Source of the DNA: Candidatus Sulfomarinibacteraceae bacterium
Lineage (GTDB): Bacteria > Acidobacteriota > Thermoanaerobaculia > Thermoanaerobaculales > Sulfomarinibacteraceae
Direction of reading: 5' to 3'
DNA: 64,000 nucleotides
Assembly (NCBI GenBank): GCA_963823345.1
Contig: CAWGLE010000013.1
Location: forward strand, 542,517 to 606,516
The position numbers were made by a program, and so were the translations under genes. The notes under the pieces are model-generated. The model saw only the letters and a program-made list of their open reading frames with translations, searched no databases and was not told where the DNA came from. Shown here piece by piece: positions 1 to 64,000 of the stretch; position 1 is the first letter of the stretch; each line of letters begins with the position of its first letter.

Positions 1-344
1 ACCGCAAGCCGTGCCAGGGTTCTCCGGAGTTCGAAACCGTGGTGGGCTTCGCCAACCCCGGCGCGGATGCGGTCGAGGTGGTCCTCGATGTCCCCCATGA
101 GCTCGGCCGGTCCGTCATCATCGACGGCCGTGAGGCCTTCCTCCCCCATCGTCTCGAGGTGGAGGCAGGTTCGTGGCAGCAGTTTCGTCTGTCTCCACGG
201 CTCGACGCCACCGCCGACTGCGGCGGCGTCGAGAGCTTTCTCGTGAGGCTCGACCTCTCGGGCCCCCTGGCGGCGTACGCGTCGGTCGTCGACCGCAAGA
301 GCGGCGACCCGAGGACCGTAATGCCGGTTCCGCTGGCTCCGTAG
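1..344 (+). CDS. 3' end of a probable secreted/surface protein (likely truncated by the window edge)
   Basis: Open frame ends in TAG at 342-344. The C-terminal AYASVVDRKSGDP motif resembles repeat domains I recall from Thermoanaerobaculia surface proteins (unverified). Confidence 0.55.
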   Translation, partial: RKPCQGSPEFETVVGFANPGADAVEVVLDVPHELGRSVIIDGREAFLPHRLEVEAGSWQQFRLSPRLDATADCGGVESFLVRLDLSGPLAAYASVVDRKSGDPRTVMPVPLAP

Positions 345-355
345 CAGGGCGACGT

Positions 356-536
356 TTAACCCGCATTATTCACGATTCTTCTACTGCGAGGCGCGATCCG
401 CTGCGCGTGGCAGCGCTTTCTCGATTCGCTCGCTCGACGTACTGCGAGTACGCCTCCGCTCCCTCAACAACGAAATCGCCACCCCGCTTGCACCTCGCGC
501 CTCTCGCGACGAATCCTCGTGAATAATGCGGGTTAA
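356..536. mobile_element. MITE-like element with 20-bp perfect terminal inverted repeats
   Basis: TTAACCCGCATTATTCACGA (356-375) is the exact reverse complement of TCGTGAATAATGCGGGTTAA (517-536). Internal palindrome CGTACTGCGAGTACG. No credible coding content. Confidence 0.75.
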
Positions 537-868
537 GTCAGCGGCAGCGCTGACTGGCCCCGCGGTTTGACGATCCACTCGAGCCTGAACACGCCTTCGC
601 CGAGCGGGATGAGTTCAAAGTGCGGCGGCCGGAGTTTCTCCCAGCTGTCGAGCCCGTTGCGGACCAGGAAGATCCTGATCTGCGGCGAGCGGAGCTCCGG
701 TGACCCCTCCCAGAAGCTCGGAGTCAACGGGATCTCGGCGGGGTCTGAATGATCGGGCAGGTACACGGTGACGGTCGACCACTCCGGACGAAAATTGAGG
801 CTGAGGTCTTCCTCCAGGATACGAAGTCCGTACGTGCTGTGGCCGTCGTTCCACGCTGAAACGATCAT
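533..868 (-). CDS. hypothetical protein (111 aa)
   Basis: ATG directly follows the pfkA stop. Protein-like composition (SAWNDG...YGLRI; SFW...PELRS). The stop TAA lies inside the MITE terminal repeat. Confidence 0.7.
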   Translation of the reverse strand: MIVSAWNDGHSTYGLRILEEDLSLNFRPEWSTVTVYLPDHSDPAEIPLTPSFWEGSPELRSPQIRIFLVRNGLDSWEKLRPPHFELIPLGEGVFRLEWIVKPRGQSALPLT

Positions 869-1978
869 CTAAACCTCGGCCCCACCATCGTCCCCGAAAC
901 AGATCCCGAGATCCCTCGCCGTCAACATGGTGTCGCAATCCAACGGAACCGACTTCATGCGTTCGGTCGCCACCTCCAGCGGCACCGCGAGGACCGTCGG
1001 CGGGTCGAGCGCGACCATCACGTCGAATCGCCGCTCGGCCACCATGCGCACCGCTGCCGCGCCGAACCTCAATGCGAGCAGGCGATCGAAGGTCGTCGGG
1101 CCGCCGCCGCGCTGCAGGTGGCCCAGCACCACGGTACGGGTCTCCTTGCCGGTTCGTTCCTGGATCTCCCGGGCCACTTTCGCGCTGATTCCACCCAGCA
1201 GCTTCTCGCGGCCCTCACCCTGGTCCTTCGACTCCATCCCACCGCCGCGGGGGCGGGCCCCTTCGGCGACCACCACGATTGAAAAGCGGCGGCCGTGGGC
1301 CTCGCGGTCCATGATCTTGTCGCAGACGGACGCGATGTCGTAGGGAATCTCCGGGATCAGCACCACGTCTGCGGTCGCCGACACGCCCGAATGAAGCGCG
1401 ATCCAGCCGGCATACCGGCCCATGACCTCGACCACGAACACCCGTTCGTGGGCCTCGGCGGTCGAGTGGAGCCGGTCGATGGCCTCGGTGGCGACGGTCA
1501 CGGCGGTGTCGAAACCGAAGGTCACCACCGTGCCTGAGAGGTCGTTGTCGATCGTCTTGGGAACCCCGACGATCGGCATCCCCTTGGCGACCAGCCCGTT
1601 GGCGATCCGCATCGAACCGTCGCCGCCGATGGCGATCAGGGCGTCGATCTTGAGCCGACGGAAGTTCGCGATCACCTCGTCCGAGCGATCCACCAGACCG
1701 GTCCCGCCGCCGGGCAGCGTGACCGGGTACTCGAACGGGCTGTTGCGGTTGGTGGTACCGAGGATCGTGCCTCCGAGGTGGGTGATGCCGCGCACCGAGT
1801 CGCGGTCGAGCTGCATGATCTTGGAGGTGTCGAGGAGGCCTTCGTAGCCCTTGCGGATACCCAGCACCTCCCATCCCCGGCGCAGAGCGGCAAGCACGAT
1901 GGAGCGGATCACCGCGTTGAGCCCCGGTGCATCACCTCCGCCTGTGTTGACTGCGATCCTGCGGATCGATGAGCCCAT
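869..1978 (-). CDS. pfkA: 6-phosphofructokinase (PfkA family, probably ATP-dependent)
   Basis: Motifs TGGGDAPGLNA, GGTILGT, GGDGS, PKTIDND, EVMGRYAG, LGHLQRGG. Start placed at ATG 1978. Confidence 0.95.
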   Translation of the reverse strand: MGSSIRRIAVNTGGGDAPGLNAVIRSIVLAALRRGWEVLGIRKGYEGLLDTSKIMQLDRDSVRGITHLGGTILGTTNRNSPFEYPVTLPGGGTGLVDRSDEVIANFRRLKIDALIAIGGDGSMRIANGLVAKGMPIVGVPKTIDNDLSGTVVTFGFDTAVTVATEAIDRLHSTAEAHERVFVVEVMGRYAGWIALHSGVSATADVVLIPEIPYDIASVCDKIMDREAHGRRFSIVVVAEGARPRGGGMESKDQGEGREKLLGGISAKVAREIQERTGKETRTVVLGHLQRGGGPTTFDRLLALRFGAAAVRMVAERRFDVMVALDPPTVLAVPLEVATERMKSVPLDCDTMLTARDLGICFGDDGGAEV

Positions 1979-2026
1979 CACACCCCCAGAGATTCTCGGG
2001 TGAGTGTAGCGCATCGCCCGCCTGTG

Positions 2027-2069
2027 GACAACGTTAAACGTTGAAACGTTACAACGTTAGAACGTTGTC
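2027..2069. repeat. five tandem AACGTT palindromes
   Basis: GAC-AACGTT-A-AACGTT-GA-AACGTT-AC-AACGTT-AG-AACGTT-GTC, between the mdh terminator and pfkA. Confidence 0.8.
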
Positions 2070-2077
2070 TCGGCTAT

Positions 2078-2108
2078 GAAAGAGCCCCTCGCCGTTGGCG
2101 AGGGGCTC
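2078..2108 (-). terminator. intrinsic terminator of mdh
   Basis: Minus strand reads GAGCCCCTCGCC-AAC-GGCGAGGGGCTC followed by TTTC, about 20 nt after TGA at 2129. Confidence 0.7.
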
Positions 2109-2128
2109 GATCGGTAGACGACGGTCGA

Positions 2129-3140
2129 TCAGATATTGGCGAGCATCGTGTCCACCTCGCCGCAGGTCTTGCTGCACCGCGGTGATGGACTTGGCGAACG
2201 CCTCTTTCTCGGCATCGGTGAGGTCGATCTCGAGGACCTTCTCGACGCCGTTGGCGCCGACGATGGCCGGCACGCCGACGAAGAGACCCTTGACGCCGTA
2301 CTCGCCTTCGAGCTTGGCGCACACGGGGATGATCTTGCGTTTGTCGAAGATGATGGCTTCGGCCATTTCGAGGGCTGCCCACGCCGGCGACACGAAGGCC
2401 GATCCAAAGCCGAGGAGGCCGACGACCTCGCCGCCCGCCTTGCGGGTGCGGGTCTCGATGGCGGCCAGCGTCGCCTCGTCGAGGAACTTGGCGACCGGAA
2501 TGCCGCCGACCAGGCACGACGAACGCACGGGGACCATGTCGTCGCCGTGGCCACCGAGGACCATGGCGCTCACGTTCTCCACCGACACGTTGGCGGCCTC
2601 GGCCACGAAGTAGCAGTAGCGCCCCGAATCGAGCTGCCCGGCCATCCCGAAGAGCTTGCCCTTGGGCGGCGCCAGGGCCTTGTCCAACGTGTAGACGATG
2701 GCGTCGAGGGGATTTGCGATCGAGATGATGGTGGCTTTCGGGCAGTACTGCTTGATGCCCTCGGCGACCTGCTTGGTGACCTTGAGGTTGATGGTCAGGA
2801 GCTCTTCGCGGCTCGGGAAGGTGCCGTCCGGACGCGCCTTGCGCGGCACGCCGGCGGTGTTGATGATGAGCTCCGCACCGGCGATGGCGGAGTAGTCCTT
2901 CGAGCCCACGCACCGGACATCGGAGCGGATCGTCGGAGTCCCCTCCGCGATGTCGAGGCATTTGCCTTTGGAGACCGATTGTTTCTTGGTGACCTCCTGC
3001 CGCTCCGGCGGGTCGTCCGGGTTGACGAAGGGCGCCGGATCCACGAGCCCGACCTCGCGGGCCAGCCGGCGTTGGACGATCTCCTGGGTCAGCACGCCAC
3101 CGATGTATCCGCCGCCGATCAGACCGATCTTTTTGAGCAT
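2129..3140 (-). CDS. mdh: malate dehydrogenase, LDH-like type (apparent +1 frameshift near 2171)
   Basis: Motifs GLIGGGYIG, TAGVPRK..SREELL, IANPLDA, LDSGR, VLGGHGDDMVP. RBS AAGGAG precedes ATG 3140. The natural C-terminus (KTCGEVDTMLANI*) is in the adjacent frame and ends at 2129, just before the terminator. Confidence 0.9.
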
Positions 3141-3205
3141 GGTCATTCTCCTTCTACCGCTGCCGACCCGTTTCGGCCTTGTCCGTGGGGCTCCACGCGT
3201 CGGGC

Positions 3206-3223
3206 GTGTGAAAATTTGCACGA
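3206..3223. promoter_or_regulatory. possible Rex-type operator upstream of mdh
   Basis: GTGTGAAAATTTGCACGA matches the Rex consensus TTGTGAA-N4-TTCACAA with 3 mismatches; it is an AT-rich patch in GC-rich DNA. Confidence 0.35.
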
Positions 3224-3384
3224 GTCTTTCGTGCGGCAGAAGAATACCACTTCGCCGTCACATTGTGGAGTGCGAAATACGGACTGAGGATCTCCTCAAA
3301 CGAGCAAGTTTCAGTCCGAACCGCCTGCCCTCCCCCGGGAGAGGACGATGAGATCGAAGGATCGGGCGCGACGGGTCGCTCGAA

Positions 3385-4377
3385 TCACGTTGTGTCGGCA
3401 AACCACCGCCGGAGCCTCTCCAACCCGTCGTCGATGGTGATCTTCGGTTCATAACCGAGATCACGCCGGGCCGCCGAGATGTCGAACCAGTGGGCGGCGG
3501 CAAAATTGCGGGCGATGAACCTCGTCATCGGCGGCCCGTTTGGAAACGGCACGAAGCGCTCCACCGTTTCGAAGACCGCTCCCGCCGCCACCGCGAGACC
3601 GAGCGGCACCGAGCGCTCCTCCGGCGGCAGTCCGGCGGCGCCGAGGATCGCGTTGATGATCTTCTTGAGCGGCCACGGCTCGCCGTTGCTGATGAAGTAC
3701 GGACGCCCGGCGCAGGGCGCACCCGGCGCGAGTCGATCCGCCGCCAGTATGTGGGCATCGGCGGCGTTGTCGATGTAGGTCGTGTCCACGAGGTTGTCGC
3801 CGCCGCCGACGAATCGGAGGCGTCCCGACCTCGCCCTCTCGACCAGCTGCGGCACCAGGTTGGTGTCGTCGGGGCCCCAGATCAGGCGGGGGCGCAACGC
3901 GACCGTCGCCAGGGTGTCGTCGTTGGCCGCCAACACCATCATCTCGGCCATCGCCTTGGTCTGCGGGTAGGCGGCATCGAAGTGCTCCGGGTAGGGCTCC
4001 GATTCGTCGACGCCGGCGAGGTCGCCCCCGCGGTGAACCACGCTCGGCGTGCTGGTGAACACCAGCTTCGGGACACCGTGGCGGCGCACGGCGGCGAGCA
4101 CGTTCTCGGTGCCGACGACGTTGGTCCTCCGAAACGGCTCGAAGGCGCCCCACGGGTCGACCTTGGCCGCTGCGTGAAAGACGATGTCGCACCCCGCGAC
4201 CGCCCGGTCGACGACCGCGGGATCGGCGATGTCTCCCCGGATCTGTTCGACGCCGAGGACGTCGAGGCGTGGGTAAACGCCCCTCTGGAGCGAACGCACC
4301 GCATCACCGCGCTCCACCAGGCGGCGGACGACGGCACCGCCGAGGAAGCCGCCGCCGCCCGTGACCAGAGCCTTCAC
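3385..4377 (-). CDS. oleD: 2-alkyl-3-oxoalkanoate reductase OleD (extended SDR / 3-beta-HSD family)
   Basis: Motifs VTGGGGFLG, YPQTK, LRPRLIWGPDD. GTG start overlaps the oleC TGA (GTGA). Ole cluster context. Confidence 0.88.
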   Translation of the reverse strand: MKALVTGGGGFLGGAVVRRLVERGDAVRSLQRGVYPRLDVLGVEQIRGDIADPAVVDRAVAGCDIVFHAAAKVDPWGAFEPFRRTNVVGTENVLAAVRRHGVPKLVFTSTPSVVHRGGDLAGVDESEPYPEHFDAAYPQTKAMAEMMVLAANDDTLATVALRPRLIWGPDDTNLVPQLVERARSGRLRFVGGGDNLVDTTYIDNAADAHILAADRLAPGAPCAGRPYFISNGEPWPLKKIINAILGAAGLPPEERSVPLGLAVAAGAVFETVERFVPFPNGPPMTRFIARNFAAAHWFDISAARRDLGYEPKITIDDGLERLRRWFADTT

Positions 4378-6014
4378 CGGTCGATCCTCGGCGCGGCCCA
4401 CACGGCCAGGGCCGACCGCCCGATCTTCGCGTTGTGGCGGATGTCCACGGGGAATGCGGGGTGGAACAGAACGGTCTCGATCGCCCTCGTATGGTCGAAA
4501 CCGGCACCGATCCCCAGGAGTTCGGCCCGAACCCGCCGGTGTTCAGAGGGAGCGACCGTTCTTTCGAGCTCGACGCACAGCACGGGCTTCTGATCGCCGG
4601 GGTCGCCGACGCCCACCAACGCGGTGCGGAAAACGTCGGGGTGGGTATTGAAGACCGACTCGCACGGCACGGTGTAAAGGTCGCCGGCGGCCGTTCGCAC
4701 CCTCTGCGACTTCCGGCCGCAGAACCACAGACGACCGCTGTCGTCGAAGTAACCGAGGTCGCCCATGCGGTGCCGCACGCGGCCGCCGTCGTCGATCTTG
4801 GCCAGCGCGGTGTGCGACGGCGCGTTGAAATACTCGTGGGTCACCTGCGGCCCCTTGACCACGATCTCACCGATCTCTCCCACGCCGACCTTCAGACCGT
4901 CGCTCCACTCCCGGATCGGTCCATCGTCGATGGCGATCACCGCCGCCTCGATGGAGGGCACCGGTCTGCCGACGCAGGTGCCGGCGCCGCGATCGGTGGC
5001 GTGCCGGGTCTCGCTCAGGATCTCGCGGCTCGAGGTGGTCGCCACCGGCAGCGATTCGGTTGCACCGTAAGGGGTGTGGATCGCGGCGTCGCCGGTCAAC
5101 ATCGCCTGAAAGCGCTCGATGACCTGCGGCGACACCGGCGCACCGGCGGATATGACCCGACGCAATGTGGGCAACGTCACGCCGTGCCGGATGCCCCACC
5201 TCCCCACCGTGTCGAGCAGGGCCGGCGAACCGAACATGGTGGTGACGCCGAACTCGCGGATCGGTTCGATGATCTTCGCCGGATCGACACGCGCGGGCCG
5301 CGTCGGGTCCATGTCGGGCACCACCGTGGTCATCCCCAGGGCCGGGTCGAAGAGGGCGAAAAGCGGAAAGGTCGGAAGGTTGACCTCGCCGGGCTCGATG
5401 CCGTAGGCCTCGCGGATCGCCTCGACCTGGGCCGTGAAGTTGCGGTGGCGGTAGACCACACCCTTCGGCGGCCCGGTGCTGCCGGAGGTGAAGACGATGG
5501 CGGCAACGTCGTCGGCGGACGTCGCGGCGATCTCGGTCTCCGGTCTCGACGCTCCCAGTCTCTCCACCTTCTCGAGAGTCGTTCCGCCCCAGAACCACCG
5601 CCGGCCCACCGTTACCTTCGTCCGAACGGATTCGCGCGCCCACCCCAGAACCACCCGCGCGGCGTGGGCTTTCGACACTCCGATGAACGCCGCGGGCTGC
5701 GCATTGCCGAGACACGCCTTGAGGTGTTTGAGCCCGATCCCGGGGTCTACGAGCACCGGCACGGCGCCGGCCTTGAAGAGCGCGAAGGCGAGTGCGAAGA
5801 GATCGAGCCCCGGCGGCACCATCAACACCGTCCGCACGCCGCGGCCGATCCCGATCGACTCGAGACCGCGTGCGATGTGGTTGGTGCGTTCCTCCAGCTG
5901 CCGGTAGGTCAGCCGCCCGCCGCGCCGCCCCCACGGGCAGACTATCGCTGTCGCCTCCGGCTGCCTCGCCGCCATCTCCGGCAGGAAGTCGGCAATGTTC
6001 GATTTTTCAGTCAT
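4374..6014 (-). CDS. oleC: olefin beta-lactone synthetase OleC (AMP-binding family)
   Basis: Motifs FTSGSTGPPKGV, PTFPLFALF, TPYGATE, HRMGDLGY, PVDIRHNAKI. Confidence 0.92.
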   Translation of the reverse strand: MTEKSNIADFLPEMAARQPEATAIVCPWGRRGGRLTYRQLEERTNHIARGLESIGIGRGVRTVLMVPPGLDLFALAFALFKAGAVPVLVDPGIGLKHLKACLGNAQPAAFIGVSKAHAARVVLGWARESVRTKVTVGRRWFWGGTTLEKVERLGASRPETEIAATSADDVAAIVFTSGSTGPPKGVVYRHRNFTAQVEAIREAYGIEPGEVNLPTFPLFALFDPALGMTTVVPDMDPTRPARVDPAKIIEPIREFGVTTMFGSPALLDTVGRWGIRHGVTLPTLRRVISAGAPVSPQVIERFQAMLTGDAAIHTPYGATESLPVATTSSREILSETRHATDRGAGTCVGRPVPSIEAAVIAIDDGPIREWSDGLKVGVGEIGEIVVKGPQVTHEYFNAPSHTALAKIDDGGRVRHRMGDLGYFDDSGRLWFCGRKSQRVRTAAGDLYTVPCESVFNTHPDVFRTALVGVGDPGDQKPVLCVELERTVAPSEHRRVRAELLGIGAGFDHTRAIETVLFHPAFPVDIRHNAKIGRSALAVWAAPRIDR

Positions 6015-6051
6015 TGGTCAGTCTTCTCGTTCGGTTGCGACCCAAAAAGGA

Positions 6052-6490
6052 AACCACAGAGGCACGGAGACACAGAGTATTTCACAGAGAGAATAGTACG
6101 GGTCATCGCAGGGGCTCATCGCGGGTCGACGCACGAGCCTCGAATTCCCGGATCAACATTCCTGTAACAACGCTCGGCAGCCGGTGTTTCTCAACGCAAA
6201 GACGCAGAGACGCAAAGGCGCAGAGGGAGCGATACCAGAGTCAACACAATTACCTGGAGTGACACGGCGGCATCGAGTCCTCTCCTCGTCGATGACTGTG
6301 AGAGCGGTGAGGCCAGCGCTCTCCGAGAGCGCTGGCCGTTGGGATGGGGCGCCGCCGCGAATGCTCGCATTCGGCGCGGCGCCCCGTCCCGACGGTCCCC
6401 GGCCGCCACGTGGCGGCCGGGACCTCACCGCACCTTCGAGTAGCCGGCAATTCTCTGTGGAACCCTCTGTGTCTCTGTGCCTCTGTGGTT
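6052..6490. repeat. composite repeat island inside the ole operon, bounded by ~40-bp imperfect inverted repeats
   Basis: AACCACAGAGGCACGGAGACACAGAG... (from 6052) pairs with ...CTCTGTGTCTCTGTGCCTCTGTGGTT (to 6490). Contains an ACGCAAAGACGCAGAGACGCAAAGGCGCAGAG tract and a multi-hairpin element at 6304-6431. Confidence 0.8.
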
Positions 6491-6505
6491 CTTCGAACAC
6501 CGCAC

Positions 6506-7387
6506 TCATGGCGTTGAGTCGATGAACGCACGGATCAGAGGAATGATCTCCTCAGAGGCATCCTCGAGGATGTAGTGGCCACAGTCGTGGTAGCGGTGGA
6601 CCTCGGCGTCGGGGTAGACCTGCCTCCACACCTCGAGGAAGTGGTGATCGAAGACGAAGTCCCTGTCGCCCCAGCACACCAGCACGGGCCGGTCGCGGAA
6701 GACGTCGAGCCGTGCCGCCGTGTCCGACACGATGTCGTAGCCGCGATCGCCGGGTTTGAGGGGGACGTCCTGGACAAACCGCAGCGTCGCAATCCGGTCG
6801 TTCCAGCTGTCGTACGGCGCACAGTAGGCGTCCCGGATCTCGCTCGAGAGCTTTTTCCGCGTGACGGCGAGGTGGGACGCGCACCGGCTGAAGGCGTTGA
6901 ACCCGCGGACCATCAGCGGTCCCAGCGGGGTGCGGGCCAACCCCAGCTGCCACGGGAAGGGTTTGGACTTCGGGAGGTGGAAAGCCGCAGTGTTGAGCAC
7001 CACCAACCGCTTGATTCTCTCGGGATGGCGGACTGCCCAGGCAAGCCCGATCATCCCACCCCAATCGTGAACCACGAGGTTGATCTCGGCGAGCTCGAGC
7101 TCGTCCATCAAACGACCGAAGTCGGCGATCCTCCGGCTCATCGTGTAGTCGTAGCGGTCATCGCCCGGCTTGTCCGAAAGCCCGCAGCCGATATGATCCG
7201 GCACCACCACGCGGTGGTCCACCCTCAGATCGCGCACCAGATCGCGGTAGTAGAACGACCAGGTCGGGTTACCGTGCACCGCCACCACGACCTCACCCCT
7301 GCCCTCGTCGAGATAATGGAGCTTCAGCCCATCGAGGTCGAGCCGGTGGCTCTCGAAAGGGTAAAGGTGTTCGGCTATCTTCCGCAT
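6506..7387 (-). CDS. oleB: beta-lactone decarboxylase OleB (haloalkane dehalogenase-like alpha/beta hydrolase)
   Basis: Motifs HGNPTWSFYYR, PDHIGCGLSDKP, VHDWGGMIG (Asp nucleophile), GHYILED. Start MRKIAEHLYPF at 7387. Confidence 0.92.
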   Translation of the reverse strand: MRKIAEHLYPFESHRLDLDGLKLHYLDEGRGEVVVAVHGNPTWSFYYRDLVRDLRVDHRVVVPDHIGCGLSDKPGDDRYDYTMSRRIADFGRLMDELELAEINLVVHDWGGMIGLAWAVRHPERIKRLVVLNTAAFHLPKSKPFPWQLGLARTPLGPLMVRGFNAFSRCASHLAVTRKKLSSEIRDAYCAPYDSWNDRIATLRFVQDVPLKPGDRGYDIVSDTAARLDVFRDRPVLVCWGDRDFVFDHHFLEVWRQVYPDAEVHRYHDCGHYILEDASEEIIPLIRAFIDSTP

Positions 7388-7419
7388 CGTTTCATCCGGC
7401 GATTCGCGCCAGCGAATCG

Positions 7420-8436
7420 CTACCAGATCAACTCGGCCATGGTGCAGTTGATGCCGCTGCCGATGCCCAGGATGGCGATCCGCTGGCCGCGCACCAACCG
7501 CCCGGTCTCGGCGAGCTTCGACAGGGCGATGGGCACCCCCGCGGGCCCGACATTGCCGAAATCGGGGTACAACCGGAACACCTTCTCCATGTCGATACCG
7601 AGAATTCCGGCGAACTGCTCGGTGTGGACCTTGCTCACCTGGTGAACCACGAAGTGGTCGATGGCGTCGGCGGTCCAACCGAGGACCTCGGAGGCGCGGC
7701 CCCATGTGCGCACCGCCAGCTCCAACCCGGCCAGAAGCAGCTCTTTCGTCTTTGTCACCATGTGGTCGATATTGCCGGCGCACAGACGGCAGTGCTGGGT
7801 CGCGGCGAGGTTGACGCTCCCCATGAACGGATGACCGTCCGGTTCGAGGTCCGTCCGGCCGAGGACCATGGCCGCGGCGCCGGAGCCGAGAGTCAGTGAC
7901 GCGAAGTTCTCCCTGAAGGTCGTCTCGTCGATCTCCGGGTTCTGTAGCAGCTCGACCGTCGAGTCGGTGATCTGCCGGCTCGTCTCACCGTTGACCAGGA
8001 TGCCGTAGTCGATCTCGCCGCGGTCGATCATGTTGCCGACCATGTCCATGCCGTTGATGAAACCGAGGCACGCGTTGCCGAGATCGAAGTTCATGCAGGT
8101 TTCGGGCAGCCCCATCATCGAGTGGGCGATGCAGGCGGTGGAGGGTTCGAGGTAGTCCCGGCACACCGAGGTGTTGATGAGAATGCCGAGCCTCGAGCGA
8201 TCGATACCCGCCGCCGCGATGGCCTTCTCACCCGCCTTCGCGGCGACCTCGCTGGGCATGGTGCCCTCGTCCCACACCCGGCGCTCCAGGATACCCGAAA
8301 GGTCCCGCAGGAGGTCCGGTCGGATGCCGAGCCGCTTCATGGTCGGCGCCAACCTCTGTTCGATTTCCTCTGACGTGACTCGATGCGGCGCGTCCACATG
8401 GGCGACGCTGAGAACGGACACATTCCTGAAATTCAT
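7420..8436 (-). CDS. oleA: acyl-CoA condensing enzyme OleA (FabH/thiolase family)
   Basis: Motifs YLEPSTA (Glu), NACLGF (catalytic Cys), HQVS, GNVGPA, GIGSGINC. Confidence 0.92.
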   Translation of the reverse strand: MNFRNVSVLSVAHVDAPHRVTSEEIEQRLAPTMKRLGIRPDLLRDLSGILERRVWDEGTMPSEVAAKAGEKAIAAAGIDRSRLGILINTSVCRDYLEPSTACIAHSMMGLPETCMNFDLGNACLGFINGMDMVGNMIDRGEIDYGILVNGETSRQITDSTVELLQNPEIDETTFRENFASLTLGSGAAAMVLGRTDLEPDGHPFMGSVNLAATQHCRLCAGNIDHMVTKTKELLLAGLELAVRTWGRASEVLGWTADAIDHFVVHQVSKVHTEQFAGILGIDMEKVFRLYPDFGNVGPAGVPIALSKLAETGRLVRGQRIAILGIGSGINCTMAELIW

Positions 8437-8787
8437 TCTTCACTCCAAGAGCGCGCGCTCACCGGCACGTCTCGCCGGTGGCGGATTGCCTCAATCTCGC
8501 GGCGGGAAGGGTAACACCGCGCGCCGCGGCAAAAAAGGCGCAACGCGGCAAATATCTGTATTTGTCACACTTCGACGTCGATCAGGCCCGACTTCTCCAG
8601 ATCAATGCGAACACCAGCGCCTGGAGCGAACGGTCCAGGTTCTCCGGCGATCGAGCACGCGCCCCCTCTCGGATGGGCGATCAGCATACGAGGTCTCCGC
8701 GCCGCCCGGACCCCCGCCCGCTGGACGGCGGCACGGTCGGTGTGTCACCATCTGGACATCGTTTCAGGAAACGCCAAGGAGGATCTC

Positions 8788-9582
8788 ATGACCACCTTTC
8801 AGAAAATAGCCGGCATCGCGACCCTCGCGATCGTCCTCGCCGTTTCGGTCGTCTCTGCCGAGGACGTTCAGCAGACCTCCGAAGCGGAGGCGGCGGCCAA
8901 CGCCGCGATCGCCCAGCTCGCCGGATGGCAGACCCAGGCGGCGCGAAAGACCCTCGAGGCGAAAAAGGACAAGCTCGGCTCCACCCCTGAGTTCAAGACG
9001 GCGTGGGCGCTGCTCGAGATGCAGGAGGCGGCCGCCGCCGGCAAGGCTGCTCCCGCCAGCGGCACCGGAGCGCTCGCTCAAATGGCGAAAGCCCAGTCCG
9101 CCGATGCCGTAGCCCAATACTGGGAAGGCGAGAATTACTACCAGCAGAAAAAGAACAGCGAAGCCGCCGCGTCCTGGCAGGCGGCGGCCAAGAGCGCCGA
9201 AAAACTGGTCAAGGCCGACCCCACGAATGCCACCGCCCAGTTCTACCTCGGCGCCGCCCTTGCCCGCCAGAAGAAGTACGACCCCGCGCTCAAGGCTCTG
9301 CGGCTCGCCGTCCGCGGCGGGTTCGACGAAGCGATGGTCAACCAGCAGATCGGCCTCATCTACCTCTACCAGCAGAAATGGAAGGAGGCCAAGGATGCCT
9401 TCGACGTCGGGCTCAAGGTCAATCCCCGTTTCGCCCCCATGTACTACTGGCGAGGGATGGCGTGGGAAAAGCTCGGCAGGAAAGACAACCTGCTGCTCGA
9501 TCTCGACCAGTATGTGAAGCTCGCACCCAATGGACCCGAGGCGAGCAAGGCGAAAGCGATCCTCAAATCAGGCGGCGGCTGA
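8788..9582 (+). CDS. exported tetratricopeptide repeat protein
   Basis: RBS AAGGAGGA, N-terminal signal peptide (..AVSVVSA|ED), TPR-like helices (AQFYLGAAL, MYYWRGMAW). Confidence 0.85.
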   Translation: MTTFQKIAGIATLAIVLAVSVVSAEDVQQTSEAEAAANAAIAQLAGWQTQAARKTLEAKKDKLGSTPEFKTAWALLEMQEAAAAGKAAPASGTGALAQMAKAQSADAVAQYWEGENYYQQKKNSEAAASWQAAAKSAEKLVKADPTNATAQFYLGAALARQKKYDPALKALRLAVRGGFDEAMVNQQIGLIYLYQQKWKEAKDAFDVGLKVNPRFAPMYYWRGMAWEKLGRKDNLLLDLDQYVKLAPNGPEASKAKAILKSGGG

Positions 9583-9588
9583 TTTCGC

Positions 9589-9896
9589 GATCAGTGCTGT
9601 CCACGACTGATCCCCATCTGACCTTGCCACACTGAAAACACTGGAGTTGAAGATCGGTCAATGCCATTTTCAGAACGAGGTCCTCAACGACAGAAAACGG
9701 CTGTCCAGGTCTCGTACTGAGACACGGGTGAACCGAGATACTGGAAACATCTCTGAAGGTTGGCCAAGGCCCACCCTACGAACCCGCGCGAAACTTGGGT
9801 CCGAAGTAGGGTGGGCCTTGGCCCACCTTCAGGCCCGCCGCGGTCGGGGTGGGGCCTGAATGTGATTTCGAGCAGTCCACGATGCCGTCTTGGACA
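9589..9896. mobile_element. non-autonomous REP-containing element, copy 1 (308 bp)
   Basis: Near-identical reverse complement of 48945-49356. Contains an inverted pair of GTAGGGTGGGCCTTGGCCCACC REPs. Near-terminal inverted repeats TGTCCA(C/A)GAC / GTCTTGGACA. Confidence 0.85.
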
Positions 9897-9912
9897 AGAT
9901 TGTTTCGCGATA

Positions 9913-10022
9913 CAGGATGCAGGTCCCAGGATCCGGCGCAACAGGCCCCGACAACCTGTGACCGGGGTTCATGATTTCGGTGCATCCTGAATCCTGTCAC
10001 CTGCATCCTGTGACCTGCATCC
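9913..10022. repeat. inverted CAGGATG / CATCCTG short-repeat arrays
   Basis: CAGGATGCAGGTCCCAGGATCC ... GCATCCTGAATCCTGTCACCTGCATCCTGTGACCTGCATCC, between convergent genes. Confidence 0.65.
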
Positions 10023-10025
10023 GAC

Positions 10026-13000
10026 CTAGAACGGCCGGCCGATCCCGAGGTAGAACTTCATCTTCTTCGAGCTGATGCCGACGTCGGCCACCGGCCACGC
10101 GACATCGGCCCACACGGCACCGATGGGCGTCGACCACCGCAGCCCCACGCCGGCACCCACCGCCAGGTCGAGATCGGCCTCACGCCAGCTCGGCCACACC
10201 TGGCCGACGTCGGCAAAAACCGCCAACCGTACCGCCCCCCACACCGGGATCCTGAGCTCCTCGTTGAGGATGAAAAGGGCGCCGCCGCCCGCCGGCACCA
10301 GCGCCCCGTCGAACCCGAACGTCACCGGCCCGACGGTGTTGAGATCGAAGCCCCGGATCGACGACTGCCCGCCGGCGAAGAATCGGGCATCCCGCACCAG
10401 GTTCTGTCCCTGGAGCGGCTCGGCCACGCCGAGCCGTGCCGTCTGCAGCCAGGTCGCGCCCGCAAAGGGCTCCACCGCGAGGCTGAAGTTACTCAACCAG
10501 CTGATGTAGTCGAGATCCGAGCCGAGCGCCTGCAGGCTCCACCCGAGGTCGGAGGTGAGGCCGTAGCCCGTGCGGGGGTCGAAGAGGTTGTCGAAGCGGT
10601 CCACGACCGCCCGCACGCCGACGGTACCGATCTTGACCCGGATGTCGAGCGGGAAGAAAGGATCGGGATCCTTTTCAAACGTCCTCGTGTCGGTGTACCG
10701 GTAGTAGAGACCGATCTGGGTCCGGCCCGAAAGGGCGTAGGCCGCCTCCAGCGACGCGAGCTTCTCCTCCTGGCTCAGGAGGTCCGGCGCGTCCACCGCA
10801 TCCCCCTCGACGTAGCCGATGGTCGAGATCAGCGACAGGCGGCCCCCCGGCACCGGCGGCAGCGACCCGATCAGCAGGAGCCTCTTTTCGGTCGAGCCCC
10901 ACCCGCCTCTGAGATTGAGCCCAACGCCGCGGCCGAACAGGTCGTCGTCCCGAAGGCCGAAGCTCGCGGTCGCACCGCGCTCGGTGCTCCACCCACCGCC
11001 GACCTCACCCGCCCAGCGGTCCTTTTCCACGACCTCGAGGGCGACATCGACCTCGGAGGCGCCGACGTCGCGGGTCCGCACCTCGACCCCTTCGATCGGC
11101 GCGAAGTTCGCGATCTGCGAGGCCGACTGATCAAGAGCCTCGTCGGTGACGACCTCACCCCGGGCGACCGTGATTCCCTTGTCGAGCACCTTCCGGTTGA
11201 CGTGCCTCACGCCGGAGTACTCGACGTTGCGCAGCAGCCGCAACCTGCCCGGCTCCAGTCCGACCTCGACCGCCCACCTCCCGTCTGCAGGAGAACGGAA
11301 CTCACTGTGCGCACGGGCCTCGCGGTAGCCCGCCCGGATGTAAGCGTTGCGGAGATTCCGGGTCGCGGCATCGATCGCTTCGCGATCCAGGGGCTGGCCG
11401 GCTCGCACGCCGAATGTCTCCGCCGCCATGAGCCCCAGCGGATCGCTGCCGACCAGCACGACCTCGTCGATCGTCTGTCGAGGGCCCACTTCAACATTGA
11501 TCCGGACCTCGGCGGTGGACGGGTTGCGGCGGACCACCTCGACCGAACGAACCTCCGCACTCAAATAGCCGAACGTCGCCAGTCGGCGCTCCACCGCCCG
11601 GGCCAGCGCGTCCTGTTTGCGCGACATCAGAACAACCACGTGCGCCGACCCCAGCTGCGACCTGAGAGCGACCTCGACGTCGTCCGGCAGGCCGTCGAAG
11701 AACGGCCCTTCGAGCTTCATTTCCTGGCCGCGCCGGGCGTCGACGATGATCAGGTCTCCCAGCCGCTCGACCGAAACCTCGGCATCGGGGAATCCCGCCA
11801 GAGCCAGATACCGTGTCACCAATCCGCCCATCGCCTGAAGCGACGCCTCCTCGAGCGGGGGCGGCTGGTACATCGAGGTCGCCTCGGCCCGCACGTGGCT
11901 CGGCGGGGTGTCTCCCACGAACCTGACGAATTGCGGTCGCCCGGGATCGCAGCGGAAGACCAGAGTCGGCGATCGCTCGTCGCCCTCTTGAACGGCCGTC
12001 ACTCTGGCGTTCTGGTATCCGTTTCCGGCCATCGTCCGTTCCATGCGAACCGATGCGACGAACAGCAGAAACGGGTCGAACGGCTGGCCCCGTCGCAGGC
12101 CCGTGGCCTTTTTCAGCCACCTCTTGGACATCGGCCAATCGCCCTCGAGCTCGAGACGATGGATCTCGGGGCGGGCGAGCGTCGGAGCCGTCCCTCCCCA
12201 ACTGAACCGTTGAAAGAGGGCGGTTCCCACGTTGTCGTCGACCGTTTCCTGAAAGACCTGAGCCACCAGTCCGCGGAGACCGCGGATGTTCCAGCCCTGG
12301 AGCATGGTCATCCGGTCCTGCACGTCGGTCAGGTTGGCGGACAGAAAAAGGACCAGGTTCCGGTTGAGCCGTTGACCGACCATGAAGTTGACGCTCGGGT
12401 CGCGTTCGATCTGACCGGCGATGTCTTCCGGTCTCAGCGTCTCGTTCTCGAAGCCGAGCACGCTGCTCAAACCCTGCGCCAACCCGCGGGTTGCCACCAG
12501 AGTCGGGTCGAAGTCCGCCCCATTTTCCTCGCCTCCGACCAACGTCAAATCGGATTCGGGCACGATCTCCACGAGCGGATCGATCGTCGGATCGCCGGTG
12601 AACTCCAGCGTCCCCCGCCTCACCTTGATTTCCCGCCCACCGAGACCGATGGTCCCTCCGGGTGCGATCCGGACCGAACCCTGGACGTGAGGTTCGGCTG
12701 CGCTGCCGCCGATTCGTAAGAACGTCCCACGTTACGTCGAACCGGCCGAGATTGTTGTCGACCTTGACACCCGATCGGCCGCGGACGCTGATGTCGAGGC
12801 TGATGTCGTGGAGCGGGTCGTCCGCCGCCAACTCGACGTCGCCGCCGCCGAGCACCGCCGACGTGAAGTCGAACGGCTCGTCCCACAGCCCCGCCACCAG
12901 CGTCAGATCGCCGGCCACGTGGGCCATGACGTCGGACCTCGGCTCGACCACCAGGTCGCCGTCCCACTTGGTGAGGGTCCCCTGGAAGAACAGCGTCACG

Positions 13001-15920
13001 TCGTCGATTTCGAAAACGACGCCCTGTCCTGATTTCGGGTCCCAACCACCGCCGAGGAGCACCGTGCCCCGATTGACGTCCGCCGAACCGTCGACGATGT
13101 CGATTCTCCCGTCTTGCACCCTGGCCGAGAGCCGGAGCTTTCGGATTTCCACCGGCGGATCGCGCATGACGATGGCGCCGTCCCCGTGATCCAGCGTCAA
13201 TGTTCCGGTGGCGGACTCCAACAACATGTCGTCGGCGACCGGAAGGTGGAGGTCTCCCACGATGCTGAAAGGTCCGCGGACGCTGACGGGCAGTTGCAGC
13301 AGCCGCGCCAGGTCTTCGTTGATGACCGCGCTCAAGCGACCATCGACGCTCTCCCGCGCAGGATCGTACGAGGCCTCGACCTCGATGCGACTGTCGAACC
13401 CGACCAGGGCGACCGGTTCGATATGGACCTGCCGTCCGTCAATCCGCAGCTCCACGTCGCCGTCGGCGGCCAGCTCGCCGGTCGGATGGATGAGGCGGAG
13501 ACCGCGCGCCGTGGCGGTCATCCTGGGGTGATCCGGCTCGAGCGGGTTCCACTCGAAGTCCGCCTCGATGTCGGCGACGATCTCGGAGCCGAAGACTTCG
13601 ATCGCCAACATCTCCGCAACCGGTCCGAACGTGGCTCTCGTCGGCTTTCACGTGGCCGTTGATCGCGCCGCGCGGTGCATCGGGCCACAACCAGGTCGGC
13701 CTCTCGACGTCTCCGAGGGGCACCTCGGCGACGACCTCCAACGTTCCGGCGCGGGTCGCCGTCTCGTCCACGGCGGCCCGCAGGATTCCGCCTTGCAGGC
13801 TGAGCCGAAGCAGGAGCCGATCGACAACCGGGTGCGGCCCCTCGGATTCCCAGACCAGATTCACATCTGCCTCGGGGCGGCTCACGGTCCCGCCGATATC
13901 GGCCCTGCCCGACATCAGGCCGACCGAGTGCTCCGGCACGGTGATGGGCAGCGCGGCAAGACCGAGTCCGCTGCCACGACAGGTGCGCTTGGACCTCCGC
14001 ATCGAGGTCCGTCAGCGGCGCCCGCATCCGCCCCTCGATGACGCCGTCGAAGATCTCGACCTTCAGCCCCTCGAGGACCACCGCCTCCGGTACGACGGTG
14101 AACCCGGTCTGGACGTGCGGCACGGTGAGAAGTTCATTGCCGACGTCGCGGCCGTCAACCCGCCCTTCGACCCGGTAGCCGCCGCCGGACCACGCGAACG
14201 ATCCGGTCCCCTCGATCCGCCCGTGGAGTTCGCCGGCTGCATCCGCCGGCAGGTACTGCGCCGCCCTCGCGAGATCCGTGATCGAAAAGCTCCAGTCCGC
14301 GGTGACGCTGCCGTCGGCCGGCCGTGCCGTTCCCCGCGCCTCGAAGTTCGATGCACCGTCGACATCGACCTCGGCCTGCCACTGGACGTCGTCCATGCCT
14401 CCGGTACCCCGCACGGCGGCCCTCGCGAGGCGGCGACCGGCGACCTCGGGTCGCGACCAGGTCATGTCCACCGCCACCGCCGGATCCGTCAACGCACCGT
14501 CGATCCGCACGGTGCCCGCAAGGGGTCCCCCGCCGATTCCGAGCAGTGCCACGTCGGGATACCACGCTTCGAGGGCCGTCGCCGACCGGGACGGATCGGC
14601 CACCGTCAGCTCGGCTTCGGCCCGCACCCGGCCGTCGGGACCGACAGCGCCGCTCGCGGTGGCAACAACGCCGGCGAGCTGCGCTTCGATCTTCGGGATT
14701 CGCCACTCGTCTCCGACACCGGCGCCGCGGAGCGCGACGCGCCCATCCGACCACGCCACGACCAGGTCGACATCGGCGGCGAGGGTGGCGGGAACAACCG
14801 GAAACGAAAACGTCGCGTCGATCCGCCCGGTCGCGGTCGTCGGGCCTCGCACGGCGGCGGCGACCTGGGGGGCCGCAAACGCCAGCAAGCGATCGATCGG
14901 CGCTCGGGCCAGTTGGGCGGATAACGACGTCGCGCCGGTTTCGTCGAGCCTCACCTCGGCGCGACCCCATCCCGATCCGCCCACCGTCACGGCCGGTCGC
15001 CCGTCAACGTACAACAGTTCGAGCTCTTCGAGATCGTAGCCCGCAAGACCCAGGGGAGCGCCGCGGTGCTCGAGGTCGACGGCGAGACCGCCGTCTGCCG
15101 CGAGCTCGACGGTGCCGGCCAGGACCGCACGGCCCTCGGGAGCGAGACCCGTGACCAGATTGGGGTCCCACCACTCGGCCAGCGTTCGAACGTCGGCCTC
15201 GATCCGGACGTCGAACCGACCCGCCGTCACGGGAGACTGCGCCAGCCGGCCGGACGTCGCCAGGCTCGCCGCCTCCCCTTCGGCCTCCAGCCGGCGGACC
15301 ACGACGCCGTCGGCCGCAGCCTCCACGTCCAGCACCAGGGGGCCAAAGGTCAGATCGCGTCCCGCCCGCCTGACCGCCAGACTGCCGGCCTCGACCTTGG
15401 CTGTTGCCCTGCCACCCGCCAGTTCAGCGCGCATCGCGACCTCGTCGAGCTCGGCATGAATTTCCGGAACGCTGCCGGAAGCCCTGCCACCCGAGACCTC
15501 GAGCAAGCCGATCTCGAACGCGCCCCAGATGTCGAACTCCGACGCGGACGCGGCCTCGTCACGAGCCGGCGGCAGCGCGTCGGAAAAAAATTCCGGACCC
15601 CGTATGACGATCGACTCGATGCGGCGCGGTTCGGCGGTGAGCCTGCGCCACTTCCAGTCGGCCCCGATCGCTTCCACCGTGAGGACCGTTCGTCCCTCCA
15701 TGCTGACCGTGACATCACGCATTGCCAGCCGGGCGGGGAAGGCGCGCAACCTGACGTCGCCGGCCTCGATCCGGATACCGGTGGATTCCTCGACCAGCCC
15801 GGCCACCGCATCCCAGGCCCGGCGCTGGACGGCCGCGTGGTGGACGACGGCGACCGCAGCAAGAACAGCGGCCACGACCGCGGTCGCCAGCACCAGAACG
15901 ATCTTCGTTCGTTTCGTCAC
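10026..15920 (-). CDS. TamB/AsmA-like protein fused to POTRA domains and an Omp85 (TamA/BamA) beta-barrel; three apparent frameshifts (~13975, ~13620, ~12715)
   Basis: N-terminal membrane anchor and a long beta-rich AsmA-like region. DUF490-like C-terminal part (RGTLEFTGDPTIDP) is in frame with POTRA repeats and a barrel carrying FFAGGQSSIRGF and terminal FYLGIGRPF. Confidence 0.8.
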
Positions 15921-16053
15921 GGGAGCAGTTTACAGCCACCCGGGTTTTCGCCGACGACCGGCGCCGGTCGACAGGGATCTATCGCTCAATCCGTGAACGA
16001 TTTGGAGTTGACAGTGGACGCGAGGTTGCATAGGCTGGCGGCAAACGAGGAGC

Positions 16054-18862
16054 GTGAGACTGTTGGCCACACCGCTGGAGCAACTCGAGGGAAAGTACGA
16101 ACTTCTCGAGAAGATCCGTGAAGGTGGGATGGGCTCCGTTTACAAGGTTCGCCACCAGCTGCTCGACGAGGTCCGGGTCATCAAGGTGATGCGACCGCAG
16201 CTGGCGGACGATGAGACCCTCAAGACCCGGTTTCTGCGCGAGGCCAAGATGGCGATCCGGCTGCACCACCCGAATCTCGCGCAGATCTACGACTTCACCA
16301 TGGATGACAACGGCTACGCCTATCTGGTGATGGAGTTCATCGACGGGCTCAACCTCCAGGACGTGATCAAGGTCCTCGGCCGACCTTCGCCCGGCCTGGT
16401 CCTCGAGATCGCCGACCAGAGCCTCGACGCCATCGGCTATCTCCACCGCAAGCGGGTGATTCACCGGGACATCTCGCCCGACAACATCCTCGTCGCCCGC
16501 GACGACGAGGGTCTGCCGCTGATCAAGCTCATCGACCTCGGAATCGCCAAAGACCGCGAAGGCGAAGACTCTCTGACCTCTGCAGGCACCTTCCTCGGCA
16601 AAGTCCGCTACTCCTCCCCGGAGCACTTCCGAACCCACGAGGGCGCGACGGTTGGAACACGCAGTGACCTCTACTCCTTCGGCGTCGTGCTGTACGAACT
16701 CCTCACCGGCACGTATCCCATCAAGGGCGCCAACATCGCCTCGCTGATCTCCGGTCACCTCATGCACCCGCCGCTGGACTTCGACACCTCCGATCCGGAC
16801 GGGTTGATCCCGGGACCGTTGCGGGCAATCGTTCTCAAGGCGATGGCCAAAAATCCCGAAGATCGCTTCGAGTCGGCGGCTAGCTTTCGCCAGGCCCTGG
16901 CCCCGTTTCGTGCCGAGTGGTCGGTGGAAAGGGACCATCTGAGGGCGATCTTCGACATCCCGACTCTTACCACGCGGAGCATCCGCACCATCAAACCCGG
17001 CAGCACCCAGAGCCGGATCGATCGCAATTTCGGGATCTCCCCGACTCCGACGCCGGGCAACATCTCCGATATCGACGATGACATCGAAAGTTCCGGCACC
17101 ATCGACACCGGAAACGAGGAGCGGGGCCGCACGAGCGACGGGAACGAGGCCAGCCAGAGTCAGGTCCGGGCATTGTTGTTGGGAGCGGGCAAGCTCGTCG
17201 AGGGTCGCCACTTTGACGAGGCCCGGCTGCAGCTCGCGACCGTGCTCGAGCTGGCGCCCGACAACACGGAGGCGAAGAGGCTCCTCACGGTGGTGGAGGC
17301 CGCGGACGTCAAGTTGCAGAAACGCCGGCAGAAGGCGGTCGACGAGGTCAGGAAGTTCATCCTCTCAGGGGACTTCGACCGCGCCGAGGCCCGCGTCAGA
17401 ACCGCGATCGAAACCGACGGCGCCGCCGAGATCATGGACCGGGTGGCGGCGGAAATCACCGACGCGAAAGAGCGCTTCGAAGAGCGGCGCCGCCGACTCG
17501 AGGCATTAACCTCGGAGTCCGATCGGCTGGCCGCCGACGGGTGCTTTGAAGAGGCACTGTCGCTGCTCCAGGAAGCCCTCGAGATCGACCCCGGAAATCC
17601 GGATCTCCGATCCCGGGTCGAAACCGCCAGAACCGGATTGGCGAAACAGCGCGTCGAGCAGCGCAGAGAAAAGGAGATCAGCGATTCGGCCTCCACCATC
17701 GCGAAACACGTCGAAGCCGGAGACGCGGAGCAGGCGGAGAGAGCCCTGGCAGTCGCCGTCAAGCTCTACGGCGCCCGTGACGTTTTCGCGGACCTCGCCG
17801 AGAGGATCGCCCAGGTGCGTACGGTCCAGCGTCGGGCGGCCGCCGAGGAACTTCAGAAAAAAGCCCGGGAGTTCATGGAAGAGGGTGATTTCGATTCCGC
17901 CATTGAAGCCCTCGAGGAGACCCATCGGATCGCCCCGGAAGCGGAACAGACCGACAGTTTGCTCGCCGCGGCGCGCGAAGGGCTCCGGCTTCAGGAGGAA
18001 GCGAGACGTCGCAGGACGGCCATTGACCAGGCTGCGCTGAAGATCGACAGGCTGATCCTCGCCGGCCGCCTCGAGTCGGCGGTGCGTTTGGTCGATACGA
18101 CGGTGCAGGAGCTGGGCGCCTTCGACGAGGCCGATGCTCTGCGTCAACGCCTCAAAAAAGAGATCGAGGCGATCAAGTCCACACTCGGGCAGTGTCGAAA
18201 AGAAGCTCGAGCTGGCGATGAAGCACTCGGCCGAAGACCATTTTGCAGAAGCGCAGGAAGCACTCGAATCGGCCAGGGAGCTGGCGTCGGACACGCCCGA
18301 AGCCGTCGAGCTGGTGGTCGAAACCGAGCAGGAGGTCCAGCGGCGGGTCGACGCCCACCGGCGCCGACTGGCCATCGAAAAAGTCGTCGGCAGCGTCGGT
18401 CGGCAGCTGGCAAAGGGCGCCATCGACGAGGCGCAGCGTGAACTCTCGGTGGCGCGCCGCCTGTACGGCGCCTCGGACGTCTTCGAGGACCTGCATTCGA
18501 AGATCGATGCGAAAGGACGCGAGTTGCGAAAACTCGAGATCGACCGCCTGGTCCAGCAGGCCCTCGAGGATGACCGCCCGTTCGACGAGATCTTCGCCGC
18601 CCTGGAGTCCGCCCTCGCTCTCGATCCTCACGACGAACGGGTCCAACGCCTCCTCGTGCAGACAAAAACAGCCCAGCGCAGAATCGACGATCTGAGGGTC
18701 GAGGAAACCGCCGCCGGGGCCATGGACAGGATCGACCGGCTGATTGCCGACGGCGACGCCGGGGCTGCGCTGGCGACGCTCGACCGTGCGGTTCGGGATC
18801 ACGGCGAATTCCGCACCGCCCGGCTGCTGCGCAGCCGCTTGAGCTCGCACCTCGAAGGCTGA
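16054..18862 (+). CDS. Hanks-type Ser/Thr protein kinase with long TPR-like helical C-terminus; apparent frameshift ~18188
   Basis: Motifs EGGMGSVY, RFLREA, HRDISPDN, LIDLGIAK, YSSPE, SDLYSFGVVLYELLTG. Helical repeats continue in the 18134..18862 frame after a GGG run. Confidence 0.88.
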
Positions 18863-18972
18863 ACCCATTTACCACGGTGATAGACTGAAAGAGGTGGCCG
18901 AAACTGCCGGATATCATTGCAGTTCGATCCACCGGGAGCATCCGCCGTGGTGGATGACGAGAGGTAACGGGC

Positions 18973-21228
18973 GTGTTCGACCTTCTGTCCTGGATCGGCA
19001 AACGGGGACCGGACCCGCGTTCGACCGGCTCCGACCACGGAGGCGGAAGCGCAGGGCGTGAAGCCGTCATCTGCACCCGCGACCGCAAGCTCGAGGACGA
19101 GCTCAAGACAGCCCTGACCGGACGGGGATATCTCTGCGCGACCGTTCGCAACACCTGGGCCGCACGGTACTCGGTACGGCGCAGCGCTCCGGAGTTGGTC
19201 GTCATCGACTGGCGGATGGGTCACCATCACGCCGCCAAGCTCGCCGAGGCGCTGTCGAATTCCGAAACCACCGGGGTGCGCTCGACCCTGGCGCTGCTGC
19301 CCGCCGACGATCCGACGGAGCTTTCCACGATCCTGGACCTCGGAGTCAACGATTTCGTCATGCTGCCGCTGATCCGCGAGCAGCTCCACGCCCGCCTCAG
19401 CCTCATCGAAACGCGGCACCGCGAACTCGACCAGATGCGCGGTTTCCAGCGCAGCCTCGAGGCCGAGTATGACCGCTTTCTGCTCGCCACCGGCGGCCGC
19501 GGCGACGGCATCTGGGACCTCGACCTGACGACGGAGACCATTCATTTTTCCGACCGCTGGAAACGGATGCTCGGTTTCGAGCCCGACGATTTCGAGGACA
19601 CCCTGGAAGCCTGGTTGAGCCGCGTTCACGCCGATGACCTGAACCGGCTCAGGGCGGTCATCGACGCCGGCATCGCGGGCGAAATCACTGTCATCGAACA
19701 GCGCTACCGGATGCAGATGAAGGACGGTCGCTACCGATGGATGCTCGCTCGCGGGGAAGTGGTGTGTGACGACCGGGGTTCGGCCGTCAGAGTGGTGGGA
19801 CGGCAGACCGATGTCGACCAGGAGGACGAGACGCGGGAGGCCGTGCGGTCTTCCGGTCTCCAGGACCCGCTCACCCATCTTCCCAACCGCGCCGTGCTGA
19901 TGGACCGTCTCCGGCACGCCTTCGCGAGGGCCGAGCGTGACCGCGAACAGGGTTTTGCCGTTCTGTTCTTCGACCTCGACCGGTTCAAAAACGTCAACGA
20001 CAGCCTCGGCCACATGATCGGCGACCAGCTCCTGCGGGCGATCTCCCACCGGGTCGAAAAGGCCTGCCGGCCCGGTGACACGGTGGCGCGATTCGGCGGC
20101 GACGAGTTCGTGATTCTGGTCGAGGACATCAAGGACATCCGTGGGGCGACGGTGGCGGCCGAGCGCATCCAGGAGGAGTTCAGGGTGCCCTTCGACCTCG
20201 ACGGCACCGAGGTCTTCGCCACCATCAGCATCGGCATCGCGTTGTGGAACCCCGAGTACAAGCGCCCCGAAGACATCTTGCGGGACTCCGACACCGCCAT
20301 GTACCGGGCGAAGTCCATGGGGCGGAACAGCTTTGCCGTCTTCGACGACGCGATGCACCGCAACGTGGTCGCGACTCTCCGGCTGGAGAACGACCTGCGG
20401 CGCGCTCTCGCGCGCAAGGAGTTTCGGGTCTTCTACCAGCCCATCGTCGCCATCGACGACGGACGCATTGCCGGTTTCGAGGCTCTGGTGCGGTGGCAGC
20501 ACCCCGACCGCGGTCTCCTCATGCCCGGCGCATTCATCTCGGTGGCCGAGGAGATGGGGGCGATCATCCAGCTCGACCGCTGGGTGGCCGAGGAGGCCTG
20601 CAAACAGCTGCGGGTGTGGCAACAGAAGTTCCGCGCCCACTCCAAGGTCTCGATGTCGGTCAACCTCTCGACCACCCAGCTCATGCGTCCGGACGTGGTC
20701 GCCGGCATCGACCTCATCCTGCGCAACAGCGGGCTTTACGGCAAGAGCCTCAAGCTCGAGGTCACCGAGAGCGTGCTCATGGAAAACGCCCAGTACGCGT
20801 CGGCCGTCCTCGAGCAACTCAAGGCTCTCAACATCGCCATCAGCATCGACGATTTCGGGACCGGTTACTCGTCGCTCGCCTACCTCCGCAGGTTCCCGAT
20901 CGACACGCTCAAGATCGACTACTCCTTCGTCAAGCGGATGCTGGAAGACGAGGAGAGCTCGGAGATCGTGCGGACGATTGTCACCCTGGCCAAGAACCTC
21001 GGCAAGGACACCGTCGCCGAGGGCGTGGAAACACGATCCCAGTTCCAGGCCCTGGTCGACCTCGACGTCAACATGATCCAGGGCTACTTCGTCGCTCCAC
21101 CGCTGCCCAAAGAGGTCGCGGAAAGCCTGCTCGAACGCACCGCCGGCCATCCCAACCACCTCGCGAAGATCCTCGCCGACCGCATGCAGGGCTCCGGCTC
21201 GGCCGCCAAGAGCGCTGCAGCGAGCTAG
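18973..21228 (+). CDS. receiver-like/PAS/GGDEF/EAL c-di-GMP signalling protein
   Basis: REC-like LVVIDW, PAS (DGIWDLDL..WLSRVHADD..DGRYRW), RFGGDEF, FEALVRW, DDFGTGYSSL. Confidence 0.93.
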   Translation: MFDLLSWIGKRGPDPRSTGSDHGGGSAGREAVICTRDRKLEDELKTALTGRGYLCATVRNTWAARYSVRRSAPELVVIDWRMGHHHAAKLAEALSNSETTGVRSTLALLPADDPTELSTILDLGVNDFVMLPLIREQLHARLSLIETRHRELDQMRGFQRSLEAEYDRFLLATGGRGDGIWDLDLTTETIHFSDRWKRMLGFEPDDFEDTLEAWLSRVHADDLNRLRAVIDAGIAGEITVIEQRYRMQMKDGRYRWMLARGEVVCDDRGSAVRVVGRQTDVDQEDETREAVRSSGLQDPLTHLPNRAVLMDRLRHAFARAERDREQGFAVLFFDLDRFKNVNDSLGHMIGDQLLRAISHRVEKACRPGDTVARFGGDEFVILVEDIKDIRGATVAAERIQEEFRVPFDLDGTEVFATISIGIALWNPEYKRPEDILRDSDTAMYRAKSMGRNSFAVFDDAMHRNVVATLRLENDLRRALARKEFRVFYQPIVAIDDGRIAGFEALVRWQHPDRGLLMPGAFISVAEEMGAIIQLDRWVAEEACKQLRVWQQKFRAHSKVSMSVNLSTTQLMRPDVVAGIDLILRNSGLYGKSLKLEVTESVLMENAQYASAVLEQLKALNIAISIDDFGTGYSSLAYLRRFPIDTLKIDYSFVKRMLEDEESSEIVRTIVTLAKNLGKDTVAEGVETRSQFQALVDLDVNMIQGYFVAPPLPKEVAESLLERTAGHPNHLAKILADRMQGSGSAAKSAAAS

Positions 21229-21261
21229 GCCGCAGGCCCCCGCCCCCGCCCGTCCGAATCC

Positions 21262-21270
21262 TGCTACAAT
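21262..21270 (+). promoter_or_regulatory. extended -10 promoter element for aceEF
   Basis: TGCTACAAT (TGn-TAcAAT) about 95 nt upstream of the aceE ATG. Confidence 0.4.
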
Positions 21271-21365
21271 TTCCCTGAAACTGAAACACAGTTGCGGATT
21301 CGTTTGTTACCAGAATCGGACCGGCGGCGGTCCCCGACCCGACAATCAACGAACTCGAGGTATTC

Positions 21366-24050
21366 ATGACGGACAGTCAACGCACGAAAAGTGCAAACAC
21401 GGATGCGATCGAGACCCGGGAATGGCTGGAATCGCTCGATTGGGTGATCCAGCACGGCGGGCCCGAGCGGGTGACCCGGTTGCTCGAGGACCTTCAGATT
21501 CACGCCCGGCTGGCCGGTGTCAAGCTGCCGTTCGAGGCCACGACCCCCCACATCAACACCATTCCCGTGACCGAGCAGCCGCCCTTCCCCGGCAGCCGCG
21601 AGTTGGAGCGGCGCATCAAGAGCCTGGTGCGGTGGAACGCCATGGCGATGGTCGTCCGCGCCAACCACGAGGAAGAGGGCATCGGCGGCCATATCTCGAC
21701 CTACGCCTCGGCGGCAACCTTGTACGAGATCGCCTTCAACCACTTCTTTCACGGCAAGGGCGAGCATTACGACGGCGACCAGATCTTCTTTCAGGGTCAC
21801 GCCTCGCCCGGCATCTACGCGCGCGCCTTTCTCGAGGGCCGTCTGACCAGAGAGCAGCTCCACAATTTTCGCCGCGAGCTGCGCGACGGACGCGGCAACG
21901 GACTCTCCTCCTATCCCCACCCCTGGCTGATGCCGTCGTTCTGGGAGTTCCCGACCGTGTCGATGGGGCTCGGTCCGATCATGGCGATCTACCAGGCGCG
22001 CTTCAACCACTATCTCGAGGACCGCGGATTGCACCCGAAGTCCGACCACAAGGTCTGGGCCTTCCTCGGCGACGGCGAAACCGACGAGCCCGAGGCTCTC
22101 GGCGCCATCTCGCTCGCCGGACGCGAAAAGCTCGACAACCTGATCTTCGTCGTCAACTGCAACCTGCAGCGGCTCGACGGTCCGGTGCGCGGCAACGGCA
22201 AGATCATCCAGGAGCTCGAGGGCCACTTCCGCGGCGCCGGATGGAATGTGATCAAGGTCATCTGGGGCGAGGACTGGGACCCGCTGTTGGCCAAGGACTC
22301 GGGCGGTCTGCTGGTCCGCCGCATGGGCGAGGTGGTGGATGGCGAGAGCCAGAAGTACTCGACCTCCGACGGCGCCTACGTCCGCAAGCACTTCTTCGGC
22401 AAGTACCCCGAACTCGAGGCGATGGTCGCCAAGATGTCGGATGAGCAGCTTCGCCGCCTGCGGCTCGGCGGCCACGACCCGGGCAAGGTCTACGCCGCCT
22501 ACAAAGCCGCCGTCAATCACAAGGGCGCGCCGACGGCCATTCTCGCCCGCACCATCAAAGGCTACGGCCTCGGCGAAACCGGCGAAGGGCGCAACGTCAC
22601 CCACCAGCAGAAGAAGCTCGAGCAGGAAGAGCTGCTCGAGTTCCGCACCCGGTTCGGGATCCCGTTGTCGGATGACGAGGCGCGGGCCGCCACCTTCTAC
22701 CGCCCGCCCGAGAACAGCCCAGAAATGATCTACATCCAGGAGCATCGAGCGGCCCTCGGCGGGCCGGTGCCGACCCGCGGGGTGCGCTGTGAACCCCTCC
22801 ACATGCTGCCCGACTCCGTGTTCGAGGAATTCGCCGAGGGCTCGGAGGGGCGCGACATCTCGACCACCATGGCCTTCGTCCGGATCCTCACCAAGCTGCT
22901 CAAGGACAAGCAGGTCGGCAAGCTCGTCGTACCCATCATCCCCGACGAGGCGCGCACCTTCGGCATGGAGTCGTTGTTCCGCCAGATCGGGATCTACTCC
23001 CATGCCGGCCAGCTCTACGAACCGGTCGACGCCGGCACCCTCATGTACTACCACGAGGCCAAGGACGGCCAGCTGCTCGAGGAGGGCATCACCGAAGCCG
23101 GGTCGATGAGCTCCTTTATCGCGGCCGGGTGCGCGCACGCGACCCACGGCATCAACACGATCCCCTTCTTCGTCTACTACTCGATGTTCGGGATGCAGCG
23201 CATCGGCGACCTCGTGTGGGCGGCCGCCGACATGCGCAGCCGCGGCTTCATGATCGGCGGCACCTCCGGCCGCACCACCCTCAACGGCGAGGGCCTCCAG
23301 CACCAGGACGGCAACTCCCACCTGCTCGCCTACCCGGTGCCCAACCTCAAGGCCTACGACCCGGCCTTCGCGTTCGAGCTCGCAGCCATCATCAAGGACG
23401 GGATCCGGCGCATGTACGTCGATCAGGAAGACGTCTTCTACTACATCACGGTCGAGAACGAGCCCTACGCCATGCCGGCCCAACCCGCAGACTGCGAGGA
23501 GGGCATTCTCCGCGGCCTCTACAAGTTCCGCCCGTCGGGGAGCGAGGGCGCCGAGCTCAAGGCGCACCTCTTCGGCAGCGGCGCCATCCTCAACCAGGCG
23601 TTGCGCGCACAGGAGATCCTCGCTGAGAAGTTCAACGTCGCCGCCGACGTGTGGAGCATCACCAGCTACAAGGAGCTCCACATGGACGGCACCGACTGCG
23701 ACCGCTTCAACCGGCTCAACGGGGAAGCTGAACGGCGGACGCCCTGGATCCAACAGTGTCTGGGGGCCACCGAGGGCGTCTACGTCGTCGCCTCGGACTA
23801 CGTCAAGGCTCTGCCCGACTCGATCGGCAAGTGGTTCCCGAAAACTCCGGTCGCCCTCGGGACCGACGGCTTCGGCCGCTCGGAGAGCCGCGCCGCCCTG
23901 CGCCGCTTCTTCGAGGTGGATGCCGAGCACATCGTCGTGGCCGCTCTCGCGGCCCTCGCCGACGAGAGGCTCATCGAACGCGACGTGGTGCGGACGGCGA
24001 TCGCCGAGTTCGGAATCGACAGCGGCGCGCCGAATCCGGTGACGGTCTGA
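21366..24050 (+). CDS. aceE: pyruvate dehydrogenase E1, homodimeric type
   Basis: Motifs ETREWLESL, GGHISTYAS, SSYPHP, FPTVSMGLGP, GDGETDEPE, GRTTLNGEGLQHQDG, LGTDGFGRS. Confidence 0.97.
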   Translation: MTDSQRTKSANTDAIETREWLESLDWVIQHGGPERVTRLLEDLQIHARLAGVKLPFEATTPHINTIPVTEQPPFPGSRELERRIKSLVRWNAMAMVVRANHEEEGIGGHISTYASAATLYEIAFNHFFHGKGEHYDGDQIFFQGHASPGIYARAFLEGRLTREQLHNFRRELRDGRGNGLSSYPHPWLMPSFWEFPTVSMGLGPIMAIYQARFNHYLEDRGLHPKSDHKVWAFLGDGETDEPEALGAISLAGREKLDNLIFVVNCNLQRLDGPVRGNGKIIQELEGHFRGAGWNVIKVIWGEDWDPLLAKDSGGLLVRRMGEVVDGESQKYSTSDGAYVRKHFFGKYPELEAMVAKMSDEQLRRLRLGGHDPGKVYAAYKAAVNHKGAPTAILARTIKGYGLGETGEGRNVTHQQKKLEQEELLEFRTRFGIPLSDDEARAATFYRPPENSPEMIYIQEHRAALGGPVPTRGVRCEPLHMLPDSVFEEFAEGSEGRDISTTMAFVRILTKLLKDKQVGKLVVPIIPDEARTFGMESLFRQIGIYSHAGQLYEPVDAGTLMYYHEAKDGQLLEEGITEAGSMSSFIAAGCAHATHGINTIPFFVYYSMFGMQRIGDLVWAAADMRSRGFMIGGTSGRTTLNGEGLQHQDGNSHLLAYPVPNLKAYDPAFAFELAAIIKDGIRRMYVDQEDVFYYITVENEPYAMPAQPADCEEGILRGLYKFRPSGSEGAELKAHLFGSGAILNQALRAQEILAEKFNVAADVWSITSYKELHMDGTDCDRFNRLNGEAERRTPWIQQCLGATEGVYVVASDYVKALPDSIGKWFPKTPVALGTDGFGRSESRAALRRFFEVDAEHIVVAALAALADERLIERDVVRTAIAEFGIDSGAPNPVTV

Positions 24051-24060
24051 GGGGGCGGGC

Positions 24061-25365
24061 ATGGCGATCACCATCAAACTCCCCGAGCTCGGCGAAGGCG
24101 TCGACAGCGTCGATGTGGTGGCGGTGCTGGTCGCCGTCGGCGACGAGATCGCGGTCAACCAGAGCCTGATCGAGGTCGAGACCGAGAAGGCGTCGGTCGA
24201 GGTGCCGTCGACCGCGGCGGGTAAGATCGTGGAGATCCACGTCGCCGAAGGCGACACCATCGGCGAACAGGCCCCGATCGTGACCCTTGATGCGGCGGCG
24301 GAAGCCGCCGCCCCGGCTCCGGCAGATGCCGGGCCCGAGCCCGCGTCCGCGCCCGAGGCCACGTCCGAATTCCAGGACGAACCCGGCAGCGACCTCCCCG
24401 AAGCAACCGTTCGGCCCGAGTCGACCACTCCCCCACCGCGAGCGACGCCCCGCGCGGGCATGGCGGCCGTCCCGGCCGCGCCGACGGTGCGCCGGTTCGC
24501 GCGCGAGGTCGGTGCCGACATCACGGCGGTCGCGGGCTCCGGACCCGGTGGCCGAATCTCCATCGACGACGTCAAGGCCCACACCCACAGACTGCTCTCG
24601 CAAGGGGTCGGTGGGGCGACCGGCGCCGTCGCGACCGCCGAACTGCCCGACCTCTCCCGCTTCGGGCCCGTCCGCCGTGAGGCCATGTCCAAGGTCCGGC
24701 GGCTCACCGCCGAGAACCTGACCCGGGCCTGGCTCAACGCCCCACAGGTCACCAACCACGAACTGGCCGACATCACCGATCTCGAGGAGTTCCGCAAGGC
24801 CTACAAGGGCCGGGTCGAAGAGGCCGGCGGCAAGCTCACGATGACCGCGATCCTGGTCAAGATCGTGGCCTCGACCCTCAAACAGCACCCCACGTTGAAC
24901 GCCGCGGTCGACATGGCCAACCACGAGATCGTCTACCGCGAGTCGATCAACATCGGTGTCGCCGTCGACACCGAGCGCGGCCTCCTGGTACCGGTCATCC
25001 GCGATGCCGACCGCAAGAACCTGACCGAGATCGGGGTCGCCCTCGACGACCTCGCCCGCCGCGCGCGCGACAAGAAGCTCTCGCCCGACGACCTCCAGGG
25101 CGGTACCTTTTCAATCTCCAACCTCGGCGGGATCGGCGGCACCGGCTTCTCCCCCATCGTCAACTGGCCCGAGGTCGCGATCCTCGGCATCTCCCGCGGC
25201 CGCATCGAACCGCACTGGCACGAGGGCTCGTTCCGACCGCGGCTGATGCTGCCGCTATCCCTGTCCTACGACCACCGCCTGGTCGACGGCGCCGACGCCG
25301 CGCGCTTCCTGGCGCGGCTCAAGGCCTCGCTCGAACAACCGCTTCTGTTGGCGTTCGAAGGGTGA
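24061..25365 (+). CDS. aceF: dihydrolipoamide acetyltransferase E2 (single lipoyl domain)
   Basis: Lipoyl ETEKASVEVPS, E3-binding AAPTVRRFARE..GSGPGGRI, catalytic YDHRLVDGA. Confidence 0.95.
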   Translation: MAITIKLPELGEGVDSVDVVAVLVAVGDEIAVNQSLIEVETEKASVEVPSTAAGKIVEIHVAEGDTIGEQAPIVTLDAAAEAAAPAPADAGPEPASAPEATSEFQDEPGSDLPEATVRPESTTPPPRATPRAGMAAVPAAPTVRRFAREVGADITAVAGSGPGGRISIDDVKAHTHRLLSQGVGGATGAVATAELPDLSRFGPVRREAMSKVRRLTAENLTRAWLNAPQVTNHELADITDLEEFRKAYKGRVEEAGGKLTMTAILVKIVASTLKQHPTLNAAVDMANHEIVYRESINIGVAVDTERGLLVPVIRDADRKNLTEIGVALDDLARRARDKKLSPDDLQGGTFSISNLGGIGGTGFSPIVNWPEVAILGISRGRIEPHWHEGSFRPRLMLPLSLSYDHRLVDGADAARFLARLKASLEQPLLLAFEG

Positions 25366-25380
25366 ATCCCGGCCGAGTAG

Positions 25381-25462
25381 CTCTGATGGTGGGCTGAAAC
25401 CCACCCTACAATCCCGACCGGCATGTGGGTCCGAAGTAGGGTGGGCCTTGGCCCACCTTCAG
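25381..25462. repeat. REPIN-like inverted pair of GTAG-family REPs
   Basis: GGTGGGCTGAAACCCACCCTAC (25388-25409) and GTAGGGTGGGCCTTGGCCCACC (25436-25457); same core as 9589-9896. Confidence 0.8.
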
Positions 25463-25581
25463 AATTGCTGAGAATGCGAGGAACCTGCAACGTTCTACGA
25501 TCGAACGTTGAACCCAGGTTTTCTGTCACGAATTTGTCATATGGGCCCGCCCATGAGACCATCCCGCCGTTTGGAGGCACG

Positions 25582-26694
25582 ATGAAGTTCAATCTCAAGT
25601 CGATTCTGACGTTCTGCGCACTCGCCCTCGTGGTCGCGGCATGCGCTCAACAGCCTACCGCTCCATCCGGGTCCGAAGTGGCGGAACCCGCAGCGCCCGC
25701 CGTCTCGAACCTGCCGCGAGTCATCGATCCGAGTTCGGACGAAACACACTTCGGCCCGCTCCGAATGCTCACCGACGGCGGCGAGAACGCCGAAGCCTAT
25801 TTCTCGTTCGACGGCAGACAGCTCATCTTCCAGTCCACCCGACCGCCCTACGACTGCGATCAGATCTTCACCATGGATGTCGAGACGGCCGAGACCCGGC
25901 TCGTCTCGACCGGTACCGGGCGCACCACCTGTGCGTATTTTCTGCCCGGCGACCACTGGATCATCTACGCGTCGACCCACCTCGCGAGCCCCGATTGCCC
26001 GCCGCCCCCCGACATGAGCCGAGGCTACGTGTGGCCGATCGATCCCGGCTACGACATCTTCCGCGCCCGGGCCGACGGCACCGGTGTCGAACAGCTCACC
26101 GCCACCCCGGGCTACGACGCTGAGGCCACGGTCTCGCCGAAGGGAGACAGAATCGTCTTCACCTCGATGCGCGACGGCGATCTCGACATCTACACCATGA
26201 AGATGGACGGTTCCGGCGTGACCCGGTTGACCGACGGCATCGGCTACGACGGCGGGCCCTTCTTTTCACCCGACGGTGCAAAGATCGTCTACCGCACGCG
26301 CCATCCCACCGACCCGGAGGAGATCGAGGACTACCAGAGCCTTCTCGCCGAAGGCATGATCCGGCCCTCGAAACTGGAGATCTGGGTGATGGACGCCGAC
26401 GGTTCGAACAAGCACCAGATCACCGATCTCGGCGTCGCCGCCTTCGCGCCCTTCTTCCACCCGTCGGGCGAAAAGATCATCTTCTCCTCCAACTTCGGCG
26501 ACCCGACCGGGCGCGAGTTCGATCTCTGGATGGTGGACGTCACCGGCGAAAACATGGAGCGCATCACATTCACGGAGGGCTTCGACGGCTTCCCGATGTG
26601 GTCGCCCGACGGCAAGACCTTCGTCTTCTGCTCCAACCGCAACAACACCAACCCCGGCGAGACCAATGTCTTCGTCACGGAGTGGAAGGACTGA
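25582..26694 (+). CDS. TolB-like PD40 beta-propeller lipoprotein
   Basis: RBS GGAGG, lipobox VAA-C, PD40 repeats (AEAYFSFDG, AEATVSPKG, GGPFFSPDG, GFPMWSPDG). Confidence 0.88.
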   Translation: MKFNLKSILTFCALALVVAACAQQPTAPSGSEVAEPAAPAVSNLPRVIDPSSDETHFGPLRMLTDGGENAEAYFSFDGRQLIFQSTRPPYDCDQIFTMDVETAETRLVSTGTGRTTCAYFLPGDHWIIYASTHLASPDCPPPPDMSRGYVWPIDPGYDIFRARADGTGVEQLTATPGYDAEATVSPKGDRIVFTSMRDGDLDIYTMKMDGSGVTRLTDGIGYDGGPFFSPDGAKIVYRTRHPTDPEEIEDYQSLLAEGMIRPSKLEIWVMDADGSNKHQITDLGVAAFAPFFHPSGEKIIFSSNFGDPTGREFDLWMVDVTGENMERITFTEGFDGFPMWSPDGKTFVFCSNRNNTNPGETNVFVTEWKD

Positions 26695-26700
26695 TCGCAG

Positions 26701-26835
26701 ATTTCGGATTTCGGATTTCGGATTTCGGAATTTCCACCCACCCTCCCCACGAATCCGAGCTCGATGATTCACGGTCCCGAATTCAGGTGGGAGGGTGGGC
26801 GGGAATTCCGAAATCCGAAATCCGAAATCCGAAAT
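26701..26835. repeat. inverted heptamer arrays (ATTTCGG)4 ... (CCGAAAT)4
   Basis: Read directly. Pairing extends inward (CCACCCACCCTCCC / GGGAGGGTGGGCGG). Fills the gap between convergent genes. Confidence 0.9.
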
Positions 26836-26838
26836 GTC

Positions 26839-27774
26839 TCAACCCCCTCCGATCGACGCGCGGATGACCTTGTAGCCGTCAGCCTCGAAGGCTGCTGCAA
26901 CGGCTTCCTGGACCTCCTCGTCCGGGGCCAGGGCCGACATGTAGCCGCCGCGGCCGCCGCCGGTGAGCTTGGCACCGAGGGCGCCCATCGCTAGAGCGCG
27001 CTCGCACAGTGAGACCAGGATCTCGTGCGAGAGCCCCATGTCGATGAGTATCGAGTGGTTGGCCGTCATCAGAGACCCCACGGTTTCCAGATCGTAGCGC
27101 TCGAGCGCCGCCTTCATGGCTCGGGACTGGTCCGTGATGGTGTTCATGATCTCCTGGAACCCTTCAGGGTCCCGCTCCCTGATCGCGAGGACGAAACCGT
27201 CCAACTTCGTTGTGTCGGCGGTGACGCCGCTGTTGGCGAGGACCCATCGAATCGGGCGCTCGACGTCGATCCTCTCGAAGCGCTTCTTACCGTCTTCGAT
27301 CCAGTACTGCAGCAAGCCCCCGTAGGTGGAGGCCGTGTTGTCGACCCCGCTCGGGATGCCGTGGTAGGCGAACTCGCCCTCCCAACCGATCCGGTTGATC
27401 TCCTCGATTGACAGACCGAGGGCGAATTCGTCGTTCAGCGCCCGGGCCAGCGACACGCAGCTCGCGGCGCTGGCCCCCACCCCACTGCCGGCCAGCAGCG
27501 ACCCACCGTAGGTGATCTTGATCGGCGTCCTGGTAGCGTCGATGCCCGTGACTTCGAGCACGCGGTTGATCGACTCCACCTGTTGGTGCTTCTTTTTCTC
27601 CTTGTAGCCCGGGACCTCGTGGCGGTTGTCCTCGAGCACCCATCCGGCGCCGTCGATCCGCTCCACCGCACACTCGGTTTCGAAGGGCAGGGCGGCCACG
27701 ATGGCGGGGACCCCGCGGAGGACGAACTGGTCGCCGATGAGAATTGTCTTGCCGAAGCCGGTTCCTGTGCCCAT
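26839..27774 (-). CDS. mvk: mevalonate kinase (GHMP family)
   Basis: Motifs GKTILIGDQFV (motif I variant), AGSGVGASAA, HGIPSGVDN, GAKLTGGGRGG. RBS GGAGG precedes ATG 27774. Confidence 0.75.
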   Translation of the reverse strand: MGTGTGFGKTILIGDQFVLRGVPAIVAALPFETECAVERIDGAGWVLEDNRHEVPGYKEKKKHQQVESINRVLEVTGIDATRTPIKITYGGSLLAGSGVGASAASCVSLARALNDEFALGLSIEEINRIGWEGEFAYHGIPSGVDNTASTYGGLLQYWIEDGKKRFERIDVERPIRWVLANSGVTADTTKLDGFVLAIRERDPEGFQEIMNTITDQSRAMKAALERYDLETVGSLMTANHSILIDMGLSHEILVSLCERALAMGALGAKLTGGGRGGYMSALAPDEEVQEAVAAAFEADGYKVIRASIGGG

Positions 27775-27788
27775 GTGTCGCCTCCCGT

Positions 27789-28997
27789 TCAACGCCCGCT
27801 GAGGATCTCTTCCATCTCGGTGATCAGCTGCTCTTCCCTTCCGATCGGCAGGGTGGTGGCCGCGGTCAGGCTGTGGCAGGCGTCCGAGAAACCGCCCACC
27901 CGCGCGGTGGCCTGCGGCAGCAGGATGTCGAGACCGAGCTCACGGCCGCTGCGAATGCCCTCGCCCATCAGATCCGACACCCGCATCGAGACCTTGACCT
28001 CGCCGAAGTCGAAGGCGCCGATACCCGGGACCTGGCTGGGAATGACCTGAAAGCCGGCCAGGTATTTTTCGGGATCGACATCGAGGCTGTTCTTCACGGC
28101 GTCGAGAAAGGCGCCGATCATCTTGACCCCCATCGGAGCGAAACGGTCATGGACGTGGATCCACTGGATATGAGGCGATGTGATCATCTCGCCGGCGCGG
28201 ATCTTGCGGATTTCTTCGGCGAAGATGCGGTCCTGGACCGCACGGAGGCGATGCAGCATCTCGTAGGAGGCCGGAGAACGTCCCTCGAGACAGACTCTGA
28301 TCCCCATCTCCGGCCCGCCGTCCGCATAACCGGCGCCGCCCAGCGTGTCGAGTTCCCGCGCCATCCGGTCGACCGGGAGCCGCCCGGTGGGAGTGACCAG
28401 GACGTAGCGCTCGCCCTCGCCGTCCGCTTCGATCGCCAACCGGCCCTGGCGAACGGTGTCCAGCGCCGCCTCGCGGTTGGGGCCGACCAGCCGGCCGCCG
28501 ACGAAGAAGCGGTCGCCGACCGCCCCGATGGTGGCGGTCGCGGCGAGATCGGCGTTGGCCCCGTCCCACTCCCTGGCGAACAGGTAGCAGGTGGTGGAGG
28601 CGGTGATGTCGCGGTCGCCGCGGAGTCCGAAGATCTCCGGATCGAGGAGGTGAACCCGGTCGTCGGTCGGAAGCTCGGCCTTGTGGTGGTCGAGGATGAG
28701 CACCAGGTTGCGGCCGCGGTTGAGGTCCGAGATCAGGGGCGCGATGCGGCCCGCGAAGTCGGTGAGGACGATCAACCCGCCACTGCTTTCGAAGATCTTT
28801 TCGAGCACCACCGGATAAGGTTTTTCCAGACACACCCTTTCGACTTCGAAGCCCTTGCGCTCGAAGGCGCGGGTCAGGATCGCGCCCGACGAGAGGCCGT
28901 CGGAGTCGTTGTGGTGGAGGATCCGCGCCCTCCGGTCCGATCTCTTCTCGACCTCCGCGATGGCCCGTCGCATGGCGGCACGCAGGTCCTCGATCAC
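27789..28997 (-). CDS. DHH-family phosphoesterase
   Basis: Motifs ILHHNDSDG, VLTDFA, LILDHH, IGAVGD. GTG start with GGAGG just after the G1PDH stop. Confidence 0.8.
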   Translation of the reverse strand: MIEDLRAAMRRAIAEVEKRSDRRARILHHNDSDGLSSGAILTRAFERKGFEVERVCLEKPYPVVLEKIFESSGGLIVLTDFAGRIAPLISDLNRGRNLVLILDHHKAELPTDDRVHLLDPEIFGLRGDRDITASTTCYLFAREWDGANADLAATATIGAVGDRFFVGGRLVGPNREAALDTVRQGRLAIEADGEGERYVLVTPTGRLPVDRMARELDTLGGAGYADGGPEMGIRVCLEGRSPASYEMLHRLRAVQDRIFAEEIRKIRAGEMITSPHIQWIHVHDRFAPMGVKMIGAFLDAVKNSLDVDPEKYLAGFQVIPSQVPGIGAFDFGEVKVSMRVSDLMGEGIRSGRELGLDILLPQATARVGGFSDACHSLTAATTLPIGREEQLITEMEEILSGR

Positions 28998-29001
28998 GGC
29001 C

Positions 29002-30370
29002 TCAACCTCCCCCGCCGAGTTCGTCCGCAAAGGCCTCCAGGATCCCCAGCTCGGCGGCCACGTCGAGGACGGTGAATCGGTTTCTGATCCGGCGGCCCCG
29101 GCGGACCGCCGCCGCGAGCTCCACGGGTTCGATGCCGATCTGCTCCGCACGAACCGGAGCCCCCGACGCGGTCAGGGCGTGCCACACCCCGCGGCCGACG
29201 GCGAGGGTGTGGCGGATTTCGTCCTTGATCGCATCCTGGTGCAGACACAGACGCGCGAGATCACGCGGCGAACGACCTTCGAGCTTGGCCCGCCACTGCG
29301 GCCACACCGCGTCCGCGAGGTTCCCGAAATCCCCCCGGAGCTCGCGCTCCGCCGCCTCGAGCGAGACATCCGGGGTGCGACCGACGGCGCAGAAATCCAC
29401 GTTGAGGATCCTCGAGTACAGCTCGTCCATCACCAACGAGGCGACCCCTACCTGGGCGCCGTGGAGGTTGGTGGGCCGGCCGTCGCGCTGTCGCGTCATG
29501 TCCCAGTAGTGGGACAGCAGGTGTTCGCCCCCCGACGCCGGGCTCGAGGTTCCGGTGACCGCCATCGACAGCCCCGAGATCAGCAGCAGCTGGAAGAGGA
29601 GGATTACCGCGCCGGGATCGTCTGCAGCGAGCCCGGGAAAGATATCGAGCGCGCGCTGGAACGGCGCCGACAGCAGCCGGTCGGGCATCGGGCAGTGGTA
29701 CTCGCCCTTGACCAGCGAGGCGATCTTCCAGTCGCAGCCGCAGTAGGGCTTGGACACCAGATCGCCGAGACCCGCCAGGGTGAGCTCTCGCGGTGCGCAC
29801 ATCAGGACCTCGGGATCGGCGAAAACGGCGACCGGCGGAGTGGCCTCGCGGGTGGTCTTGAGGCCGTTTTCGAGCAGGGCCACGATGGCCGACGTGTAAC
29901 CGTTCATCGACGCGGCGGTGGCGACCACGACGTACGGCCGGCCGCGGCGGTGGGCCAGCTCCTTGGTGAGATCGTTGACCGTGCCGCTGCCCACCGCGAT
30001 GTAGAAATCGTAGGCGTCCCGGTACGCCGCCTCCAGTGCGTCCACGAGCTCGACCGAGGCGTGGATGTGGCCGTCCGGGCCGTCTTCGAGAAGACAGCGT
30101 TCGACGTCGAAATCGCGCGCCCGAGCGCCGCCGCGACGTCGTCGCCCGCCGCCTCCCACGTCCGCGAGTCGGCAACCAGCAGCGCACGCTTGCCCGGGAA
30201 CGAGCGACGGCAGGCTCTCCGCCATGCGATCGACGGCTCTCGCGGTCGATCACGACCTCCCGGGTGAGGATCCGGTGCTCGCGGCCGCAGGTGCACGGCA
30301 ACTCGCGCCCCAACACCCGGTCGCTGAGGATCTCGGCCACGGTGGTGGGAATCGAGCTGACGGGGATCAT
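29002..30370 (-). CDS. sn-glycerol-1-phosphate dehydrogenase (AraM/EgsA family); apparent frameshifts at ~30240, ~30205, ~30120
   Basis: N-terminal CTCGREH; LLVADSRT; IAVGSGTVNDLTK; TAASMNGYTS; PASGGEHLLSHYWDM; LHGAQVG. Confidence 0.82.
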
Positions 30371-30516
30371 CCACGCCAGAGTACCCCGGCGCCGCGATTC
30401 TCACCATCTCCGACGCGCAGCCGATCCTCGCGCCGCTACCGGCAATTTCTGTTACCTTTGACTCAGGTCGAAGCGTGGTGGCCAAACAATCGATCGCCCT
30501 GCGAAGCCGGTACGGC

Positions 30517-33454
30517 ATGAACAGCGAGGAGTTTTCCTCGCTGATGCAGCACCGCATCATCGAGATCCTGCTGGTGGCCTCGCACTACGACTCGTTCATC
30601 CTCGAGGAGGACGGCCAGCTCACCGAACTCGTCATCGAGGAGTACCGCAATCTCGACCTCAACCTGAGGTTCGCGCCACGATTCGCCCGCGCCGCTTCGG
30701 CCGCCGAGGCGCTCCGCCTGATCGATGAGCGCGACTTCGACATGGTCATCACCACGCCGCGCATGCCCGACATGGAAATCACCGAGCTGGTCCAGAAGAT
30801 CAAGGCGGCCGAGCCGACCTTACCGGTGGGACTGATCGCCGCTCACGCATGGGAGCTGCCGTGGCTGGAGGGCGTACGATCGAGCGGCGACCTCGACTGG
30901 ACCTTTTTGTGGCAGGGCAACGTGCAGGCCCTGCTCGCGATGATCAAACAGGTCGAGGACCGCCGCAACGCGGAACGCGACATCCTCGAGGGCGGAGTCC
31001 AGGCCATCATCCTGGTCGAGGACGAACCGCGCTTCTACTCGATCTACCTGCCCCACTTCTACACCGAAATCACGAGCCAGACCGGGCGCCTGATGTCGGA
31101 AGGCATCAACCTGTCACACCGCCTGTTGCGGATCCGCGCGCGGCCGAAGATCCTTCTCGCCCAGAATTACGAGGAGGCGTGGGCGCTGTATGAACGCTAC
31201 GCGGGGAACGTGCTCGGGATCATCACCGACGTCAGTTTTCCGCGCGACGGCGTGCTCGACCCGGAGGCGGGGATCCGCCTCGCCGAACGAATCCGAGCTC
31301 TCGACGAGGACATTCCGATTCTCATTCAATCTATGGAGGATGAGCACGCCGAGCAGGCCCTCACGATCGGACGCCGAGTTCATGAGCAAACGCTCGCCGC
31401 AGTTGCTCGAAGGACTCCGGCAGTACATCCTCGACCACTTCGGTTTCGGCGATTTCGTCTTCAAGCTCCCCGACGGCACCGAACTCAAGCGTGCGTCCGG
31501 CATGCGCTCATTTCTGCAGGCACTGGCCGAGGTCCCGGACGAGTCACTGGTTTTCCACGCCGGCCGCAACCACTTCTCAGCCTGGCTCAAGGCACGCACC
31601 GAGTTCGAGCTGGCGACCATGCTCCGTCCCCGCCAGGTGACCGAGTTCGCTACACCCTCGGACCTTCGCACCTTCCTGATCTCGACCATCACCGGCTACC
31701 TGCGCGAGATCCAGCAGCACGTCATCACCGATTTCGACGGCCAGAGGTTCAACGACTTCACCGCCTTCGCGAAGATCGGGTCGGGTTCGCTCGGCGGCAA
31801 GGGCCGCGGTCTCGCCTTCATGCACAAGATCCTCGCCCGCGACCTTCTCGATACCGACCAGGTGGAGATCGCGATTCCGCAGACAGTGGTGCTCGCCTCG
31901 GACCTCTTCGAGGAGTTCCTGGAAAGCAACCGACTGCGCGGGTTCGTCACCCGCTCCGCGGACATGGCGGACCAGCAGGTCCTCGACTACTTCCGGCGCG
32001 CCCGATTCGGACACTCGTTGCGGAGCGACCTGGGCACGTTCCTCGAACGGGTCGCCGATCCCCTGGCCATCCGTTCGTCGAGCATTCTCGAGGACTCGGT
32101 CTACCAGCCCTTCGCCGGCGTCTACGCCACCGTCATGCTGCCCAACAATCACCCATCCCTTGACGTCCGTCTCGCGCAATTGTTGGAGGCGATCAAGGTC
32201 GTGTACGCCTCCACCTTCTTCCAGACCGCGCGGGACTACCTGGAGACCACCCCCTACCGGATCGAAGAAGAACTGATGGCGGTGCTTGTCCAGCGGCTGG
32301 TCGGGAGTCGTCGCGGCGACCGTTTCTACCCGACATTCTCGGGCACCGCCTCGTCCTACAACTTCTATCCGTTCGGCGACATGAAGCCGGAAGACGGTGT
32401 CGCTCAGGTGGCGCTCGGGCTCGGCAAATCGGTGGTGGAGGGTTTCGAGGCGCTTCGTTTCTGTCCGCGCCACCCCGGATCGTTGCCGCAGTTTTCATCC
32501 GTCAAGGACATCCTCCGCAACGCCCAGCGGCGCTTTTACGCGCTCGATCTTTCACGCAACGACGTCATCCCGGACATCAGGACCGACGCCAACCTCCTCC
32601 ACGAGGAAACGATGGAGGCGATCCGCGACGGCTCGGCGACCCACATCGCTTCCACGTACGACCGTGCCAACGACCGGGTCGTCTCGGGTCTCCAACCCGG
32701 CGGCTCGCCGCTGATCACCTTCGACTTTCTGCTCCGCGGGCGGATTATCCCGCTCCCCGATATCCTGACGAAACTGCTCGACACCTGCCAACAGGGGCTC
32801 GCGAGCCCTGCGGAGCTCGAGTTCGCGGCCGACATCGACCCTCGCCTGGGTCACCGGCAGACTTTCAACGTGCTGCAGTTGCGCCCGATGGTCTTCGAGG
32901 ACATGGACGTGGAGGTCGACCTCGACGAGTCGATGGACTCCCGGACGGTCGTTCGCTCCGAGGTGGCCCTCGGGCACGGACGGCGCGAAACCATCTCGGA
33001 TCTCGTGGTGGTGGATCCGCGCCGCATCGACCGTGCCCTCACGGCGGAGGTGGCCGTGGCGATCGAGCGGATCAACCGTCAGCTGCGGCGCGACGGCCGC
33101 CACTCGATTTTGATCGGGCCCGGACGCTGGGGCTCCCGGGACTCGTGGCTCGGGATCCCGGTGACCTGGCCGCAGATCTCCTCGGTCCGCGCGATCGTCG
33201 AAACCGATTTTCTCGACCTCCAGGTGGAGCCGTCCCTCGGGTCGCACTTCTTCCACAATCTCACCTGTTTCGGGGTGGCGTTCTTCGCCGTCCACCAACT
33301 CGAAAGTGCGGGAACCATCAACTGGGAGTGGCTGGATCGCCAGACCGCCCTGGATTCTGCCATGGACGGAACGATCCGCCACATTCGCCTCGACCGACCG
33401 GCCCAGGTCCTGGTCGACGGTTCAACTGGTCGGGGTGTCATTCTCGAGCCGTGA
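30517..33454 (+). CDS. tandem receiver domains + PEP-synthase/PPDK N-terminal ATP-grasp domain protein; apparent frameshift ~31370
   Basis: REC2 motifs IILVEDE..IITDVSFP..ILIQS..FMSK. ATP-grasp motifs LGGKGRGL, LAIRSSSILED..FAGVYAT, MAVLVQ, ALGLGKSVV, ELEFA..LQLRP. C-terminal GPGRWGS..SLGSHFFHNL. Alternative GTG start at 30475. Confidence 0.85.
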
Positions 33455-33465
33455 CGTGACCGTGA

Positions 33466-34954
<1,489 letters not shown>

Positions 34955-34956
<2 letters not shown>

Positions 34957-35013
34957 AACGGCGGCCCATTGAATCCCGAGCTCATTTCGGCGGTCCTTCG
35001 GGGCCGCCGTTTT
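34955..35013 (+). terminator. stem-loop after gdhA
   Basis: AAAACGGCGGCCC ... GGGCCGCCGTTTT inverted repeat followed by T-rich repeats. Confidence 0.55.
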
Positions 35014-35015
35014 CA

Positions 35016-35119
35016 GTTTTGAGTTTTGAATTTTGAGTTTTGAATTCCCATCCATCCAGATCCTGGCCAGTAGGGAATGGTGGCCGTCATTCCGAATTCC
35101 GAATTCCGAATTCCGCATT
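35016..35119. repeat. GTTTTGA and TTCCGAA heptamer arrays between the two gdh genes
   Basis: GTTTTGAGTTTTGAATTTTGAGTTTTGAATT and ATTCCGAATTCCGAATTCCGAATTCCGCATT. Confidence 0.85.
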
Positions 35120-35160
35120 CTGTTGGCGTTGTGCGATCATCGTTGGCAGGAGGATCCACA

Positions 35161-36450
35161 ATGAGCGAATCCGCCTCCTTCAACCCCTTTGCGGATGCCC
35201 GGGCCCAGTTCGACCGCCTGGCCGATCTCATGGGTCTGGATGCCGCGACCCGCGCGCTCCTCCGCACCCCCGCCCACGAGCACCATCTGACGCTCCCGGT
35301 GCGGCTCGACGACGGCTCGGTGGAGGTCTTCCACGGCTTCCGGGTTCAGCACAACGATGCCCGCGGGCCGGCCTGGGGCGGCGTCCGTTTCCACCCGCAG
35401 GAAACCATCGACACCATCCGCGCCCTCGCCATGTGGACGGCATGGAAGACGGCGGTTGTCGACATCCCTCTCGGCGGCAGCATGGGCGGGGTGGTGTGCG
35501 ACCCCCACCGGCTCAGCAACCAGGAGATCGAACGCATCTGCCGCGCGTGGATCCGCCGGGTCGCGCGCACGATCGGCCCCCACCGCGACGTCCCCGCCCC
35601 CGACATGATGACCTCGAGCCAGCACATGACCTGGATGCTCGACGAGTACGAGACGTTGCTCGGCTGCCGGTTACCGGGCGCCATCACCGGCAAGACCCTC
35701 GGCGCCGGCGGGTCGCTCGGCCGCCTCCAGGCGGCCGGGTACGGTCTGGTCTACACCCTTCGTGAAGCCCTCAATGAAATCGGGATGGAACCCGCCAGCA
35801 CGACCGCCAGTGTCCAGGGTTTCGGCACGGTCGGCCAGCACGCGATCGAGCTCTACACCCAGATCGGCGGCACCGTGACCTGTGTTGCGAGCTGGGACGC
35901 AGCGGCCGGCCGCGCCGTGAGCTATCGCAAAAACGACGGCATCGATCTCGCCGAGCTGAAAAGCGCCAGCGACCGTCTCGGGAACATCCAACCGGAGAAG
36001 GCGCGCGCCCTCGGCTATGAGGAGCTCGAGGGCGGGGCCTGGCTGTCTCAGGAGGTCGACATCCTGATTCCGGCCGCCCTCGAAGACCAGATCACCGCCG
36101 CCAACGTCGCGACCATCGACCCGAGGGTCCGAATCCTCGCCGAGGGGGCCAACGGTCCGACATCCGCGGCCGCCGAAGCGGCTCTGATCGAGCGCGGCGT
36201 CTACGTCCTCCCCGACCTCGTGGCCAGCGCGGGCGGCGTGACCTGCTCCTACTTCGAGCAGGTCCAGAGCACCATGAACTACTACTGGCCGCTGTCGGAG
36301 GTGCTGTCGAAGCTCGACCGCAAATTGACCGCAGCCTTCATCGCCATCTCGGATCTCGCGCGCACCAAGAAGCTCTCGATGCGGGACGCGGCCCTGGTGA
36401 TCGCGATCGACAGGGTCGCGGAGCAGTGCCGGGAACGGGGATGGCTCTGA
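35161..36450 (+). CDS. Glu/Leu/Phe/Val dehydrogenase-family protein with degenerate active site (probable pseudo-enzyme / regulatory GDH subunit)
   Basis: GDH fold (FRVQHNDARGP, VPAPD, ITGK, VQGFGTVG, IPAALE, AEGANGP, AGGVTCSYFE), but GPAWGG and GGSMGG replace the GPxKGG and GGxKGG lysines. RBS AGGAGG. Confidence 0.88.
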   Translation: MSESASFNPFADARAQFDRLADLMGLDAATRALLRTPAHEHHLTLPVRLDDGSVEVFHGFRVQHNDARGPAWGGVRFHPQETIDTIRALAMWTAWKTAVVDIPLGGSMGGVVCDPHRLSNQEIERICRAWIRRVARTIGPHRDVPAPDMMTSSQHMTWMLDEYETLLGCRLPGAITGKTLGAGGSLGRLQAAGYGLVYTLREALNEIGMEPASTTASVQGFGTVGQHAIELYTQIGGTVTCVASWDAAAGRAVSYRKNDGIDLAELKSASDRLGNIQPEKARALGYEELEGGAWLSQEVDILIPAALEDQITAANVATIDPRVRILAEGANGPTSAAAEAALIERGVYVLPDLVASAGGVTCSYFEQVQSTMNYYWPLSEVLSKLDRKLTAAFIAISDLARTKKLSMRDAALVIAIDRVAEQCRERGWL

Positions 36451-36451
36451 A

Positions 36452-36553
36452 TGAGTTTTGAGTTTTTAGTTTTGAGTTTTGAGTTTCGGACCGTCATTCG
36501 AGGGCCGCTGAACGGCTTTCCGACTCAAAACTCAAAACTCAAAACTCAAAACT
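36452..36553. repeat. inverted heptamer arrays (GAGTTTT)n ... (AAAACTC)n
   Basis: TGAGTTTTGAGTTTTTAGTTTTGAGTTTTGAGTTTCGGA ... TCCGACTCAAAACTCAAAACTCAAAACTCAAAACT. Confidence 0.9.
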
Positions 36554-36611
36554 TCTTTCTGACCGCGCGTGAACTCCACGCCCCTCCCGCCGTTGGTGAA
36601 CGGCCCGGCCG

Positions 36612-38351
36612 ATGAAGCAGGGATCGTTGCCGCGGTTTGACCGCACGTTTTTTGAGAGAGCAGATCCTCTGACCGTGATTGGCGAAGGCGAGCTTGGGGG
36701 GAAGGCCTCCGGATTACGCCAGGTTCACGAGGACATCCTGTCGCGGCTCGGCGCGGACGAGTTCCCGTACATCGAGGTCGGGGTGCCGAAGGCGGTCATC
36801 CTGACGACCGATGTCTTCGACCGTTTCATCGAGCGCAACGATCTCGCCTGGCCGGCCCTCTCCGATCTCCCCGACGACCGCATCGGCCACGCCTTCCAGC
36901 AGGCCGAGCTGCCGGCCGAGATCCTGGGCGACCTGCGGGCCCTGATCTCCGGAGTCCACGCCCCGCTCGCGGTGCGTTCCTCGAGCCTGCTCGAGGATGC
37001 GCTCGACCACCCGTTCGCCGGCGTCTACGGCACCAAGATGATCCCCAACAACGAGATCGAGGAGGATGCCCGTTTCACCCGGCTGGTGGAAGCCATCCGC
37101 TTCGTCTACGCGACCACGTTTTTTGCCGAGGCCAGGGCCTACACGGCATCCATCGGCCGGCCGGTGGGCGACGAGAAGATGGCCGTCATCATCCAGGAGG
37201 TCGTCGGTCAACGCGCCGACTGCCGTTTCTATCCGTGTGTGTCGGGAGTCGCCCGTTCGCACAACTTCTACCCCACGGGGCACGCCAAACCGTCGGACGG
37301 CGTCGTCAGTCTCGCGCTCGGGCTCGGCAAGACCATCGTCGACGGCGGGCGGAGCTGGTCGTACTCGCCGGCCTGGCCCAAGGCGCCACCGCCATTCATG
37401 GACACCGGCGAGCTGCTCAAGAACACCCAGACCCGGTTCTGGGCTGTCAACATGGGCGAACCTCCCCCGCACGACCCGATCCGCGAAACCGAGCACCTGC
37501 TGCACTGCGGGCTCGCCGAGGCGGAGGCGGACGGTGCGCTGCGCTACCTGGTTTCCACCTACGATGCCGGCTCCGACCGGCTCAACCCGGGACTCGATGC
37601 GCGGGGCCCGCGGGCTCTGACATTCGCGCCGATCCTCGGTTCCCGGCTGATGCCGTTCAACGCGCTCATCCGGCGGCTGCTGGATCTCTCGGAAGAGGTC
37701 CTCGAGTCACCGGTCGAGATCGAGTTCGCGATCAATCTCGACCGCAGGGAGGCGCTGCCCGCCCGCCTCGGATTTCTCCAGGTCCGGCCGATGATGGTCG
37801 CGGGCGAACGGGTCGACGTCACGGCTGACGATCTGCTCGGCGACGATGTCCTGCTGGCGACCGACAAGGCCCTGGGGAACGGGGCCCGGGGCGATCTCGT
37901 CGACGTCGTGTTCATCCGGCCGGAGGCGTTCGACCCGGCGGCCACGCCGCAGATCGCCAGGGAGCTCGAACAGATCAACCACGAACTGGTGGCGGCCGGG
38001 CGCAACTACGTACTGATCGGCTTCGGGCGGTGGGGCACCTCCGACCCGCCCCTCGGGATCCCGGTGGCGTGGGGCCAGATCAGCGGCGCCAGGGTGATCG
38101 TCGAAGCGACCCTGCCGGACGTCCAACCGGACCTCAGCCAGGGCTCGCACTTCTTCCACAACCTGCTCAGCTTCCAGGTGCTCTACCTTTCGGTCGAGCA
38201 CCACGGACCGTACCGGATCGACTGGCCGTGGCTGACCTCGCAACCCGTGGCAGAATCGGCGGCACACGTTACCCATGTGCGGCTCAAATCGCCGCTGTCG
38301 GTGCGGGTCGACGGCGCAACCGGCCGAGGAGTGATTTCAACCCATGACTGA
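36612..38351 (+). CDS. stand-alone PEP-synthase/PPDK N-terminal ATP-grasp domain protein
   Basis: Motifs LGGKASGL, LAVRSSSLLED..FAGVYGT, MAVIIQ, ALGLGKTIV, EIEFA..LQVRP, GFGRWGT..SQGSHFFHNL. No pyruvate-binding barrel. Confidence 0.88.
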   Translation: MKQGSLPRFDRTFFERADPLTVIGEGELGGKASGLRQVHEDILSRLGADEFPYIEVGVPKAVILTTDVFDRFIERNDLAWPALSDLPDDRIGHAFQQAELPAEILGDLRALISGVHAPLAVRSSSLLEDALDHPFAGVYGTKMIPNNEIEEDARFTRLVEAIRFVYATTFFAEARAYTASIGRPVGDEKMAVIIQEVVGQRADCRFYPCVSGVARSHNFYPTGHAKPSDGVVSLALGLGKTIVDGGRSWSYSPAWPKAPPPFMDTGELLKNTQTRFWAVNMGEPPPHDPIRETEHLLHCGLAEAEADGALRYLVSTYDAGSDRLNPGLDARGPRALTFAPILGSRLMPFNALIRRLLDLSEEVLESPVEIEFAINLDRREALPARLGFLQVRPMMVAGERVDVTADDLLGDDVLLATDKALGNGARGDLVDVVFIRPEAFDPAATPQIARELEQINHELVAAGRNYVLIGFGRWGTSDPPLGIPVAWGQISGARVIVEATLPDVQPDLSQGSHFFHNLLSFQVLYLSVEHHGPYRIDWPWLTSQPVAESAAHVTHVRLKSPLSVRVDGATGRGVISTHD

Positions 38352-41300
38352 CCGTGACGTCGACAAGTTGCTGACCTCCCTCCAGGAACGCGCCAAGGAG
38401 CTCAACTGTCTTTACGAGGTCGAGCAGATCCTCGCGCGGCTCGACCTCCCGCTCGCTGACGCCTTCCAAAAAGTCGTCGAAGTCATCCCTCCGGGCTGGC
38501 AGTACCCGGACGTCTGCCGGGCGATGATCGAGCACAACGGCAAAGTCTACACGCAGGAGGAGTTCCGGCCGACTCCGTGGGTGCAATCGAGCGACATCGT
38601 GGTTCAGGGCGCCGTGGTCGGCGGTCTCAGCGTCTGGTACACCCAGGAGAGGCCCAAGGAGGACATCGGCCCATTTCTGAACGAAGAGGATCGCCTCATT
38701 CGAACCATCGCCGAGCGTCTCGGCCAGAGCATCCTCTTTCACCGGATGTACGAGACGCGGCTGAAATGGGAGGAGGCCAACCGCGAGCTCGCCGCTGAGA
38801 AGGAAGACCGGTGGCGGGCGCCCATCGAACTGTTGCGGCGCTCTGACCGCGAGCTCTATCTCCGCATCGCCCGCAAGATGGTCAACCATCTGTGCTGGGC
38901 CGGCGTCGAAGGCGCCCAGGAGTTACTGCAGGAGATCTATGGCTTGACGGACGACGAGGGAGTCCGCGACTTGAACGTTCCGGCGCGTTCGCGGATGCTC
39001 AACGAGAAAGTCCTGTTGTCCGGCAAACCCTTCGAACTGGCGCGGCGTTACCTCGGCTCGGACGTGCTGATTTCACTGACCCAGAACTGGGTGATGGAGG
39101 ACAAGGCGAGCTTCCTTCCTGCCGTCCTCAACAACCCGCGATCCTCGCTGTCGGAGGTGGCCGGTGCCGTCCGTCGTTTTCACCACCTCCTCGCCGACGA
39201 TACCGTACTTTCCGCAGCCACCCTCGACCGGATTCACGTCGGGCTGATCCGCCGCTTCCTCACCGATCAGCTGCACTTCATCTCGGTGGCAAAGAAGTAC
39301 ATCCGGACCGAGGACTTCATCGAACTCATCGACCGGGTGGTCCAGTCCGACGCGAGCCACGGCAGGCTCGGCGGTAAGAGCGCCGGGCTGTTCCTCGCCG
39401 AGGCCATCCTGCGCCGTGACGGGTCAAAGGACCGCCCGATCGGGGAAGTCAAAGTCCCGCGCAGCTGGTACGTCGCGTCCGAGGGTCTCATGCGGTTCAT
39501 CGAGTTCAACGATCTCGATGAAGTACCGCAGCAGAAGTACCGCGAGACGTCGCAGGTACGGCAGGAGTTTTCCAACATCATCCAGCTGTTCAAGAACTCA
39601 CGATTCCCGCCGGAGATCGTCAAGGGTGTGTCGATGATCCTCGACGAGGTCGGTGACAGGCCCCTCATCGTGCGGTCTTCGAGCCTGCTCGAGGACCGGA
39701 TGGGATCGGCGTTTTCCGGCAAGTACCGCAGCCTGTTCATCGCCAACCAGGGCACCAAGAACGAGCGAATGCGGGCCATTCTCGACGCCATGACGGAGGT
39801 CTACGCCTCGGTCTTCGGGCCGGACCCCATCGCCTACCGGCGCGAGCGGGGGCTTCTCGATTTTCACGAGGAGATGGGGATCCTGGTCCAGGAGGTCGTC
39901 GGCACCCGTCTCGGGAACTACTACCTCCCGGCAGTGGCCGGAGTGGCGTTTTCCAACAACGAGTTCCGGTGGTCGCCGCGCATCCGGCGCTCGGACGGGC
40001 TGATCCGGATGGTTCCGGGGTTGGGGACCCGTGCCGTCGACCGGGTCGGCGACGACTACCCGATCCTCGCGGTGCCAGGCCAACCGGGACTCCGGGTCAA
40101 CACGACGATCGACGAGGTGATCCGCTACTCACCCCGCTCCGTCGATGTCATCAACCTCGAGACCAACTCCTTCGAGACGGTCGAACTCAGGGAGCTCCTG
40201 CGCTCGCATGGCACCGAGTTCCCGGCGTTTGAAAACGTCTTCTCGGTGCTCAAGGACGACGTCCTCCACAAACCGGTCAAGCTCCTCGTCGACACCGCCC
40301 GCGACAACCTGGTGGCCGACCTCGGGGGGTTGATCGGCTCGACGCCTTTCGTTCAGCACGTGGGAAACATCCTCCGCATCCTCGAAGCGGCCCTCGGCAC
40401 GCCGGTCGACATCGAGTTCGCCCACGACGGGCGCGACTTCTACCTCCTGCAGTGCCGTCCGCAGAGCTTCGCCGCCGAGGACGCCCCGGCGCCGATCCCC
40501 AAGGACGTGCTGGAGGAGGACACGCTGTTTGCAGCCCACCGATACGTCTCCAACGGCCGGGTGCCGGACATCACCCACGTGGTCTACGTGAACCCGGAGA
40601 GCTACGCCGGCCTGCGCAACCGCTCCGACCTCGTGGCGGTCGGTGAAGCGGTCGGCAAGCTCAACAAGCTGCTGCCCAAACGCCAGTTCATCCTCATGGG
40701 CCCGGGCCGGTGGGGCAGCCGCGGCGATATCCGGCTCGGCGTCAATGTCGGCTACTCCGACATCAACAACACCGCGATGCTGATCGAGATCGCCCGCCAG
40801 ACCGGAGATTACCTGCCCGATCTGAGCTTCGGGACCCACTTCTTCCAGGACCTCGTCGAGTCGGCGATCCGCTACCTGCCGCTCTACCCGGACGCCGACA
40901 GCACGCTCAACCTCCGCCTGCTCCACGCCTCCCCGAATCTTCTCGGCGCCATGCTGCCGGAGTATGCCCACCTCGCCGACTGCATCCGCGTCGTCGACAT
41001 CCCAGGCGCCAGCGGCGGGCGCGTGCTGCGGGTCCTCATGAACTCCGACCTCGACGAGGCGATCGGGATGCTCGCATCCCCGGAACAACGCGTGACCGAA
41101 ATCAGCCCCGGGAGCATGGGGAAGATCCCGCCCAACCCGGAGGGGTTCTGGAGGTGGCGTATGCAGATGGCCGAGCATATCGCGCACGAACTCGACCCGG
41201 ACCGTTTCGGCGTCGCCGCGATGTACGTGCTCGGCAGCACCAAGAACGCCAGCGCGGGGCCCGCCAGCGACATCGACCTCCTGCTCCACCACCGGGGCAC

Positions 41301-41520
41301 GCCGGAGCAACGCCACGATCTCGAGATCTGGCTGCAGGGGTGGAGCCTCGCCCTCGGCAAGGTGAACTACCTCCGCACCGGTTACACGAACCCCGAGCTG
41401 CTCGACGTGCACATCATCACCGACGACGACATCGCGCAGCGGACCTCGTTTGCCGCCAAGATCGACGCCGTCACCGACGCTGCCCTCGAGCTGCCCCTCG
41501 GGCCCCGCACTCGGGATTGA
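38344..41520 (+). CDS. GAF-like + PEP-synthase/PPDK ATP-grasp + C-terminal nucleotidyltransferase domain protein
   Basis: N-terminal LQERAKELNCLY..IPPGWQYP..GPFLNEE. ATP-grasp LGGKSAGL, IVRSSSLLED..FSGKY, DIEFA..LQCRP. GPGRWGS..SFGTHFFQDL. C-terminal LGSTKNASAGPASDIDL..LDVH. Overlaps the upstream gene by 8 bp. Confidence 0.88.
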   Translation: MTDRDVDKLLTSLQERAKELNCLYEVEQILARLDLPLADAFQKVVEVIPPGWQYPDVCRAMIEHNGKVYTQEEFRPTPWVQSSDIVVQGAVVGGLSVWYTQERPKEDIGPFLNEEDRLIRTIAERLGQSILFHRMYETRLKWEEANRELAAEKEDRWRAPIELLRRSDRELYLRIARKMVNHLCWAGVEGAQELLQEIYGLTDDEGVRDLNVPARSRMLNEKVLLSGKPFELARRYLGSDVLISLTQNWVMEDKASFLPAVLNNPRSSLSEVAGAVRRFHHLLADDTVLSAATLDRIHVGLIRRFLTDQLHFISVAKKYIRTEDFIELIDRVVQSDASHGRLGGKSAGLFLAEAILRRDGSKDRPIGEVKVPRSWYVASEGLMRFIEFNDLDEVPQQKYRETSQVRQEFSNIIQLFKNSRFPPEIVKGVSMILDEVGDRPLIVRSSSLLEDRMGSAFSGKYRSLFIANQGTKNERMRAILDAMTEVYASVFGPDPIAYRRERGLLDFHEEMGILVQEVVGTRLGNYYLPAVAGVAFSNNEFRWSPRIRRSDGLIRMVPGLGTRAVDRVGDDYPILAVPGQPGLRVNTTIDEVIRYSPRSVDVINLETNSFETVELRELLRSHGTEFPAFENVFSVLKDDVLHKPVKLLVDTARDNLVADLGGLIGSTPFVQHVGNILRILEAALGTPVDIEFAHDGRDFYLLQCRPQSFAAEDAPAPIPKDVLEEDTLFAAHRYVSNGRVPDITHVVYVNPESYAGLRNRSDLVAVGEAVGKLNKLLPKRQFILMGPGRWGSRGDIRLGVNVGYSDINNTAMLIEIARQTGDYLPDLSFGTHFFQDLVESAIRYLPLYPDADSTLNLRLLHASPNLLGAMLPEYAHLADCIRVVDIPGASGGRVLRVLMNSDLDEAIGMLASPEQRVTEISPGSMGKIPPNPEGFWRWRMQMAEHIAHELDPDRFGVAAMYVLGSTKNASAGPASDIDLLLHHRGTPEQRHDLEIWLQGWSLALGKVNYLRTGYTNPELLDVHIITDDDIAQRTSFAAKIDAVTDAALELPLGPRTRD

Positions 41521-41521
41521 G

Positions 41522-42379
41522 CTACAGCAGCTCCCTCGACGCGGATTCGAGATCGTCGGGATCGAACCGCACGACGGCGAGCTCCGGACCGTCGTGGGCC
41601 GCGGTCAGGCAGTGGGTGCGGCCGATCAGGGTGCGCCAGACTCCGGTGAGCCTCGGTGCCTCGTGAATGTGGCCGTGGAGGGTGAGGAGGGGCTGGCGCG
41701 CCTCGATGAAACGCTGTATCGCGATGCTCCCCACGTGGACGTCCACCGGCACGTGGTCGACCATGCGGCCGTCGAGCGCCGCCCGGTCGAGTGACGTCCC
41801 GTACGGCGGTGAGTGAAAAAGCAGGATCGCCCGCTCGAAATCACGGCCTTCGGCGAGGCGTTCGAGATCCCCCGCGATGGTCCCGAAGCGCACGCTGTCC
41901 GGATTCACCGGAACCGTTCTCACCCCCCGTTCCGGTGACACGCACCCTGGATCGGTGAAACGCGAGACGTCATAGCGCTCCCAATCCTTGAGTTGGAACG
42001 GCGTCGGCGGCACGCAGGCATAGCCGAGCACCGGAAAGGCGCCGACGGTATGCCACCGCTCGTGGCCGTAGGTCCACAACCCCCGGGCGTCTCCGTCGAT
42101 GAACTGCGGTTCGCTGGCCCGGTCATCGTCGTTCCCGAGAACCAGAACGACCGGGGGATACCCCGTCCCCATCGTCGATCTGAGCCTGCGAAACCCGGCC
42201 GCCAGCACGTCAGGGATGAAATCTCCTGCACCGGGGACCGCACCGCGGTGGTGGGGCAGAAGGTCCCCGCCCAGGAAAACCGCGGCCGGCCGCTCGAACT
42301 CGATCAACGACCACAGCTTCTGATATCGATCGGGCCTGCCGTGCAGATCCGATACGAACACGCACCCCGTCTCGGTCAC
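41522..42379 (-). CDS. calcineurin-like metallophosphoesterase (Icc-related)
   Basis: Motifs SDLHG, LGGDL, LGNDD, FHSPP, LHGHIHE. Confidence 0.9.
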   Translation of the reverse strand: MTETGCVFVSDLHGRPDRYQKLWSLIEFERPAAVFLGGDLLPHHRGAVPGAGDFIPDVLAAGFRRLRSTMGTGYPPVVLVLGNDDDRASEPQFIDGDARGLWTYGHERWHTVGAFPVLGYACVPPTPFQLKDWERYDVSRFTDPGCVSPERGVRTVPVNPDSVRFGTIAGDLERLAEGRDFERAILLFHSPPYGTSLDRAALDGRMVDHVPVDVHVGSIAIQRFIEARQPLLTLHGHIHEAPRLTGVWRTLIGRTHCLTAAHDGPELAVVRFDPDDLESASRELL

Positions 42380-42413
42380 CGTGTGTCCTCGTCGTCGGTG
42401 GCGGCCGGCGATC

Positions 42414-43961
42414 TCACTTTCGCCCGACGGTGAGACGGATCACGTCGCCGCGCACGCTGTGGTCGAGCAGAACCACGTCATCGCCGGCGAGGTCGAGCAC
42501 GACATAAAGCGCGGGCGGGTTGTCTTCGGGGTGATATCCGATGCGCACCTGCAGGACCTCGGGAGACCCGACTGCGATCTCGTTGGGTTTGTAGAACGTC
42601 TCGATGTTCTTGACTCCGACCCAGAGGCGCACGGGATCCTCGAGCCTCAGGACGCGCATCGACGAATCATCGAAGATCCCATTGCCGCGGATGACGACTG
42701 CCGTCGTACCCGACTGCGCGGTCGCCGTCACGTCGACCACCCGCGACGCCCGCGTCTGGGCCGCAGCCGGCTCGCGTGTATCCGGGGGGCTTTCGGTCAC
42801 GAAGACCCTGGTCGGCGAGGTCTCGGGCACGTCGCCGGGAGCGCCGCCGGTGGATTCCGGGAGCCCCTCTTCTGCCGGCGGCTCCGGCTGTGTTCCGGAG
42901 TTCCTGTCGGCGACCCTCGCCGCGGTCTCGGCTGCCAACCTGGCGACGGTTTCAGCGGGTGTCTCGGAGGCGGTTTCCGAAACGGGCGCGGGCTCTTCCA
43001 TCACTTCGTCGTCCTCGATCAGGGCGACGCCGGCCTCGGCGACCTCCTCGACCACCACAGGCGATTCGACAATTTCCTCGCCGTCGTTTCGCAACCAGAA
43101 GGACCACACGAGGACGACCACGGCGACCAAAGCGAGGGCCGCCGTCACGATCAGCCCGAGACGGAGATCGCGCGGGGGTTTCTCCTCCGGCCGGGGCTTC
43201 AAGGCCATCTGCCGGAACGATCCCTCTTCGGGTCGGTGCGGCGTGGTGTCTTTTTCGCCGTTGTCGAAGATCATGTCGACATCGAACTCGTTGGCGAGGG
43301 GTTCGGGAGGGAAGCTGAATTTGTCCGGGCTGCGCGGCGCGACCGCGGGGCGAGGCGGAGTTTTTCGGAAGTCGAGGCTGTCCTGGCCGGTCGAAGGACC
43401 CGACAACCACTCCGGCAGGGCTCCGTCGTCAGAGGAAAGCGCCGGCGGGGGCTCGGGATCGGGGGGCATCGGGAGGTCGCGCGGCATCGGTGGGAGGCTG
43501 TCGATGATGGACGGCGCCGGTCCGGCGATGCCGCCCAACGAGTCGGTCGGGATCTCGCCCGCCCGGCTCCCGCGAATGCCGACATCGAAGGGGTCCCCGC
43601 CGGTCGCGATGTGAAAATCGACCAACTCGTCGATCACCGCCCTGCTCTGCTTGCCGACCTCTGCGAATCGCAGGGCCATTCCCGGCACCAGGTCCGGGTT
43701 GCCTTCCGGTTCGATGGTCCACGCAACGACCGCGGTTCCGTGTGCGAGAACAAAATCCTCGGGCATGATGAACTTGAACTCGACGGACGTGCCTCGCGGC
43801 AGCGGCCGGTCGGAACGGGCAAAGAACCCGTCGTAGTTCAAATAGGGCGCCATCTCTTCGCGAAACCGGCGCAGGGTCGCGAATTCCAGTTCGACACACG
43901 GCAGACCGTCGGGCCCGCCCGGTCCATCCTCCGCACCATCGAAACCGAATTCTCCTGTCAT
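42414..43961 (-). CDS. degenerate PilZ-like domain - Pro-rich linker - TM helix - acidic linker - AMIN-like domain protein
   Basis: GFFARSDRPLPRGTSVEFKF..VVAW..PGMALRF (PilZ-like); TM LGLIVTAALALVAVVVLVWSFW; C-terminal LEDPVRLWV..QVRIGYH..LYVVLDL (AMIN-like). Confidence 0.75.
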   Translation of the reverse strand: MTGEFGFDGAEDGPGGPDGLPCVELEFATLRRFREEMAPYLNYDGFFARSDRPLPRGTSVEFKFIMPEDFVLAHGTAVVAWTIEPEGNPDLVPGMALRFAEVGKQSRAVIDELVDFHIATGGDPFDVGIRGSRAGEIPTDSLGGIAGPAPSIIDSLPPMPRDLPMPPDPEPPPALSSDDGALPEWLSGPSTGQDSLDFRKTPPRPAVAPRSPDKFSFPPEPLANEFDVDMIFDNGEKDTTPHRPEEGSFRQMALKPRPEEKPPRDLRLGLIVTAALALVAVVVLVWSFWLRNDGEEIVESPVVVEEVAEAGVALIEDDEVMEEPAPVSETASETPAETVARLAAETAARVADRNSGTQPEPPAEEGLPESTGGAPGDVPETSPTRVFVTESPPDTREPAAAQTRASRVVDVTATAQSGTTAVVIRGNGIFDDSSMRVLRLEDPVRLWVGVKNIETFYKPNEIAVGSPEVLQVRIGYHPEDNPPALYVVLDLAGDDVVLLDHSVRGDVIRLTVGRK

Positions 43962-44156
43962 TCCATGCCTTTCGCGTGGGGCGCCCGCGAGATCACGTAC
44001 CGACCTGGCGTGGACGTTGACTCAATGATACGGTCCGGCGCCGTCCGCGTCCACAGGTTCGTCGATTCGCCGTCTTCCCGACCCCGTCCGGCCACCCCCT
44101 GTCCGCTTTCGAGACAACTACTGAGCCGTCCCTGCGGTAGTATGGATCCGCTGCCG

Positions 44157-44900
44157 ATGAACGCTCGAGCCGTCACCCTCATCATCGGGTTCACCGTGGC
44201 GCTGCCTCTTCGGGTTGCGGCGGATGACGCCATGCGACCGGTCGAGGTCTATGACGGGCTCGTGACCCTCGACGTGCCGGAGCACTGGAACGAGATCCCG
44301 GCCGACGTGCTGGAGTACTTCAGTCTCAAATCGGCGGAGGAGAGCGGCGGTCTGGTCGTCGAGATCTACCAACACGGGTTCCGGCCCGGCGATCCTGAGG
44401 CGGATTTCGCGCCGCCCCAGATCCTGTTCCAGATCAAGGAGAGCGGCCGGCTGAATTACCGGCAGTTTCTCCACCTGCCCCCGATCGAGGTCGTTCGCGA
44501 CCACGGAGCGGCCCAACTCGACGAGCGCAAGGGCCCGCTGTTGGAGAAGCTCCGCCTCAACGAGGTCGTATTCGACCGGGAGAACTTTTCGATCCACGTC
44601 GCCACCACGCTCGATCTGAAATTCGAGGGCAAGGTCCTGGTGACGTCGGTCTCGTTCCTGACCGAACGCGGCGTGCTGACGGTCCATTGTTACGCGCTGA
44701 TCTCGCAACATGTGGCCATGCAACCGGTGTTCGACCGCATCCTCGCAAGCGTCCGGATCGACGACTCGATCCGTTATCGCCCGCGCCTCGGCGACCGGAT
44801 GCCGCCGCGACCGGCCCTCATCGCGTACGCCATCGCGTTCGTGCTGGCGGTCATCGTCTTCGTGGTCCATCTCCTCCAGCGCCGGCGCCGCACAGCGTGA
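44157..44900 (+). CDS. hypothetical exported protein with C-terminal membrane anchor
   Basis: Signal-like N-terminus, C-terminal TM (ALIAYAIAFVLAVIVFVVHLL-QRRRR). Stop overlaps the helicase GTG. Alternative ATG at 44142. Confidence 0.7.
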   Translation: MNARAVTLIIGFTVALPLRVAADDAMRPVEVYDGLVTLDVPEHWNEIPADVLEYFSLKSAEESGGLVVEIYQHGFRPGDPEADFAPPQILFQIKESGRLNYRQFLHLPPIEVVRDHGAAQLDERKGPLLEKLRLNEVVFDRENFSIHVATTLDLKFEGKVLVTSVSFLTERGVLTVHCYALISQHVAMQPVFDRILASVRIDDSIRYRPRLGDRMPPRPALIAYAIAFVLAVIVFVVHLLQRRRRTA

Positions 44901-47305
44901 CGGTCGTCTTCGATCTCGCCCGCCGGTCGATCCGCGCCGGGGTCGGTGATCTCGTTGCCGACCCGGCCCAACGATCCATCGGTCTGTCCGGGAGCGGTCT
45001 CTCCCGCCTGTGGATCGGTTCCGAGCTGCACCGTCGCCTGCAAGCCGACCTCGAGGCCACCGAACCCGGGTTCCAGAGCGAGGTTCCGACCGTTCTGGAG
45101 CTTGAAATCGACGGTTGGACCGTCGAGATCTCGGGTCGGGCCGACGGCGTCGTGTACGAGAACGGCCGTGCGGTGAGGGTCGACGAGATCAAGAGCCTCC
45201 ACTTCGCCGTCGACCTCCACAACCTGTACGCTGAGGAACGCCTCGAGAAGTTCAAGCGCCAGGTTGCCCTGTACGCCCTGATGATCTCGGAGCCGGAGCA
45301 TCCGGCGGTCGCGCGGCTCATCCTGGTCGACATCGTGACCCAGGAGGAGCAGGCCGAAGACGTTCCGTGGTCCCCGGACTCGGTCCGCGCCTGGCTGCGC
45401 CAGCAGATCCACCGTCTGATCGCGAGCGAGCAGCGGCGAAACGCCCGCCTCGAACAACTCAAACAGGCGGCGGAGCGCATCCCGTTCCCGCACGCGGAAC
45501 CGCGGCCGGTCCAGCGTGAGATCGGGGACATGGTGGCCGAATCCCTGGGTGAAGACCGCCACCTCCTGCTGCGCGCCCCGACCGGCTGCGGCAAGACAGC
45601 GGCGGTCCTCCACCCCGCCGTCCGCTCCGCCCTCGGGCGCGGGCACCGGGTTTTCTTCCTCACCGCCAAGACCCTCCAACAACGGATCGCGGTGGACACC
45701 GCCAGGGCGATGCAGGCAGGGATCTTCCGCAGCCTGCAGCTGCGCGCGAAATCCAAGATGTGCGCCAACACCGAGATCATCTGCCACGAGGAGTTCTGCC
45801 CCTACGCGCGGGAGTACGGGATCAAACTGGTGCGGAGCGGCCTCCTCCGAAACCTCCTCGATGCCGATGACCACCAGGACCCGGACCGCGTTTTCGAAAG
45901 CGCCAAGGAACACACGGTGTGTCCCTTCGAGGTCAGCCTCGACCTTCTCCCGGACGTCGACCTCGTGGTCTGCGACTACAACTACGTCTTCGACCCCACC
46001 ATCGGCCTCGGTGCCCTGGCCGGCGGAGACGCCCTGCGCGATGCGGTGCTGGTGATCGACGAGGCCCACAATCTCGTGGACCGCAGCCGCGAGTACTACT
46101 CGCCGCAGATCTCGTGCGCGACCCTCGATCGCGCCCGCCGATTCCTCGAGGGCCGCTCGAATCCGGTCTTCGACGAGCTCGGAGATCTCATCGACGAGCT
46201 GACCCGAGAGGTCACTGGGCGGGTTGCCGCCAGCCTCGGCGACGAAGGACCCGACGAAGGTCCGGCCGATCTGCGGCCCGACGCGATTTCCGACCTCAGG
46301 ATCGCCTTCGACGGCGCCATGCTCAGCTACTTTCTCTACAAACGCGAGCACGAGCTGTGGATCGCCGACGACCCCGTCCTCGAGGCCTTTCTCGAACTGA
46401 CGCGTTTCCACCGTGTGCTGTCGTTGGGTGGGGATGAGTTCGTCCACATCGCCCAGCGCAACGGTCCCGGAGGGGCCGCCCTGAAGATCTTCTGCCGCGA
46501 CGCATCGCGGTTCGTCGGAGAGGTGCTCGAGGGCAGCGCGTCCGCGATCGCCATGTCGGCGACCCTGGAGCCGTTCGAGTTCTATCGCGACCTGTTGGGC
46601 TTCGACGCCCACCGCACCGACGAACTCTATGTGCCCTCGCCGTTCCCCCCCGAAAACCGCCTGGTCATCGCGATCACCGATGTCGACACCACCTACCGCC
46701 ATCGCGCGGCCCACTACGACCGCATCGCATCGTGGATCTCCCGATTGTCCCACCCCGCCGGCAACGTCCTCACCCTGTTCCCGAGCTATGCCTTCCTCGA
46801 AGCGGTCCACGACCGCCTGCCGCCGATGACGCACTCACTCATCGTGCAACGACCGGGGGTCGGCGATGCCGAGCAGCGCGCGATCCTCGCCGCCCTCGGC
46901 AACGGCAATCCGCACCTCCTGCTGGCGGTCCTCGGCGGCATCTTCGCCGAAGGGGTGGACTACCCGGGCGACATGCTGTCGCAGGTTATCGTGGTGTCAC
47001 CGGGGCTGCCGCAGTACAACCTCGAACGGGAGTTGCTCAAGGGCTACTACGACGAGTTCTACGAACACGGTTTCGCTTACGCCTATCTGATCCCCGGTCT
47101 GACCCGGGTCGTGCAGGCGGCGGGGCGCCTGCTGCGTTCGGAAACCGACCGCGGCGTGATCGTCGTCATGGGCCGGCGCTTTCTCGATCCCCGTTATGCC
47201 CGCCTCCTCCCCGAAGAGTGGACGCACGGCGACCCCACCAACCTGATCCACGAAGACCCCGAAGCCGCGGTCCGCGAATTCTTCGCCGACAGCGGCAATT
47301 CTTAA
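44897..47305 (+). CDS. DinG/Rad3 (XPD-like) Fe-S helicase with N-terminal PD-(D/E)XK nuclease-like domain
   Basis: GRADGV..DEIKS..QVALY. Walker A APTGCGKT. Cys cluster KMC..IC..FCPY..CPFE. CDYNY, IDEAHN, SATL, FPSY, EGVDY, QAAGRLLR. Confidence 0.9.
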   Translation: MTVVFDLARRSIRAGVGDLVADPAQRSIGLSGSGLSRLWIGSELHRRLQADLEATEPGFQSEVPTVLELEIDGWTVEISGRADGVVYENGRAVRVDEIKSLHFAVDLHNLYAEERLEKFKRQVALYALMISEPEHPAVARLILVDIVTQEEQAEDVPWSPDSVRAWLRQQIHRLIASEQRRNARLEQLKQAAERIPFPHAEPRPVQREIGDMVAESLGEDRHLLLRAPTGCGKTAAVLHPAVRSALGRGHRVFFLTAKTLQQRIAVDTARAMQAGIFRSLQLRAKSKMCANTEIICHEEFCPYAREYGIKLVRSGLLRNLLDADDHQDPDRVFESAKEHTVCPFEVSLDLLPDVDLVVCDYNYVFDPTIGLGALAGGDALRDAVLVIDEAHNLVDRSREYYSPQISCATLDRARRFLEGRSNPVFDELGDLIDELTREVTGRVAASLGDEGPDEGPADLRPDAISDLRIAFDGAMLSYFLYKREHELWIADDPVLEAFLELTRFHRVLSLGGDEFVHIAQRNGPGGAALKIFCRDASRFVGEVLEGSASAIAMSATLEPFEFYRDLLGFDAHRTDELYVPSPFPPENRLVIAITDVDTTYRHRAAHYDRIASWISRLSHPAGNVLTLFPSYAFLEAVHDRLPPMTHSLIVQRPGVGDAEQRAILAALGNGNPHLLLAVLGGIFAEGVDYPGDMLSQVIVVSPGLPQYNLERELLKGYYDEFYEHGFAYAYLIPGLTRVVQAAGRLLRSETDRGVIVVMGRRFLDPRYARLLPEEWTHGDPTNLIHEDPEAAVREFFADSGNS

Positions 47306-47428
47306 TTTTGAGTTTTCAGTTCTGAGTGTTCAGTGTCGACTGTCGAACTCTCGGTGTCGACGTACGGCGTAGCATTCAGGGAGCCCCGAAGTTCACCAAC
47401 TAAAAACTCATAACTCAAAACTCAAAAC
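47305..47428. repeat. inverted degenerate heptamer arrays between convergent stop codons
   Basis: ATTTTGAGTTTTCAGTTCTGAGTGTTCAGT ... AACTAAAAACTCATAACTCAAAACTCAAAAC; the arms abut TAA 47305 and TAG 47428. Confidence 0.85.
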
Positions 47429-48808
47429 TATTTCGCCATCGCCGCTTCGATGTCGGCGACGGTTTTCGGGATCATCGGGCCGAGGACCCGGCTGCCGCTG
47501 TCGGTGATCAACACGTCGTCCTCGATGCGGATGCCGCCGAACGACCGGTACTCCTCGACGCGGTCGTAGCAAATGAACTCACTGTGGAGGTCATCTGCTC
47601 GCCAGCGGTCAATCAGCGCCGGAATGAAATAGATGCCGGGCTCGATGGTGATGACGAAGCCTTCCTCGAGCGGACGCGCGAGCCGCAGGTACGCGAGTCC
47701 GAACTGGGTCGACCTTTCCTCCCCCTGCTCGTAGCCGACGACGTCGCCGAGGTCCTCCATGTCGTGAACATCGAGGCCCATCATGTGGCCGAGACCGTGG
47801 ACAAAGAACATCGCGTGCGCTCCGGCCTCCACTGCGGCGTCGACATCGCCCCGCATGAGACCGACGTCCTTGAGGCCCGATGCAATGGTGCGCGCAGCCA
47901 GTAGATGGAGCTCCCGATTCGTGACACCGGGCGCCGCCGCCGCAATGGCGGCCTGATTGGCGGCGAGGGCGACCTCGTAGATGTCCCGTTGGCGGCTCGA
48001 AAACCTTCCGGAGACCGGAAAGGTGCGGGTGATGTCCGAGGCGTAACCGCTCGGCGCCTCGGCGCCGCTGTCCACCAGCAGCAGGTCTCCCTCGGACAGG
48101 GTGTTGTCCCAGGTGACGTTGTGGAGGACCTCACCGCGCACGGTGACGATGGGACTGAAGGCCTGTCCGCAGCCCGCGCTGGTCGCCTCGGCGATGTGGA
48201 CCGCAGCGATCTCCGCCTCGGAGCGGCCCGCCGCGGTCGCGCGCAGGGTGGCGCCGTACATGCCGGCCGTCACCGCCAATGCGTCCTCGATCTCGTCGAT
48301 CTCGCACTCCTCTTTGACGGAACGCTGGGCGACGACGGCGCGCACGAGTGCGACCGAGGTCTGCGCCCCGACTTCTCCGCGGATCGACCCCAAAGAGCCT
48401 CGCCAGCGCGAAGCGGCGCTGCGACCGATACGGCGGCAGGTAGTGGACGTCGACACCGGCGCCGCGCAACTCCGAGATTCTGCCCGCGAGCCCGCCGAAA
48501 TCGGCGTGGTCGGCCGCGGCTGCGGCGTCGGCGTGTTCGGCCAGCGACGGGTGCGGGCCGTGCCAGATCACGTCATCCCGGTCTCCCGGTGGGCCGAACA
48601 CCACCGCCCTGCCGTCTGGTTCGATCAACAGCGCGAGTCCGGGTCGGCTGACACCGCCGTAGTAGAGGAAGTGGGAGTCCTGGCGGAACGGATAGACGTT
48701 GTCCACGTAGTTTCGCGGCGCTTCCTCGTTGCCCATGATCAAGATCGCGCCGTCGGGGACCGCCGCCCTCAGAACCTCTCGCCGCGCCGCATACGTGCTC
48801 GGGTCCAT
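47428..48808 (-). CDS. pepP: Xaa-Pro aminopeptidase (M24B); apparent frameshift ~48380
   Basis: N-domain YPFRQDSHFLY. Catalytic LVDSGAE..YASDITRT, HGLGHMMGLDVHD, ITIEPGIYF, GIRIEDD. RBS AAGGAGGA. Confidence 0.9.
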
Positions 48809-48944
48809 TCGCTCCTCCTTGAGTGGTCTCATTATGCCTCAATCGTTCGGTCCAGGGTGCAGGTCGCAGGATGCAGGATTCATCGCACGCAGTCCCTGTC
48901 TCTCCAAGAACGGACTCGACACATCCTCCATCCAGCATCACTCG

Positions 48945-49356
48945 TGTCCAAGACGGCATCGTAGACTGCTCGAAATCACATTCAGGCTTCACCCCGACCG
49001 CGGCGGGTCTGAAGGTGGGCCAAGGCCCACCCTACTTCGGACCCAGGTTTCGAGCGGGTTCGTAGAATGGGCCTTGGCCCACCCTACTTCGGACCCAGGT
49101 TTCGAGCGGGTTCGTAGAATGGGCCTTGGCCCACCCTACTTCGGACCCGGGTTTCGAGCGGGTTCGTAGGGTGGGCCTTGGCCCACCTTCAGAGATGATT
49201 CCAGCATCACGGTTCACCCGTGTCTCAGTACGAGACCTGGACAGCCGTTTTCTGTCGTTGAGGACCTCGTTCTGAAAATGGCATTGACCGATCCTCGCCT
49301 CCAGTGTCTTCAGTGTGGCACGGTCAGATGGGGATCAGTCTTGGACAGCACTGATC
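48945..49356. mobile_element. non-autonomous REP-containing element, copy 2 (412 bp) with a 52-bp unit in three tandem copies
   Basis: Inverted homolog of 9589-9896. Units start at 49024, 49076 and 49128. 10-bp perfect inverted repeat TGTCCAAGAC / GTCTTGGACA. Flanked by CAGGATGCAGG / CCTGCATCCTG tracts. Confidence 0.88.
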
Positions 49357-49426
49357 CTGCATCCTGCGCTGCGCCCTGCATCCGAGCGCGCGGAATGGCC
49401 CCACGCCGCCCCCTGTTTTCCAGTCC

Positions 49427-51607
49427 ATGAAGCCACGTCACATCGTCCTGGCGGCCGCCGCCATGATCGGAGCCTGCATGAACCACGCCGCCGAGAGCGA
49501 CGCTCCCGCGAAGAAAAACCGGCTCGCTGACACCAAGAGCCCCTACTTGCTGCAGCACGCCGACAACCCCGTCGACTGGTACCCGTGGGGCACTGAGGCG
49601 TTCACCCGGGCCGCCAAGGAAGACAAACCGATCTTCCTCTCGATCGGCTACGCCACCTGTCACTGGTGCCACGTGATGGAGCACGAGAGCTTCGAGGACC
49701 CACAGGTCGCAGCATTGATGAATGAGACCTTCGTCAACATCAAGGTCGATCGCGAGGAACGCCCGGACATCGACCAGGTCTACATGACGGTCTGCCAGAT
49801 GATGACCGGCGGCGGCGGGTGGCCGTTGACCATCATTATGACTCCCGACAAGGAGCCGTTCTACGCGGGAACCTACATCCCCCGCGAGAGCCGCTACGGC
49901 CGCGTCGGGATGCTCGACCTGATACCCAGGATCGAACAGGTCTGGCAATCCGACCGCGACAAGGTCCTCGGCACCACCCAACAGATCGCTGCCGCTCTAC
50001 AGGGGATGGAAAGCCGTCAGGCACAGGGTGGAACCCTCGATCCACAAGCCGTCGACGAGGCGTTCCGGCAGCTCGGGGGACGCTACGACAAGGTCAACGG
50101 CGGCTTCGGCTCCGCGCCGAAATTCCCATCTCCCCACAACCTCGTTTTTCTCACCCGTTACTGGCGTGCGACCGGCAACCGGTTGGCCCTCGACATGGCG
50201 GCCCACACCCTCGAGGAGATGCGCCTCGGCGGTATCTACGACCAGGTGGGATTCGGTTTCCACCGCTACTCGACCGACGCCGGGTGGCTGGTGCCGCATT
50301 TCGAGAAGATGCTCTACGACCAGGCCATGCTGACGATGGCCTTCACCGAGGCCTGGCAGGCCACCGGCTACCCGGTATTCGAACGCACCGTGCGCGAAAT
50401 CGTGACCTATGTCCTGCGCGACATGACCTCGCCCGAGGGCGCCTTCTATTCGGCCGAGGACGCCGACAGCGAGGGCGAGGAGGGGCTCTTCTACCTGTGG
50501 ACCCTCCCCGAGGTCGAGGCCGTGTTGGGCGCGGACGACGCCGCCTTCGCCGCCTCGGTGTGGAAGCTCTCCGCGGACGGCAACTACGCGGACGAGGCCA
50601 GCGGTCGGCGGACCGGCGCCAATATTCCCCACCTCGACATGAGCCACGCCGAGCGCGCGAAGGCTCTGGGTATCGAGCAGGACGCCTTCGACAAGCGTCT
50701 GGAGAGCTGCCGCAGCCGCCTGTTCAACGCCCGGGAAAAACGGGTCCACCCACTCAAGGATGACAAGGTGCTGGCCGACTGGAACGGTCTGATGGCCGCC
50801 GCGATGGCCGCCGCCGGGCGGGTGTTCGACGAACCCGAGTGGATCGCGGCAGCACAGCGGGCGACGTCGTTCGTGCTCGACGAGATGCGGGACGGCGACG
50901 GGCGGATGGTGCACAGATACCGTGACGGCGACGCCGCGATCCCGGCCTTTCTCGACGACTACGTCTTCATGACAACCGCCATGCTCGAGCTCTTCGCGGC
51001 GACCTTCGACGCCCGTTACCTGGCCGCAGCGATCGAGCTGCAAGGGCAGACGGACACCCTCTTCGAGGACGACGGACGCGGCGGCTATTACTTTTCGGCT
51101 GCCGACAACGAGACGCTGCTGGTGCGGCAGAAGGAGATCTACGACGGGGCGATTCCCTCCGGCAACTCGACCGCCGCCGCCAACCTCGTCCGGCTGGCGC
51201 GTCTCACCGGCGACAGCGCCTTCGATAAGGCAGCCGACCGGGTGATCGCCGCCTTTGCCACCGAGGTCTCGGGCCAGCCCTCGGCCCACACCCAGCTGGT
51301 CTCCGCGCTGCAGCTGCGCGCCGGGACGTCGCTCGAGATCGTCATCGTCGGCGACCCGGCCGGCGCCGACACCCGGTCTCTCATCGAAACCGCGCGCCAA
51401 CCCTACCTGCCCACCGCCGCCGTCCTGCTCGTGCCGACGGGTGCAGCCGGAGATGCGATCCGCGACCTGGTGCCCTTCACCGCCGCCTACGAGATGGTCG
51501 ACGGCCGGGCCGCGGCCTACGTCTGCCGCAACTTCCGGTGCGAGCTGCCGACCACGGATCCCGCGAAACTGGCCGAGATGCTCGAGGAGGCGTCGAAGAC
51601 GATGTAG
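49427..51607 (+). CDS. YyaL/SSP411-type thioredoxin-domain protein (DUF255), probable lipoprotein
   Basis: Motifs [59 protein letters not shown]. Lipobox-like MIGA-C. Confidence 0.92.
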
Positions 51608-51626
51608 TCCATGCATCTGAACGGGT

Positions 51627-51679
51627 TTGTGGTGCGGGCGTCCCGCCCGCACCGTGCGGCCGGGACGGCCGCGCCACAA
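51627..51679. repeat. double-hairpin REP element
   Basis: TTGTGG-TGCGGGCG-TCC-CGCCCGCA-CCGT-GCGGCCG-GGA-CGGCCGC-GCCACAA. Confidence 0.7.
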
Positions 51680-51874
51680 TGCCCCGGTTCAGCATGCCGC
51701 CGTAACCCGTCTTTCCTGACGCTCTTCCCGGGAGGAGCCACTCTATGCATTGTCTCCCGGCGGCATCATGCCACAGGCGAGATCGGGGGTCAGACAATGC
51801 AAAGAATGGCACCTCCGCCGCACGCGCTCTCACCCACCCTGAGCACATAGACGTTTCCGATCGGTGTAGCGAGG

Positions 51875-51961
51875 TTCGAAAATCCGAAATTCGAAATCCG
51901 AAATTCGAAATCGATGAACCTCCTGGCCAGGCATCCCGAATTCCTAATTCCTCATTCCTAT
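51875..51961. repeat. heptamer arrays (CCGAAAT/TCGAAAT)n and (ATTCCT.)n
   Basis: TTCGAAAATCCGAAATTCGAAATCCGAAATTCGAAAT and ATTCCTAATTCCTCATTCCT, upstream of GH2. Confidence 0.8.
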
Positions 51962-51988
51962 TTCTGCGTTCGGTTACTATGTCCCCCG

Positions 51989-54196
51989 ATGATCGAAACA
52001 CCGCTGCGGCCGAGAATCGCGCTCGAGGACGGCTGGGAATTCATCCGCGAACGGGTCGGGCGTTCCTGGCTCAGCGGACACGGGAGCAGCGGCGAAAAAG
52101 TGGTGCTCCCCCACTGCTGGAACACGACCGATACGTTCCAGTACGGGGTTGTCAGCTACTCCGGCTGGGGGGCCTACCGCCGACACCGGACGCTGCCGAC
52201 GAGCGCCGCCGGCAGCGGCATCACGTGGCGCCTGTGCGCCGGCGGCTTCTACGGTATCGGAGATGTGTGGTTCGACGGACGTCGCGTGGCCAAGGTGGAC
52301 GGCCAGTACCTGGGCGCAGCGATCGACCTTCCCCCGATGCGAGGGGCGACCGGGCACCTGATCGCCTTTCGCCTCGACAATCGCTGGCACCGCAATGTCC
52401 TGCCCGGTTTTCGGCGGCCGGATTTCATCCTTCATGGAGGCCTGGCCGGCGGCGTGTGGCTGCAGGGCGTTCCCCGGATACGCCTTGACGTCGATCGGAT
52501 CCGCGTCGATTGCCGGAAGCAGGATTCCGGCGCCGAGATGGTGACCGTCGAATGGGCCCTCGCGGGCACGACGGCCGGCGCCGGCGAGGCAGCGATCGAG
52601 TGGAGCATCACCGACGTTCACGGTCACCCGGTGTGCGCCGCCCCGCCCTGGCGGGGCCGAGCGGATGCGCAGCAGCGGTCGACGTTGCTCGAGGTCGGCA
52701 GCCCCCGGAGCTGGTCGCCGGACGACCCGGCACTCTACTGGGCCGAGGGTCGGCTCGCCGTCGACGGCGCCACGGTCGATATCGTGCGCATCCGATTCGG
52801 CATCACCCGTGCCGAGTTCCGACCGCGGCAGGGGTTTTTCCTCGACGGCGTCAGGATCGAGCTTCACGGCTGCAACCGGCACGAGTCCATCCCCGGTTTC
52901 GGCAACGTCCTCCCCGACGAACTGCAGCGGCGGGACGCCCGCATCCTCAAGGACATCGGCTGCAACTTCGTCCGCCTGTCACACTATCCGCAGTCGCCGG
53001 TCTTTCTCGATGCCTGCGACGAGCTCGGCATCATGGCGTATCCGGAGATCGCCACCTGGAAGAGCGTCCGCTCCGCCCGCGGCTGGAGACGTGCGGCGTG
53101 CCGGCAGATGCACGACCTCGTCGTCCGCGACCGCCACCACCCCTGCGTCGTCGTGTGGGGAATGGGCAACGAATCGCGGTCGCGCAAGGCCTACCTCGAT
53201 CTCCGTGCGATCGCCCGCGAGCTCGACCCGCAGCGCCCGGTGACGTATGCCGAAAACCACCTCCACCGTGCGCGGCGCGAGCGGACGATCGGAATTCCGG
53301 ACGTGTGGGGCGTCAATTACGAGCTCGACGTCCTCGAGGAGTCGTGCGCCTCGAGCCGGTTGGAGAACGTGGTGGTGTCCGAGTGCTGCAACCACCCCGA
53401 CAGCCTCCGAGGGGACGACGATCACGAGCTCCTTCAGCTCGTCGCCGTCGAACGCGACTGGGAGCAGATGGCGGACCTGCCGTTCGTGGCGGGACACGCC
53501 GTCTGGTGCTTTGCCGACTACGCTACCGAGCACCGCGACCGGTTTCGCCGACTCCCCGGGCTGTTCGACGCGTGGCGTTGGCCCAAGATGGCGGCCGATC
53601 TCTTCCGGGCCCGCTACTCGAAACGACCGTTCGTGTCCCTCCACATCACCGCTCCGGGTCCTCGGGCCACCCCGACGAGGTTCCGGATCGAACACCGCGT
53701 TGACGGCGACGGGCGTGCGCCGGTGGAGCTGCACGCCTTTACCAACTGCGAGACACTGCGGGTCGCGCGCGACGGGTCGATACTGGCGGTTCTCGAGGGG
53801 GCGATCCACCACGTCCTCCCCCTTTTCGGAACATTCTCGGAAATCATCGCCACCGGATCCCGGGACGGCACGGTGGTCCAGGACAGCGCGCGGCGCTACG
53901 GCGAGGCACAACGGATCCACCTGAGGACGCCCACGGGAACGGCGCACCCGACGGTTGAACTGGATGTCGAGATTCACGACGACGCGAGCTCGGTGGTGAA
54001 GAACTGGAACGGCGCCGTCCGGGTCACGGTCGAGGGCCCCGGCCGGTGCCACGCCTACAACCCCGATCACGACGTCGTTGTGGCGCGCGGGCTCGGCCGC
54101 GCCTACGTGACGATCGACGGCGGCCACGAAGCGGTCGTCGTCACGGCCACGGCCACCGGGTTGTCACCGGGGATTTTGTCGCTCCACGGTCCGTGA
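51989..54196 (+). CDS. glycoside hydrolase family 2
   Basis: Motifs LPHCWN, WSPDDPALY, GCNRHE, FVRLSHYPQ, WGMGNES (acid/base), VVSEC (nucleophile), WCFADY. Confidence 0.9.
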   Translation: MIETPLRPRIALEDGWEFIRERVGRSWLSGHGSSGEKVVLPHCWNTTDTFQYGVVSYSGWGAYRRHRTLPTSAAGSGITWRLCAGGFYGIGDVWFDGRRVAKVDGQYLGAAIDLPPMRGATGHLIAFRLDNRWHRNVLPGFRRPDFILHGGLAGGVWLQGVPRIRLDVDRIRVDCRKQDSGAEMVTVEWALAGTTAGAGEAAIEWSITDVHGHPVCAAPPWRGRADAQQRSTLLEVGSPRSWSPDDPALYWAEGRLAVDGATVDIVRIRFGITRAEFRPRQGFFLDGVRIELHGCNRHESIPGFGNVLPDELQRRDARILKDIGCNFVRLSHYPQSPVFLDACDELGIMAYPEIATWKSVRSARGWRRAACRQMHDLVVRDRHHPCVVVWGMGNESRSRKAYLDLRAIARELDPQRPVTYAENHLHRARRERTIGIPDVWGVNYELDVLEESCASSRLENVVVSECCNHPDSLRGDDDHELLQLVAVERDWEQMADLPFVAGHAVWCFADYATEHRDRFRRLPGLFDAWRWPKMAADLFRARYSKRPFVSLHITAPGPRATPTRFRIEHRVDGDGRAPVELHAFTNCETLRVARDGSILAVLEGAIHHVLPLFGTFSEIIATGSRDGTVVQDSARRYGEAQRIHLRTPTGTAHPTVELDVEIHDDASSVVKNWNGAVRVTVEGPGRCHAYNPDHDVVVARGLGRAYVTIDGGHEAVVVTATATGLSPGILSLHGP

Positions 54197-54222
54197 CCCC
54201 GGGGCGCCCCCCGAGGGCCGGG

Positions 54223-55299
54223 TCAGCGTCGGACCCGGGCATTGCCCGCCCAGATGCTCCAGATCTGCTCCTCGTCCGCCGGTTGGGCGTAGTCCGTCAG
54301 CAGGGTCGTCACCAGGGCGCCGGTCGCCCACCCGAACTGGATCCACTTCTCCGGCTGCCAGCCCCTGAGCATGGCGTAGAGCATGCCGCCGACGAAGCCG
54401 TCGCCACCCCCGATGCGGTCGAGGACCACGATCTCCCGCGGCTCGACCACGTGCCACTCATCCGCAACCGCCGCGATCGCGCCCCACAGATGGGCATTGG
54501 CGCTGATGACCTCGCGCAAGGTGGTGGCAAAGACCACCGTCTCGGGGTAGGCCCGCTTCGCCCGGTCGATCATGCCCTTGAAGCTTCCGATCTTCGCGGC
54601 GAGATCCTTGCCGCCCGCCTCGGGACCCTCGATACCGAGGCAGAGCTGGAAGTCCTCCTCGTTACCCACCAGCACGTCGGACAGGGAGGCGATCTCGTGA
54701 AAGGCCCGGTGCAGCTCGTCTTCGCGACCCTTCCAGAACGAGGCGCGGTGATTGAGGTCGAACGAGATGCGGCTGCCGCGCTCCTTGGCGGCTCGAGCGA
54801 CATCGAGGCAGAAGGCGGTGGTCTGCGGGGACAGAGCGGCGACGAGCCCCGACAGGTGGACGATGCGGACTCCCTCGCTCCCGAAGATCCGGTCGAAGTC
54901 GAAGTCCCCGGCGTCGAGGGTGAGTCCGACCTCGCCCGCACGGTCATTGTGGACGCGGGGCCCGCGCGAGCCGTAGCCGGTGTCCGCCATGTTGATCTGG
55001 TGGCGGTAGCCCCAGGGCCCTCCCTGATCGACGTCCCGGCCCTCGTAGTCGATGTGACGACCCGCCAGATCGTCCTTGATCATGCGCGAGATCGGGCTGC
55101 CCTTGACAAAGGCCGTCAGAACCTTCACGGGGAGCCCGAGATAGGAGGAGACACTCGCCACGTTCGACTCGGCGCTCGTGACCTCCATGGTGAACGTCCT
55201 GCTGCAGTGAACTCCCTGGCCGTTCACGGGCGTCAGGCGAACACCCATGCTGGTGGGCACCAGAAGTGCGTACTTACAGTCCTCGCGAAACGTGATCAT
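54223..55299 (-). CDS. PfkB-family sugar-acid kinase (KdgK-like)
   Basis: Motifs AESNVA, SFDLNHRASFW, VGNEEDF, ATTLRE, DRIGGGDGFVGG. Confidence 0.85.
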   Translation of the reverse strand: MITFREDCKYALLVPTSMGVRLTPVNGQGVHCSRTFTMEVTSAESNVASVSSYLGLPVKVLTAFVKGSPISRMIKDDLAGRHIDYEGRDVDQGGPWGYRHQINMADTGYGSRGPRVHNDRAGEVGLTLDAGDFDFDRIFGSEGVRIVHLSGLVAALSPQTTAFCLDVARAAKERGSRISFDLNHRASFWKGREDELHRAFHEIASLSDVLVGNEEDFQLCLGIEGPEAGGKDLAAKIGSFKGMIDRAKRAYPETVVFATTLREVISANAHLWGAIAAVADEWHVVEPREIVVLDRIGGGDGFVGGMLYAMLRGWQPEKWIQFGWATGALVTTLLTDYAQPADEEQIWSIWAGNARVRR

Positions 55300-55359
55300 T
55301 CCCTTTGCTTCCTTTCCGGTTCACTCGCTCCTTGTGACGCAAATCCGAAATCTCATCCC

Positions 55360-56811
55360 TCAAGCCTGGTACGTGTTCGCCGTGACATCGCCGCCCCGCC
55401 CCGTCCAGTCGGTGTGGAAGAACTCGCCCCGCGGCCGGTCGACCCGTTCGTAGGTGTGGGCGCCGAAGTAGTCGCGCTGCGCCTGCAGCAGGTTTGCCGG
55501 CAGCCGGCCGCTGCGGTAGCCGTCGAAGAAGGCCAGACCGCTGGACATGGCCGGCACCGGGATGCCCATTTGCACCGCTTTCGAAACCACCCGCCGCCAG
55601 GCCGCCTGCGCGTTTTCGACGGCTTGCTTGAAATAGGGATCGAGAAGGAGATTCGAAAGGCGCGGGTCCTTGTCGAAGGCCTCCTTGATCTTGCCGAGAA
55701 AGGCCGAGCGGATGATGCAGCCGCCGCGCCACATCAAGGCGATGCCACCGTTGTTGAGGTTCCAGCCATACTCCCCGGCCGCCGCCCGCATCAACATGTA
55801 GCCCTGGGCGTAGGAAATGATTTTGGCTGCGTAGAGGGCCTGCCGAAGGTCATCAACGAACGCGTCGGGATCACCGTCGAAGGCGGCATCCGGACCCGCC
55901 AGTACCTTGGAGGCCGCGACCCGCTCCTCCTTGAGGGCGGAAAGGAAGCGGGCCAACACCGCCTCGGCGATCAGGGTCAATGGCACGCCCATCTCGAGGG
56001 CTGAGATCGCGGTCCACTTGCCGGTGCCCTTCTGGCCGGCGGTGTCCAGGATCTTGTCGACCACCGCGTCGCCGTCGGCATCCCTGAAACCGAGAATATC
56101 GCGGGTGATCTCGATGAGATAGGAATCGAGCTCACCCTCGTTCCACTCGGCGAAGACCTCGTGCATGCGGTCGTGATCGAGCCCGAGTCCCTGCTTCATC
56201 AGGTGGTAGGCCTCGCAGATCAGCTGCATGTCGCCGTACTCGATGCCGTTGTGGACCATCTTGACGAAGTGGCCGGCGCCGTTCTCGCCCACCCACTCAC
56301 AGCACGGGCTGCCATCGTCCACCTTGGCCGAGACCGCCTGAAAGACCGGTTTGACGTGTGACCACGCGGCGGGCGATCCGCCGGGCATGATCGAAGGGCC
56401 GAAGCGGGCACCCTCCTCACCGCCCGACACGCCGGTGCCGATGTAGAGCAGCCCCTTGGACTCCACATAAGCCGCCCGTCTGATGGTGTCGTTGTAGTTG
56501 GAGTTGCCGCCGTCGATGATGATATCGCCGTCGTCGAGCAGCGGGATCAGCCGCTCGATGAAGTCGTCCACCGGCTTGCCGGCCTTGACCAGCAGCATCA
56601 CCCGCCGTGGAGTCGCCAACGCGCCGACCAGTTCCTCGAGTGAATGGGCGCCGACGATCTCGGTGCCCTTGGCGTTGCCCGCGAGAAACTCATCCACGGT
56701 CTCCACGGTGCGGTTGTAGACCGCCACTTTGAAGCCGTGGTCGTTCATGTTCAGAACCAGGTTTTGCCCCATCACCGCCAGGCCGATGAGGCCGATGTCC
56801 GCTTTCCCCAT
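55360..56811 (-). CDS. gndA: 6-phosphogluconate dehydrogenase (decarboxylating)
   Basis: Motifs [65 protein letters not shown]. Confidence 0.97.
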
Positions 56812-56834
56812 GTGCTCCTCCTCGATCGACGGCC

Positions 56835-58103
56835 TCAGCCGTCGCCTTTCAATCGATACAGCTGTTCTCCGGCGCGGGGCACGAGCAGGATGTCCTCGTC
56901 CTCTCTGCCCTTCCATTCCTCGGGATCCACGCTCAGGGGATCCATGTAACCGAGCCCGATCCGCTCGCAGCGCTCCTTCGGGATACCGGTGGCCAGCGTC
57001 ACCCGGATGCGCGGCGTCTCCACCCCGTCGACGAACGTCCCGTCACCCCGGAGGTGGGTGGAGTGCGCCAGGACCCCCCACGGGATATGTTGAAAGCGCT
57101 CCCACTGGGCGGTGAAGTAATCGCGCACGTGGTAGCCCACCTCGTCGATGAAATGGCCGTGCACGTACGAGACCTCGGTGATGTGCGGCGAAAAGATCAC
57201 CACCTCGCCGCCGTCGGCGATGGCCGGTTCGAGTTTGTACATGCCCTTGGCCCCGGTCCACAGATCGTCGTACATTTCCGGCATCACCGACAGGACCCGT
57301 TTGAAGGGCCGCTCGACCCACACGATGTCGAGATCAGCGGAGAGTCGGGTCGCCCGGCGCCAGGTGCTCTCCATATCGCCGATGAAGAGGCCGTGCAGGG
57401 ACTGGCCGTGCATCACCATCGCGATCAGGGTACGGGGCGTCGGGATCATGGCGGAGGCGAGATCGATGAGCTTCCGGACCGGCGTGTCGGCAACACCGAT
57501 GATGTGGCGGCTCATCATCAGGGCTCCCACCCAGTGGGTGATGTCGATGATCTCCTGCCCGGCGACTCCCGGCACGAAGTATTTGTTGCCACCGGAGAAA
57601 CCGGCCACCTCGTGGGGAAAGACGGGTCCGCAGACCAGGATGTGATCGTAGGGCGACCCGCCCCCCGGCTCGCCGAGCAGGCGGTTGAGCCGCACCGGCA
57701 CGTCGAGCGACATCCGGCCCTCGGTGACGTCCTCCACGGTGTCCGCCGGGATGGTGCCGAAGGTCACGAAGGTCTCGGACCGTTCCCAGCGGTGATTGAA
57801 GATGCGCGATCGTCCCGCCACGCCATCGACCACCCGGGTTCCCAGGAGCTTCGATTTGGCCGCGTCGTCCATCGCGGGATGGGTGCCGAGAGCGATCAGA
57901 TAGTCGAGCTTTTCCACCTGCGGACCGAGGATCTCTCCGAGCAGGCGGAACATGAGGGGGATCGGGGCCGTCCGCGTGCCGTCCGGGATCACCACCAGCA
58001 CCTTGCGGCCGCCAAGCTCGAGCCCACCGAGACCCTCTTCGAGGCACCCGCGCACCTCGCTCTCGGTGATGGCCCGAACCCGGTCGGTGATATCGACTCC
58101 CAT
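56835..58103 (-). CDS. LarA-family nickel-pincer hydroxy-acid racemase/epimerase (probable mannonate/gluconate 2-epimerase)
   Basis: Motifs [39 protein letters not shown]. Lies in a uxaE-SDR-gnd operon. Confidence 0.8.
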
Positions 58104-58113
58104 GTCCGCCCCT

Positions 58114-58896
58114 TCAGATCGTCATGGCGGTGAATCCGCCGTCCACCCGGATGACCGCGCCCGTCACGAACCCGGAAGCCCGCTCCGATGCGAGCCAGAC
58201 GGTGGCGCCGGCCAACTCGTCGGCCTCGCCGAATCGCGCCATGGGTGTGTGGGCCATGATGGACGCGGTGCGTTCCTCGGTCAGGAGCTTGCGGTTCTGC
58301 TCGGCGGGGAAGAAGCCCGGTGCGATCGCGTTGACCCGGACCCCGTCAGGCGCCCATTCCCGAGCCAGGAACTGCGTCAGGTTATTGACCCCGGCCTTGG
58401 TGATCGAGTAGGTGAAGACCTTCGAAAGCGGCGGCCCCGACGAGGCCGACGATATGTTGATGACCGAACCGCCCTCACCACGTTCGACCATTTCCCGGCC
58501 GAAGATCTGGCAGGCCAGGAACATGCTCGTGAGGTTGACCGAGAGGATGCGATCCCACTCACCCTGGGTGATGTCGAAGAACGGCGTCCCGGAGTTGATG
58601 CCGGGTGCGTTGAGCAGGATGTCGACGCGCCCCCATAAGCTCAGGATCTGGCCAAGCGCGTTGCGAAGGTCTTCTTCGCTGGTCGCGTCGGCCGCGATGC
58701 CGAGAGCATCGACTCCGGACTCCGTGCGAATTGTCCGGGCGCGGGCCTCCGCCGCTTCACCGTTGAGGTCGAGGACCGCCACCCGCGCGCCTGCCGCACC
58801 GAGCGCCTCGGCCATCGCGCCGGCCAGCACCCCGCCGGCGCCGATCGCCACCGCGACCTTGCCTTCGAGCGAAAACAACTCGTCCAGATAGCTCAT
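58114..58896 (-). CDS. SDR oxidoreductase, probable fructuronate reductase / D-mannonate oxidoreductase
   Basis: Motifs IGAGGVLA, LLNAPG, NISS, YSITK, NAIAPGFF, TPMARFG, VDGGF. ATGA overlap with uxaE. Confidence 0.8.
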   Translation of the reverse strand: MSYLDELFSLEGKVAVAIGAGGVLAGAMAEALGAAGARVAVLDLNGEAAEARARTIRTESGVDALGIAADATSEEDLRNALGQILSLWGRVDILLNAPGINSGTPFFDITQGEWDRILSVNLTSMFLACQIFGREMVERGEGGSVINISSASSGPPLSKVFTYSITKAGVNNLTQFLAREWAPDGVRVNAIAPGFFPAEQNRKLLTEERTASIMAHTPMARFGEADELAGATVWLASERASGFVTGAVIRVDGGFTAMTI

Positions 58897-60470
58897 GTGA
58901 TCTCCCGACCCGCGTTGCCGAAGGGCGCCGTGTGGCGCCTGAAGTGCGTGACCAGGTTTTCGAAGTGCGCCGCCTCATGAGTCCTGAGGGCGGTCAACAC
59001 ACGTTCCTTGAACAGAGAGCCTCCGTTCGGGGTCTTTTCGGTCAGCACCCTCCCGAACGTCACGTGCAGCACCTGGCGGGCGTCCTCGTCATCGAAGAGA
59101 GCCGCCAGGTCGGCATCACCCACGCTCGCGCCGGCCGGCACGCGATCGAGCCTCGCCGACACGTGGTAGGTCCGCCGCTCGTGCTCGTAGAGCGAGCGCG
59201 AAAAATCGAGGATCTCGCGGAAAAGGGCGGGCTCGCACGCCGCGAGAGTGCGAAGCGCCTCGAGGTAGCTCGTGCCCGCCGTCTTGACGTGGACACCCCC
59301 ACCGCCGATGTCGCCGATCACCTTGTAAACCGAAAACTTGTCGCTCCCGGAGTGGATGCTGATCTTGTAGGGGCCGAGGGCCTCGGCGATGGCCAGGTGT
59401 TTGACGTATTCGCGCCGGAAGAGATCGAGGTCGCCCCGGTAATCGATGCCCTTTTCGAAGTCGCCGACGAACCGCGGCGCCAGACCGATCCATCGAACAC
59501 CGAGCCTGCGCAGCTCCGTGGCCACCAACAGGTGTTCGAAGGGTGAGGTGACCGATGCGGTCTCGTCCACCGAGACCTCGACCTCGAAGGGCCTCTCCCC
59601 CATGGTCGCCGCGATGTGGCGGTACATTTTTGCCGAGTGGGCCAGCGATGCCCCGTACTTGACCCACGCCCGGTGGACATCCGCGACCCCGGGCTCGAGC
59701 ACCAGATCAGACCCGACGCGGAGAGCGGCTCCCGTGTATCGGGCCAGGGCGCCGGCAGGCGATTCCTCGAGATCGTTCCACGGCAGTCCGCCGAAGGCTT
59801 CTTCCAGCGCAGCGGCATCCATTCCGTCCGCTGCATCGACCACATGGTCGCCGGGGTCGATGGTGAACATGGTGAAGCCCGCCGCCGCCATCCGCTCCAC
59901 GTCGTCCGGCGTCTTCAGGTGATCGGCGTCCGCGCCCCACGCATCCGTCCACCCCTCCTCGATCACCGCCCAGGTGGCGGCATCCATGACCTCGTCGGGC
60001 GAACGCTCGGTGCGTGCGAGTTCGCGGATCGACTGTTGCGCCAGCACGGGTTTGAATCCGCTGCCCCGCATGGCACGGAGATGGGCTGGGCCGGCCACTC
60101 CGAGACGGTCTCCGAGACCGAAAGAATCGGCGAGCCCGAGGGGCCGGGGCCGTGCGGTCTCGCACACCTCCCGCACCGCGACCGCGTTGTGGTGATCGAG
60201 TTCGCCGCAGCAACACTCCACTCCCGGTTCCGCCGACCATGTCTCGCCGGAAAAACGCGAAACCAGACCGGAACCCCCCTCCAGTTCCGCCACCAGGATT
60301 CGCCGGTGAGGGCCCAGCCGGCCTACCATCACCGCGCCCCCGTCGATCCAAACGATGGATCGCGGCGCAATCTCGAGCCCGCCTCCGGACGGCACATCTA
60401 TGGCGGACTTTCCGTCCACTGACTGCGACGGCTCGCGACGGATCGATTCGAGTCTTTCACGGAAGTTCAT
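58893..60470 (-). CDS. uxaE: tagaturonate/fructuronate epimerase
   Basis: Motifs FGLGDRLG, AQQSIREL, GADADHLK, EVSVDET, FEKGIDY, KISIHSGSDKFS, HVKTAGTSYLEALR, RQVLHVTFG. Confidence 0.93.
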   Translation of the reverse strand: MNFRERLESIRREPSQSVDGKSAIDVPSGGGLEIAPRSIVWIDGGAVMVGRLGPHRRILVAELEGGSGLVSRFSGETWSAEPGVECCCGELDHHNAVAVREVCETARPRPLGLADSFGLGDRLGVAGPAHLRAMRGSGFKPVLAQQSIRELARTERSPDEVMDAATWAVIEEGWTDAWGADADHLKTPDDVERMAAAGFTMFTIDPGDHVVDAADGMDAAALEEAFGGLPWNDLEESPAGALARYTGAALRVGSDLVLEPGVADVHRAWVKYGASLAHSAKMYRHIAATMGERPFEVEVSVDETASVTSPFEHLLVATELRRLGVRWIGLAPRFVGDFEKGIDYRGDLDLFRREYVKHLAIAEALGPYKISIHSGSDKFSVYKVIGDIGGGGVHVKTAGTSYLEALRTLAACEPALFREILDFSRSLYEHERRTYHVSARLDRVPAGASVGDADLAALFDDEDARQVLHVTFGRVLTEKTPNGGSLFKERVLTALRTHEAAHFENLVTHFRRHTAPFGNAGREIT

Positions 60471-60485
60471 GATGCCTCCTCGAGC

Positions 60486-61259
60486 TCACGGCCCACCGAC
60501 GTCGTTGTTTTCGCCGCCGCTGAGCTCAGCCTTGACCTCCAGGGCCAGCGTGTCCTGGGCCCACCGGAGATGCTCGTCCATTTCACGTCGTGCCGACTCG
60601 ACATCACCAGCGCGAATCGCCTGGTAGATCCGGCGGTGCTGTTCAGCGGCTTCATCTGCGCCGCGCCAGCGATCGACCGTGCTTTTTCGCTGGTCGTAGA
60701 AAAGGTCGGCGACCATCTCCATGATCGCGGCCATCAGGGGATTTCGCGCCGCCGCCGCAACCGCCCGATGAAAACGAATATCGTGGAGGAGAAAGCGGTG
60801 GACGTCCTCGCGGGACGCGAACATCTCCATCACCTCTTCGGAAATCGCGGCCAACTCGTCGCCGCCGGCCCGTTCGGCTGCGAGCCCCGCCAGGTCGATC
60901 TCGATGACCCGCCGCGTCTCGAAGAGTTCCGACTGGGGAATCCCGTGAAGAGCCGAAAAAATGGACAACGGATTCACGTCGAACAGCGGCGACCCCTCTG
61001 AAACGAATGTTCCGGCGCCGCGTCGCGCTTCGACAACGCCGACGGTTGCAAGGGACCTGATGCCATCTCGGACGCTGGCGCGGCTCACCCCGGTCAACCG
61101 GGCCAACTCTCGCTCCGGCGGCAGCTTGTCTCCAGCCTTGAGATCGCCGCGTTCGATGAGCCGCCGGATATAGGCCACCACCAACGACGCGGCCATCGGA
61201 GGTTCGGCGCAGCACGGTTCTTTCAGCCCATCCACGAAAATGTCGTTATTATCAGCCAT
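60486..61259 (-). CDS. FadR/GntR-family transcriptional regulator
   Basis: HTH GDKLPPERELA..GVSRASVRDG..GAGTFV; FCD domain DIRFH..NPLM..EQHRRI..MDEHL. Exact start uncertain. Confidence 0.9.
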   Translation of the reverse strand: MADNNDIFVDGLKEPCCAEPPMAASLVVAYIRRLIERGDLKAGDKLPPERELARLTGVSRASVRDGIRSLATVGVVEARRGAGTFVSEGSPLFDVNPLSIFSALHGIPQSELFETRRVIEIDLAGLAAERAGGDELAAISEEVMEMFASREDVHRFLLHDIRFHRAVAAAARNPLMAAIMEMVADLFYDQRKSTVDRWRGADEAAEQHRRIYQAIRAGDVESARREMDEHLRWAQDTLALEVKAELSGGENNDVGGP

Positions 61260-61270
61260 TGGTCTGACCA
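61259..61270. promoter_or_regulatory. FadR-family operator 1
   Basis: TTGGTCTGACCA (TGGT-N3-ACCA palindrome) overlapping the putative regulator start codon. Confidence 0.75.
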
Positions 61271-61447
61271 CGTTGGATATTCTAACACCATTCCCCAGCA
61301 AGTAAACACTGTCCTGGATATCACTGAACAACCTCGATCTTCAAGCCAGAATCGATATTCTTGTGAATACTACCCGTCAAGGATTTCGAAAACAGATTAC
61401 CCTTGGCCGCGCGCTATCTGCTAAAGTAATCTCAATTTTCGATCAAT

Positions 61448-61460
61448 TTGGTCTGACCAA
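61448..61460. promoter_or_regulatory. FadR-family operator 2
   Basis: TTGGTCTGACCAA, same core as operator 1, upstream of garR and just after a TGCTAAAGT extended -10-like element. Confidence 0.75.
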
Positions 61461-61648
61461 TATCATCGAAGGCCGTGAAAAATGGATCCGCGCGGGCAAC
61501 TCCAGGTTGAACCGTCGAGACATGGTTGGGGTACGCCGGACATTTTCAACCACGAGATCCGTTACCATCGTTTCCGCTGACGCGCCGCCACCGGGATGAC
61601 CCACCGCGGGACCGACTCAGGTGGTTATTTGAAGGAGGGACTCACCTC

Positions 61649-62551
61649 ATGGCAGAAAGAATCGGTTTCATCGGCGTCGGCATCATGGGCCGACCCATGG
61701 TCATGAACCTCGTCAAGGCCGGTTATCCGGTGACGATCTTCGACGTCGTCCGCTCCTCGGTCGAGGCGCTCGAGAGCGAGGGCGTGCCGGCGGCCTCATC
61801 GTCAAAGGAGGTCGCAGAAAAGAGCGACGTCGTCATCACGATGCTGCCCGAGGACATGCACGTCGAGGCCGCCATCCTCGGTTCGGACGGCGTTTTCGCC
61901 GGCACCCGCCCCGACCAGCTCGTGATCGACATGAGCACGATCTCTCCGGTCACCTCCCGCAAGATCGCCGACGAAGGGAAGAAGCGGAAAATCCGCGTGC
62001 TGGACGCCCCGGTAAGTGGCGGCGACAAGGGGGCCATCGCCGGGACCCTGTCGATCATGGTCGGCGGAGATGCGGCGGACTTCGAGGCCGCCAGCAAGAT
62101 CTTCGAGACGATGGGTAAAACGATCACCTACTGCGGCCCCCACGGCGCCGGCCAGGTCGTCAAGGCGTGCAACCAGATCGTGGTGGCCCTGACCATCGAG
62201 GCGGTCTCGGAAGCTCTCGTGCTCGGTTCGAAGGCCGGCGTCCGGCCCGAGATCATCCTCGAAGTCCTCGGCGGCGGGCTTGCGGGCAACAAGGTGATGG
62301 AGGTTCGCGGTCCGAACTTCCTCAACCACGATTTCGCGCCCGGGTTCAAGATCAAGCTCCACCGCAAGGACCTCGGCATCATCCTCGACACCGCCAAGGA
62401 GTACGGAGTGGCGCTGCCCGTCACCGCCCTCGTCAACCAGATGTTCACCACATTGGTCAACGAGGGCCAGGCCGAGCTGGACCACTCCGCGCTGCTCACC
62501 CACATCGAGAAGCTGTCCGGTCACGTCATCGGCACCGCAATGGAGAATTGA
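61649..62551 (+). CDS. garR: 2-hydroxy-3-oxopropionate (tartronate semialdehyde) reductase
   Basis: Motifs GFIGVGIMGRPM, DMSTISP, LDAPVSGG, VKACNQI, FAPGFKIKLHRKDL. RBS AAGGAGG. Confidence 0.88.
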   Translation: MAERIGFIGVGIMGRPMVMNLVKAGYPVTIFDVVRSSVEALESEGVPAASSSKEVAEKSDVVITMLPEDMHVEAAILGSDGVFAGTRPDQLVIDMSTISPVTSRKIADEGKKRKIRVLDAPVSGGDKGAIAGTLSIMVGGDAADFEAASKIFETMGKTITYCGPHGAGQVVKACNQIVVALTIEAVSEALVLGSKAGVRPEIILEVLGGGLAGNKVMEVRGPNFLNHDFAPGFKIKLHRKDLGIILDTAKEYGVALPVTALVNQMFTTLVNEGQAELDHSALLTHIEKLSGHVIGTAMEN

Positions 62552-62610
62552 GGCGGCGTTCCCCGCCATCCGCCGGGCAGCCCCGGCACCCATCGGAGGC
62601 ATCCCCGATC

Positions 62611-63954
62611 ATGCCCACTGCAACCCGCGACCCGAAGCCGACGCGTGTCCGCTGGCGGATCGTTCTGCTCCTGTTCGCGATCACCGCCATCAACTACGCC
62701 GACCGGGCGACGATCTCGATCGTCGGCACGCAGCTCGCGGCCGACCTCGAGCTCGATCCGGTCGCGCTCGGGTTTCTGCTCTCCGCCTTTTCGATCAGCT
62801 ACGTGACGTTGCAGATCCCGGGCGGGTGGCTCCTCGACCGCTTCGGATCCCGGATCGTCTACCTGTGGAGCATCATCACCTGGTCGGCCTTCACCGCCCT
62901 GCAGGGCTTCGTCGGGCTGCTCGGCAACGCCCGCCTCGCGGCACGGACTCTGTACGGTCTCCGGCTCTGCCTCGGGGCGGCCGAGGCACCCTCGTTCCCG
63001 GCAAACAGCCGTATCGTCGCGGCCTGGTTCCCCGCACCGGAGCGCGGCACCGCCGCCGCCATCTTCAACTCGGCACAGTACTTTTCGATCGTCATCTTCT
63101 ACCCGGTGATGGGCCTCATCACCCAGTATCTCGGATGGCAGTACGTGTTCTGGACGATGGGCGGGCTGGGGCTGGCTTTCGCTGTTCTCTGGCCGCGTAT
63201 GGTCCACGCTCCCCGGGAGCACCCGCGGGCCAACGACGAGGAGATCGCGCTGATCGAGAAAGGGGGCGGTCTCGTCGACCTCGATCGCCGGCAGGGCACG
63301 GCCGGCGAGCCCTTCCGCTGGGCCGATCTCGGCCGCATGCTCACCCACCGGATGCTGCTCGGGATCTTCCTCGGCCAGTACTGCGTCAACGTCCTCACCT
63401 GGTTCTTCCTCACCTGGTTCCCGATCTACCTCGTGAAGGACCGCGGCATGACGATCCTCAAGGTCGGTTTCGTCGCCGTCCTCCCGGCGCTCTGCGGATT
63501 CCTCGGCGGCGTGCTCGGCGGCCTGGTCTCCGACGCGCTCCTGCGCCGCGGCTGGTCGTTGAGCGCGGCGCGCAAGACGCCGATCGTCGCCGGCATGTTC
63601 GTCGCCTCGAGCATCGTCGCCTGCAACTATGTCTCCACCGAATGGGCCGTGATCTTCTTCATGAGCCTGGCCTTCTTCGGCAAGGGCGTCGGCGCCCTCG
63701 GCTGGGCACTCATGTCCGACGTCGCGCCGAGGACCGCCACCGGACTGGCCGGTGGGTTGTTCAACACTTTCGGCAACCTCGCTGGCGTCGTGACCCCGAT
63801 CGTGATCGGCTACATCCTGAGCACCACCGGCTCGTTCAAAGGAGCGCTCGTCTACGTGGGGGCGCACGCCCTGCTCGCGACGGTGAGCTTCGTGTTCATC
63901 GCCGGCAGAATCCGCCGGGTCGAGCTGCGACCGACCCTGGAATCGACCTCGTGA
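62611..63954 (+). CDS. gudP: MFS anion:cation symporter, glucarate/galactarate permease-like
   Basis: Motifs INYADRAT, QIPGGWLLDRFG, AEAPSFPANSRIVAAWFP..ERG, FNSAQYF, FFLTWFPIYL, ARKTPIV, FFGKGVGALGW. Confidence 0.82.
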   Translation: MPTATRDPKPTRVRWRIVLLLFAITAINYADRATISIVGTQLAADLELDPVALGFLLSAFSISYVTLQIPGGWLLDRFGSRIVYLWSIITWSAFTALQGFVGLLGNARLAARTLYGLRLCLGAAEAPSFPANSRIVAAWFPAPERGTAAAIFNSAQYFSIVIFYPVMGLITQYLGWQYVFWTMGGLGLAFAVLWPRMVHAPREHPRANDEEIALIEKGGGLVDLDRRQGTAGEPFRWADLGRMLTHRMLLGIFLGQYCVNVLTWFFLTWFPIYLVKDRGMTILKVGFVAVLPALCGFLGGVLGGLVSDALLRRGWSLSAARKTPIVAGMFVASSIVACNYVSTEWAVIFFMSLAFFGKGVGALGWALMSDVAPRTATGLAGGLFNTFGNLAGVVTPIVIGYILSTTGSFKGALVYVGAHALLATVSFVFIAGRIRRVELRPTLESTS

Positions 63955-64000
63955 CGGTTGACCCGGCCTCCGTTCGAGTCACACGCGAATGATAGACTCC

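Follow-up and report, generated by a model that had tools for sequence, protein, structure and literature searches.

Gene content and conservation of the locus

The window analyzed here, a stretch of 64,000 nucleotides, contains two adjacent genes for glutamate dehydrogenase (GDH) homologs, gdhA and GDH2, which lie together with genes for three ATP-grasp proteins and a phosphoesterase (Table 1). PPDK1, gdhA, GDH2, PPDK2, and PPDK3 are co-oriented, and the last two overlap by 8 nt. The GDH2 reading frame has 429 codons and is stop-free, with the ribosome-binding site claimed in an earlier note on this DNA being found as GGAGGA, 8 nt upstream of the ATG. That the start is at 35161 and not at the upstream ATG at 35077 is supported by the 429-residue homologs, which align from residue 1. 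The same note had described the neighboring gdhA as intact, and the three motifs it named are indeed present there. In what follows, GDH2 relatives are designated W/M or K/K by their residues at positions 72 and 108.

Table 1. Features at the GDH2 locus (positions counted from the first letter of the window).
Feature	Positions	Strand	Description
PPDK1	30511-33454	+	Receiver-domain/PPDK_N ATP-grasp protein, split by one extra base near 31371
gdhA	33598-34956	+	Intact E. coli-type NADP-GDH (GPYKGG, GGGKGG, EATGYG); NF006929, 779.5 bits (cut-off 536)
GDH2	35161-36450	+	429-aa short-type (archaeal-type) GDH paralog without both active-site lysines
W72 codon TGG	35374-35376	+	Replaces γ-carboxylate-binding Lys of GPxKGG; W in 129/130 of M108 group
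M108 codon ATG	35482-35484	+	Replaces Lys of GGxKGG; M in 130/130
PPDK2	36612-38351	+	PPDK_N ATP-grasp, conserved C-terminal GFGRWG...SQGSHFFHN domain
PPDK3	38344-41520	+	N-terminal unknown domain, PPDK_N ATP-grasp, GPGRWG...SFGTHFFQD domain, C-terminal minimal nucleotidyltransferase (GS-x10-DID)
Metallophos (calcineurin-like) phosphoesterase	41522-42379	-	Convergent, conserved with module

As for the three ATP-grasp proteins, Pfam recognizes a PPDK_N domain in each (E-values of 3.4e-33, 1.5e-32, and 6.3e-57 across the three), and neither the PEP-utilizers swivel domain nor the PEP/pyruvate domain was found by Pfam in any of them. Common to all three is an unnamed end domain with the signature GxGRWG...(S/T)xG(S/T)HFF(H/Q), while the N-terminal 340 residues of PPDK3 are of unknown nature. 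A search of the protein data bank (PDB) with these proteins gave a best match of only 2.8e-4, and none for PPDK2. The contigs from the four public metagenome runs used below do not reach the frameshift site of PPDK1 at ~31371.

We define the conserved module as a short-type GDH followed by two PPDK_N proteins that bear the GRWG...(S/T)HFF(H/Q) end domain with its invariant histidine, one of them ending in a nucleotidyltransferase, and by a Metallophos gene in convergent orientation, all of which are found here. The same order of GDH, PPDK2, PPDK3, and Metallophos, with a K/K GDH, occurs in metagenome-assembled genomes (MAGs) labeled as Eisenbacteria, Zixibacteria, Phycisphaerae, Fibrobacteraceae, Thermoanaerobaculia, and Euryarchaeota. 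Among 20 W/M loci, PPDK2 and PPDK3 are present in 18 of the 19 that have a downstream flank (L053 ends at the GDH gene), and gdhA in all 19 that have an upstream flank (L006 has only 68 nt upstream). The one exception, L042, has neither PPDK2 nor PPDK3 within 10 kb downstream, and we count this against the interpretation preferred below. In the other 60 loci, a PPDK-type neighbor is found in 23 and a gdhA-type neighbor in nine; two GDH/ATP-grasp pairings were seen in the neighborhoods. Moreover, the partner motifs GGK, RSSSxLED, GRWG, and SHFFHN/THFFQD show no variation over the W/M and K/K loci compared (17 and 12 loci, respectively, for PPDK2, and 15 and 10 for PPDK3), which suggests that the ATP-grasp partners are alive where the GDH is dead. 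Our search of the open-access and bioRxiv literature for a GDH/dikinase/nucleotidyltransferase gene cluster returned nothing on this module.

Active-site replacements and predicted fold of GDH2

GDH2 has both domains of the ELFV dehydrogenase superfamily over their full profile length, with matches to PF02812 (ELFV_dehydrog_N; 6e-50, profile positions 2-128 of 129) and PF00208 (ELFV_dehydrog; 7.7e-57, positions 1-241 of 241). When aligned by HMMER with PDB sequences, W72 stands opposite the lysine of GPTKGG, and M108 opposite the lysine of GGGKGG, in the GDHs from Pyrococcus furiosus, Thermococcus profundus, and T. litoralis. Here, the motifs GPAWGG (residues 69-74), GGSMGG (105-110), QAAGYG (190-195), GFGTVG (220-225), and EGANGP (328-333), along with the two altered codons, are all located where the earlier note had read them. 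Its further statement that the Rossmann motifs are intact holds for the glycines, though not for the asparagine of GFGN, as residue 223 is a threonine in GDH2 and variable in its clade, but an asparagine in 60 of 63 K/K relatives. Against the NF040817 (GdhA_Arch) equivalog model, GDH2 scores 401.4 bits and falls below the curated NCBI cut-off of 750.

Classical work identified Lys125 of the GGxKGG motif as the catalytic lysine in the Clostridium symbiosum GDH, and to our knowledge this lysine is retained in all characterized ELFV dehydrogenases; in GDH2, its place is taken by M108. We also take the Thr of EATG and the Asn of GxGNV in the C. symbiosum enzyme (equivalent to positions 192 and 223 of GDH2) to be contacts of the nicotinamide carboxamide. 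For the same enzyme, a preprint describes Lys89 and Ser380 as binding the γ-carboxylate, Lys113 as facing the α-carboxylate, and Asp165 as the catalytic aspartate (bioRxiv 10.1101/2024.12.26.630402). Among the residues that mark glutamate-specific GDHs, the lysine of GPxKGG is thereby missing from GDH2 (W72), while the Ser380 equivalent (S363) and the equivalents of Lys113 (K96) and Asp165 (D148) are present.

The pocket was compared between the 130 members of the group with M108 and 63 K/K relatives. In the former, lysine gives way to tryptophan at position 72 in 129 members and to methionine at position 108 in all 130. Two further residues that are invariant or nearly so in the K/K relatives are likewise replaced, M93 by T in 105 members (M in 11, A in 11) and T192 by A in 101 (T in 23), whereas the N223 of 60 of the 63 K/K relatives has become T in 71, S in 13, A in 11, and L in nine, with N kept in 16 and non-N found in 114 of 130. 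Retained in the M108 group are K96 (127 of 130, with N in two and Q in one), D148 (129), R188 (129), N331 (127), V360 (128), and S363 (126). Eight differences are fixed between W/M and K/K sequences (R39H, K72W, I75V, K108M, P179T, D339E, M389L, and Y412L), and there is no new lysine among them. Judged by these residues, the GDH2 pocket is remodeled beyond the loss of two lysines. If positions 192 and 223 do contact the nicotinamide, as we presume, the geometry for hydride transfer would be degraded too. Moreover, with K96 missing from three members and positions 192 and 223 degenerate, the former pocket may no longer bind a ligand or cofactor, and this would be more in keeping with a scaffold than with a sensor.

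The AlphaFold2 model of GDH2 (mean pLDDT of 79.9, pTM of 0.80) resembles solved hexameric GDHs with TM-scores of 0.79-0.82, the best match being 1euz_A (E-value of 6.8e-33, TM-scores of 0.79/0.82). Its pLDDT drops below 50 at residues 66-73 and 105-114, the two loops that once held the lysines, and this is not so in the control, the paralog GDH3 from the same genome, which was modeled at equal alignment depth (pLDDT of 83.2); both proteins are low at ~143-151 and ~171-186. As W/M and K/K rows were combined in the alignment for GDH2, we take the low values in the predicted loops as a weak hint only.

Origin, selection, and the other GDHs of the genome

Our alignment of 193 sequences, made up of database relatives and translated genome loci, holds 129 sequences with W+M, 62 with K+K, one with K+M (P0090), and one with K+Y, the last being L072 from a Methanomassiliicoccaceae MAG, in which K72 is paired with the tyrosine of GGAYGG. 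A word-index search of NCBI, JGI, ENA, and Logan gave, among the matches listed, 120 relatives with 65-100% identity and nearly all of 429 residues; in these 120 listed sequences (query included), W is found at position 72 in 113 and M at position 108 in 114. The earlier note had proposed looking for W72 and M108 in orthologs, and both are conserved across the clade, in 129 and 130 of 130 members, respectively.

For the tree, the GDH translations of 80 genome loci were combined with the window's GDH2 and the GDH3 from the same genome, which gave 74 rows once short or stop-containing sequences (L009, L014, L023, L035, L041, L046, L053, and L069) had been dropped, and these were run through a short IQ-TREE search under LG+G4. 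Here, all 17 W/M rows fall into a single clade (SH-aLRT of 100), which is nested among K/K GDHs sharing the downstream genes and has a stem of 0.28, as compared with 0.25-0.26 for the sister stems. The W72/M108 state arose once, in the ancestor of a subclade within the Acidobacteriota.

The dN/dS ratio, which the earlier note had also suggested computing, indicates purifying selection with values like those of the K/K relatives (NG86; 0.082-0.143 in 10 W/M pairs and 0.054-0.192 in 10 K/K pairs). Over seven genome pairs, the GDH2 ratio (0.082-0.193) is about twice that of gdhA (0.043-0.132, with one pair lacking a value) and similar to those of PPDK2 (0.101-0.224), PPDK3 (0.061-0.195), and PPDK1 (0.055-0.201). 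In addition, identity to the same five W/M genomes amounts to 64-92% for GDH2, 82-97% for GDH3, 81-98% for gdhA, and 74-95% for GDH4. From the dN/dS ratios and these cross-genome identities, GDH2 is evolving faster than the active GDHs, yet is clearly under purifying selection. The description of GDH2 in the earlier note as a full-length pseudo-enzyme is well founded, in that the Pfam matches, PDB alignments, clade conservation, tree, and dN/dS ratios together describe a protein that is full-length, under selection, and, going by its sequence, very probably inactive. That it is non-catalytic and selected nonetheless, we hold to be highly likely.

Contigs from four public metagenome runs cover GDH2, with one of 1387 nt, for instance, showing 26 differences over 35095-36482, and with further pieces spanning 35140-35402 (two differences) and 35404-35521 (one difference). 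Among the differences listed, to which 174 less-supported ones are to be added, none falls on the W72 or M108 codon, the nearest being at 35358, 35394, 35457, and 35490. A sequencing error had already been deemed unlikely in the earlier note, and both the 129 W+M sequences and these contigs, with no listed difference at either codon, bear this out.

Four ELFV genes were found in the genome to which the window belongs (4.98 Mb in 27 contigs), namely gdhA, GDH2, GDH3, and GDH4, the last a longer gene on contig C8. GDH3, on contig C3, encodes a K/K protein of 428 residues that aligns gaplessly with GDH2 across 425 residues, at 58% identity, and its neighbors are unrelated, among them thiamin pyrophosphokinase, DUF3891, phosphoglucomutase, enolase, and monomeric isocitrate dehydrogenase. 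The full set of four ELFV genes recurs in five other W/M genomes (GDH3 being 82-97% identical), so that GDH3 is found in six of six W/M genomes, though the copy in G005 is in two pieces with a TGA. In contrast, GDH3 is absent from all five genomes with a K/K module, where the module's GDH is the sole member of the subfamily. The tree places GDH3 in one group with stand-alone GDHs from Binatia and Myxococcota MAGs and apart from GDH2, so that it is a separate lineage and no recent duplicate. In three genome pairs, GDH2 diverges faster than GDH3 in domain I and the NAD domain (three of three) and in the C-terminal segment (two of three), but as domain I and the NAD domain rank in the same order in both proteins, domain-wise divergence is not diagnostic. 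With the adjacent gdhA, GDH2 shares just 31% identity, and the best NCBIfam models differ (GdhA_Arch for GDH2 and PRK09414 for gdhA), in keeping with the earlier assignment of the two to different subfamilies. The accompanying remark that the partner of GDH2 need not be gdhA now has a concrete candidate in GDH3, a stand-alone K/K enzyme of the same subfamily on another contig.

For breadth, we surveyed by HMMER the best 150 representatives of clusters formed at 50% identity, and 124 of these have K, K, K, and D at positions 72, 96, 108, and 148. Among 132 near-full-length rows (window included), 15 are without K108, and the residue pairs of the lysine-less rows are M/H, Q/V, G/R, L/M, R/Q, L/C, K/S, I/M, T/Q, M/M, Y/Y, Q/M, I/C, and K/R. 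A tree of the 132 rows made without the motif columns calls for at least eight state changes, six of them forced by well-supported branches, which indicates that lysine-less short-type GDHs are recurrent. Not every lysine-less GDH lies beside PPDK_N genes, as L072, with its GGAYGG, is flanked by genes for DNA polymerase X, DUF166, and a RuBisCO-like protein.

Possible roles of GDH2 and comparison with known systems

Tentatively, and by analogy, we favor the interpretation that GDH2 is a regulatory pseudo-subunit, joining GDH3 in mixed assemblies and tying it to the ATP-grasp/nucleotidyltransferase/phosphoesterase system. In such a case, the module's own GDH would have lost K72 and K108 in the ancestor of one Acidobacteriota subclade, with catalysis passing to GDH3, the stand-alone paralog of the same subfamily. 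GDH2, presumably retaining the hexamer-forming fold and the dinucleotide-binding domain, would co-assemble with GDH3 in mixed hexamers, much like Thermus GdhA with GdhB, and the ATP-grasp/nucleotidyltransferase/phosphoesterase system would act on or through GDH2 to control the active enzyme.

The occurrence of GDH3 in six of six W/M genomes and in none of the five K/K-module genomes suggests that what the module needs is a GDH protein and not catalysis. Moreover, that the module and a GDH-fold protein were both kept after catalysis was lost argues that it is the GDH protein with which the module proteins deal, and not the product of its reaction. A link between GDH2 and the ATP-grasp proteins that goes beyond gene order is what we infer from the conservation of that order, and the same holds for the suggestions of the earlier note that GDH2 may sense a ligand and may be the input for the ATP-grasp proteins. 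A regulatory pseudo-subunit is further favored by the retention of a GDH fold for which catalysis is no longer needed once a second, active GDH of this type is at hand, by the Thermus cases, and by VadK (see below). Counted against it is that GDH3 is unlinked to the operon, being on a different contig, and that GDH2 and GDH3 would co-occur just as well if GDH3 had simply taken over the lost catalysis. A predicted complex of PPDK2 (residues 8-579) and GDH2 (residues 4-429), based on 25-row alignments and run without controls, gave a score of 0.01 (mark of 0.32), which speaks neither for nor against binding. When module-linked GDHs (W/M and K/K) were compared with unlinked ones, specific residues were found at 12 positions, all explicable by phylogeny, and no obvious acceptor Ser, Thr, Tyr, or His was among these.

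Alternatively, GDH2 might form an oligomer of its own, without mixing with GDH3, and serve the ATP-grasp/nucleotidyltransferase proteins as an NAD(P)(H) or amino-acid sensor, a substrate, or a scaffold, which we regard as possible, if on the unlikely side. With this would agree the PPDK2/PPDK3 gene order, retained in 18 of the 19 W/M loci with a downstream flank, the intact and constrained state of these partners, and the invariance in the 25-row alignment of the Gly-rich motif, E328-G-A-N331, and P304/A306/E308 in the nucleotide domain. The residues for the α-carboxylate and amino group (K96 and D148) are also mostly retained in a pocket that W and M have made hydrophobic, as for a hydrophobic amino acid, though K96 is lost in three members, and T192 and N223, the presumed nicotinamide contacts, are not conserved in the clade. 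The Thermus protein ADLP would offer a precedent (bioRxiv 10.1101/2025.10.31.685773). However, GDH3 in every W/M genome checked is then left unexplained, other than as a replacement for catalysis.

An improbable alternative is a neo-functionalized enzyme whose hydrophobic pocket (W72, T93, M108, and A192) takes another substrate and relies on other catalytic residues. Such an enzyme would explain why W and M show fixation in place of drift (129 and 130 of 130), why D148, K96, N331, and S363 are retained, and why the dN/dS ratio is no higher than in active enzymes; yet the eight clade-specific changes bring in no new lysine, no characterized ELFV dehydrogenase is known to lack the GGxKGG lysine, and other lysine-less lineages have varied pairs (M/H, Q/V, L/M, I/C, and Y/Y, among others), as expected for loss and not for one new chemistry. 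A sequencing error or recently decaying pseudogene is hardly credible, for although the assembly has at least one apparent one-base frameshift nearby (~31371), clade conservation (129 W+M sequences from several databases, all of ~429 residues), the single-origin tree, a dN/dS of ~0.1 with within-clade identity down to 64%, and the agreement of independent metagenome contigs rule it out.

If GDH2 is indeed a regulatory pseudo-subunit, a wider reading can be entertained, though it strikes us as doubtful, in which GDH2 is one of several recurrent lysine-less pseudo-enzymes and the W/M clade amounts to a separation-of-function allele. The module would then be a covalent-modification switch on GDH, with a logic like that of GlnE/GlnD on glutamine synthetase, and GDH2 would be the modifiable regulatory subunit of a GDH2-GDH3 hetero-hexamer. 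Public sources label these proteins 'glutamate dehydrogenase (NAD(P)+)', and an enzyme that is very probably non-functional is therefore counted in metabolic reconstructions for these Acidobacteriota of sediments and soils. The W/M clade can be viewed as an evolutionary experiment on an unstudied module that adjoins GDH genes in many phyla, and, as a GDH subunit presumably without background activity, GDH2 offers an entry point for the biochemistry of control at the carbon-nitrogen branch point.

Among known systems, our search of the open-access and bioRxiv literature for inactive or lysine-less regulatory GDHs found only the Thermus case. The precedent of a regulatory GdhA, which the earlier note had invoked, is real, as published sources describe hetero-hexamers of inactive GdhA and active GdhB in Thermus thermophilus, with GdhA mediating leucine activation and a further inactive homolog, APRTh, adding control by AMP (PMC9570180; bioRxiv 10.1101/2025.10.31.685773). 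As with Thermus GdhA (PDB ID: 3AOE), GDH2 would be an inactive GDH homolog regulating an active paralog of the same short hexameric type; GDH2 matches both 3AOE chains (3aoe_A with 2.6e-93 and 3aoe_E with 5.4e-62), and its model superposes on 3aoe_A with a TM-score of 0.80. Likewise, an active paralog of the same subfamily is found in the genome (six of six W/M genomes), though GDH2 is not adjacent to it. Whereas the Thermus GDH subunit genes are linked, the candidate partner GDH3 is on another contig, and GDH2 lies in an operon with a gdhA of a different subfamily and three PPDK_N proteins. In GDH2, both lysines are replaced (W and M).

A regulatory role of RocG in Bacillus subtilis is well known, and RocG and GudB are short hexameric GDHs of the same fold. 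GDHs of this short hexameric type are found in solved complexes with other proteins (7mfm, titled as a complex of glutamate synthase with GDH, and 9a5j), but unlike GDH2, they are catalytically active. Another likeness is with ADLP of T. thermophilus, an amino-acid dehydrogenase homolog with a replaced lysine that has been retained as a regulator; its inactivity possibly stems from replacement of the catalytic lysine, and through the sensing of NAD(H) it exerts control over a CoA transferase (bioRxiv 10.1101/2025.10.31.685773). In contrast to GDH2, ADLP is of the alanine dehydrogenase family, and its target, the CoA transferase, is non-homologous. Lastly, the neighboring proteins share their PPDK_N ATP-grasp domain with the superfamily of PEP synthase, PPDK, and rifampin phosphotransferase, and with VadK (Rv1127c) from Mycobacterium tuberculosis, a PPDK-derived protein reported to act as a regulatory histidine kinase and to interact with metabolic enzymes. 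Unlike that superfamily, the neighbors of GDH2 carry the unnamed GRWG...SHFFHN end domain, and PPDK3 a nucleotidyltransferase as well.

Variation among GDH2 relatives

In GDH2, the 429-residue glutamate dehydrogenase paralogue, tryptophan (position 72) and methionine (position 108) stand in place of the two active-site lysines. Among the members sharing this W/M pair, we found the one at locus L042 (genome G005) to be the most divergent, with a K96Q substitution and an end branch of 0.5. Here, gdhA (the intact GDH) and the receiver-domain/PPDK_N gene lie upstream, while neither PPDK2 nor PPDK3 was found within 10 kb downstream. The same genome carries GDH3, the stand-alone paralogue, as two pieces with a TGA. 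Moreover, one relative, P0090 (76% identity to GDH2), is the only clade member that combines GPCKGG with GGSMGG, such that its Lys72 and Ile75 correspond to the lysine-retaining state and its Met108 to the dead state. P0090 might represent an intermediate or a reversal, or else have arisen by gene conversion with a lysine-retaining paralogue.

Repeats, insertions and neighbouring genes

Both intergenic regions beside GDH2 hold AT-rich heptamer tandem repeats, (GTTTTGA)n, for which 12 matches were observed versus 0.01 expected, and those downstream form a hairpin with 31-nt arms. These repeats are common to the matching intergenic positions of five related loci (L001, L002, L003, L005, and L009), and metagenome contigs at the GDH2-flanking copies show very high depth and many loose ends. 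Insertions also interrupt the cluster at three loci: in L001 about 6.5 kb separates gdhA from GDH2, L010 has about 3.2 kb enlarging the GDH2-PPDK2 gap, and L016 has about 1 kb.

Further upstream, the receiver-domain/PPDK_N gene (30511-33454) is in two frames owing to one surplus base (an A in ATCGGACGCCGAG) that three orthologous loci lack; its orthologues are unbroken reading frames of about 990-1050 residues. With no metagenome contig covering the site, this base may be either an assembly error or a real frameshift.

The divergent three-gene set encodes a mevalonate kinase, whose TIGR00549 score passes the cut-off, a DHH protein resembling archaeal RecJ, and an Fe-ADH_2 protein similar to glycerol-1-phosphate dehydrogenase, whose match to NF002022 (5.8e-46) falls short of that model's cut-off. 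Together they make an archaeal-lipid-flavoured group within an Acidobacteriota genome.

Coordinates of features in the window and at locus L072
Feature	Position	Strand	Remark
Three-gene set	26839-30225	(-)	divergent from GDH2 operon
One-base insertion	31330-31430 (about 31371)		
Terminator-like hairpin	34988-35009		3' of gdhA
(GTTTTGA)n repeat	35009-35046		intergenic, GDH2 flank
ATTCCGA, four copies	35089-35116		
(GTTTTGA)n repeat	36452-36486	(+)	intergenic, downstream of GDH2
(GTTTTGA)n repeat	36523-36553	inverted	intergenic, downstream of GDH2
(GTTTTGA)n repeat	47408-47428	(-)	
GDH with GGAYGG	L072:9998-11263		Methanomassiliicoccaceae MAG

L072 and distant ELFV members

In the L072 GDH, the catalytic lysine is replaced by tyrosine, though Lys72 is retained. 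Around it lie genes for DNA polymerase X, DUF166, a RuBisCO-like protein, and a member of the UbiA family, and none of the flanking genes is of PPDK_N type. Three distant ELFV members share 27-29% identity with the references, namely L127 and L125 (genome G006) and L124 (genome G010). L127 has GPAVGG and GGVIGG, L125 has GPGLGG, and L124 has GPALGG; in the latter two, the aligned part shows no GGxxGG motif. All three may be Leu/Val-type dehydrogenases or additional lysine-less ones.
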